Below are positions 1-40,846 of a stretch of 40,846 bases of DNA, piece by piece. Source of the DNA: Alphaproteobacteria bacterium MarineAlpha10_Bin2 (lineage in GTDB: Bacteria; Pseudomonadota; Alphaproteobacteria; UBA828). The DNA lies in NCBI GenBank assembly GCA_002937555.1, contig PTKB01000001.1:1-40846 (forward strand), written 5' to 3'. The stretch's first letter is position 1, and every line of letters starts with the position of its first letter. The position numbers were made by a program, and so were the translations under genes. The notes under the pieces were generated by a model. It worked only from the letters and a program-made list of their open reading frames with translations, had not been told where the DNA came from and did not search any database.

Positions 1-1
1 C

Positions 2-1393
2 CACACACTGCGCGCCACCGGTTCGGTCATCGCCTTTGATGGTTTTCTCCGCCTCTATCAGGAGGGCCGGGACGATCCAAGCGGCGAGGATGGCGAGCGC
101 CGGCTGCCACAGGTACGTAAAGGCGAGGCGCTTGCCCTCGCCGCCGTCGTCCCGGAGCAGCACTTCACCGAGCCGCCGCCGCGCTTTTCGGAAGCGAGTC
201 TGGTCAAGGAGCTGGAGCGCCTCGGCATCGGCCGGCCATCGACTTATGCCTCGATCATCTCCGTGCTTCAGGACCGCAATTATGTGCGCCTCGTGCGGCG
301 CCGCTTCATCCCCGAGGATCGCGGCCGCATCGTCACCGTGTTTTTGGAAAATTTTTTCCGCCGCTATGTGGAATACGACTTCACCGCCGCGCTGGAAAGC
401 GAGCTCGACAACATTTCCAACGGCCAGATTGAATGGCACAAGGTGCTCGGCGATTTCTGGACCGATTTCAAGAGCGCCATCGACGAAACGGCGGAACTGC
501 GCATCAAACAGGTCATCGAAGTGCTCGATGAGGCATTGGCGCCGCATCTGTTTCCGGATTCCGAGGACGGGACGGACCCGCGCGTCTGTCCGTCCTGCGA
601 TGACGGGCGGCTCAATCTGAAGCTCGGCAAGCATGGCCCGTTCATCGGCTGCTCGAACTATCCGGAGTGCCGCCATACCCGCCCGCTTAACGGCGACGGC
701 GATGCGGATGCAGGGCCGCGAGAAATCGGCACACAACCGGAATCGGGACTGGCGATTACGCTGCGCAAGGGCCCGTTCGGCCATTACCTCCAATTGGGTG
801 AAACCGGAGAAGATGGCAAGAGCAAACCACGGCGCGTTTCGCTGCCGCGCGACGTGGTCCCGGACACCGTCGATTTGGAGACGGCCCTTGGCTTGCTGGC
901 GCTGCCACGCGATATCGGCCCTCATCCCGAAGGCGGCAAAATGATCACCGCCGGGATCGGGCGATTCGGCCCCTATGTCAAACATGACGGCAAGTTCAAA
1001 TCGCTCAAGAAAGACGATGATGTGCTCAGCATCGGCCTCAACCGGGCCATCAGTCTGCTGGCCGAAGTCAGCCAACGCGGCGCGTCGGTGCTGCGCGAGC
1101 TCGGCAATCACCCCGACGACGGCGCGCCGGTAACCGTGAAAGAAGGCCGCTACGGACCCTATGTCCAGCACAAGCGCACCAACGCCACGTTGCCCAAGGG
1201 CGTGGATCAAAACGCGATCAGCCTCGATGAGGCCTTGGTGCTGCTGGCGGCCAAGGCGGCGAAGAAGAAAGGCGGCGCAAAGAAGAAGAGCGCGGCAAAG
1301 TCCGGCGCCAAGAAGAAGACCGCCGCAAAGAAGAGAAAGAGTCCGGCCAAAATCGCCGTCGACGCCAACCACGACAGCACCGGGAATAGCTAG
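2..1393 (+). CDS. topA: DNA topoisomerase I, C-terminal part (5' end lies outside the window)
   Basis: The frame is open from position 2. It translates to ...RFSEASLVKELERLGIGRPSTYASIISVLQDRNYV..., followed by Zn-ribbon-like CPSC/C..C motifs (CPSCDDGRL, GCSNYPEC). It ends in a Lys/Ala-rich tail (AAKAAKKKGGAKKKSAAKSGAKKK). Confidence 0.9.
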   Translation, partial: HTLRATGSVIAFDGFLRLYQEGRDDPSGEDGERRLPQVRKGEALALAAVVPEQHFTEPPPRFSEASLVKELERLGIGRPSTYASIISVLQDRNYVRLVRRRFIPEDRGRIVTVFLENFFRRYVEYDFTAALESELDNISNGQIEWHKVLGDFWTDFKSAIDETAELRIKQVIEVLDEALAPHLFPDSEDGTDPRVCPSCDDGRLNLKLGKHGPFIGCSNYPECRHTRPLNGDGDADAGPREIGTQPESGLAITLRKGPFGHYLQLGETGEDGKSKPRRVSLPRDVVPDTVDLETALGLLALPRDIGPHPEGGKMITAGIGRFGPYVKHDGKFKSLKKDDDVLSIGLNRAISLLAEVSQRGASVLRELGNHPDDGAPVTVKEGRYGPYVQHKRTNATLPKGVDQNAISLDEALVLLAAKAAKKKGGAKKKSAAKSGAKKKTAAKKRKSPAKIAVDANHDSTGNS

Positions 1394-1397
1394 GCCC

Positions 1398-3644
1398 GTG
1401 CCCACCGGGCGCAGTGGACCCGCGCCTTTTCCCGACAAGGAACAAATCCGCCGTTTCATCGGCGAGAGTCATGGGCGGGTCGGCAAGCGCGAAATCGCTC
1501 GCGCATTCTCCATCTCCGGCGACCAGCGTGCTCGCCTGCGGGAGATGCTACGCGAACTTCGCGAAGAGGGCGTGTTCGACCGCCACGGAAGCGGCGCGGC
1601 CGGAAACGTAAGCCGGTTGCCCAACGTCTGTGTGCTAGAGGTCGAACGCATTGATGCCGACGGAGAACTGCTTGCCCGACCGGTTGGTGATTCCGAAGCA
1701 GCAGAATTTCCAATTATCTACATGTCGCCGCAAACACGCGGCCAGGGCGCGCTTGGCGTCGGCGACCGAGTGCTGGCGCGCTTGGAGCGGCGCGATGGCG
1801 GCAGCTATCAGGCATCGGCCATTCGGGTGCTCGATGGCGGCGGCAAGCGTGTCATCGGGCTCTTTATTGCCGGCGGCGACGGCGGGCGCATCCAACCGGC
1901 GGACAGGCGTGCGCGAAGCGATTATCTGGTAGCCGGCGAACATTGCGCGGGCGCCACATCTGGTGAACTCGTGCTGGCGGAATTGCTGCCGGGGCGCCAT
2001 CTCGGTCTGCCGCGGGCACGTGTGACCGAGCGTCTCGGCGATGGCGATGCGCCGCAAAGCATCAGCCTCTTGGCCATTCACGCCAATTTTATCCCCACCC
2101 TGTTTTCCGATGCCGCTTTGGCGCAAGCCGACAGCGCCCGGCCGGCGGTGCTCAATGGCCGCGCCGATTTTCGCACCATCCCCCTAGTCACAATCGACGG
2201 CATCGATGCGCGCGATTTCGACGATGCCGTCTGGGCCGAGGCCGACCCTGACCCGGCCAACCCGGGCGGCTGGCATATTCTCGTCGCCATCGCCGACGTC
2301 GCCCATTATGTCCGCCAAGGTGACGCGCTCGACACGGATGCGCGCGAGCGCGGCAATTCGGTCTATCTCCCCGACCGCGTCGTGCCGATGCTGCCGGAAG
2401 CGCTGTCCAACGGCCTCTGTTCCCTCAAACCTGATGAAGACCGCGCCTGCCTCGCCGTCCATATTTATCTGTCATCGGAAGGCGAGATAAGGCGCCATGA
2501 ATTCGTCCGCGGCCTGATGCGCTCCGCCGCCCGTCTAGATTATGCACAACTGCAAAAGGCGCTGGACGGTCACCCGGACGCCACGCTTGAGCGGCTGATG
2601 GCGGACGTCGTCGCGCCCCTGCACGGCGCCTATTTGGCGCTCGATGCAGCGCGGCACAAACGCGGCTCGCTCGAACTTGATCTTCCCGAGAGAGAAGTAA
2701 AGTTCGCGCCAGACGGCAGCGTCGCGCGCATCTCCGAAGCGCCGCGCTATGACAGCCACAAGCTGATCGAAGAGTTCATGATCGCAGCAAACGTCGCCGC
2801 GGCGGAAACCCTGGAGGCGCGGCGCGCGCCTTGCGTCTACCGGGTGCACGACCAGCCCGACGCCGCCAAGCTGGAGGGTCTGCGCGAGGAACTGGCCGAA
2901 CTCGGCCTCAAACTGTCGAAGAGCCGCCACATCAGCCCCCTCAACATCAATCAAATTCTCGCCAAGGCGGCGGACAGCCCCAACCGGCATCTCGTCAACA
3001 CCCTGGTGCTGCGCGCCCAGGCGCGGGCCGAATATTCGCCCGGCAATTTCGGCCATTTCGGCCTCGGCCTCAAACGCTACGCCCATTTCACCTCTCCCAT
3101 CCGGCGCTATGCTGATTTGCTCGTCCACCGCGCCCTGATCGCAGCGCTGGGTATTGGCGAAGACGGACTGCCGGGCGGCACCGAGGCGGAATTCGGCGAA
3201 ATATGTGCGCATATTTCAGGCACCGAGCGGCGCGCCGTCGCCGCCGAGCGCGACGCTATGGACCGCTACACCGCCGCCTATTTGGCGACCCGCGTCGGCG
3301 CTGATTTTCCCGGCCGCGTTTCGGGTGTGGCGCGCTTTGGGCTGTTTATTGAGCTCGACGAAACTGGTGCGGACGGTCTCGTTCCGGCGCGTTCTCTCGG
3401 CGCGTCGCGCCCGCGCCATGATCCGGTACGCCATTCGCTCACCTTCGGCAAAACGCATGTAACCATCGGCGACCGGGTCGTGGTGCGCCTCGAAGAAGCG
3501 GACGCGCTGACCGGCGGCATGATCTTCGAGCTTCTCGAAGTCAACGGAAAGCCATGGAAACAGCGCGCCGCATCGAATTCTTCGAAGCCTCGCGGCCGAT
3601 CCGCTAAGGCCGGCAAACGCGGCAAGCGGCGCAAGGGAAAATAG
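1398..3644 (+). CDS. rnr: Ribonuclease R (RNB-family 3'-5' exoribonuclease with C-terminal S1 domain and basic tail)
   Basis: Translation carries the RNB core (TIDGIDARDFDDAVWAE, SVYLPDRVVPMLPEALSNGLCSL, HFGLGLKRYAHFTSPIRRYADLLVHRAL) and an S1-like end (GRVSGVARFGLFIELDE). The ATG at 1161 would overlap topA by 230 nt. The in-frame GTG at 1398 just after the topA stop is more plausible, but the start is uncertain. Confidence 0.88.
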   Translation: MPTGRSGPAPFPDKEQIRRFIGESHGRVGKREIARAFSISGDQRARLREMLRELREEGVFDRHGSGAAGNVSRLPNVCVLEVERIDADGELLARPVGDSEAAEFPIIYMSPQTRGQGALGVGDRVLARLERRDGGSYQASAIRVLDGGGKRVIGLFIAGGDGGRIQPADRRARSDYLVAGEHCAGATSGELVLAELLPGRHLGLPRARVTERLGDGDAPQSISLLAIHANFIPTLFSDAALAQADSARPAVLNGRADFRTIPLVTIDGIDARDFDDAVWAEADPDPANPGGWHILVAIADVAHYVRQGDALDTDARERGNSVYLPDRVVPMLPEALSNGLCSLKPDEDRACLAVHIYLSSEGEIRRHEFVRGLMRSAARLDYAQLQKALDGHPDATLERLMADVVAPLHGAYLALDAARHKRGSLELDLPEREVKFAPDGSVARISEAPRYDSHKLIEEFMIAANVAAAETLEARRAPCVYRVHDQPDAAKLEGLREELAELGLKLSKSRHISPLNINQILAKAADSPNRHLVNTLVLRAQARAEYSPGNFGHFGLGLKRYAHFTSPIRRYADLLVHRALIAALGIGEDGLPGGTEAEFGEICAHISGTERRAVAAERDAMDRYTAAYLATRVGADFPGRVSGVARFGLFIELDETGADGLVPARSLGASRPRHDPVRHSLTFGKTHVTIGDRVVVRLEEADALTGGMIFELLEVNGKPWKQRAASNSSKPRGRSAKAGKRGKRRKGK

Positions 3645-3719
3645 CCGCCTCCGCCCGCTCTGGCGCCAACGACATTCCTGCGCTACGCTTGGCGCGTTCG
3701 GGAGACAAGGGAGACAGGC

Positions 3720-3953
3720 GTGGCCAAACCATCGCCGTCGCAACGCCGCTGGCTGGAACGCGGAATCTCGCAGCCGGGTGGAAAATTACCGCTGTTCGAC
3801 GGTGACGGACAGCAAATCTCAAGGCGCACCGTACGCGCCTGTCTCGACGTCGGCTGGGCTGAGCCATGGCGTCACAACCCGATCAAGCCGGATTGGCTGA
3901 TTTGCCGCATCACGCCCGAGGGGCGCGCGGCAATCGGCAGCGCCCAAGAATAG
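3720..3953 (+). CDS. Small hypothetical protein (77 aa), GTG start
   Basis: ORF with a purine-rich GGGAGA stretch a few nt upstream of the GTG. Codon third positions are GC-biased like the neighbouring genes. I recognise no domain. Confidence 0.4.
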   Translation: MAKPSPSQRRWLERGISQPGGKLPLFDGDGQQISRRTVRACLDVGWAEPWRHNPIKPDWLICRITPEGRAAIGSAQE

Positions 3954-3968
3954 AAGCGCCACTCCGCC

Positions 3969-5162
3969 GTGACACAAGACAAAGCGGCGACGCCCGAGGC
4001 GTCGGATCGCGAAACGCGTCATACGACGCCGCGCGCCATGATCGCCGTCATCGCCTGCGCCGGGCTGGTCGGTCTCGCCTTTGGCTATTCCCTGCCGCTG
4101 CTCTCCGTCGTCATGGAGAACGCAGGCATCAGTTCCATCTTGATCGGCCTCAGCGCCGCCAGCGAATCAGCCGCCATTCTTTTGTTCGGTCCGTTAGTGC
4201 CGCGCATGATCGGTGCTCTCGGCCTCAGGAACGCGATGTTTGCGGCCACATTGGTCGGCGTCGTCGCGCTCGGCGCGTTGGCATTTTTCGATCCGCTTTA
4301 CGCGTGGTTTCCACTCCGATTTGTGCTCGGCGGCGCCATCTTCCTGGTCCTCATCGCTAGCGATATTTGGATTACCCAAGGCGCCAGCGCCAAGCGGCGC
4401 GGGCGAATGATTGCCATCTACGGCACCGCCATCACCGGCGGCATGGCCGTCGGGCCGCTGTTGGTTCCGCTTATCGGCAGCGACGGCCAGTTACCCATAT
4501 TCGTCGGCGCCGCCATCCTGGCCAGCGCCGTCCTGCCGCTATTCTTTGCTTACGGCCCGGCGCCGGCAATGGAGCAGGCCGGCAAGCTGCGCCCGCTGAC
4601 CTTGCTGTTGGCGATGCCATTGCTGGTCGCCGCCGTATTCGCGTTCGGCTTCATCGATTCCTCGGGGCTCTCGCTGCTGCCGGTTTACGGCCTCCATCTC
4701 TCTATGGATGAGGAAGCTTCCTTCTTCCTGGTGACGGTTCTCGTCGCAGGCTCAATCCTGTTGCAATTCCCGATCGGCTGGCTTGCCGACCGCATCGACC
4801 GCTTTCGCGTGCTGCAGATATGCGCCCTGGCCGGCGCGGCGGCGGCGGTACTCTTGCCGCTTTCCCTCGGCACCGATTGGGCGATGTGGAGCTGTCTGTT
4901 CGTCATTGGCGGCACCATGGTGGGCCTTTACACCATTTCCCTGGCGATTCTCGGAGACCGCTACTCCGGCGGCGAACTGGCCGCCGCCGTCACGCTGATC
5001 GCCATGATCCTTGCCGGCGGCTCCACGCTCGGACCGCTGATCGGCGGCGGCGCCATCGAGCTTTGGGACCCCTATGGGCTGAATGCCGTATTTATCGGTG
5101 CTTTTTGCCTGGTATTGGCGCTCGCCCTTTTTCTCGGCTTGCGGCGACGCAGCGGCACTTGA
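3969..5162 (+). CDS. MFS-type transporter (about 12 predicted TM helices)
   Basis: A 397-aa, very hydrophobic protein with repeated helical segments and an MFS-like loop ([11 protein letters not shown]). The start could be GTG at 3969 or ATG at 4038. Confidence 0.75.
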
Positions 5163-5171
5163 CAGGGATTA

Positions 5172-5200
5172 GGCGGGCTGTATTGTCCGCCCGGTTATTT
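5172..5200 (+). terminator. Candidate intrinsic terminator after the MFS gene
   Basis: Hairpin GGCGGGC-TGTATT-GTCCGCC (7 bp, one G.U pair) followed by the T-rich CGGTTATTTG. Confidence 0.35.
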
Positions 5201-5227
5201 GTCCCGAAAAAACCCAGAATCCGAACC

Positions 5228-5395
5228 ATGGCCAAGGCAAACAGCATCTTAATCAAGCTCGTCAGTTCGGCTGGCACCGGCTTCTATTACACGACGCGGA
5301 AAAATCCGAAAACGCTGACCGAGAAGATGGTATTGCGCAAATTCGACCCCGTCGCGCGCAAGCATGTCGAGTTCAAAGAAGCCAAGATAAAGTAA
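5228..5395 (+). CDS. rpmG: 50S ribosomal protein L33
   Basis: The 55-aa translation [55 protein letters not shown] is a typical L33. It starts at an internal ATG of the long track ORF 4820..5395. Confidence 0.95.
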
Positions 5396-5410
5396 CGGGC
5401 GCTTGGCGCC

Positions 5411-5929
5411 ATGCCATCAATGACAAGCCGTTCTTTCTCGGCCTTAAGGGGACGGGGGCGTTTTCCGTTACGCTTGTTTCTCCCCGCTCTCCTGTTCGCC
5501 GCGATCTTCTCCTTTGCCGGCGGTTTCGCCGCGGCCGAGCCGACGCCCGGGTGGAAAGCCTTTACCGCTGGCGCGCACGATAAGGCCGAAGCCATCTGGC
5601 GGCCGCTCGCCGAAAACGGCGATTACCATGCGGCTTTCGGCATGGGCGTTCTCGCACAAACGCGGGATCGATATGAAGAAGCCGCGCGCTGGTACGAACA
5701 GGCGGCGCGCGCCGGGCTGACCAGCGCCCAGGTGCTGCTGGGGTCGATGTATATCGATGGACGCGGCGTGCCGCGCGATGCGGTGCGCGCCTATGCCTGG
5801 CTACATCGCGCCACATTGGACGGTCACAACAACGCCGCCCGGGCGCGCGACGCGGTGGGCGCGGCGCTGACGCCGGCTCAGCTGGCGGAGGCGGAAGCGC
5901 TAAGCCTGACGCTGAGGACGCCCCGATAA
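5411..5929 (+). CDS. Secreted Sel1-like repeat (TPR-related) protein
   Basis: N-terminal signal-like segment (LFLPALLFAAIFSFAGGFAAAEP) followed by Sel1-type repeats (A..WYEQAARAGLTSAQVLLGSMYIDGRGVPRDAVRAYAWLHRA). Confidence 0.75.
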   Translation: MPSMTSRSFSALRGRGRFPLRLFLPALLFAAIFSFAGGFAAAEPTPGWKAFTAGAHDKAEAIWRPLAENGDYHAAFGMGVLAQTRDRYEEAARWYEQAARAGLTSAQVLLGSMYIDGRGVPRDAVRAYAWLHRATLDGHNNAARARDAVGAALTPAQLAEAEALSLTLRTPR

Positions 5930-5955
5930 ATCTATAATTTCTCTAACGGCCGCTC

Positions 5956-7323
5956 TCAGGCGGCGATGACAACGCAATCGCGCCCGCCGCGCTTTGCCGC
6001 GTAGAGCGCTTCATCAGCGCGTTTCAACTGTTCATCCGGCGTTTCGGACGCGCTTTCGCGCATCGCCACACCGACGCTGACTGTAATATCCAGACTTCCG
6101 CTGGGTGTGGTGGCGGTCATCGGCACCCCGGCGATATCCTCGCGGATTCGCTCTGCGACCAATTGCGCGTTGTCCTCGGTAGCGTTGGTTACGACAATGA
6201 GAAATTCTTCGCCGCCCAATCGCGCCGCCAAATCCTGACCGCGCACGATCTCTTGCAGACGCGCCGATAATTCCTTGAGCACTTGGTCGCCGACGTCGTG
6301 CCCATAGGTGTCGTTAACACTCTTGAAATGGTCGATGTCGACCATGATGAGGGCGAAATTGCGGTCCTCGGTGCTCGGACGCTGTGAGAGGCCGGCGAGA
6401 TGGCGTGTCACAAATCGTCTGTTGTAAAGCCCGGTGAGTCCGTCCGTGAACGCCATGTCGACGCTTTTTTCCAGTGCGCCGCGCAATTCCTCATGATAGC
6501 GCCGGTGGCTCGATTGGGTGAGCGCTCGCGCTCGCGCTTCACTGAAATCTACCGGCCGCATGATGTAATCGTTGACGCCCAGTTCGAGCGCCTTGCTCAC
6601 CAATTTCGGCTCGGAATTATCGACGATGACCAATATTGGGATATAGCGGGTCTCGACATGCGAGCGAAGCTGCGAGCACAGCCGCAGCGGATCGCCTTCA
6701 CTCAGACTGAGGCTCACGAACGCCATGTCGTAGCTTTGCTCTCGAGCATGCTGCATCGCCGTGCCCGTTTCAGAGAACACATCCAAATGGCTATTTTCGT
6801 CAAATATCGAGGCGATCAGATCGCCTTCCATGGCGTCTTCACCGACGAATAAAACGCGATTTCCGTGCAACAGCTCATCGCGGTTTTCGACATCGCGCAG
6901 GATATTCATCTGGCGCGACGTCTCCTCGCGCAAGCGAAGCTCGTCCAACAGCAATTTTACCCGCAACAACGAGCGCACCCGGGCAAACAGCGCCAAGTCG
7001 CGCACCGGCTTGGTGAGAAAATCATCGGCGCCGGCTTCGAGTCCGGTGACGCGGTCCGATTGTTCGCTGAGCGCCGTTACCATGATCACCGGAAGGAGCG
7101 CGGTTGCCGGATTTGCCTTGATGCGCCGGCACACCTCAAAACCATCCATATCCGGCATCATTACGTCGAGGAGGACGATATCGGGCGGCGCGGATTCTAT
7201 GATCTCAAGCGCTTCCCGGCCGCCGCTAGCGGTAATGACATCGTAATATTCTGCCGAAAGCTTGGCTTCCAGCAGCCTGACATTGACAGGAATATCGTCG
7301 ACAACGAGGACGCGGGCGGACAT
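5956..7323 (-). CDS. pleD: PleD-type response regulator diguanylate cyclase (REC-REC-GGDEF)
   Basis: Begins MSARVLVVDDIPVNVRLLEAKL...DVMMPDMDGFEV (REC1), then a second receiver-like domain. The GGDEF domain has an RGQD I-site five residues before GGEEF. I chose the ATG at 7323 because PleD homologues begin M-x-A-R-I/V-L-V-V-D-D. The track ORF extends to 7395. Confidence 0.85.
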   Translation of the reverse strand: MSARVLVVDDIPVNVRLLEAKLSAEYYDVITASGGREALEIIESAPPDIVLLDVMMPDMDGFEVCRRIKANPATALLPVIMVTALSEQSDRVTGLEAGADDFLTKPVRDLALFARVRSLLRVKLLLDELRLREETSRQMNILRDVENRDELLHGNRVLFVGEDAMEGDLIASIFDENSHLDVFSETGTAMQHAREQSYDMAFVSLSLSEGDPLRLCSQLRSHVETRYIPILVIVDNSEPKLVSKALELGVNDYIMRPVDFSEARARALTQSSHRRYHEELRGALEKSVDMAFTDGLTGLYNRRFVTRHLAGLSQRPSTEDRNFALIMVDIDHFKSVNDTYGHDVGDQVLKELSARLQEIVRGQDLAARLGGEEFLIVVTNATEDNAQLVAERIREDIAGVPMTATTPSGSLDITVSVGVAMRESASETPDEQLKRADEALYAAKRGGRDCVVIAA

Positions 7324-7434
7324 TTTGTTGCTTACTGCCTCAACCTGATTGCGAAGTTGAACACCGGGCACGTCGCGGCATTCGATGTGGCTCATGTCTA
7401 AGCTGCTGGGAGTCTACCGCCCGATGGTTAAGGT

Positions 7435-8112
7435 ATGGTTATGATGATTTCGACCCACCCAAATGTCGGCGACCAGCTTGCGATGTTGGATCTTGACCCC
7501 GCCAAACCGCTTATCCTGTGCGATGCCGATGAAGTATTGCTCGCATTTATGGCCGCCTTCGAGCGATTCTTGCATAGCTGCGGCTATTACTATATGTGGC
7601 GCTCTTACGCGCTTGACGGCAATGTCCGACGGCGCGCCGACGGCAGTGAAGTTTCCAAAGGCCAGGTGCGCGGGCTTATCGAAGAATTTTACGCCGACCA
7701 TGCCGCGACGTTGGCGCCCGTCGCCGGCGCGGCGGAAGCCCTCGAGCGGCTTTCTACGAGGGTGGGAATCATAGTCCTGACAAATCTCTGGCGCGAGCAC
7801 CTGGAAGCGCGCCAACACCAGCTCGCCGGCCATGGACTGCCTTATCCGGTGATTTCCAACATCGGCTCCAAGGGCCCACCCGTGGCGTGGTTCGCCGAAC
7901 GTCTTCAGACGCCGCTCTATTTCATCGACGATAGCCCGCGCCACCACAGTTCGGTTGCACGCGACGCAGAGCGCGCGGTGCGCATTCATTTTGTCGCCGA
8001 GCGCCGGCTTTCGGGCTTTCTGGGCCCGGCGGCGGACAGCCATTACCGCACCGATACTTGGACGTCCGCACGCCAAGTTATCGAACGCGACCTCGCGGCC
8101 AAGGGATATTAA
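7435..8112 (+). CDS. HAD-superfamily-like hydrolase (hypothetical)
   Basis: Motif I-like LILCDADEVLL (DxDxV) near the N-terminus and a late FIDDSPRH (motif IV-like). I recognise no closer family. Confidence 0.5.
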   Translation: MVMMISTHPNVGDQLAMLDLDPAKPLILCDADEVLLAFMAAFERFLHSCGYYYMWRSYALDGNVRRRADGSEVSKGQVRGLIEEFYADHAATLAPVAGAAEALERLSTRVGIIVLTNLWREHLEARQHQLAGHGLPYPVISNIGSKGPPVAWFAERLQTPLYFIDDSPRHHSSVARDAERAVRIHFVAERRLSGFLGPAADSHYRTDTWTSARQVIERDLAAKGY

Positions 8113-8132
8113 GAATGCGCTGGGTGGCCGAT

Positions 8133-8954
8133 CTAACAGTCCGGCGCGGCAATCTCTTCGTACAGTTCCAACACCGCGCGGACGGCGAAATTGCCGTAAT
8201 CGATATCATAGTGATGCGCCACACCGAATGCGTTAATTAGCGCGCCGACTTCAAAATCCGGCTCCACGTCGCCGCCCTGGATCGGGAAATAGGCCATGCG
8301 GACTGGCCACACCTCTTCGCCCGCCGATGCGTCCCCGTCACTTGCGCCGGGTAGCGCATGCATGCGCGGCGCGGCGAAAACGGTCGACACCTCATAGGTG
8401 CCTTCAATGGTCGAGCCATCGAACATCAATGCCGAATAGCGTCTTTCGCCGGCGCGCATGCTGGCCATCATGCGGCGCGAATATTCGCTCGGGAACAGGG
8501 TGCCTTCGGGCAAATCCGCGCTGACGGCATCCGGCTTCGAATACACCACCGTTCCGGCGCCGCCGGAAGCGGACAGGCTTGCCTCGCCTTCGATATTGTC
8601 TATCACGCCACCATTGGCAAAATGACTGGATTGAAAACGCAATTTCATGCCGTCTTTGGCTTCCCATCCGGAAAAAGTCAAACCGATTTGATTGTTGGTA
8701 TCTTGCGACGTGGCCAGGATCAGGTTGGTATGCTGATTCACATTCCAACCGTCGCAGGCATCCACCCATTCGAAATACATTTCGCCCGAAGCGCCGATAA
8801 TTCCGCTCGATGATTCTGCGGAGGCGAGCGACATCCGATAGAGACCGCGGTGCGGTGTGAACCATCTATCGGCGGCAGCCGCGAGAGACGGTGCCGACAA
8901 CCAGCCTGCAGCCACCAGGCAAAGCGTTAGAATGAACGCCAATTTTCGTTTCAT
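8133..8954 (-). CDS. eipB: Periplasmic DUF1849 / EipB-family cell-envelope integrity protein
   Basis: Signal peptide MKRKLAFILTLCLVAAGWLSAPSLAAAA, then PHRGLYRMSL...GEMYFEW.DACDGW... and the C-terminal ...DYGNFAVRAVLELYEEIAAPDC, the pattern I recall for alphaproteobacterial DUF1849. The start is set at the signal-peptide Met (8954) rather than at 9077. Confidence 0.7.
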   Translation of the reverse strand: MKRKLAFILTLCLVAAGWLSAPSLAAAADRWFTPHRGLYRMSLASAESSSGIIGASGEMYFEWVDACDGWNVNQHTNLILATSQDTNNQIGLTFSGWEAKDGMKLRFQSSHFANGGVIDNIEGEASLSASGGAGTVVYSKPDAVSADLPEGTLFPSEYSRRMMASMRAGERRYSALMFDGSTIEGTYEVSTVFAAPRMHALPGASDGDASAGEEVWPVRMAYFPIQGGDVEPDFEVGALINAFGVAHHYDIDYGNFAVRAVLELYEEIAAPDC

Positions 8955-9233
8955 CGTCACCGTCGCTGCGTTTGTTATCATGCGCCGCCAACACCATGGC
9001 GCCACGGCCAGCATGTCCGATTCGGGACGACCGGTAAAGGCGTCGCGGGCGGTCAAATGTTCCGCGCAACGGTGCAAACGGGCTGCAATATTTTCCGCCT
9101 CCGCGCTACGCCCCCGTAATTTGTTGATTTAGCGTAGAATTTTTCTGGCATGCCGCTTGCACCTCACGAACCATAATTGCGCCGCCAGACAACCGCGGCT
9201 TCGACGACCCATTTTGCTAAAGGAGTGTGTGGT

Positions 9234-9665
9234 ATGGCCCATTCGACGACGACGGTAGAGGAATTTCCGGAGCCCGGATCCGAACTTGCGATCAGTGTCG
9301 GCGCGATCGCCGAGAAGCTGTTGCAAACCATTCGCGACAAAGGGGACCGTACGGATTCCGATCAACGTGGCCTGTTAGAGCGCGCCCTCGCGGTGGCGAC
9401 CGAGGCCGAACAGCGTTTGGCCGAGCAGAGCCGGCGCATTGCCTTGTTGGAAATGCTGACGCTGACCGATGAGGTCACCAGCCTAATGAACCGACATGAT
9501 GCTGTTGATGAAAACCCTATGTATGTCTTCAAGGCGGACACGAAATACAAAGAGAATATTGAATATGAGGTTTGGTTGGAATTGCTAAAACGGCAGGACA
9601 AACAGGACAAACGGATTATGAGCAAACTTATGAACCGGCGTATTGGAAAAATGCCGCGTGGGTGA
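9234..9665 (+). pseudogene. 5' fragment of a GGDEF diguanylate-cyclase gene, reading out into an AT-rich insert
   Basis: AAGGAG lies 7 nt upstream of the ATG at 9234. The N-terminal helical region ends ...LEMLTLTDEVTSLMNR, the canonical entry to a GGDEF domain. About 57 codons of AT-rich sequence follow, then TGA at 9663-9665. Confidence 0.6.
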
Positions 9666-9779
9666 GGGCTAAAATCCAAAAGATGTTGAAAACCTACAAC
9701 TGCAATAAGGTGTCTTTGAGAAATACCGAAGGTAGGGGCTGAAAACTGACGCCAAATCGGTTGCACTTCCCGCAAAAAT

Positions 9780-9815
9780 CTACCAATTCACCTACCAACA
9801 GACCTACCAACAACA
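9780..9815 (+). repeat. 3 x 12-nt tandem repeat with CTACCAA core
   Basis: CTACCAATTCAC / CTACCAACAGAC / CTACCAACAACA, starting at 9780, 9792 and 9804. The complementary GGTAGG occurs at 9731-9736. Confidence 0.8.
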
Positions 9816-9842
9816 ATAATAATACCCATAAAATCAAATAGA

Positions 9843-9848
9843 TATAAT
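9843..9848 (+). promoter_or_regulatory. Consensus -10-like TATAAT box at the right end of the insert, 15 nt upstream of the ATG at 9864
   Basis: Exact TATAAT at 9843-9848. There is no convincing -35 at 17-nt spacing. TTGCAC at 9761-9766 is too far away. Function is speculative. Confidence 0.25.
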
Positions 9849-9863
9849 GAACTCACCGGACTG

Positions 9864-10364
9864 ATGAACCGGCGCGGCTTCGACCGCGAGCTCAGGCGCG
9901 CCTTGGCCAACGCCCGGCGCTACGACGAATGCGGCGTGCTCACGCTGATCGACCTCGATGATTTCAAAACCATCAATGATGTCTATGGCCATCTGGCCGG
10001 CGACCGGGTGCTGCGTACCATCGGCCAACTGTTGCAATTGCAAATCCGCGAAAACGACAGCGTGGCACGCATCGGCGGCGATGAGTTCGCCATTCTTCTC
10101 GCCAAATGTAGCGGTGAGATGGGAATCAGCCGGGCCGAAGAGATCGAACGGGTGCTCAATGAGCATTTTGTCAATTTTGGCGGTGCCGCGATCCCGGTAC
10201 GCGGCAGCGTCGGCATCACCAAATTCGACAAACGTGACGATAGCGAAAGCATCATCGCCCGCGCCGACCAGGCGATGTACCAGAAAAAACATGAGAACGC
10301 GCGCGAGCGTGCGCGCAGCGGCCATACGCTGTTGCTCGCGCCGCATGCAGGTGAATCCGACTAA
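9864..10364 (+). CDS. GGDEF domain protein (3' part of the split diguanylate cyclase; possibly expressed as a stand-alone domain)
   Basis: MNRRGFDRELRRAL...LIDLDDFKTINDVYGHLAGDRVL...RENDSVARIGGDEFAILL. The GGDEF active site is intact, with an RxxD I-site (REND) five residues upstream. It is in the same frame as 9234..9665. Confidence 0.8.
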   Translation: MNRRGFDRELRRALANARRYDECGVLTLIDLDDFKTINDVYGHLAGDRVLRTIGQLLQLQIRENDSVARIGGDEFAILLAKCSGEMGISRAEEIERVLNEHFVNFGGAAIPVRGSVGITKFDKRDDSESIIARADQAMYQKKHENARERARSGHTLLLAPHAGESD

Positions 10365-10400
10365 CCGCCCCTCTCGGCCCGCTTCAAGCAATTTCGCCAC

Positions 10401-10432
10401 CTTCGGCGCGGTGCATCAGCGCCGCGCCGAAG
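10401..10432 (+). terminator. Strong GC hairpin downstream of the GGDEF gene (candidate terminator, no clear U-tract)
   Basis: CTTCGGCGCGGTG-CATCAG-CGCCGCGCCGAAG forms a 13-bp stem with one G.U pair. It is followed by CTGTTGCC. Confidence 0.4.
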
Positions 10433-10537
10433 CTGTTGCCCCGGACTGACGCGCAAAGTGGCGTCGGCGGGCGCGAGAAGCTATTCTCCCGGCGGCGCAC
10501 GCCACTCAGATCAATATTCTTAGGGGAGATCATCATC

Positions 10538-11005
10538 ATGTCCGGTCGAGTAGACGCACGCCTGGCCGAATTGGCCATCGAGCTGCCGGAGCCGCCGGCG
10601 CCGGTCGCCGCCTATGTGCCGTTTGTACAGACCGGAAATCTCGTCTTCATTTCCGGACAGGTGTCGTTTTTGGGCGCAGACGATTCATTGGCTGGCAAAG
10701 TCGGCGCCGATCTTACGCCCGAACAAGGCCAACAGGCGGCGCGCAACTCGGCGCTCAACATGCTGGCCCATTTAAAGAGCGCCTGCGGCGGCGATCTCGA
10801 CCGCGTAACGCGCTGCGTGAGTTTGCGCATCTATGTCGCCAGTGCGCCGGATTTCACCGGCCAGCCCGCTGTCGGCAACGGCGCGTCTGATCTTGTCGGC
10901 GAGATTTTCGGCGATGCCGGCAAACACGCGCGCGCCGCCGTCGGCGTCACGGCGCTGCCGCTCAACTGCGCGGTGGAAGTGGAATCGGTCTGGGAAATAG
11001 ATTGA
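10538..11005 (+). CDS. RidA/YjgF/L-PSP family protein
   Basis: AGGGGAGA RBS upstream of the ATG at 10538. Translation ...YVPFVQTGNLVFISGQV...ARAAVGVTALPLNCAVEVESVWEI is typical of the RidA family. Confidence 0.85.
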   Translation: MSGRVDARLAELAIELPEPPAPVAAYVPFVQTGNLVFISGQVSFLGADDSLAGKVGADLTPEQGQQAARNSALNMLAHLKSACGGDLDRVTRCVSLRIYVASAPDFTGQPAVGNGASDLVGEIFGDAGKHARAAVGVTALPLNCAVEVESVWEID

Positions 11006-11024
11006 GCAGGCCAGGGAACGAGCC

Positions 11025-12677
11025 ATGACCACAGCTTTCACCGGCGGCGAGGCGCTCGTCGAGACTCTCATCGGCCACGGCATTGATACGGCTTTTTGCC
11101 TGCCGGGCGAAAGCTATCTCGGCGCCCTCGAATCGCTGCGCGCCCATCAGAATGAGATTCGCCTCGTCGTCACGCGGCACGAATCGGGCGCGAGCTTCGC
11201 CGCGTGCGCCCATGCGCGCATGACCAACAAGCCGGGCATTGCGTTCGTCTCGCGCGGGCCCGGCGCCTCGAACGCCGCCATCGGCGTGCACACGGCGAAA
11301 CAGGATTCGACGCCGATGGTGCTGTTCGTCGGCCAGGTGCCGACCCACCAGATTGGCCGCGAGGCGTTTCAGGAGGTCGATTACCACATCATGTACGGCC
11401 CGCTCGCCAAGGGCGTGATGCAGGCGCTGTTGCCGGGAGAAGTGGCGGACATCACCCAGCGCGCGCTCACTCTGGCGATGGATGGGCGGCCCGGGCCGGT
11501 TGTTGTCGTCCTGCCCGAGAACGTCACCACCAGCGAATGCAAGAACAAGGAAATTCCTGCGCCGGAGCCGCGCCCGGCCTATAAAGCGGAAAGCGACGCC
11601 ATCGCCCGCGCCGCTGAAATGATTGATAAGGCGAGCCATCCGATCGTGATCGGCGGCGAAATGGTGAATTTCGAGGCCGCCAACGACGCGCTCGAAAATT
11701 TTCTCGAAGCCTCCGGCGCCGGCCTCTGTGCCGCCTTCCGCCGCCAGGGCGTGATCCCGACCGACCACCCCGCCTGCCTCGGCCATTTCGGCCTGGCATT
11801 GGCGCCCTATCAAAAGGAGATGTGGGAAGAGGTCGATCTTGTGATCGCCGCCGGCACCCGGCTCGATGCCGCCACCACCATGGATTTCGAGCTTGTAAGC
11901 CGGGAACAGGTTCTTATTCACATTTATCCCGATAGCGCGGTGCTCAGTGTCAACGCGCCGGACGTGGCGCTAAAGTCCGATTGCGGCGCGGCCCTGGAAG
12001 CGCTGAGCAAAGCCCTCACCACGCCGCCGCCGGAAGCCCGCCTGGCGTGGCGGCGCGCCCAGCGCGAGAAATACGAAGCCTGGGCCATACCGCCCAATGG
12101 CGAGGCTCTCGGCGCCGTCGATATGAACCGGGTCATGGCCACCCTCGGGGCGAAACTGCCCGATGATTGCACGGTGACCAACGACGCCGGCAATTTCGCT
12201 ACTTGGCTGCACCGGTTTCTGCCGTTCAAACACCGCCAGGCGCAGGCCGGTCCCGCCGCCGGCGCCATGGGCTTCGCCGTTCCCGGCGCGCTCGGCGCTC
12301 AGCTTGCCAGGCCGGGTAAAACCGTTGTCGCCCTGGTCGGCGATGGCGGGTTCCTCATGACCGGGCAGGAATTGGTCACCGCCGTCGAACAGAATCTGCC
12401 GATCAAGGTGATTGTTTGCGACAACAGCGCTTACGGCACCATTGCCATGCACCAGGTGCGCCGTTTCGGCAGCGAAAACCAATATGGCGTGAACCTGAAA
12501 AGTCCGGATTTTGCCGCGGCGGCACGCGCCTGGGGCGTCGAAGCTTGGAGCGTCACCCAGACCGATCAATTCGCGCCGGCGCTCGACGCGGCACTCGCCC
12601 ATGGCGGGCCGGCGCTGATCCATCTGAAAACGGATTTACGCGATTTGGCCGCTTCGGGGCTGAAACTCGAACCATAG
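11025..12677 (+). CDS. Thiamine-pyrophosphate-dependent enzyme (acetolactate synthase large-subunit-like)
   Basis: N-terminal TPP-pyrimidine domain (GGEALVETLIGHGIDTAFCLPGESYL..., RHESGASFAA) and a C-terminal TPP motif (LVGDGGFLMTGQELVTAVEQNLPIKVIVCDNSAYG). Confidence 0.85.
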   Translation: MTTAFTGGEALVETLIGHGIDTAFCLPGESYLGALESLRAHQNEIRLVVTRHESGASFAACAHARMTNKPGIAFVSRGPGASNAAIGVHTAKQDSTPMVLFVGQVPTHQIGREAFQEVDYHIMYGPLAKGVMQALLPGEVADITQRALTLAMDGRPGPVVVVLPENVTTSECKNKEIPAPEPRPAYKAESDAIARAAEMIDKASHPIVIGGEMVNFEAANDALENFLEASGAGLCAAFRRQGVIPTDHPACLGHFGLALAPYQKEMWEEVDLVIAAGTRLDAATTMDFELVSREQVLIHIYPDSAVLSVNAPDVALKSDCGAALEALSKALTTPPPEARLAWRRAQREKYEAWAIPPNGEALGAVDMNRVMATLGAKLPDDCTVTNDAGNFATWLHRFLPFKHRQAQAGPAAGAMGFAVPGALGAQLARPGKTVVALVGDGGFLMTGQELVTAVEQNLPIKVIVCDNSAYGTIAMHQVRRFGSENQYGVNLKSPDFAAAARAWGVEAWSVTQTDQFAPALDAALAHGGPALIHLKTDLRDLAASGLKLEP

Positions 12678-12694
12678 GGGTTAATATATAACCT

Positions 12695-13885
12695 ATGGCA
12701 CTCGAAGAAGCCGGGCGCGGGACCGATCTCGAAGCGCATATATTGACTTCGCTCGGCGACGTCGCAGCGGACGCGTGGGACGCCTGTGTGCCCGGCCAGC
12801 ATCCTTTCGTGCGTCACGCCTTCCTCTCGGCCCTGGAGGAAAGCGGCTCGGCCACCGCCGAGACCGGCTGGCTGGGCCAACATGTGGTTCTGAAAGACGG
12901 CGGCGGAACGGTTATCGGCGCTGTTCCGATGTATCTCAAGAACCACTCGCACGGCGAATATGTGTTCGACCATGGCTGGGCCGACGCGTTCGAGCGCGCC
13001 GGCGGGCGCTATTATCCGAAAATGCAGGTGGCGGTGCCGTTCACGCCCGCGACTGGCCCGCGCCTCCTGCTCCGCATCGGCGCCGCGGCGGACGAAGAAG
13101 AGGCCAGGGTACTTCAGGGCGCCCTGCTCTCAGCCTGCATTCAATGCTCGGATAAGATCGGCGCCTCTTCGCTCCACATCACCTTTCCGGACGAAGAGGA
13201 AGCCGAACTCATGCAGGAGGCCGGCCTGTTGCTGCGCACCGGCATGCAGTTTCACTGGGAGAATGACGGCTATGACAGTTTCGATGATTTTCTAGCATCC
13301 CTGGCTTCGCGCAAACGCAAGCAAATCCGGCGCGAACGGCGCGAGGCGCTGGCCGAGGGCTTAACCGTCCTCGCGCTTTCCGGCGAAGATATTCAGGAGC
13401 GTCATTGGGATGCTTTCTTCCACTTCTACCAAGAAACCAGCAGCCGCAAATGGGGCGTGCCCTATCTGACGCGCGAGTTTTTCAGCCTGCTCGGGCAAAA
13501 CATGGGCGAACAGGTTGTGTTGATGATTGCCGAAAATGCCGGGCAGCCGATAGCCGGCGCCCTCAACCTGATGAGCGGTGATACCCTTTACGGCCGCAAT
13601 TGGGGCGCCGTGGAATATCACAAATTCCTCCATTTCGAGCTCTGTTATTATCAGGCCATCGACTATGCCATCGCGCATGGGCTGAAACGCGTGGAAGCAG
13701 GCGCGCAGGGCGAACACAAGCTGTTGCGCGGCTATTTGCCGTGTCCCACCTACAGCGCCCATTGGATCGCCAATCCTTCATTCCGCGGCGCCATCGAGGA
13801 CTATCTCGAGCGCGAGACGCGACAAGTGGATTGGGAAATCGAGGCACTCGGCACGCACAGCCCGTTTCGCAAAACCGCGCCATGA
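12695..13885 (+). CDS. DUF482 / FemAB-like GNAT-fold protein (COG3146 type)
   Basis: WDAC...HPFVRHAFLSALEESGSATAETGW...PMYLKNHSHGEYVFDHGWADAFERAGGRYYPKMQVAVPFTPATGPRLL matches my memory of this conserved family of unknown function. Confidence 0.7.
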   Translation: MALEEAGRGTDLEAHILTSLGDVAADAWDACVPGQHPFVRHAFLSALEESGSATAETGWLGQHVVLKDGGGTVIGAVPMYLKNHSHGEYVFDHGWADAFERAGGRYYPKMQVAVPFTPATGPRLLLRIGAAADEEEARVLQGALLSACIQCSDKIGASSLHITFPDEEEAELMQEAGLLLRTGMQFHWENDGYDSFDDFLASLASRKRKQIRRERREALAEGLTVLALSGEDIQERHWDAFFHFYQETSSRKWGVPYLTREFFSLLGQNMGEQVVLMIAENAGQPIAGALNLMSGDTLYGRNWGAVEYHKFLHFELCYYQAIDYAIAHGLKRVEAGAQGEHKLLRGYLPCPTYSAHWIANPSFRGAIEDYLERETRQVDWEIEALGTHSPFRKTAP

Positions 13886-13898
13886 AATCGGACGGAAA

Positions 13899-14471
13899 AT
13901 GCGGTCGACATCATTGAACGCCTATATCCGCGCCCATCCCAAGCGTTTCAAGCTGTTGGCGGGCGCGGCGATTGTCGCCGCCATCGCCATTCTCATACCG
14001 GGAAAATCAATCGGTGAGGTGCCCTTTGCCGAAGAAGTCGGCAGTCTCGTGCACCATTACGACCGGCGCACGCCGACCCTCGCTTCGAGCGGCGCCATCG
14101 ACGAAAGCGCCTATGGCCGCCTCAGCCAGTTAGGCGTCGTGTCGGTGCTCGATTTGCGCGTGCCGGAGGAAGGTATTGAGGAAGAACGCCTCGACGTCGA
14201 AGCACGCGGCATGCGCTATTTCAACGTTCCGATGGGCTATGCCGTGCCGACAGAGGCGGAAATCGCCGCCTTCGCGCGCATCGTCGAGGACGAAAATAAT
14301 TTGCCGCTCTTGTTCCACGGCATCTTCGCCAACCGAGCCGGCTCCATGTGGGCGCTCTACCGAGCGCATCGTGGCATGGCGCCCGAACAGGCCTATGAAG
14401 AGGGCCGCACCGCCGGCCTCAAGGGTGTGCGCGCCAGGGCGGTGCGCGAAGCGCTTGGCCTAGAGGATTAA
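13899..14471 (+). CDS. Membrane-anchored DUF442/PTP-like (phosphatase-fold) protein lacking the catalytic Cys
   Basis: N-terminal TM or signal segment (LLAGAAIVAAIAILIP). The layout resembles the DUF442 phosphatase-like domain (..VVSVLDLR..., RYFNVPM.., LLFHGIFANRAGSMWAL), but the usual HC(X5)R P-loop reads HGIFANR. Confidence 0.5.
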   Translation: MRSTSLNAYIRAHPKRFKLLAGAAIVAAIAILIPGKSIGEVPFAEEVGSLVHHYDRRTPTLASSGAIDESAYGRLSQLGVVSVLDLRVPEEGIEEERLDVEARGMRYFNVPMGYAVPTEAEIAAFARIVEDENNLPLLFHGIFANRAGSMWALYRAHRGMAPEQAYEEGRTAGLKGVRARAVREALGLED

Positions 14472-14480
14472 TTTACCCGG

Positions 14481-15332
14481 TCACCCGGTAGCGTAGCTGC
14501 CGCCCATGAAGGCGCGCCAGAGGGTGCGGGGCTGGTCGCTGGTGTAGCCGCCGGTCGCCGAGTGCATGGAGGCGCGGCCGTCGAACAGAGTGACATCTCC
14601 GGCCCGCCATTTGTGGCGATAAGTGAAGCGCGCATCGGTGGCGTGGGCGTAAAGCTCGGTGAGCAGCTCGATGCCCGCCGCCGCATCCAACTCGACGATG
14701 CGCCGGGTAAATCCCGGATTGACGAAGAGCGCCTCACGGCCGGTCTCGGGATGGCGTTGGACCACCGGATGAATGGCGTCCGGTACTTTGGCGCGCTGCG
14801 CTTCCGTGAGCGCAACCTTGGCGTCGGCGCCGGAGCCGCTCATGATGTTGTGCACCGCCGTCAACCCGGCGATACGCGCCCGCATCGCCGCGGACAAACT
14901 GACATAGGCGGCATACATATCGCAGAACAGGGTGTCACCGCCGCTTTGGGGCACTTCGACCGCATACAGCATCGAGACATCGGCCGGGTCCGCCAGATAG
15001 GACAGGTCGGAATGCCAATAACTCCCTGCCGTCTGCGCCGTGGTGCGGCCCTTGCCGCTTTCCACCACGTTCGAAATGATGCACAGATCCGGCTCCTCAG
15101 GATGGTGGTACTGATCGAGGATGTGGCGTGTGATCGGACCGAAGCGGCGGCAGAAATCGGCCAGTTGGCCGGGCGTCAAATGTTGCCCGGGGAAAACCAG
15201 CAAAATATGCTCAAGCAACGCCCCGCGCAGCGCCTCCGCGTCTTCTTGCGTCAGCGAACGGGCAAGATCGAGCCCGTGAATTTCCGCCGCCAATGCGGCG
15301 CCGGTGGGTTCAACCGTAAATGTCACGCCCAT
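14481..15332 (-). CDS. TauD/TfdA-family Fe(II)/2-oxoglutarate dioxygenase
   Basis: 283 aa with WHSDLSY (the HxD iron ligands), the distal ...ASMHSATGGY... and overall TauD-like length and layout. Confidence 0.85.
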   Translation of the reverse strand: MGVTFTVEPTGAALAAEIHGLDLARSLTQEDAEALRGALLEHILLVFPGQHLTPGQLADFCRRFGPITRHILDQYHHPEEPDLCIISNVVESGKGRTTAQTAGSYWHSDLSYLADPADVSMLYAVEVPQSGGDTLFCDMYAAYVSLSAAMRARIAGLTAVHNIMSGSGADAKVALTEAQRAKVPDAIHPVVQRHPETGREALFVNPGFTRRIVELDAAAGIELLTELYAHATDARFTYRHKWRAGDVTLFDGRASMHSATGGYTSDQPRTLWRAFMGGSYATG

Positions 15333-16450
15333 TCCTCGATCACGTCCGCCGCCGTCCGATAGCGCACCGGTGCGCGCGATTCGGGCGGCTTGCCGTCGAC
15401 CCAGGCGGGATAGAGCACTTCGAAGAACGGATCGGCGCCATCGTCGTGGCGCTTGACCATGCCGCGCGCCTGGATTTGCGGATGCTCGGCCATCTCTGCC
15501 ATTTCATGGACGCGCTCGAAACAGCAATCAACGGCGGCGAACTGCGCTTCCCATTCGGCCATGGTTTTTTCCGCGATCAGCGCCGTCACTTCGGCGATCA
15601 GACCGCTCTGAGGCGTCGCCTCCCATTGCCGCGCGTGCCATTCGGGCCGCCCGACCGTATCGCAAAACGCCCGCCAGAATTTCTCTTCGACCGCGCCCAG
15701 GGTCATGAAGCGGCCATCTTTTGTGCGGTAGATATTGTAAAACGCGGTGCCGCCGTTGAGATAGATATTGGCGCGGCTGATGTCGAAGCCGGGGCGGACC
15801 ATGCCGGTCAGCGTCCACATCTGCCACGGGATGACCGCCTCGGCGATGCTGGTGTCGATGAAGCAGCCCTGGCCCGTGCCTCCCTGCCTGTCGCGCCCCA
15901 TCAGACCGCCGACAATGGCGAGCGCCGCCTGGATGCCGCTCGAGTAGTCGGCGACTTGCGGAAAGCCAATCACCGGAGCTTCGGTGGTGCCGGAGGTCAC
16001 CAGCCCACCCATCAGCGCCATGTAATTGAGGTCATGGCCAGCGCGTTCGCGATAGGGCCCGGTTTGCCCCCAGCCGGACAGGGCGCAATAAACCAAGCGC
16101 GGATTTATCTCCCGGATACGCGCCTCGCCGAATCCCAAACGCTCCATGACGCCCGGGCGATAGGATTCGAGCATCGCATCGGCGCCGGTGATCAGGCGTT
16201 CCAGATCGGCTTTGCCGGCGTCGCTCTTGAGATCGATCTCGACCACGCTTTTCGAGCCGTTGACCACTTTGTACCAGGCGGAAATGCCGTCCGCGTCGGG
16301 CGGGCCGAAGCGCCGCATGGGCTCGCCGCCCACTGGCTCGACACGCACCACCTCGGCTCCCATATCGGCAAGCAGAAGCGTGGCATAGGGTCCCGGAACA
16401 TATTGGCTGAGGTCGAGAACTCGCAAGCCGTCGAGAAATGAAAAGGACAC
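15323..16450 (-). CDS. Family III CoA-transferase (CaiB/BaiF type)
   Basis: LDGLRVLDLSQYVPGPYATLLLADMGAEVVRVEP..., ...GHDLNYMALMG. Its stop overlaps the start of the downstream dioxygenase by 10 nt. Confidence 0.85.
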   Translation of the reverse strand: MSFSFLDGLRVLDLSQYVPGPYATLLLADMGAEVVRVEPVGGEPMRRFGPPDADGISAWYKVVNGSKSVVEIDLKSDAGKADLERLITGADAMLESYRPGVMERLGFGEARIREINPRLVYCALSGWGQTGPYRERAGHDLNYMALMGGLVTSGTTEAPVIGFPQVADYSSGIQAALAIVGGLMGRDRQGGTGQGCFIDTSIAEAVIPWQMWTLTGMVRPGFDISRANIYLNGGTAFYNIYRTKDGRFMTLGAVEEKFWRAFCDTVGRPEWHARQWEATPQSGLIAEVTALIAEKTMAEWEAQFAAVDCCFERVHEMAEMAEHPQIQARGMVKRHDDGADPFFEVLYPAWVDGKPPESRAPVRYRTAADVIEEWA

Positions 16451-16529
16451 GGATCAGCTCCCTGTAGCGATACTATTCGCCGCCACAGGAAACTCCGCCC
16501 GAACGGCGGCGTCAATGATGACGCGGTGC

Positions 16530-18860
16530 TTAGCGGACCAGTTCGCCGACCTTCTTGCCGCCGCCCTTTTTTCGGCCCGGCGGCTTGTTGTCGGGTTCGG
16601 GGTCGGGGAAGCTGAAGCTGAGTTTGCCCTCTTTCACATCGACCGCCACGCGCCCGCCGCGCGATATTTTGCCGAACAGTAATTCATCGGCCAGCGGCTT
16701 CTTGACATGCTCCTGAATAACCCGCGTCAGCGGCCGGGCGCCGAACGCCGGGTCGTGGCCTTTCTTGGCGAGCCACGCCTTGGCCGCATCGCTGAGCTCG
16801 ATCTCGACGCCGCGGTCGGCAAGCTGATCTTCCAATTGCATGATGAACTTGTCGACGACCCGTGCCATCACCTCCGGCGGCAGGCTCTTGAAGCCGATGA
16901 CGGCGTCGAGGCGATTGCGGAATTCGGGCGAGAACATGCGTTTGATGGCTTCTTCGTCGTCGCCCGTGCGCTCGCCGCTTTCGAATCCGATCGCCGGCTT
17001 GGCGAGCTCTGACGCGCCTGCATTGGTGGTCATGATCAGAATGACATTGCGGAAATCGACCGTCTTGCCGTTATGGTCGGTAAGTTTGCCGTAATCCATC
17101 ACCTGGAGCAGCACGTTGAAAAGATCGGGATGGGCCTTCTCGATCTCGTCGAGCAGAAGGACGGCATGGGGATGCTGGTCCACGCCGTCGGTCAGTAGGC
17201 CGCCCTGATCGAAACCGACATAGCCCGGCGGCGCGCCGATCAGGCGCGAAATCGAATGGCGCTCCATATATTCGCTCATGTCGAAGCGGATCAGCTCGAT
17301 TGCCAGGGTGTGCGACAGTTGGCGCGCCACTTCGGTCTTGCCGACGCCGGTCGGGCCGGAAAAGAGATAGCAGCCAATCGGCTTATCGGCATCGCGGAGG
17401 CCCGCGCGCGCCAGCTTGATTGCCGCAGCGATCTGGCTCAGCGCCTCTTCCTGGCCGAACACAACTGTGTTCAGATCGCGCTCAAGTGTCTTCAGCGATT
17501 GCTTGTCGCCATGGCTGATATTCTTGGCCGGCACGCGGGCCATCTTGGCGATAATCGTCTCGATGTCCCTGAGCCCGATGGTTTTGCGCTTGCGCCGCTT
17601 CGATTCCGGCTTCAGCCGCTGCGCCGCGCCAACCTCATCGATCACGTCGATGGCCTTGTCGGGCAATTTACGGTCGCTCATATAGCGGCTCGATAATTCG
17701 ACCGCGCCGCGCAGCGCTTCGTTGGTGTAGCGCACGGCGTGAAAATCCTCGTAATAGACTTTGAGGCCGCGCAGGATCTTGACCGTGTCTTCGATTGACG
17801 GCTCCATGATGTCGATCTTTTGGAACCGCCGCACCAGCGCCCGGTCCTTCTCGAAGAAATTGCGGTATTCCTTGTAAGTGGTGGAGCCGATGCAACTGAG
17901 CGTGCCGCTTTGCAGCGCCGGCTTGAGGAGGTTCGACGCGTCCATCGCGCCGCCCGATGTGGCGCCGGCGCCGATTACCGTGTGAATCTCGTCGATAAAG
18001 AGGATTGCGCCATCATGCGATTCCAACTCATCCATCACCGCCTTTACGCGTTCCTCGAAATCGCCGCGGTAGCGCGTGCCGGCTAAGAGCGCGCCCATGT
18101 CGAGAGCGAAAATGGTCGCGCCGTGGAGAACTTCGGGGACCGCGCCTTCGACGATACGGCGCGCCAGGCCCTCCGCGATGGCGGTTTTGCCGACGCCGGC
18201 GTCGCCGACATAGAGCGGATTGTTCTTGGTACGCCGGCACAGAACCTGGATGGTGCGCTCGACTTCGTCCTCGCGCCCGATCAACGGGTCGATCTTGCCG
18301 CTTTCAGCCTTGGCGTTGAGATTGACGCAATAAGCATCGAGCGCCTCGCCGCCGCGCTTGACCTCGGCTTCGCCCATCATTTCTTCGTCGAGACCGGAAA
18401 TCTCGCCGCCTTCGTGCCCATGGCCCGGCACTTTGGCGATGCGGTGGGAAATATAATTCACCGCGTCGAGCCGCGTCATATCCTGCTCTTGCAGGAAATA
18501 GACGGCGTGCGACTCGCGCTCGGTAAAGAGCGCGGCGAGAACGTTGGCGCCCGTCGCTTCGCCGCGGCCCGACGATTGCACATGCAGGACGGCGCGCTGC
18601 AGGACGCGTTGAAAGCCGGTGGTCGGCGCCGCGTCCTCGCCGGACTCGCCGGCCAGGTTATCGAGCTCGTTTTCGACAAAGCTGGTCAGGTCCTGGCGCA
18701 GTCTCTCGACGTCGACGCCGCATGCTTTGAGCACCGCCACCGCATCCAAGTCATCGCACAGCGCCAGCAACAGATGCTCGAGCGTGGCCAGCTCATGTTT
18801 GCGCTCGCTGGCGAGCGCCAAAGCCCGATGCAAGGTTTTTTCAAGTTCCGCCGATAGCAT
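16530..18860 (-). CDS. clpA: ATP-dependent Clp protease ATP-binding subunit ClpA
   Basis: Clp N-domain, two AAA+ modules ([15 protein letters not shown]; [16 protein letters not shown]), 776 aa, with clpS immediately upstream. Confidence 0.95.
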
Positions 18861-18888
18861 GTATGTGCCGCCTTAATCCTCAGTCAGG

Positions 18889-19215
18889 TTAATCTTTTTC
18901 CATGGTGCATTGCAGAGGATGCTCATTGCGCTTTGCAAAATCCACCACTTGCGTCACCTTGGTCTCGGCCACTTCGAAGGGATAAACGCCGCAGACGCCG
19001 ACACCGCGCCGGTGCACATGCATCATAACCTCCGTCGCCTTTTCCTGGCCCATCCCGAATATTCGCATCAGGACCACGATCACAAATTCCATCGGCGTAT
19101 AATCGTCGTTGAGCAGCAGGACCTTGTACATGGATGGCTTCTTGGTCTCGGGCTTGGTCCGGGTCAAGACCCCGGTATCTTCGCCCGGTCTGCCGATTTT
19201 CCGCTTGTCCGTCAT
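18889..19215 (-). CDS. clpS: ClpS adaptor protein
   Basis: ...[61 protein letters not shown]... is a canonical ClpS. Confidence 0.95.
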
Positions 19216-19393
19216 ACCCGTTTCATTATCCGCAGTCTGATAGAACCTTAAAGCGAACTATAACACAGCTCTACCAGCCCTTGGCCATATGGAGTCGCGG
19301 CGCCCGCCAAACAAGCAGACGGACAGGAGGACGGCAGCAAGAAGGCGCCGCCAGCGCATCCGGCGGAGCCTGTCAGTTTGTCGTTTGGGATTG

Positions 19394-19816
19394 CTAGCCG
19401 ACGATATCGGTCTCGGCAAAGAAATAGGCTATTTCGATGGCAGCGTTTTCAGGCGAATCCGAACCATGCACGGAATTGGCTTCGACGGATTCGCCAAAGT
19501 CCTTACGGATCGTTCCGTCATCTGCGTTTGCCGGATTCGTCGCACCCATGACTTCGCGGTTCCGCGCTATGGCGTTCTCGCCTTCCAGCACCTGGGCGAC
19601 GATCGGGCCAGAGATCATATAGGTGCAAAGATCGCCGTAAAACGCGCGTTCTGCATGAACCGCGTAAAATTGCTGCGCCTGTTCCGCGGTCAGCCGCAGG
19701 CGGCGCTGGGCGACAATGCTGAGGCCCGAGTCCTCAAAACGCTGGTTGATCGCGCCTGTCAGATTGCGCCGGGTCGCGTCCGGCTTGAGGATGGAAAGCG
19801 TTCTCTCGACCGCCAT
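19394..19816 (-). CDS. ndk: Nucleoside-diphosphate kinase
   Basis: [24 protein letters not shown]...[20 protein letters not shown], 140 aa. Confidence 0.95.
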
Positions 19817-19913
19817 GTGGAAAACTCCCGAAATTTAAGATGGCGCGTTATAGACGCTTCGCTCACGGGCTTCAACCGGCCATTCCGGCCGCGCGTGAAG
19901 CGGCTATTCGGTC

Positions 19914-20375
19914 TCAGCCAAGCTTCTCCCAGCGCCCGCCTTCGCCCTGCTGCCAGTAGTTCACGCTATGTGCCTCGGCCTTGCGCCGCTTCCAGCGCTG
20001 GCGCGCCGCTTGGAGCGCCGAATCATCACGGCCGTCGAACATGTCGAGATAGCGCGAGACGCCGTCTAAAAATACCGGCTCGACGCCGTCGATTGTCACC
20101 ACGACGTCGGCGCCATTCTCGTTCGCGGTGACATCGGCGGATTCGCTCGTCAGGTAAATCGGTTGCATATCGGCATCGCCGTCGCCGGGGCCGCCATGGG
20201 GCAGAAACGATGCCGGGTCGAAGGTCCAGAGCGCCGCATTGAGGGCTTCCATTCGCGCCTCCGAAGCGCCGACCACGCGCACACGGTGGCCGGCGTCCAA
20301 CACTTTTTGCAATAGCTTTGGAAGCGCGCTTTCCAACGCGCTCGTGCGCAACTGATAGAAATCGACTTCGGCCAT
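19914..20375 (-). CDS. holC: DNA polymerase III chi subunit
   Basis: MAEVDFYQL...ALNAALWTFDPASFLPHG..., downstream of pepA as in many proteobacteria. I used the internal ATG at 20375. The track ORF start at 20498 would overlap pepA. Confidence 0.8.
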   Translation of the reverse strand: MAEVDFYQLRTSALESALPKLLQKVLDAGHRVRVVGASEARMEALNAALWTFDPASFLPHGGPGDGDADMQPIYLTSESADVTANENGADVVVTIDGVEPVFLDGVSRYLDMFDGRDDSALQAARQRWKRRKAEAHSVNYWQQGEGGRWEKLG

Positions 20376-20398
20376 CTCTCCCGCCTCCGGCCGGTGTC

Positions 20399-21901
20399 TC
20401 AGCTTTCGTAATAGTCCGCCACCAGCTTGTCCAAGAGGCGCACGCCGAAGCCTGACGCGCCTTTCGGCACCGTCGGGCTGTCGCCGCGCTTCATCCACGC
20501 CATGCCGGCAATATCGAGATGCGCCCAGGGCGTGTCGGCGACGAAGCGCTCCAACAGTTGCGCCGCAGTGATGCTGCCCGCTTCGCGCCCCTTGCCGACA
20601 TTTTTCATGTCGGCGATTTCGGAATTGATGTCCTTGTCGTAGCGGCTGCCGAGCGGCATGCGCCAGAGCTCTTCACCCGAGGCCTTGCCGGCAGCGAGAA
20701 GGCGCTCGGCCAATTCGTCATTGTTGCTAAAGAGGCCTGCCTGATAAGTGCCGAGGCTGACGATAATCGCCCCGGTGAGGGTGGCGAGATCGACCATGAA
20801 TTTGGGCTTGAAGGTCTTTTGCGTGTACCAGAGCGCATCCGACAGTACCAATCTGCCTTCCGCGTCGGTGTTGATCACTTCGATCGTCTGGCCCGACATG
20901 GTGGTTACCACATCGCCCGGCCGTTGCGCGTTGCCGTCCGGCATGTTTTCCACCAGGCCGACCACGCCGAGGGCATTTGTGCGCGCCTTGCGCCCGGCCA
21001 GGGCTTTCATCAGGCCGATCACCGCACCGGCGCCGGCCATGTCGTATTTCATTTCCTCCATGCCGCCCGAGGGCTTGATGGAGATGCCGCCGGTATCGAA
21101 GGTGACGCCCTTGCCGACGAAAGCGATCGGCGGCTCGTCGGTGTTGGGCGATCCGTTCCAGCGCATGACAGCGATGAAGGAATCGCGCCGGCTGCCCTGC
21201 CCGACGCCTAACAGAGCGCCCATGCCGAGTTCGTGCATGCGCTCTTCATGCAGCACTTCGACATCGATGCCGTTGGCCGCCAGAGCTTTGATGTCCTCGA
21301 CGATGGCCGCCGGGTATTTCACGTTGCTCGGCTCCGACACCAGATCGCGGGTCATGTAAACGCCGTCGCCGACACGCTGGCGCGGCTCGGCGGCGGCTTT
21401 CGCCGCTTCGGCGCTTTCAGACATGATCGCCAAACTCTCCAACGTCGGCTTGTCCTCTTCCTTTTGCTTGGTGCGGTATTTGTCGAAGCGGTAGGCGGCC
21501 AGGCGCGCGCCAAATGCTGCTTCGGCGACCATCTCCGTGACGCCCAACGGGCTTGCCGCAAGGGCATCAACCACGAGCGCGGCTTCGGTTTCGCCGAATT
21601 TATTGAGGGCGCTGACCACGCGGCCGCCAAGCGCCTGCATTTGCAATGCGTCGATGTCCTCCACCTTGCCGAGGCCGACAAGGAGCACCCGGTTAACCGT
21701 CAGCCCGGCGGGCGCGTTGAGCGCCAGGAGGCTGTTTTTCTTGCCCGAGAATCTTGCGCTAGCGGAAATCGCTTTGGCGAGCGCGCCCGACATCCGCCCG
21801 TCAAAATCCGTGGCGCTCGGTGTCAGGCCGCCCTCCGCCAGAATGCCCACAATGAGCGTGCCGGTCTCGGGCACGGAGATTTCGGAATAGCCGATCTTCA
21901 T
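20399..21901 (-). CDS. pepA: Leucyl aminopeptidase (M17)
   Basis: FVGKGVTFDTGGISIKP, NTDAEGRLVLSDAL and LATLTGA motifs, 500 aa. Confidence 0.95.
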   Translation of the reverse strand: MKIGYSEISVPETGTLIVGILAEGGLTPSATDFDGRMSGALAKAISASARFSGKKNSLLALNAPAGLTVNRVLLVGLGKVEDIDALQMQALGGRVVSALNKFGETEAALVVDALAASPLGVTEMVAEAAFGARLAAYRFDKYRTKQKEEDKPTLESLAIMSESAEAAKAAAEPRQRVGDGVYMTRDLVSEPSNVKYPAAIVEDIKALAANGIDVEVLHEERMHELGMGALLGVGQGSRRDSFIAVMRWNGSPNTDEPPIAFVGKGVTFDTGGISIKPSGGMEEMKYDMAGAGAVIGLMKALAGRKARTNALGVVGLVENMPDGNAQRPGDVVTTMSGQTIEVINTDAEGRLVLSDALWYTQKTFKPKFMVDLATLTGAIIVSLGTYQAGLFSNNDELAERLLAAGKASGEELWRMPLGSRYDKDINSEIADMKNVGKGREAGSITAAQLLERFVADTPWAHLDIAGMAWMKRGDSPTVPKGASGFGVRLLDKLVADYYES

Positions 21902-22092
21902 GGCAGCCTCGTCGCTGATTTATTGCCTAGCGCACCCGCCCTTTGCGGCCGGCGTGTGAACCTATACCGCGTGGCCTGATTGGTGAAGCCGCATTCGCGG
22001 ACGGGCGGTTGGACTGTGCCGGTATTCGCAATTGGCGGACTGATCGCCTATGCTCGCCGCTCCAACGAATTGCCGGTGCCGGTGGCAGAGCG

Positions 22093-22773
22093 ATGACCGA
22101 TTCCAGTTCCCACGACTCCCAATTTCGCACCGCGTGGCATGGCTATTACAGCGAAAAACGCATCACCCATCAGTGGCTTCAGGTCGCGCTGTTGCAGGAG
22201 CTTCCGGTTCGTAGCGTGCTGGAGATCGGCCCGTATCTCGGATTGGTGACGGCCATGTTGGCAAGCGCCGGCTACAATGTCACGACCCTCGACATCGAAG
22301 CGCAATCGCAAGGAATCGGCTCGAAGCACCATATCCAGGCGGATATCCGCGACGTCGACCCCGAAGCGATTCAGGGCTTCGACGTCATTCTCTGTTGCGA
22401 AACGTTGGAGCATATCCATTGGCAGAAGCTCGATTTAGTGTTGCGGCGGCTCGCCGCAGCAGGCGCTCCTTGGCTCATCATTTCCGTGCCCTATGAAGGC
22501 TTGCAATTCGCCTTTGAGCTCTATGTCAACCGCCAGCGCTGGCGCCGGCGCAGCCATTTTCGCAAGTTCCGATTCCTGAAGCGCTTTTTCATCCGCAGCG
22601 AGACCGAATGGGAAGCCCATAAATGGGAGATCGGCTATCGCGGCCACAGCTTGAAAGCCTTCGTAGGAAAGCTCGAGCACGCCGGCTTTCAGATCGCGCA
22701 GCGCGAATTTACCAGCGGCTGCCGCTCGGTGTTTCTTGTGTGCCGTAACAGAGGCGCGCCGTCGCCTTCCTGA
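22093..22773 (+). CDS. Class I SAM-dependent methyltransferase (substrate unknown)
   Basis: Motif I VLEIGPYLGLVTAMLASAGYNVTTLDI, post-I acidic residue, and motif III-like FDVILCCETLEHI. The start is set at the ATG at 22093 (MTDSSSH...). The track ORF starts at 21943. Confidence 0.7.
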   Translation: MTDSSSHDSQFRTAWHGYYSEKRITHQWLQVALLQELPVRSVLEIGPYLGLVTAMLASAGYNVTTLDIEAQSQGIGSKHHIQADIRDVDPEAIQGFDVILCCETLEHIHWQKLDLVLRRLAAAGAPWLIISVPYEGLQFAFELYVNRQRWRRRSHFRKFRFLKRFFIRSETEWEAHKWEIGYRGHSLKAFVGKLEHAGFQIAQREFTSGCRSVFLVCRNRGAPSPS

Positions 22774-22824
22774 AGCCCGCCATGCGCCGCGACAAACTAA
22801 GCATCTGACCGCTATAATAGGCCT

Positions 22825-23937
22825 ATGCAACGTCACCAACGCTACATCTTGCGTCAACTCCTCGGACCTTTTGTGCTGATTACCGTCGGTTTGACCGCGG
22901 TGATCTGGCTTACCCAGTCGCTGCGCTTCATCGATATGATCGTGAACAAGGGTCTAAGCTTGAGCGCGTTTCTCTATTTTTCCATGCTGTTGCTGCCGAC
23001 CTTTCTCGGCGTCATTCTGCCGATCGCCCTGTTTAGCGCGATTCTCTTTACATACAACAAGCTGGTGATCGACAGCGAGGTGGTGTCGCTGCGCACCGCC
23101 GGCCTTGGGCCCTGGTCGCTGGCGACGCCGGCGGTCACGCTCGCGACCTTCGTCTGCGTGGTGGTCTATGCGATCAATCTCTATTTCATTCCTGCCAGCT
23201 ACCGCGAATTCAAGAGCCGCCAGTTCATCGCTCGCGCCGATTTCTCCTCCGTGCTGCTGCAGGAGGGCGTGTTTACCAATCTGGTTGAGGATGTCACCGT
23301 CTATGTGCGGGCACGCGATTCGCGCGGCCAATTGCAAGGCATTTTCGTGCATGACAGCCGGGTGCCCGCCGAGCCGGTGACGATGATGGCCGAACGCGGC
23401 GCCCTGGTGAGAACCGAGCAGGGGCCGCGCTTCGTCCTTCTGAACGGCAACCGCCAGGAAATCAACAAATCACGCGGCCAGCTCTCGCTGCTGTATTTCG
23501 ACAGCTATGCCCTCGATCTCGGCCAATTCACCGAGGACCCGGCCAACCGCTGGCGCGAGCCGCGTGAACGCTATCTGCACGAGTTGCTCAACCCAACCGA
23601 AGGCTATGACGATCAGCGCAACCTCGGCAAGTTCTGGGCCGAAGCGCATCAGCGCATCGTGTCGCCGCTTTTCGCGTTCGCGCTCACCGCCATCGCGCTC
23701 GCCACCCTATTGGGAGGCCAACTAAACCGGCGCGGCCAGTGGCGGCGTATCCTGGTCGGAATCGCCGCCGCGTTCGTGTTCGAAGCGATCGGACTCGGTC
23801 TCGTGAACGCGGTTTCAAAAACGCAAAGCCTGGCCCCGTTGATGTATGTCAATGTGGTGCTCACCTTGAGCATTGCCCTCTATTTCATACGCAGTCGATT
23901 GCGCAGCCGGCGCGTCGGGCCAGCGCCGGCGGCTTAG
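22825..23937 (+). CDS. lptF: LPS export ABC transporter permease LptF
   Basis: MQRHQRYILRQLLGPF... YjgP/YjgQ-type permease, 370 aa, followed by lptG and lptD. Confidence 0.85.
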   Translation: MQRHQRYILRQLLGPFVLITVGLTAVIWLTQSLRFIDMIVNKGLSLSAFLYFSMLLLPTFLGVILPIALFSAILFTYNKLVIDSEVVSLRTAGLGPWSLATPAVTLATFVCVVVYAINLYFIPASYREFKSRQFIARADFSSVLLQEGVFTNLVEDVTVYVRARDSRGQLQGIFVHDSRVPAEPVTMMAERGALVRTEQGPRFVLLNGNRQEINKSRGQLSLLYFDSYALDLGQFTEDPANRWREPRERYLHELLNPTEGYDDQRNLGKFWAEAHQRIVSPLFAFALTAIALATLLGGQLNRRGQWRRILVGIAAAFVFEAIGLGLVNAVSKTQSLAPLMYVNVVLTLSIALYFIRSRLRSRRVGPAPAA

Positions 23938-23953
23938 GAAAACCGCACCCGCC

Positions 23954-25054
23954 ATGCGCCTCTCTTGGACATTTTCCTTCTATATCAGCCGGCAATTTCT
24001 GGTCGGCGTGGGGATGGTGTTCTTGATCTTCGTCGCCACGATATTCGTCTTTGACGCGGTCGAGATGATGCGCCGCGGCTCGGGACCCGACCGCGAACTG
24101 GCGACGCTCGGCATTCTTCTGCAAATGGCGATGCTCCGCGTCCCCTTCATGGCGCAAAAGATCCTTCCCTTCGCCGCCCTGGTGGCGGGACTTTGGACAT
24201 TCGCCCGGATGACCCGCACGCAGGAACTCGTGGTGGCGCGCTCCGCTGGCGTGTCGGTGTGGCAATTCCTCCTGCCAAACCTGTTGCTCGCCTTGATGCT
24301 CGGAATTTTCGTGATGACCGTATTCAACCCTTTATCGGCGGTCATGGTGTCGCGCTACGAGCAAATGGACGCCAAATATCTGCGCGGAAAATCGAGTCTG
24401 CTAGCGCTGTCGCCTTCGGGAATTTGGCTGCGCCAAAGCGATGGCGGTAATCAATCGGTGATTCACGCGCAGCGCCTCAGCCAGGAAGACCTGACGCTGC
24501 ATGACGTCATTATTTTCCAATATCAAGAGAACGACCAATTCGTCGGGCGCATCGACGCGAGCCAGGCCCATTTGGAGGAAGGCCGGTGGGAATTGAAAGA
24601 CGCCGTGTTGACCGGACCGGACCGGCCGGCCCAGTTCAAAGACACCTACGACGTGCCGACGGATCTTACGTTCAATCAAATCGAGGACAGTTTCGCACCG
24701 CCGGAGACCCTATCGTTTTGGGCCCTGCCGGCCTTCATCGAAGTGCTCGAAGCCTCTGGATTTTCCGCCGTGCGCCACCGTCTTTATTGGCACTCACTGT
24801 TGTCGGGGCCGCTGCTGCTATGCGCGATGGTTCTGATTGCTGCGACCTTCTCGCTACGGTTTTCGCGCGGCGGCGGCACCTGGATTTTGATCGCCGCAGG
24901 TGTCCTGGCCGGCTTCGTGCTTTATTTCGTTTCCGATCTTGTGCTGGCGCTCGGCCTCTCGGGAAAGATTCCGCCGGTGCTTGCCGCCTGGACACCTGCC
25001 GGCGTGTTTACGTTGATCGGCGTCGCCAGCCTGTTTCACATGGAAGACGGCTAG
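23954..25054 (+). CDS. lptG: LPS export ABC transporter permease LptG
   Basis: MRLSWTFSFYISRQFLVGVGMVF... YjgP/YjgQ family paralogue next to lptF. The start is set at the internal ATG at 23954. Confidence 0.85.
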   Translation: MRLSWTFSFYISRQFLVGVGMVFLIFVATIFVFDAVEMMRRGSGPDRELATLGILLQMAMLRVPFMAQKILPFAALVAGLWTFARMTRTQELVVARSAGVSVWQFLLPNLLLALMLGIFVMTVFNPLSAVMVSRYEQMDAKYLRGKSSLLALSPSGIWLRQSDGGNQSVIHAQRLSQEDLTLHDVIIFQYQENDQFVGRIDASQAHLEEGRWELKDAVLTGPDRPAQFKDTYDVPTDLTFNQIEDSFAPPETLSFWALPAFIEVLEASGFSAVRHRLYWHSLLSGPLLLCAMVLIAATFSLRFSRGGGTWILIAAGVLAGFVLYFVSDLVLALGLSGKIPPVLAAWTPAGVFTLIGVASLFHMEDG

Positions 25055-25058
25055 GCGC

Positions 25059-27239
25059 ATGGCCGTTCTTCGCCGCTTTCTGTTCGTCGCCTTCATTTCC
25101 CTGGTGGCGGCGCTGAGCCCCTTGCAGGCGCAGACCCTGGTGCGGGAATTCGATTCTGACGAAGCCGGCAAGAATGTGGTGATGAGCGCAGACTCTCTCA
25201 CTTACGACGAAACCCGCGGCGTCGTTGCCGCCTCGGGCAACGTCGAGATTTCGCAAGGCCATCGTGTGTTGATCGCCGATCATGTGACCTACAGCGAAGG
25301 CCTGGACATGATGACGGCGTCAGGCAACGTCACGCTGTTGGAACCGAGCGGCGAAGTGATGTTCGCGGATTATTTGGAGCTTTCCGACGAAATGCGCGAC
25401 GGCGTGATGCGCAACATCCGTTTGCTGCTGAACGCCGATACCCGCATTGCCGCCAACAGTGCACGGCGCAGCGGCGGCAACCGCACGGAGATGAGCAAAG
25501 CGGTGTTTTCGCCTTGCAAGCTCTGCCCGCTGCACCCGGAAGAGGCGCCGCTGTGGCAGATCAAGGCCGTCCGCGTTGTGCATGACCAGGAAGCGCGCGA
25601 TATCGCCTATTACGACGCATGGCTCGAAATGTTCGGCATTCCGGTCCTGTATGCGCCCTATTTCGAGCATCCCGACCCGACCGTAAAGCGCCGCTCGGGC
25701 TTGTTGGCGCCCACTTATGGCTCCTCCTCCACCCTCGGCTTTCAACTTACAACGCCCTATTACTGGAACATCGCGCCGCATCGGGACGCCACCTTCAAAC
25801 CAAAATTCACCAGCGAAGAGGGTGTGGTTTGGGGCGCCGAATACCGCGAGCGCACCTTGACCGGCGACTATTCCGTCGACGCCAGCATTGCATATGGCGA
25901 CGAGCGCGACGATGACGGGGCCAAAACCGGGAGCAGCGGATTTCGCGGCCATCTGTTCAGCGATGGCCAGTTTCAATTAGACCCGGTGTGGAACTATGGT
26001 TACGAGTTCGAGCGCGCGAGCGACGACACCTTCCTCAGTTTTTACCGCATCAATTCCCAAGATACGCTGACCACGCGGCCCTATATCGAAGGCATCAACG
26101 GCCGTAACTATGCGAGCGGCAACGCATATTTCTTTCAGGGACTCGAAATCGACGACGAGCAGGATCAAATTCCGTTCGTTCTGCCACTCCTTGATTTCAA
26201 CCATCGGGGAACGCCCGGCGCGTTCGGCGCCTTTAACAGCTTCGACGCCAATTTCATGACGCTCCACCGCATCGATGGCGCCGACAGCCGGCGCCTCTCT
26301 TTGGAAGGTGGCTGGCACCTGTCGCATATCGGCCGCTCAGGCAGCGTCTACCGCCTGTCGGCGACGATTCGTGGCGACGCCTATCACGTCAACAATGTCG
26401 ATACGGCGGGCACCGCACGCACCACCCATGCGCGGGGATTTACCGGCCGCCTGCGTCCCGAATTGATCGCCGAATGGCGACTTCCGCTCGTGCGCCGCAC
26501 CGGAGCCATTCAGCAGTTGGTGGAGCCCATCATTCAGGGGATCCTGAGCCCTTATGGCGGCAACCCGGGCGAAATACCCAATGAGGACAGCCAGGATTTC
26601 GAATTCGACGATACCAAACTGTTCAGCAACAACCGCTTCACCGGGCTCGACCGGGTAGAGAGCGGCCCGCGCATCAATTACGGCCTGCGCTTTGGCTTTT
26701 TTGGCGCCGGCGGCGGCCGCACCCAAGGCATGATCGGCCAAAGCGCCCGCGTCAAAGAAGACGACACCTTTAACAAGGGCAGCGGTTTGGAGGAAAATTT
26801 TTCCGACTATGTGGGACGTATTCACATTTCGCCCGGGGACATATTCGATCTCGCCTATCGCTTCCGTCTGGCGCGGGATAATTTCGCTGCGCGGCGCAAC
26901 GAAATCGATTTTGCGGCCGGGCCACGAGCCTTCCGGGTCAATATCGGATACGCGCTGTTGGAAGAGCAAATCCCGGAGAGCGATACTACCGCGTTTGCCA
27001 ATCGGGAAGAAATCGCCGCCACCGCAGAGGCCCGGATCACTAGTTTTTGGCGCATTGGCGCCGGCACGCGGCGCGATTTGACGGGATCCGGCGGCACCAT
27101 CAATTGGAACGGCGCCCTCACCTACGAGGATGAATGCCTGTTGTTCGCGACCCGGATCACTAAGAATTTCACCCGCGACCGGGACGTGCAACCGGAGACG
27201 AGCCTATTGTTTACAATTCAGTTTAAACATTTGGGTTAA
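25059..27239 (+). CDS. lptD: LPS-assembly outer-membrane protein LptD
   Basis: Signal peptide, an OstA-like N-terminal region (ADSLTYDETRGVVAASGNVEISQG...), and a long beta-barrel-type sequence ending ...LLFTIQFKHLG. Upstream of surA. Confidence 0.9.
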   Translation: MAVLRRFLFVAFISLVAALSPLQAQTLVREFDSDEAGKNVVMSADSLTYDETRGVVAASGNVEISQGHRVLIADHVTYSEGLDMMTASGNVTLLEPSGEVMFADYLELSDEMRDGVMRNIRLLLNADTRIAANSARRSGGNRTEMSKAVFSPCKLCPLHPEEAPLWQIKAVRVVHDQEARDIAYYDAWLEMFGIPVLYAPYFEHPDPTVKRRSGLLAPTYGSSSTLGFQLTTPYYWNIAPHRDATFKPKFTSEEGVVWGAEYRERTLTGDYSVDASIAYGDERDDDGAKTGSSGFRGHLFSDGQFQLDPVWNYGYEFERASDDTFLSFYRINSQDTLTTRPYIEGINGRNYASGNAYFFQGLEIDDEQDQIPFVLPLLDFNHRGTPGAFGAFNSFDANFMTLHRIDGADSRRLSLEGGWHLSHIGRSGSVYRLSATIRGDAYHVNNVDTAGTARTTHARGFTGRLRPELIAEWRLPLVRRTGAIQQLVEPIIQGILSPYGGNPGEIPNEDSQDFEFDDTKLFSNNRFTGLDRVESGPRINYGLRFGFFGAGGGRTQGMIGQSARVKEDDTFNKGSGLEENFSDYVGRIHISPGDIFDLAYRFRLARDNFAARRNEIDFAAGPRAFRVNIGYALLEEQIPESDTTAFANREEIAATAEARITSFWRIGAGTRRDLTGSGGTINWNGALTYEDECLLFATRITKNFTRDRDVQPETSLLFTIQFKHLG

Positions 27240-27313
27240 GCCGGCAGTCTGGACGCGTATCCGGTCAAAGAAGGTTGCCGGAGAGCGCCAGAGGGTTATA
27301 AATCTGGCATAGA

Positions 27314-28603
27314 ATGTTGAACAGGGTCGAAATATCGTCCATCCGAGCTGTCCTCGGGGCGGCGCTTCTGTTCGCGGCTGTGGTCGGTGCGCTGATTCAG
27401 CCGCAAAGTCCGGCGCGCGGGCAGGAGATCATGCGCATCGCTGCCGTGGTCAACGACGACGTCATTTCAATCTATGACCTGGCGGCTCGGGTCAAAATTG
27501 TCGTCGCGTCATCCAACTTGAGGGATGCGCCGGAGCTGCGCCGCCAAATCGCGCCCCAAGTCTTGCGTACGTTGGTGGACGAATATCTTCAAACCCAGGA
27601 AGCGGCCCGCCTGGATATCGCTGTTACCGAGCGCGATATTGAATTTACCATCGACCAGATCGAACAGAAGCGCGGAATGGGTGAAGGCGGATTCGACAAA
27701 TTTGTACGCACCCACCGCCTGGACCGTGATGCGCTCCTCACCCAAATCAGAGCTGAAATCGCCTGGACAAAATTGATCAGGCGCCGGCTGAACTCGGCGA
27801 TCTCAGTCGGTGAGGATGAGATCGACGAAGCTTTGGCACGTCTGGAAAACAGCCGCGGACAACCCGAATACCGGGTGGCGGAAATATTCCTTTCCATCGA
27901 ATCGACCGCCCAGGAGCGGGAGATCATGAAAACGGCGGAGAATTTGCTCACGCAATTGCGCCAGGGTGCAGATTTTCGGGGCATCGCCCGCCAATTTTCG
28001 CAAAGCGCCACGTCGGCCGTCGGCGGCGATATCGGCTGGGTCATCCTCGGCCAATTGCCGGTTGAGATAGACACGATTTTGCCTGCCATGGCGCCGGGGG
28101 ATATTTCGGACGTTGTCCACACGTTCGACGGCGTCCATATCATCAAGCTCATCGACAGGCGTACCGTTTTGACGGCGAACCCCTTGGATTCCCGTCTCCA
28201 TTTGGCGCAGCTCATTGTCGAGGATTTCGGTGCCGACAGCGAGCCGGTGTTGGAACAAATCAGACTATTGCATGCTCAGTCGGAGAATTGTCCCGACATG
28301 CTACGCCAGACCGCCAATTTCACCTCTTCGCAATCAGGTGACCTGGGCGAACTCAGGCTTGGCGACATGCCGCAGGAGCTCAGTCAGGCCGTGCAAGATT
28401 TACAGGCCATGCAGTTAAGCGCGCCGCTTCCGTTCGGCCGTGGCTTCAGAATATTGATGGTCTGCAGTCGGGTAGAGGCCGAGGTCGAACTGCCGACACG
28501 CGAGTCGATGCGCCGGGATATCGGCAACCGGCGTCTGGAATTGCAGGCACGGCGCTATTTGCGTGATCTCCGGCGCACCGCATTTGTCGATTTTCGTGTC
28601 TGA
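27314..28603 (+). CDS. surA: Periplasmic chaperone / parvulin PPIase SurA
   Basis: Signal peptide, SurA N-domain ([15 protein letters not shown]...), parvulin domain ([23 protein letters not shown]...[13 protein letters not shown]), and lptD-surA-rsmA context. Confidence 0.85.
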
Positions 28604-29456
28604 AACGAGCGCGGATAACAAGATTGAGAGCCTTGCCGAAACGATATCTCGCCATGGCCTGAGCGCCCGCAAGTCTCTCGGCCAGCATTTTCTTCTCGAC
28701 TCAAATCTGTGCGCAAGAATTGCCCGCGCGGCGGCGCCGCTCGACCAAGTGACGGTTCTGGAAGTGGGCCCCGGCCCCGGCGGCCTGACGCGCGCCATTT
28801 TGGAGGCCGGTGCCAAGCGTATCGTTGCGGTTGAGCGTGACAAGCGCTGTGTCGCCGCATTGGGGGAGCTTGTCCGCGCGTGGCCGGGGCGCTTGGAAAT
28901 AATCGAGGCGGATGCGCTCAAAATCGACCTGAATGAGCGTCTTTCCGGACCGGTCAAGATCGTTGCCAACTTGCCTTACAATGTGGGTACGGCCCTGTTG
29001 ATCGGCTGGCTCGGCGCACCGGAACGCTATGACAGCCTCACCCTGATGTTCCAGAAAGAAGTCGCGGCCCGACTGACCGCAGAACCGGCGACGAAAGACT
29101 ATGGCCGTCTCTCCATATTGGCGCAGTGGCGTTGCGAAACGCGCCGTCTGTTCGATGTCAGCGCCAAGGCGTTCACGCCGCCGCCGAAGGTCACCTCCTC
29201 GGTGGTAGAGCTGATACCACGCTTAGCCCCGCTCTTTCCCGCTGCACCGTCGGCATTGAGCCGCGTGACTGCAGCAGCATTCGGCCAGCGGCGCAAGATG
29301 ATGCGCGCCGCCTTGAAAGGACTGGTGGCCGATCCCGAAAAGTTTCTCAGCGCCAACGGGATCGATCCCCAGGCGCGTGCCGAAACTTTGGACATTGAAG
29401 CATTTTGCGCTCTCGCCCGCGCATTGCCGGAATCCAAAGAGCCCCCCGGAGAATAA
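28563..29456 (+). CDS. rsmA: 16S rRNA (adenine1518/1519-N6)-dimethyltransferase
   Basis: [29 protein letters not shown] and [12 protein letters not shown] motifs. The start is uncertain: GTG 28563, TTG 28584 and GTG 28596 are all in frame and all overlap or abut the surA end. Confidence 0.9.
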
Positions 29457-29626
29457 TATTACTTGCCTGCGTCAGCTCTTACCGGTATGTCCTCGCCCGC
29501 GATGACCAGATACTTCAAACAGCGACGACGACGCGCTTCGACACAATTCAAGGGTTAGCGCGCGGCGGAGGAACCCGCGGTGCGCCCCTGCCTTCGCACC
29601 ACATTCCACCGTCGAAAGTTCGTGCC

Positions 29627-30121
29627 ATGTTTGAAATCTCCCGCGAGGGGCCAATGGACGGTCCCGCTATCGAAACATTGTTGGATGCCGCCTTCGGTCC
29701 GGCGCGTCACGCCCTGCCTTCCTATTTCTTACGCGACGGCATTGACCCGGTCGCCGAGCTTTGCTTTGTCGCCCAGCAGCGCGGCGTCATCGTGGGCACA
29801 ATTCGATACTGGCCTCTCGCCATCCCGGGCGCGCGGTCGGCGCTTCTCCTCGGCCCCATCGCGGTGGACGCGGCGCATGGCGATCTTGGCATCGGCAGCC
29901 GCTTGATCGAACACAGCCTTAGCGCGGCGCGCGCGCGCGGCCATGACGCCGTGGCGGCCATCGGCGCCGCCGGCTATCTCGGCCGTTTCGGATTTCATCC
30001 GGCGCTGGAATTCGCTCTCGAATTTCCGGCCGCGGTGGCGGCAGATCGATTTCATGCCTTGGAACTGATCCCGAACGCATTGCGCGGCGGTGGCGGCATG
30101 CTGGCACGGTCGAGCGGATAG
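29627..30121 (+). CDS. GNAT-family N-acetyltransferase (YhbS/COG3153-like)
   Basis: MFEISREGPMDGPAIETLLDAAFG...LLLGPIAVDAAHGDLGIGSRLIEHSL...YLGRFGFHPA. The start is set at the internal ATG at 29627. Confidence 0.7.
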   Translation: MFEISREGPMDGPAIETLLDAAFGPARHALPSYFLRDGIDPVAELCFVAQQRGVIVGTIRYWPLAIPGARSALLLGPIAVDAAHGDLGIGSRLIEHSLSAARARGHDAVAAIGAAGYLGRFGFHPALEFALEFPAAVAADRFHALELIPNALRGGGGMLARSSG

Positions 30122-30133
30122 AGGGCGCCGGAC

Positions 30134-30823
30134 TTAGCTGCGGTCTTCGGTGAGGGAATTCACGAAGGCATCCAATCCGGTATAGCGTTCGCGGCGCGTG
30201 CGCTCGGCATTCAAAATGGCGCGCGCCGCGGCAACGCTGTCGTCAAGCGCCCGATTGATTACGATATGATCATATTCGCCGTAATGGCTCAATTCATCGA
30301 CCGCCTTGGCCATGCGTGCGGCCACGACTTCGGCGCTGTCCTGGGCACGACGCATGAGGCGGCTTTCCAACTCGCTGAGCGATGGCGGCAGCACGAACAC
30401 GCGCACGACGTCTTGCGGCACCGCTTGCGCCAATTGCTGCGCGCCCTGCCAATCGATATCGAAGATTACATCGAAGCCGTCGGCGAGCATTTCTTCGACC
30501 TGATCGCGCGGCGTGCCGTAACTATGTCCGAACACTTCCGCGTGCTCGAGAAATCCGCCCTGCGCTGCCATCTGATCGAACTTGGCTTGGCTGACAAAAA
30601 GATAGTCGCGCCCGTCCAACTCGTCGGGGCGCTTGGGCCGGGTTGTCGCCGAGACCGACATTCGCGTGCCCGGCTCGAGCTCAAGCAGCCGGCGTGCAAT
30701 GGTGGTCTTGCCCGCGCCCGAAGGCGAAGAGAGGACGAACAGAATCCCGCGCCGGGCGATCCGCCCGAATTCGTCACTTCCCTCCCCGGCGCCGGCTTCA
30801 CTCAATGTTTTGCACCTGCTCAC
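30134..30823 (-). CDS. gmk: Guanylate kinase
   Basis: ILFVLSSPSGAGKTTIARRLL, ...SVSATTRPKRPDELDGRDYLFVS..., EHAEVFGHSYGTP. The start is uncertain, and the track start overlaps the yicC end by 26 nt. Confidence 0.9.
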   Translation of the reverse strand: MSRCKTLSEAGAGEGSDEFGRIARRGILFVLSSPSGAGKTTIARRLLELEPGTRMSVSATTRPKRPDELDGRDYLFVSQAKFDQMAAQGGFLEHAEVFGHSYGTPRDQVEEMLADGFDVIFDIDWQGAQQLAQAVPQDVVRVFVLPPSLSELESRLMRRAQDSAEVVAARMAKAVDELSHYGEYDHIVINRALDDSVAAARAILNAERTRRERYTGLDAFVNSLTEDRS

Positions 30824-31685
30824 GGAACTGATCGATCACGGCCTTGAGCTCGAGCCCGATGTCGCTCAATTGCGCGTCGTTGGATTTAGCGCACAGGGTG
30901 TTGGCCTCGCGGTTCAATTCCTGAGCCAGAAAATCCAGTTTGCGCCCGACCGCGCCGCCTTGCGACAACAACGCACCGGCGGCGGCAATGTGCGTTGCCA
31001 GGCGGTCCAATTCCTCGCGAACATCCGATTTAACGGCGAGGATCGCGAGTTCCTGGGCGAGGCGTTCCTCCAGCGCCGGCGCGCCAGCTTCCAAAAGCGC
31101 CGCAACCTGCGCAGCCAGGCGCGCCTTGGCCGCTTCCGGGCGCAATGACGCGCACTCTCCGGCACGCTGGCTGAGGCGCTCCATCTCTGCTAATTGCGCG
31201 CCGACGATTTCGCCCAGACTGGCGCCTTCCGCCGCGCGCGCTGCGGATAATTCGTCGAGCAACTCGTCCATGCTCGCCTCGATTGCCTTGTCACGCGCCG
31301 CGCAATCGTCGCCAGCCTCGATTTCGTCCACCGGCTCGATGACGCCGCGTAGCGCCAACAGGCCGTCCAGGCCAGGACGCTCAATGCCCTCGGCGCCGCG
31401 ATACTCGCCGGCGAGCGCGATCAAATCGTCAAGCAGTTCCCGGTTCACCCGCACTTGTGACGTTCCGGCCTGGCGCGTGAGGCGCAAATTTATCGAGACA
31501 TTACCGCGCTTGAAGCGGGCCGCCACAGCTTTGCGCAACGCCGGTTCAAGCGCTTCCAGGCCGTTGCCGAGCCGGCAGCGCAGATCGAGGCCGCGCCCGT
31601 TGACGCTCTTTGCCTCCCAAACCCAATCGGCAGTTCCGTCGCGCCCTTCGGCGCGGGCGAAACCTGTCATGCTGTGGACGCTCAC
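30798..31685 (-). CDS. yicC: YicC-family stress-induced protein
   Basis: N-terminus ..SMTGFARAEG... and C-terminus GRKLDFLAQELNREANTLCAKSND...IGLELKAVIDQFREQVQNIE are typical of YicC. It precedes gmk as usual. Confidence 0.85.
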   Translation of the reverse strand: MSVHSMTGFARAEGRDGTADWVWEAKSVNGRGLDLRCRLGNGLEALEPALRKAVAARFKRGNVSINLRLTRQAGTSQVRVNRELLDDLIALAGEYRGAEGIERPGLDGLLALRGVIEPVDEIEAGDDCAARDKAIEASMDELLDELSAARAAEGASLGEIVGAQLAEMERLSQRAGECASLRPEAAKARLAAQVAALLEAGAPALEERLAQELAILAVKSDVREELDRLATHIAAAGALLSQGGAVGRKLDFLAQELNREANTLCAKSNDAQLSDIGLELKAVIDQFREQVQNIE

Positions 31686-31781
31686 TTTCGCTCCTCCGCC
31701 GCCTGCCGCCGGTCGCGTGGCGGACTATATACCTCGGGCGCAAAAGGCAACAACCGCGCCTTAACGCCGCAGCGGCCTATG

Positions 31782-32786
31782 CTAATCCGCCGCATTCTTT
31801 TGTTGCAGCTTCCGCCAGCGCGCGACATTTTTATTGTGCTCCGCGAGGGTCGCCGCGAAGACATGACCACCGCTTCCATCGGCAACAAAATACAGCGCCT
31901 CGGTGGCCATGGGGTTGAGCACGGCAGCCAGCGATTCGCGCCCGGGATGGGCGATCGGCCGGGGCGGCAAGCCTTTGTGCCGATAGGTGTTGAACGGGCT
32001 GTCCGCCGCCAGATCGTCTTTGCTCAAGGGGCGACCCAGAGGCGCCTCGCCGCCGGTCACGGCGAAGATCACCGTGGGGTCGGATTGGAGACGCATGTCC
32101 TTGCGCAGGCGATTGACGAACACCCCCGCCACCTGCGGGCGTTCCGCCGCGAGTGCGGTTTCCTTCTCGACGATCGAGGCCAGCACCAACGCTTGTTCCG
32201 GCGTGTCGAACGGCAAATTCTCAGCACGGTTCGGCCACAACTCGGCCATGAGTCTATGCATGCCCGCTTCCATGCGGTGGATCAAATCCGTCCGGCTGTC
32301 TCCTCGGCGATAAAAATAAGTCTCCGGGAGAAGCGCGCCCTCGGGCGGAATTTCCGCCATGTCGCCAGCCAGCGCCTCGGCGCTTTCGAGCAAGCGACCG
32401 ATGTCGGCGCTGGTCACACCCTCGGGTATGGTCAAGCGGTGCTCCACGATCCTTCCCGCGCGTATGATTTCCATCGCCTGGCGTGGCGTCACACCGGGTG
32501 GAAATACATACTCTCCAGCCTTTAACGCACTGCTGTGCCCGCTTTGCCACACGCCGACGGCAAACACGTTGGGGTCCTCCACCACGCCCGCTTCATAAAG
32601 TGCCTCGGCGATCTCCCAGACGCCACTTCCCGGCGCAAGCATCAGGGTACGCGGCGTGTCCAGCGTATTGGCCGATTCGAAATTTTGGTCGAGATATATC
32701 CAGCCGGCGATGCAGGCCGCAACAACAATGACGATGGATGCGACAATCCAGATTAGCGCGCGCCGATACGGTGCGGCCAAAGCCAT
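31782..32786 (-). CDS. mltG: Endolytic murein transglycosylase MltG (YceG-like)
   Basis: N-terminal TM anchor, then ...VLASIVEKETALAAERPQVAGVFVNRLRKDMRLQSDPTVIF... and NTYRHKGLPPRPIAHPGRESL. Confidence 0.9.
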   Translation of the reverse strand: MALAAPYRRALIWIVASIVIVVAACIAGWIYLDQNFESANTLDTPRTLMLAPGSGVWEIAEALYEAGVVEDPNVFAVGVWQSGHSSALKAGEYVFPPGVTPRQAMEIIRAGRIVEHRLTIPEGVTSADIGRLLESAEALAGDMAEIPPEGALLPETYFYRRGDSRTDLIHRMEAGMHRLMAELWPNRAENLPFDTPEQALVLASIVEKETALAAERPQVAGVFVNRLRKDMRLQSDPTVIFAVTGGEAPLGRPLSKDDLAADSPFNTYRHKGLPPRPIAHPGRESLAAVLNPMATEALYFVADGSGGHVFAATLAEHNKNVARWRKLQQKNAAD

Positions 32787-32792
32787 TGTCGC

Positions 32793-34052
32793 TTAAGCGG
32801 CCTCGCCGATGATCAATGTGGCGTTGGTTCCGCCAAATCCAAAAGAGTTCGACATGGCGCGGCTCACTTTGCGCTCCTTGGCGACCAGCGGCACAAGATC
32901 CAAATCGCAGCCCTCGGAAGGGTCCTCGAGATTAAGCGTCGGCGGAACGACGCCGTTCAGGATCGAGAGGATGGAAAAGATGCACTCGACACTGCCGGCG
33001 GCGCCCAGGAGGTGGCCGATCGAGGATTTCGTCGACGACATCGAGATGCGATCCGCGTCGGCGCCGAACAAGCGCTTGACGGCGTTCAATTCGATCTCGT
33101 CGCCGAGCGGCGTCGAGGTGCCATGGGCGTTGACATAGTCGATATCGCCGGGATTGAGGCCGGCGCTCTTCAGCGCCCGGCTCATCGATTTGAAGCCGCC
33201 GGCGCCGTCCGGCGCCGGCGCGGTGATGTGATAGGCGTCGCCGCTCATGCCGTAGCCCAATATCTCAGCGTAGATATTGGCGCCGCGCTTCTTGGCGTGC
33301 TCATACTCCTCGAGCACCACCACACCGGATCCCTCGCCCATCACGAATCCGTCGCGCGCCTTGTCCCACGGGCGCGACGCCCGCTCGGGCTCGTCGTTGA
33401 AATTTGTGGACAGCGCACGCGAAGCCGAGAAACCGGCAATTCCGAGGCGGCAGATGCCGGCTTCGGCGCCGCCCGCCACCATGACGTCGGCATCGTCCAG
33501 CATGATCAGGCGCGACGCATCGCCGATCGCGTGCGCGCCGGTTGAGCATGCGGTGACGACGGAATGATTGGGTCCCTTGAAGCCGTATTTTATCGAAATA
33601 TGGCCGGATGCCAGATTGATCAAGCTGGATGGAATGAAAAACGGGCTGAGCCGTCGCGGGCCCTTCTCATGCACCAGAATTGCGCCCGTTTCGATGGTTT
33701 GCAGCCCGCCGATGCCGGATCCGATCATGACGCCGCTGCGGTCCTGGTCTTCCTCGCGCTCCGGTTTCCAGCCCGAATCCTCGACCGCCTGGACGGCGGC
33801 GCCGAGCGCAAAGATGATGAACTTGTCCATCCGCCTGGTGTCTTTGCTGGAGACGTATTTCACCGCATCGAACTGGCCGGCCGCTTCGCCGGTGGGCACC
33901 GGCGCCGCGATCTTGGCAGGCAGATCGGAGACATCGAAGCTGTCGATGCCGCGGACGCCGGATTCGGATTCGAGCAGACGCCCCCAACAATGGTCGACGC
34001 CATCGCCAAGCGGCGTGACGAGGCCCATACCGGTGACAACCACGCGTCTCAT
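32793..34052 (-). CDS. fabF: Beta-ketoacyl-ACP synthase II
   Basis: MRRVVVTGMGLVTPLG..., active-site VVTACSTGAHAIGDA, HGTSTPLGD, NSFGFGGTNATLI. Confidence 0.95.
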   Translation of the reverse strand: MRRVVVTGMGLVTPLGDGVDHCWGRLLESESGVRGIDSFDVSDLPAKIAAPVPTGEAAGQFDAVKYVSSKDTRRMDKFIIFALGAAVQAVEDSGWKPEREEDQDRSGVMIGSGIGGLQTIETGAILVHEKGPRRLSPFFIPSSLINLASGHISIKYGFKGPNHSVVTACSTGAHAIGDASRLIMLDDADVMVAGGAEAGICRLGIAGFSASRALSTNFNDEPERASRPWDKARDGFVMGEGSGVVVLEEYEHAKKRGANIYAEILGYGMSGDAYHITAPAPDGAGGFKSMSRALKSAGLNPGDIDYVNAHGTSTPLGDEIELNAVKRLFGADADRISMSSTKSSIGHLLGAAGSVECIFSILSILNGVVPPTLNLEDPSEGCDLDLVPLVAKERKVSRAMSNSFGFGGTNATLIIGEAA

Positions 34053-34140
34053 GATTCGCGTTCCGTGCTCTGAACGTTGCCCGGATGCGGACTCTGTGAA
34101 GCGGCCATCGGCCGGTCCTTCTGGAGCAGCGCAGCCGGTA

Positions 34141-34377
34141 TCAGGTGATTTGCTCGATGTAATTGACCGCGTCTTTGACGGTCAGGATTTTCTCCGCTGC
34201 GTCATCCGGAATTTCGCACCCGAATTCTTCTTCGAAGGCCATGACAAGCTCGACCGTATCGAGGCTGTCGGCGCCCAGATCATCAATAAAACTGGCGCCG
34301 TCCGTCACTTTATCTTCGTCGACGCCCAAATGTTCGACGACAATCTTCTTAACCCGTGCCGGGATATCATCACTCAT
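34141..34377 (-). CDS. acpP: Acyl carrier protein
   Basis: 78 aa with the [21 protein letters not shown] phosphopantetheine-attachment motif. Confidence 0.97.
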
Positions 34378-34577
34378 TAAACATTCCCTCGGATGTTGCT
34401 TGGCGATCCGTTGAACGAAAGGATTATATGTTCAAACGCTGGCAGGCATAGCCTTGAAATTATCGCGTCAAAGACAAATCTTGGCACGACTCCGGGGCGA
34501 TTCCCCGCCGGCGCGGGCGCTAGTTAACACACTTTCCGGTGCATTGCCACAAGTCAACGCACGGACCTCGCTGGCGC

Positions 34578-35315
34578 TCAGAACATTGCCATGCCACCAT
34601 TGATATGGAGCGTCTGGCCGGTCACGTAAGCGGCCTCGTCGCTGGCCAGATAGACGCAGCCCGCCGCCACGTCATCCACCGCGCCAATATGCGCCGCCGG
34701 TATGGCCGCGACGATGCGCTCGCGCTGTCCTTCGTTCAGCGCTTCGGTCATGGCGGTCTCGATAAATCCCGGGGCTACGCAATTCACCGTCACGCCGCGG
34801 CTCGCGACTTCGGCCGCGAGTGCCTTTGCCAGCCCCGTCAAACCGGACTTGGAAGCTGCGTAATTGGCCTGCCCCGGATTTCCGGTTGCGCCGACCACGG
34901 ATGTAATAAATAGAATTCGCCCCCAGCGCGCCTTCATCATGCCGCGGAGCGACGCGCGCGCGAGCCGGAAACCAGCGCCTAGATTGACGTCGATGACATC
35001 CTGCCACTCAGCATCTTTCATCCTGAAAGCCAAATTGTCGCGCGTGATGCCGGCGCAATGGACCAGAATCTCCGTGCCACCCATCGTCTCGGCGGCACGT
35101 CCCGGTAGGTCCCCCACCGATTGCGGGTCGCTCAGGTCGCAGGGTATGGCATGCGCGCGTGCGCCAAGATCCGCCGCGAGCTGGTTCAGCACCTCTTCCC
35201 GGCTTCCCGATAGCGCCACTTCGGCGCCTTGCGCGTGCAATGCGCGGGCGATCGCGGCGCCAATGCCGCCGGTCGCGCCGGTCACCAAAGCCCGTTTTTC
35301 CGTCAGATCGAACAT
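34578..35315 (-). CDS. fabG: 3-oxoacyl-ACP reductase
   Basis: ALVTGATGGIGAAIARAL, NYAASKSG (YxxxK), 245 aa, in the fabD-fabG-acpP-fabF cluster. Confidence 0.95.
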   Translation of the reverse strand: MFDLTEKRALVTGATGGIGAAIARALHAQGAEVALSGSREEVLNQLAADLGARAHAIPCDLSDPQSVGDLPGRAAETMGGTEILVHCAGITRDNLAFRMKDAEWQDVIDVNLGAGFRLARASLRGMMKARWGRILFITSVVGATGNPGQANYAASKSGLTGLAKALAAEVASRGVTVNCVAPGFIETAMTEALNEGQRERIVAAIPAAHIGAVDDVAAGCVYLASDEAAYVTGQTLHINGGMAMF

Positions 35316-35328
35316 TCCGCTTCCTCGC

Positions 35329-36270
35329 TCACAATGATTTTAGAAATTTATCAACATCTTCAGTTCCGCCAATCGCAACCGCATCCAATTCCGGATCTAT
35401 GCGCCGCGTCAGAGCCTTTAGAACATTCCCGGCGCCGGCATCGACCAGAAATTCAACGCCCTCAGCGCGCATCGCCACCACACATTCGCGCCACCGCACC
35501 ATCGCCGTCACCTGACGTTCGAGCAGATCGCGTATCTCATCCGGTTCGCGCACCGGCCGGGCGCTGACATTGGCAAATACCGGGATGGAAGGCTGGCGGA
35601 TGTCCACCGACTTGAGGGCCGTGGCCATGATTTCGGCGGCAGGCGCCATCAGAGGGCAGTGAAAGGGCGCGCTCACCGGCAGAAGGACCGCTTTTCGCAC
35701 GCCTTTCTCTCCGGCCAGCGCCACGGCGCGGTCGATTGCCGTCTTACTGCCGCTGAGCACGACTTGTCCGGGCGCGTTGTCGTTGGCGAGCACGCACACT
35801 TCATCCGCCGCGGCCTCGTCGGCGATTTCCTTGGCCAGCGCCAGATCGGCGCCCAACAAGGCCGTCATCGCGCCTTCGCCGACCGGTACCGCCTTTTGCA
35901 TAGCCTCACCACGCAGGCGCAGGAGTCGCGCGGCATCGTCAAGAGAAAGGGCGTCAGCCGCGGCGAGGGCGGAATATTCGCCCAGCGAGTGGCCGGCGAC
36001 GGCATCGGCCAATTCGGCGATCTTGCGTCCGCTTTCGCTCTCGATCACCCGAATCACCGCCACTGACATCGCCATCAATGCCGGCTGCGTGTTACGGGTT
36101 AGGCGCAATTCCTCGTCGGGTCCGTCAAAAATGGTCGTCGAAAGCCGCTCTCCCAACGCCTCGTCCACCTCCTCGAAGACCGCACGCGCGGCGGCGAATG
36201 CGCGCGCCAAATCCTGCCCCATGCCAACCCTTTGCGACCCCTGTCCTGGAAACACGAATGCTCGCTGCAC
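35329..36270 (-). CDS. fabD: Malonyl-CoA:ACP transacylase
   Basis: FVFPGQGSQRVGMG, active-site GHSLGEYSALAAA, 313 aa. Confidence 0.95.
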   Translation of the reverse strand: MQRAFVFPGQGSQRVGMGQDLARAFAAARAVFEEVDEALGERLSTTIFDGPDEELRLTRNTQPALMAMSVAVIRVIESESGRKIAELADAVAGHSLGEYSALAAADALSLDDAARLLRLRGEAMQKAVPVGEGAMTALLGADLALAKEIADEAAADEVCVLANDNAPGQVVLSGSKTAIDRAVALAGEKGVRKAVLLPVSAPFHCPLMAPAAEIMATALKSVDIRQPSIPVFANVSARPVREPDEIRDLLERQVTAMVRWRECVVAMRAEGVEFLVDAGAGNVLKALTRRIDPELDAVAIGGTEDVDKFLKSL

Positions 36271-36513
36271 GTCCGGATAATCTCCCTGGTTTGTGCCCCC
36301 GATCCGTTCACCGGGCGGGCAAAGGTTGACCGCGCTCCCAGCCCTGTCAAGCGCCCTTGCACGGCACGGGCAATCCTGTATAGTGCGGCGCCTCGGCAGC
36401 GCTGCGAGCAGAATGTTTGCGGCGGTTTTCGCCTATTTGAAAGGCCCAATTCGGGCTTTGACAGGTACGAGATACGCGCCGAGCGTTTAAGGAATTTGAG
36501 GAGAAGCCTCCAC

Positions 36514-37026
36514 ATGCCGCTCTACGAGAGCACGTTAATTGCGCGCCCGGACATATCGGGACAACAGGTCGAGGGCCTGTCCGAACAATTTCAGGAAATC
36601 GTCCGCGACAATGGCGGCGCGGTGGCGAAGACCGAATATTGGGGCTTGCGCAGCCTGACTTACCGAATCAAGAAGAACCGCAAGGGCCACTATCTGCACA
36701 TGCAGATCGATGCGCCGGCGGCGGCAATCGCCGAGATGGAACGCAATATGCGCATCAACGAAGATGTGATGCGCTATTTGACAATCAAGGTCGACGCGCT
36801 CGATCCCGAGCCTTCTGCGGTGATGCAGTCGAAAGGATCCCGTGACAGCCGCGGCAGGGGCGAATACCGCAGCCGCGGTGGCGAGCATGGCGGCGGGCGG
36901 CGTGACGGGCCGGTGGGTTCGTCGGATGCGGCGAGCTCGGAAAAACCCGCGGCGGCCAAGGCGGATGAGGACACCGGAGCAGCCAAGACCGAGCCCGAGA
37001 CCGAGACAAAAGCAGTTGAAGATTGA
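36514..37026 (+). CDS. rpsF: 30S ribosomal protein S6 with long charged C-terminal extension
   Basis: GAGGAG RBS upstream of the ATG at 36514. MPLYESTLIARPDISGQQVEGL...EYWGLRSLTYRIKKNRKGHY. The tail is rich in R/G, then in D/E/K/A/T. Confidence 0.95.
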   Translation: MPLYESTLIARPDISGQQVEGLSEQFQEIVRDNGGAVAKTEYWGLRSLTYRIKKNRKGHYLHMQIDAPAAAIAEMERNMRINEDVMRYLTIKVDALDPEPSAVMQSKGSRDSRGRGEYRSRGGEHGGGRRDGPVGSSDAASSEKPAAAKADEDTGAAKTEPETETKAVED

Positions 37027-37046
37027 GCCGAGAGCGGAGTTGAAGA

Positions 37047-37385
37047 ATGGGTGATATGTCAGAAGGCCGCGGTGGCGGCGACGCAGGCGGATATGCCAGA
37101 CGCGGTGGCCCGCGCGGCGGTGGCGGTGGCGGCGGCGGAAATCTACCGTCGGTGTCCTTTCCCCGCAGGCCGTTTTTTCGCCGCCGCAAATCCTGCCCGT
37201 TCAGTGGCGCTCATGCCCCGAAAATCGATTACAAAGATACCAAAATGCTGTCCCGCTTCCTGTCCGAACGCGGCAAGATTGTGCCCAGCCGCATCACCGC
37301 CGTGTCGGTCAAGAAACAGCGCGAACTGGCCCGCGCCATCAAGCGCGCCCGGCATTTGGCGCTCTTGCCCTACGTCATAAAATAA
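37047..37385 (+). CDS. rpsR: 30S ribosomal protein S18 with Gly/Arg-rich N-terminal extension
   Basis: ...[71 protein letters not shown]. The N-terminus reads [26 protein letters not shown]. Confidence 0.93.
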
Positions 37386-37444
37386 GCGCCGGATTGGACG
37401 ACAGGTCTGAGCCGGCGGCACGTGCCATCTAGGAGTCGTTAGCC

Positions 37445-38161
37445 ATGGATATCATCTTGCTCGAGCGCATCGAGAGTCTTGGCGGCCTGGGCGAAATCGT
37501 CCGCGTCAAGGATGGCTACGCGCGAAATTTTCTCCTGCCGCAAAGAAAAGCGCTGCGCGCCACAGAAGAGAACAAGGAACGTTTCGAGCACGAGCGCGAT
37601 GCGCTGGAAAAGATTAACGATGAGCGCCGCGACACCGCACTTTCCAGCGCCGACCAGATCGAAGGCAAGGATTTTGTCCTCATCCGCCAGGCCAGTGACA
37701 CATTGCAGCTTTATGGCTCCGTCACCGCGCGCGATATCGCCGACGCGATCATCGCCTCCGGCGTCGACATCAAGCGCCAGCAGGTGCGTCTCGACCGGCC
37801 CATCAAGACGCTCGGCATTTTTGAAGTGCGCGTGGCGATTCATCCGGAGGTAATCGTCACCGTCAAAGCCAATGTGGCGCGCTCCGAGGAAGAGGCCGAC
37901 ACCCAAGCCAAAGGCGGCTCCATCCTGCCGGCGCATGAGCAGGAGGCTCTGGACGAGCAGGCCGCGGTGGAGGCCGCGCGTGAGACAGCCGCCAAGGCGG
38001 CGGAGGCTGTGTTCGAAGAGCCGGATAAGGAGTTGCAGGCGATGGTCGAATCCGAAGAGCCTTCGGAGGCTGAAAGCAACGCGCAGCCCCAACCGGATGG
38101 GCCCAGCGAAAGTGACGCAGGCGACGCAACCGCCGAAAAGGCGGAATCCACAGACGGCTGA
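37445..38161 (+). CDS. rplI: 50S ribosomal protein L9 with acidic C-terminal extension
   Basis: MDIILLERIESLGGLGEIVRVKDGYARNFLLPQRKALRAT... followed by a roughly 90-aa E/A/D-rich tail. Confidence 0.95.
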   Translation: MDIILLERIESLGGLGEIVRVKDGYARNFLLPQRKALRATEENKERFEHERDALEKINDERRDTALSSADQIEGKDFVLIRQASDTLQLYGSVTARDIADAIIASGVDIKRQQVRLDRPIKTLGIFEVRVAIHPEVIVTVKANVARSEEEADTQAKGGSILPAHEQEALDEQAAVEAARETAAKAAEAVFEEPDKELQAMVESEEPSEAESNAQPQPDGPSESDAGDATAEKAESTDG

Positions 38162-38183
38162 CCCCTGAGCTGGAAGCAACGCC

Positions 38184-39398
38184 ATGATCTGCGGGGTTCT
38201 TTTTAAGGCATTGATGAGTTGGGGCACGCTTCGCGTCTACGATGCGCGTGGCAAATTGCATGAATTTGCCGGCGCGCCGGGACCCCAAGTCACGTTCCGA
38301 TTGCACGACAGGTCGCTCCACTACAAGATCTTCTGGAATCCCCGCCTCGCCATCGGCGAAGCCTATATGGACGGCACCCTGACGATCGAAGATGGCGACC
38401 AGATCATCGATCTGATCGATTTGATGGGCACCAATCTCACCAAGCTGGAATCAACTAAGGTGGTTAAGTTGCGCAATTGGCTGACTCCGTTGGTGCGGCC
38501 GATTCAACAGTACAATCCGGTCGGCAGGGCGCGCAAAAATGTGGCCCATCATTACGACCTCTCGGACGAATTGTTCGACCTTTTCCTCGATAGCGACCGG
38601 CAATATTCCTGCGGCTATTTCGAGACCCCGAACGACAGTCTGGAGCAGGCGCAATTGGCGAAAAAACATCATCTGGCGTCGAAGCTGTTGCTCGACCGCC
38701 CGGGCCTCAAGATGCTCGATATCGGATGCGGTTGGGGCGGGCTCGGCATTTATATGCATCAGCAGGCGGGCGCCGAGGTGACCGGCCTCACGCTCTCCAC
38801 CGAACAGCGCATCTATGCCACCGAACAGGCGGAAAAACTCGGCATCTCGGATCATGTGCGCTTCGAACTGCGCGACTATCGCCTGGAGACCGGCAGCTAT
38901 GACCGCATCGTTTCGGTCGGCATGTTCGAGCATGTCGGCTTCAAATATTACAGCCAGTTCTTCAACAAACTGAAAAACCTGCTGACCGAAGACGGCGTGG
39001 CGGTGTTGCATACCATTGCCCGCTGGGACGGCCCGAGCGTCACCAATCCGTGGCTGCGCAAATATATTTTTCCCGGCGGCTACACCCCATCTCTGTCGGA
39101 AATATTCGCGGCCATCGAACCGACCGGCCTGAAAGTGCTCGACATGGAAATTCTCCGCCTCCATTACGCCGAGACGCTCAAACGCTGGTCGCGAAATTTC
39201 CGCGCCAACCGCGACAAGGTGAAGGCGATATACGATGAGCGATTCTGCCGCATGTGGGAGTTCTATCTCGCCGGAGCGGAAACCGCGTTTCGCCGCCAAG
39301 ACCATATGATCGCGCAACTGCAGATCGCCCGCGAGCAGGACGCCGCGCCGCTCACGCGCGACTATTTGGTCGATTGGAAACGCGCCCACCCGCTTTGA
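38184..39398 (+). CDS. cfa: Cyclopropane-fatty-acyl-phospholipid synthase family methyltransferase
   Basis: HYDLSDELFDLFLDSDRQYSCGYF, MLDIGCGWGGLGIYM, SVGMFEHVG, and ...WEFYLAGAETAFR at the C-terminus. Confidence 0.85.
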   Translation: MICGVLFKALMSWGTLRVYDARGKLHEFAGAPGPQVTFRLHDRSLHYKIFWNPRLAIGEAYMDGTLTIEDGDQIIDLIDLMGTNLTKLESTKVVKLRNWLTPLVRPIQQYNPVGRARKNVAHHYDLSDELFDLFLDSDRQYSCGYFETPNDSLEQAQLAKKHHLASKLLLDRPGLKMLDIGCGWGGLGIYMHQQAGAEVTGLTLSTEQRIYATEQAEKLGISDHVRFELRDYRLETGSYDRIVSVGMFEHVGFKYYSQFFNKLKNLLTEDGVAVLHTIARWDGPSVTNPWLRKYIFPGGYTPSLSEIFAAIEPTGLKVLDMEILRLHYAETLKRWSRNFRANRDKVKAIYDERFCRMWEFYLAGAETAFRRQDHMIAQLQIAREQDAAPLTRDYLVDWKRAHPL

Positions 39399-39510
39399 GC
39401 GCCGCGCCGACCAGAGTTATCCCCGCTATTCAAGCAAAATACCCCCATGATTTTGCGGCTTGGCACGCGCGGCTGTATCAAAACTACGGCGCTTTGATGT
39501 ATAAGGATTC

Positions 39511-40461
39511 ATGGCGACGGGCAGCGTAATCAACAGCATTCAGGAAGACGACGGACAGCTTCCCAGCTATCGCACCCTGCCGCATAACCTCGAAGCCGAG
39601 CAAGCGCTCCTCGGCGCCATTCTGATCAATAACGAGGCGCTCAACCAGGTCGCGGCCTTCCTTGAGCCGGCACAATTTTATTTGCCGGTGCATGGCCGCA
39701 TCTTCGAGGCCGTTCTCAAGATGATCGAACGCGGGCAGATCGCCAGCCCAGTCACTCTCAAGCATTATTTCGACAATGACGATTCGCTTTCCGATGTGGG
39801 CGGCGCGCAATATCTCGCCCGCCTGGCCGGCTCCGCCGTGACGATCATCAATGCCGAGCATTATGGCCGCGCCATTTATGACCTGGCGATGCGGCGCGAG
39901 TTGATCGGAATCGGCGAAGATATGGTGAACGAGGCGTATGACGCCTCGCTCGATGAAAGCGCCACCGCGCAGATCGAGAATTCCGAACAGAAATTGTTCA
40001 GTTTGGCCGAGGATGGCGGCGCCGAAGGCGGCTTCCGGCCCTTTGACGGGCCGCTTCGCATCGCCCTCGACATGATCACTCAGGCATGCAAGCGCGACGG
40101 CCATCTCAGTGGCACCACCACCGGCTTTTTCGATATGGACAAGCTCTTGGGCGGCCTGCATGCGTCCGATTTGATCATTCTCGCCGGCCGTCCGGGTATG
40201 GGGAAGACCGCGCTCGCGACCAACATCGCCTTCAATGCAGCGCGTGCGTTCAAGCAGGAAAAGGACGCGCAGGGAAATATCCTTGCCGAGCACGGCGCCA
40301 AAGTCGGATTCTTTTCTCTGGAAATGTCATCTGAGCAGTTGGCGACGCGGATTTTGGCCGAGCGCGCTGAAATTTCCTCGGAAAAACTGCGCCGCGGCGA
40401 ATTAAGCGACAGCGAATTCAGCAAAGTGGTGCGCGCCAGCCAGGAAATCGAGAGCCTGCCC
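39511..40461 (+). pseudogene. dnaB: Replicative DNA helicase DnaB, 3'-truncated (about 316 of an expected roughly 500 aa)
   Basis: PHNLEAEQALLGAILINNEAL... N-domain, Walker A GRPGMGKTALATNIA, and FSLEMSSEQLATRIL. After ...VVRASQEIESLP, the sequence I recall usually following here (LYIDDT... type) and the Walker B region are missing. The context rpsF-rpsR-rplI-(x)-dnaB is chromosomal. Confidence 0.85.
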
Positions 40462-40659
40462 AAAACAGATCGCCGCCGTGTCCTCACCCGGGTCATAGCC
40501 CTTGCTGATCAGCCCCGCCCTCCCGGATGCGTGAAACTCTCCGCCGATGAGAAGTACCGGATTCGTCAGGGGCGCTACCGCATCCTCTACAGCATCGAAG
40601 ACCGCGACCTCCTTGTGCAGGTGGTCAAGGTCGCCCATCGCCGCGAGGCTTACCGCTAA
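40456..40659 (+). pseudogene. RelE/ParE-family toxin, C-terminal fragment fused in frame to the truncated dnaB
   Basis: LPKTDRRRVLTRVIALADQPRPPGCVKLSADEKYRIRQGRYRILYSIEDRDLLVQVVKVAHRREAYR matches the ParE/RelE consensus as I recall it (..LP..dr.ri...i..L.enPrp.g.kkL.g...yRir.GdyRiiY.i.d..l.vl.v.hRreaY). The first roughly 20-25 aa and any upstream antitoxin gene are absent. Confidence 0.7.
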
Positions 40660-40682
40660 AGGACTGCGCAGTCACCTGCCGT

Positions 40683-40846
40683 TCACTCCGCCGATGGAAA
40701 CGCCGAGGTGAACAGGTACAACTCCTTCACCTCGTCCGCACTCAGGGCGCGGTTGTAGAGGTGGATTTCGCAGATAATTCCGAAGTCGTCTTTTGGGATA
40801 TCGGCTTTTTGCCCTAGACTCGACCTGCCCTTTTCGCATTTGCCAG
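40683..40846 (-). CDS. C-terminal end of a LamG/concanavalin-A-like domain protein (5' part lies beyond the window end)
   Basis: My reverse-strand translation is ...GKCEKGRSSLGQKADIPKDDFGIICEIHLYNRALSADEVKELYLFTSAFPSAE*, with the stop at 40683-40685. The (I/V)x(I/L)YNRALSxxE(V/I)xxLY ending is the hallmark of LamG-type domains. Confidence 0.55.
   Translation of the reverse strand, partial: GKCEKGRSSLGQKADIPKDDFGIICEIHLYNRALSADEVKELYLFTSAFPSAE

What the first reader, a model, noticed from the sequence alone, without database searches (positions are those of the whole stretch)
9471..9872. GGDEF diguanylate-cyclase gene split by an in-frame 378-nt low-GC insert flanked by diverged 24-nt direct repeats
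ORF 9234..9665 ends its native, GC-rich part with ...LTLTDEVTSLMNR, the canonical entry into a GGDEF domain. It then runs into AT-rich sequence and stops at 9663-9665. ORF 9864..10364 is in the same frame and begins (N)ELTGLMNRRGFDREL. It carries a complete GGDEF domain with an intact RxxD I-site and GGDEF motif. The 24 nt at 9471-9494 (EVTSLMNR) and 9849-9872 (ELTGLMNR) match at 18/24 positions and lie exactly 378 nt (126 codons) apart. The interval 9501-9850 has 141/350 G+C by hand count, versus 69/100 in 9861-9960. Deleting from one repeat to the other would recreate one continuous 250-codon cyclase ORF. The insert has no recognisable transposase, no terminal inverted repeats and several in-frame stops, so it is not an intein or a standard IS. 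I see three possible explanations. It could be a relic or miniature integrative element that carried its own copy of the target segment. It could be an excisable intervening element that switches the cyclase on and off, like the elements that interrupt sigK or nifD. Or it could be an assembly artefact.
Basis: partly seen in the sequence, partly recalled or inferred. Interest (0 to 1): 0.7.

Follow-up and report, generated by a model that had tools for sequence, protein, structure and literature searches.

The report
Integrative-element scar splitting a GGDEF gene
A small diguanylate-cyclase gene is cut in two by the 354-bp leftover of a site-specific integrating mobile element that has lost its integrase and almost all of its interior. 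This is an ordinary kind of genomic scar; its one neat detail is that the target site inside the gene looks like the tRNA-Ser anticodon arm that related elements normally use.

Summary
The 250-codon GGDEF gene (9234..10364) is interrupted by 354 nt of 40% G+C DNA, flanked by 24-nt repeats that match at 18/24 positions and lie 378 nt apart. Orthologs in the same gene neighbourhood are uninterrupted and exactly 378 nt shorter. An independent assembly carries the same insert with both junctions, so it is not an assembly artefact.

The insert is a collapsed integrative element made of three pieces:
- The attL core plus about 7 nt of the element's left end.
- The last 56 codons of the element's last gene.
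- The 183-nt right arm with CCTACCAAC repeats, followed by the attR core.

Related genomes show the left junction of a full element at this same site, with a tyrosine-integrase gene directly inside it. Another related genome shows the matching right junction. Sister elements with the same left-arm layout sit in the anticodon arm of tRNA-Ser genes (CGGTCTCGAAAACCG). The GGDEF site (CCGG[T/A]CTGATGAACCG, codons T-G-L-M-N-R) is a look-alike of that arm.

There is no integrase homolog in the window. In another sample the interrupted allele also carries a nonsense mutation and a frameshift, which points to a dead gene rather than a switch.

Verdict: a decayed, CIME-like relic of an integrative element. 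It is a new member of a known kind, of low to moderate interest.

The parts
9234..9470 (+). 5' part of the GGDEF (diguanylate cyclase) gene: codons 1-79, the N-terminal helical region, upstream of the repeat.
   Evidence: It has no amino-acid differences from the same 79 codons of the uninterrupted ortholog in L001, only 11 synonymous changes. Its neighbours match L001: EipB-like gene upstream, then YjgF, TPP-enzyme and FemAB-like genes downstream.
9471..9494 (+). Left repeat, the attL core. GAGGTCACC is native gene sequence. AGCCTAATGAACCGA is element-derived, or a diverged copy of the core.
   Evidence: Native sequence in L001 is GAGGTCACCGGACTGATGAACCGG. The attL of a full element at the same site in L009 is GAGGTCACCGGTCTGATGAACCGA|CAAGAT.
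9475..9479 (+). TCACC, the only block identical in both repeats and bordered by mismatches on both sides. It is the minimal crossover segment. The second copy is at 9853-9857.
   Evidence: Direct comparison of the two repeats with the empty site in L001.
9495..9500 (+). Internal-deletion junction. The last bases of the element's left end (…ACCGA|CA) are fused to the middle of the element's last gene (TGATGCTGTTG…). There is a possible GAT microhomology.
   Evidence: The L009 left end continues CAAGATATTATT… towards the integrase gene. Homology to the P0129-type gene (L007 1050-1304, 77% nt identity) starts at window position 9496.
9495..9665 (+). Last 56 codons and stop (9663-9665) of the element's terminal gene, read in frame with the cyclase N-terminus. 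This produces the chimeric 143-aa ORF.
   Evidence: The fragment is 79-83% identical to the C-termini of P0129, P0131 and the L008 1..936 ORF. In L008 it is the C-terminal end of a protein of at least 311 aa, cut off by the contig start. P0159 (454 aa) is a distant full-length homolog with a weak glycosyltransferase signal.
9666..9848 (+). Non-coding right arm of the element (P arm of attR). It contains CTACCAA at 9780-9786 and two tandem ACCTACCAACA repeats at 9790-9800 and 9802-9812, followed by an A/T-rich stretch.
   Evidence: CCTACCAA occurs only twice in the whole 40.8-kb window, and both copies are here. The same 9-mer lies just upstream of the integrase start in every related left end (L009, L011-L017) and twice in the L003 right end. 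The 110 nt after the stop codon are homologous to L007 and L008.
9849..9872 (+). Right repeat, the attR core. GAAC is element-derived. TCACCGGACTGATGAACCGG is native gene sequence, or shared core.
   Evidence: Comparison with the empty site in L001, with the L003 attR …GATAGAATACACTCACCGGACTGATGAACCGG, and with L002 and L010.
9849..10364 (+). 3' part of the GGDEF gene. The first ATG is at 9864, giving a 166-aa ORF with the GGDEF domain minus its first ~10 profile positions. RxxD and GGDEF motifs are intact.
   Evidence: Pfam GGDEF E 7.6e-38, profile positions 11-158 of 161. The fragment is orthologous to L001 residues 85-250.

Best explanation
The 354-nt insert is the collapsed remnant of a site-specific integrative element (a genomic island or prophage-like element) that uses a tyrosine integrase.

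Proposed history:
1. The element integrated into the small GGDEF gene at the sequence coding D-E-[V/L]-T-G-L-M-N-R. Its integrase recombined an attP core that resembles this sequence. That left the two similar repeats: attL (native left half plus element right half) and attR (element left half plus native right half).
2. An internal deletion, possibly at a GAT microhomology, then removed everything from about 7 nt inside the left end to the middle of the element's last gene. The integrase gene and the left-arm binding repeats were lost in this step.

What remains is the attL core, 56 codons of the last gene, the 183-nt right arm and the attR core.

The site choice has an explanation. Sister elements with the same left-arm layout integrate into the anticodon stem-loop of tRNA-Ser genes (CGGTCT-CGAA-AACCG). 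The GGDEF site (CCGG[T/A]CT-GATG-AACCG) is a look-alike at the same distance from the arm repeats.

The cyclase gene is now split and most likely dead. The relic is probably immobile, because it has no recombinase and lacks one arm.

Shown directly: the insertion, the empty site, the same-site left and right junctions, the integrase identity, the origin of the coding tail, the tRNA-Ser flanks of the sister elements, and the absence of an integrase in the window.
Inferred: the order of events, the role of the CCTACCAAC repeats as arm-type integrase-binding sites, the exact crossover position, and loss of mobility and of cyclase function.
For: (1) Empty site. L001 has the same neighbouring genes and an uninterrupted 250-codon ortholog (94% aa identity) that is exactly 378 nt shorter. 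Seven more full-length orthologs of 82-90% identity exist.

(2) Real insert. L010 is an independent assembly with both junctions at 99% identity, and L002 confirms the right junction. Protein clusters for the two halves of the interrupted allele hold 34 (P0121) and 23 (P0010) member sequences.

(3) Left junction of a full element at the same site. In L009 the sequence runs …GAGGTCACCGGTCTGATGAACCGA|CAAGAT…, then about 45 nt of AT-rich DNA, then CCTAACAACAACCTACCAAC, then an ORF. Homologs of that ORF continue into a tyrosine recombinase: L016 scores 30.0 bits on PF00589 against a cutoff of 27.1 (E 5e-7); the L011 ORF hits phrog_1 integrase at E 6.5e-7 and the L008 integrase by BLASTP at E 2.7e-7.

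(4) Right junction of a related element at the same site, in a host whose cyclase fragment is 84% identical. L003 has the same terminal ~75 nt with two ACCTACCAACA repeats, but a different interior.

(5) Origin of the coding tail. The insert's in-frame tail is the C-terminus of a rare mobile-element protein (P0129, P0131, L008 ORF). Homology starts at 9496, right at the junction.

(6) Sister elements. In L015 and L011-L014 the flank to the left of the core matches E. coli tRNA-Ser genes at 89% and 83%. The core sits at the same spacing from the arm repeats as in L009.

(7) No autonomy. tblastn with the element integrases finds nothing in the window.

(8) Decay. Window versus L010 shows 18 differences in 1131 nt across the split gene and insert, against 8 in 2280 nt of flanking genes (Fisher p = 2e-4). 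The differences include a nonsense mutation and a 2-bp deletion. The same frameshifted tail appears in P0017, from a different data source.
Against: - No contig with a complete element at the GGDEF site was recovered. The left end (L009, 793 nt) and the right end (L003) come from different samples, and both contigs break inside the element. The full gene content, and the claim that one element carried both the integrase and the P0129-type gene, are therefore reconstructed rather than seen.
- The left repeat differs from the L009 attL at 3 of 15 core positions. Either the ancestor was a diverged variant or the copy has mutated since, so the exact crossover point is not fixed.
- Integrase binding to the CCTACCAAC repeats is inferred from position only.
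- The window's own copy of the 166-aa GGDEF fragment is still an intact ORF, so residual function is not excluded.
- L002 starts inside the insert, and L003's contig ends about 75 nt beyond the part of its element that it shares with the window. Such breaks could also mean that the sequence is repeated elsewhere in those genomes.
Confidence: 0.8

Rival explanations
1. It is a non-autonomous miniature integrative element that is still mobile, a true CIME or a MITE-like hitchhiker. A full-length relative elsewhere in the genome or community would supply the integrase and excise or re-integrate it in trans.
For: Both att cores and the right arm with its repeats are retained. Full-length relatives exist at the same site in related hosts. 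L002 and L003 contigs break in or next to the element, as happens at repeats or at strain-variable sites. L007 carries a P0129-type gene close to a junction with GC-rich host DNA, and P0142 and P0143 are internally deleted versions of the gene, so shortened copies of this family recur.
Against: There is no second copy of the insert in the window. Exact scans for the right-end motif in species-representative genomes, JGI metagenomes and viral contigs found nothing except one chance plant-like hit. The left-arm repeats that sit in front of the integrase gene in every full left end are deleted here. The left boundary falls inside a gene, which looks like an accidental deletion rather than a defined element end. 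No uninterrupted allele is seen among relatives of 98% identity or more; the closest one is 94% identical.
Confidence: 0.1
2. It is a regulated intervening element that switches the cyclase on and off by excision, comparable to the sigK skin element, the nifD element or phage regulatory switches.
For: Removing one repeat and the insert restores, in frame, a complete 250-codon cyclase. Both halves are intact ORFs in this window. N-part differences from L001 are all synonymous, and the C part has a pN/pS ratio of 0.17, but most of that divergence may predate the insertion.
Against: The insert encodes no recombinase, and no homolog of the element's integrase is found in 40.8 kb. The insert is the truncated debris of a gene plus one arm. 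L010 has a stop codon and a 2-bp deletion in the cyclase half, P0017 shares the frameshifted tail, and substitutions across the split gene are about 4.6 times denser than in the flanking genes. The repeats are only 18/24 identical.
Confidence: 0.04
3. It is an assembly or chimeric artefact, or these are really two separate conserved genes.
For: Abrupt drop in G+C content. L002 starts inside the insert, and L003's contig ends just beyond its related right end.
Against: L010 spans the whole structure with the same junctions in a different sample and assembler. The chimeric 143-aa ORF cluster has 34 member sequences. Uninterrupted orthologs show that the two ORFs are halves of one gene.
Confidence: 0.01

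Closest known systems
CIMEs (cis-mobilizable elements): decayed ICEs or IMEs that lost their integration and transfer genes but kept attL and attR (definition in PMC5704250 and PMC6323972)
   Same: The insert is flanked by attL- and attR-type direct repeats, has no integrase or transfer genes, and derives from a larger integrase-bearing element by decay.
   Different: It is far smaller (354 nt). One arm is almost completely deleted, so the att sites are probably not intact. It lies inside a protein-coding domain rather than at the 3' end of a tRNA or housekeeping gene. The parent element is unknown, and no conjugation genes have been seen in it. Mobilization has not been tested.
tRNA-targeting tyrosine-integrase genomic islands and prophages that use the anticodon stem-loop as the attB core (established knowledge; sister elements L011-L015 here)
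   Same: Same integrase family (66-77% identity in the N-terminal domain). Same left-arm architecture: core, about 45 nt of AT-rich DNA, CCTACCAAC repeats, then the integrase start. The core has the form CGGTCT-N4-AACCG.
   Different: The target here is a look-alike of the tRNA-Ser anticodon arm within codons T-G-L-M-N-R of a GGDEF domain. Integration breaks the gene instead of regenerating it.
Prophages and intervening elements that interrupt protein-coding genes and can act as switches
   Same: A site-specific element sits inside an ORF, and precise excision would restore the reading frame.
   Different: Those elements encode, or are served by, a dedicated recombinase and are maintained. This one has no recombinase and shows signs of decay.
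MITEs / insertion sequences
   Same: Short, non-coding-capable, low-GC insert with flanking direct repeats.
   Different: No terminal inverted repeats. The direct repeats are long, imperfect and similar to an attP core rather than being an exact target-site duplication. It is single-copy.

Membership tests
Remnant of a tyrosine-integrase integrative element | Flanking direct repeats that are hybrids of native target (attB) and element (attP) sequence | tested here: met
   The left repeat is native GAGGTCACC plus non-native AGCCTAATGAACCGA. The right repeat is non-native GAAC plus native TCACCGGACTGATGAACCGG, judged against the empty site in L001.
Remnant of a tyrosine-integrase integrative element | An uninterrupted target site exists in relatives with the same gene neighbourhood | tested here: met
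   L001 has a 753-nt gene where the window has 1131 nt, a difference of 378 nt, with the same neighbours. Eight full-length orthologs were found.
Remnant of a tyrosine-integrase integrative element | Related full-length elements at the same site carry a tyrosine recombinase next to one att site | tested here: met
   The L009 left junction is followed by an ORF that is 76% identical to the L016 N-terminal ORF. In L016 the next ORF passes the PF00589 cutoff (30.0 against 27.1 bits). L011 hits phrog_1 integrase at E 6.5e-7. Caveat: the L009 contig ends after 79 codons, so the catalytic domain is seen only in sister elements.
Remnant of a tyrosine-integrase integrative element | The interior of the insert is homologous to the interior or end of such elements | tested here: met
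   9496-9744 is about 77% identical to L007 1050-1304. The right-terminal 75 nt match the L003 attR arm.
CIME (cis-mobilizable element) | Integration and transfer genes lost | tested here: met
   The 354-nt insert has no complete gene, and there is no integrase homolog in the window.
CIME (cis-mobilizable element) | Intact attL and attR that can still be recombined | tested here: inconclusive
   Both cores are present, but they are only 18/24 identical. The left-arm repeats found in all full left ends are deleted. Recombination competence cannot be tested in silico.
CIME (cis-mobilizable element) | Derived from an ICE or IME (conjugative or mobilizable parent) | not testable with these tools
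   No full-length parent was recovered. The partial relatives L005-L008 and L016 showed no relaxase or type IV secretion gene in the Pfam hits on record or in the ORFs I scanned.
Regulated excisable intervening element (sigK skin / nifD type, phage regulatory switch) | A cognate site-specific recombinase encoded in the element or nearby | tested here: not met
   None in the insert. tblastn with the element-family integrases found nothing in the window.
Regulated excisable intervening element (sigK skin / nifD type, phage regulatory switch) | The interrupted gene is kept functional, with both halves under purifying selection after insertion | tested here: not met
   L010 has a nonsense mutation and a 2-bp deletion, and P0017 shares the frameshift. 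Differences across the split gene are about 4.6 times denser than in the flanking genes, p = 2e-4. The evidence comes from few sequences, and one of them is a low-coverage contig.
Insertion sequence / MITE | Terminal inverted repeats, an exact short target-site duplication, and multiple copies | tested here: not met
   No inverted repeats at the ends. The repeats are imperfect and 24 nt long. The insert is single-copy in the window and absent from the collection scans.
Intron (group I/II) or intein | Matches a structured RNA family, or forms an in-frame continuous ORF with splicing motifs | tested here: not met
   No Rfam hit at gathering threshold. The only hit at E<=10 was a meaningless CrcZ match of 12.7 bits. 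There are four in-frame stops in the insert.

The most novel reading that the evidence does not exclude
A lineage of tRNA-Ser-targeting integrative elements may have been retargeted to the most conserved coding motif at the entry of GGDEF domains (T-G-L-x-N-R, whose codons mimic the anticodon arm). If so, it could insert into, and by excision restore, diguanylate-cyclase genes across alphaproteobacteria. The element would then be a mobile switch of c-di-GMP signalling, and the 354-nt mini-form could still be excised in trans by a resident full-length copy.
Probability: 0.06. Interest if true: 0.6.

Novelty: new member of a known kind. Interest (0 to 1): 0.3.

Why it matters
In practice, this locus should be annotated as one pseudogenised diguanylate cyclase plus a mobile-element scar, not as two genes (one of them a chimeric 143-aa "hypothetical protein").

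Biologically, it is a clean natural example of two things:
- A tRNA-specific tyrosine integrase can land in a protein-coding gene because a conserved peptide motif happens to be encoded by a sequence that looks like an anticodon stem-loop.
- Such an insertion can decay to a few hundred bases while both att cores survive.

If the same element family hits other GGDEF genes, it would be a recurrent mutagen of c-di-GMP signalling in marine alphaproteobacteria. I found no evidence for that beyond this one orthologous site.

Tried and rejected
- Rfam, whole window at gathering threshold and 9300-10000 at E<=10: nothing usable. Structured RNA and intron readings were dropped.
- blastn of the insert against plasmid and phage collections: only a 31-nt chance hit in Enterococcus plasmids, and no phage hit.
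- Exact scans for the right-end motif ACCTACCAACA[R/N]CAATAATAATA: 0 hits in GTDB species genomes, 0 in viral contigs, and 1 in JGI metagenomes. That hit (L004) is AT-rich repeat-rich DNA that looks eukaryotic and is a chance match.
- The genome scan with the P0129 alignment gave only L008. The viral scan gave none.
- Rfam on the tRNA half-sites (L015, L013, L009) gave nothing, because internal half-tRNAs are not scored. I replaced this with blastn against annotated E. coli tRNA-Ser genes.
- I looked for a full-length element through the last protein search with the L009 integrase N-terminus. All hits were short contigs or frameshifted genes.
- Viral contigs with the distant 454-aa homolog P0159 carry neither this integrase nor the C-terminal extension, so they say nothing about the parent element.
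- PHROGs and Pfam gave no function for the P0129-type protein. There is only a sub-threshold glycosyltransferase-1 signal in longer homologs.
- I considered that the truncated uvrB next to a related element in L006 shares a target-like sequence (GACAAGATCACTGGTTCAATGGAG) with the GGDEF site. The apparent junction there is about 12-15 nt upstream of the similar block, and the contig lacks the other end, so I do not rely on it.
- I considered 5'-truncation by a retroelement-like mechanism, because L007 and the window both keep only the 3' part of the element. I rejected it because the attL core and the first bases of the left end are retained, which fits an internal deletion instead.
Full report
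**Observation**

- An ORF starting at 9234 (ATG; an upstream TTG lies at 9177) encodes 87 residues of GC-rich sequence ending …LTLTDEVTSLMNR. It then runs into AT-rich DNA and stops at 9663-9665.
- The ORF 9864..10364 is in the same frame and contains a GGDEF domain with RxxD (REND) and GGDEF motifs.
- The 24-mers at 9471-9494 and 9849-9872 match at 18/24 positions and are 378 nt apart. A degenerate pattern covering both finds only these two sites in 40.8 kb, with none expected by chance.
- The 354 nt between them are 40% G+C in a 61% G+C window.
- The insert has no terminal inverted repeats, no Rfam match and no second copy in the window.

**It is a real insertion into one gene**

A search with the in-silico rejoined 250-aa protein found eight full-length orthologs of 82-94% identity.
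- The closest ortholog, P0001, lies on a 300-kb contig (L001). Its neighbours are the same as in the window: EipB-like gene, cyclase, YjgF-like gene, TPP enzyme, FemAB-like gene.
- The L001 gene is 753 nt where the window has 1131 nt, a difference of exactly 378 nt. Its sequence at the site is GACGAGGTCACCGGACTGATGAACCGGCGC.
- An independent metagenome assembly, L010, carries the same insert with both junctions at 99% identity. L002 confirms the right junction.
- The two halves of the interrupted allele are represented by protein clusters of 34 and 23 member sequences.

An assembly artefact and the "two conserved genes" reading are therefore both excluded.

**What the insert is made of**

Comparison with the empty site shows that both repeats are hybrids.
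- The left repeat is native up to GAGGTCACC and foreign after that (AGCCTAATGAACCGA).
- The right repeat is foreign up to GAAC and native from TCACC onward.
- This is the pattern of attL and attR after site-specific recombination between an attB and a similar attP.

A search with the chimeric N-terminal ORF explained the AT-rich coding tail.
- The tail (HDAVDENPMYVF…KLMNRRIGKMPRG) is the C-terminus of a rare protein family: P0129, P0131 and the ORF at L008 1..936.
- The family has only 31 representative clusters among 1.84 billion proteins.
- Nucleotide homology to L007 starts at window position 9496, right at the junction. It continues about 80 nt past the stop codon.
- In the window the stop codon is 183 nt from the host junction. 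L008 has a similar spacing: about 170 nt separate the stop codon from the adjacent tRNA-Thr gene, although the exact junction there is not defined. I therefore infer that this is the last gene before the element's right end.
- Longer homologs show that the fragment belongs to a larger protein, at least 311 aa in L008. The distant homolog P0159 is 454 aa and has a weak, sub-threshold glycosyltransferase signal. Distant versions are common on viral contigs.

**The parent element**

P0124 is another N-terminal cyclase fragment with a different tail. It led to L009, a 793-nt contig that shows the left junction of an apparently undeleted element at the same site. The sequence runs:
- …GAGGTCACCGGTCTGATGAACCGA|CAAGATATTATT…;
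- about 45 nt of AT-rich DNA;
- TTGACCTAACAACAACCTACCAAC;
- ATAATGG, the start of an ORF (MADMVRKSAPRTRHNP…YWYVRMY…).

Homologs of that ORF (P0132-P0137) are the N-terminal part of a tyrosine recombinase.
- In L016 the next ORF passes the Pfam Phage_integrase cutoff (30.0 against 27.1 bits) and has weak, sub-cutoff hits to SAM-like N-terminal domains.
- In L011-L013 the frameshifted continuation hits phrog_1 integrase (E 6.5e-7) and the bona fide integrase of L008 (E 2.7e-7).

L003 comes from a host whose cyclase fragment is only 84% identical. It shows the right junction of a related element at the same position. Its terminal ~75 nt match the window, including two ACCTACCAACA repeats, but the interior is different.

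The 9-mer CCTACCAAC marks the ends of this element family.
- It appears just upstream of the integrase start in every left end, and in the right arms of the window, L002, L003, L007 and L010.
- Its 8-nt core, CCTACCAA, occurs nowhere else in the window.
- I interpret these repeats as arm-type integrase-binding sites. That is an inference from position alone.

**How the 354-nt form arose**

The window's left junction (…AACCGACA|TGATGCTGTTG) shares …AACCGACA with the L009 left end. It then jumps into the middle of the terminal gene, where L007 reads …TATGATGTTGTTG. The simplest history is integration of a full element followed by one internal deletion. That deletion ran from about 7 nt inside the left end to codon ~-56 of the last gene, perhaps at a GAT microhomology. 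It removed the integrase gene and the left-arm repeats. tblastn finds no homolog of the element integrases anywhere in the window.

**Why this site**

Alignment of the left ends shows that sister elements have the same layout: core, about 45 nt of AT-rich DNA, CCTACCAAC repeats, then the integrase start.
- In L015 and L011-L014 the host flank is the 5' half of a tRNA-Ser gene. It is 89% and 83% identical to annotated E. coli tRNA-Ser genes.
- The core in those elements is the anticodon stem-loop, CGGTCTCGAAAACCG.
- In L009 the core at the same position is CCGGTCTGATGAACCG, the codons for T-G-L-M-N-R at the entry of the GGDEF domain. Both outer blocks, CGGTCT and AACCG, are identical to the tRNA-Ser core.

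The cyclase site is thus a look-alike of the family's tRNA target. The interrupted alleles (the window lineage and L003) bracket an uninterrupted one (L001) in sequence distance. The site was therefore either used more than once or vacated precisely at least once. Either is expected of integrase-mediated recombination.

**State of the gene**

The insertion falls at about profile position 10 of the Pfam GGDEF domain. It separates the N-terminal helical region from the catalytic domain. No sigma-70-like promoter is predicted on the + strand of the scanned region 9100-10500, which includes the right arm.

Window and L010 are 99.1% identical over 4150 nt, but the differences are unevenly spread.
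- There are 18 differences in the 1131 nt of split gene plus insert, against 8 in 2280 nt of flanking genes (Fisher p = 2e-4).
- They include a nonsense mutation (position 10284) and a 2-bp deletion (10298-10299) in the cyclase half.
- The same frameshifted tail appears in P0017, from a different data source.

This points to a pseudogene rather than a maintained switch. The evidence rests on few sequences, and the window's own copy of the fragment is still an open ORF.

**Comparison with known systems**

The relic fits the published description of CIMEs: elements that have lost their integration and transfer genes but retain attL and attR (PMC5704250, PMC6323972). It differs in four ways:
- it is extremely small;
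- one arm is almost entirely deleted;
- it sits inside a coding domain;
- nothing is known about whether the parent was conjugative.

It works like a tRNA-targeting integrase island that hit a secondary, look-alike site. It fails the tests for an IS or MITE, an intron, an intein and a regulated intervening element (see the membership table).

**Verdict**

The other two are not supported. This is a new member of a known kind, and the mimicry of the tRNA-Ser anticodon arm by GGDEF-motif codons is a modestly interesting detail.

The main gap is that no complete parent element at this site was recovered. A residual possibility remains that the mini-form is still mobilised in trans (about 10%), or that the family systematically targets GGDEF genes (about 6%).

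Noticed in passing
window 9626-9640 (compare 9860-9874 and 9480-9494): A third in-frame near-copy of the target lies inside the insert: ACTTATGAACCGGCG (K-L-M-N-R-R), 14/15 identical to the native GGDEF site. It belongs to a motif (SKLMNRRIGK) conserved in all P0129-type proteins. It is probably coincidence (blast E 1.7), but it puts three LMNR-coding segments within 400 nt.
   Followed up: partly
L010 positions equivalent to window 10284 and 10298-10299; P0017: An interrupted allele from another sample has an AAA>TAA nonsense mutation and a 2-bp deletion in the GGDEF half. The same frameshifted C-terminus (…ENARACAQR…) occurs in a JGI protein. This suggests the split gene is decaying in part of the population.
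   Followed up: yes
L005/L006 5232-6130 and 7060-10381: A more distant relative of the element carries P0131 and a ParB_N plus DruA-like (Druantia) gene split by a frameshift. It abuts a uvrB gene truncated just upstream of its YADKITGSM motif, and a CCTACCAA motif lies near the junction. The uvrB sequence GACAAGATCACTGGTTCAATGGAG loosely resembles the GGDEF target. The other end of the element is off the contig.
   Followed up: partly
L008 1-3110: In a Rhodospirillaceae MAG, the right end of a P0129-type element lies next to the 3' end of tRNA-Thr(CGT). A second small island (GFA-family gene plus a 407-aa tyrosine integrase) is bracketed by that tRNA and a duplicated tRNA 5' half. This looks like tandem accretion of elements at one tRNA.
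   Followed up: partly
L007 700-830: A P0129 gene starts about 100 nt from a junction with GC-rich host DNA, so its upstream part is missing. The junction region contains AATGAACCAAC, the same 11-mer as the attL copy in L010. This may be another internally deleted copy at a different host locus.
   Followed up: no
P0142, P0143: Two database proteins are internally deleted versions of the glycosyltransferase-like gene, with N-terminal and C-terminal parts fused. Deletions in this element gene therefore recur.
   Followed up: no
L019-L098 (IMG/VR viral contigs): A 454-aa protein family (P0159) is distantly related to the element's terminal gene. It has a weak glycosyltransferase-1 signal and no PHROG assignment. 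It is present on at least 146 viral contigs, so it is a common but unannotated phage protein.
   Followed up: partly
window 9834-10400 (-), 9362-9775 (-): Long antisense ORFs (188 aa and 137 aa) overlap the cyclase gene and the insert. I found no evidence that they are genes. ORFs of this kind are expected in high-GC DNA.
   Followed up: no
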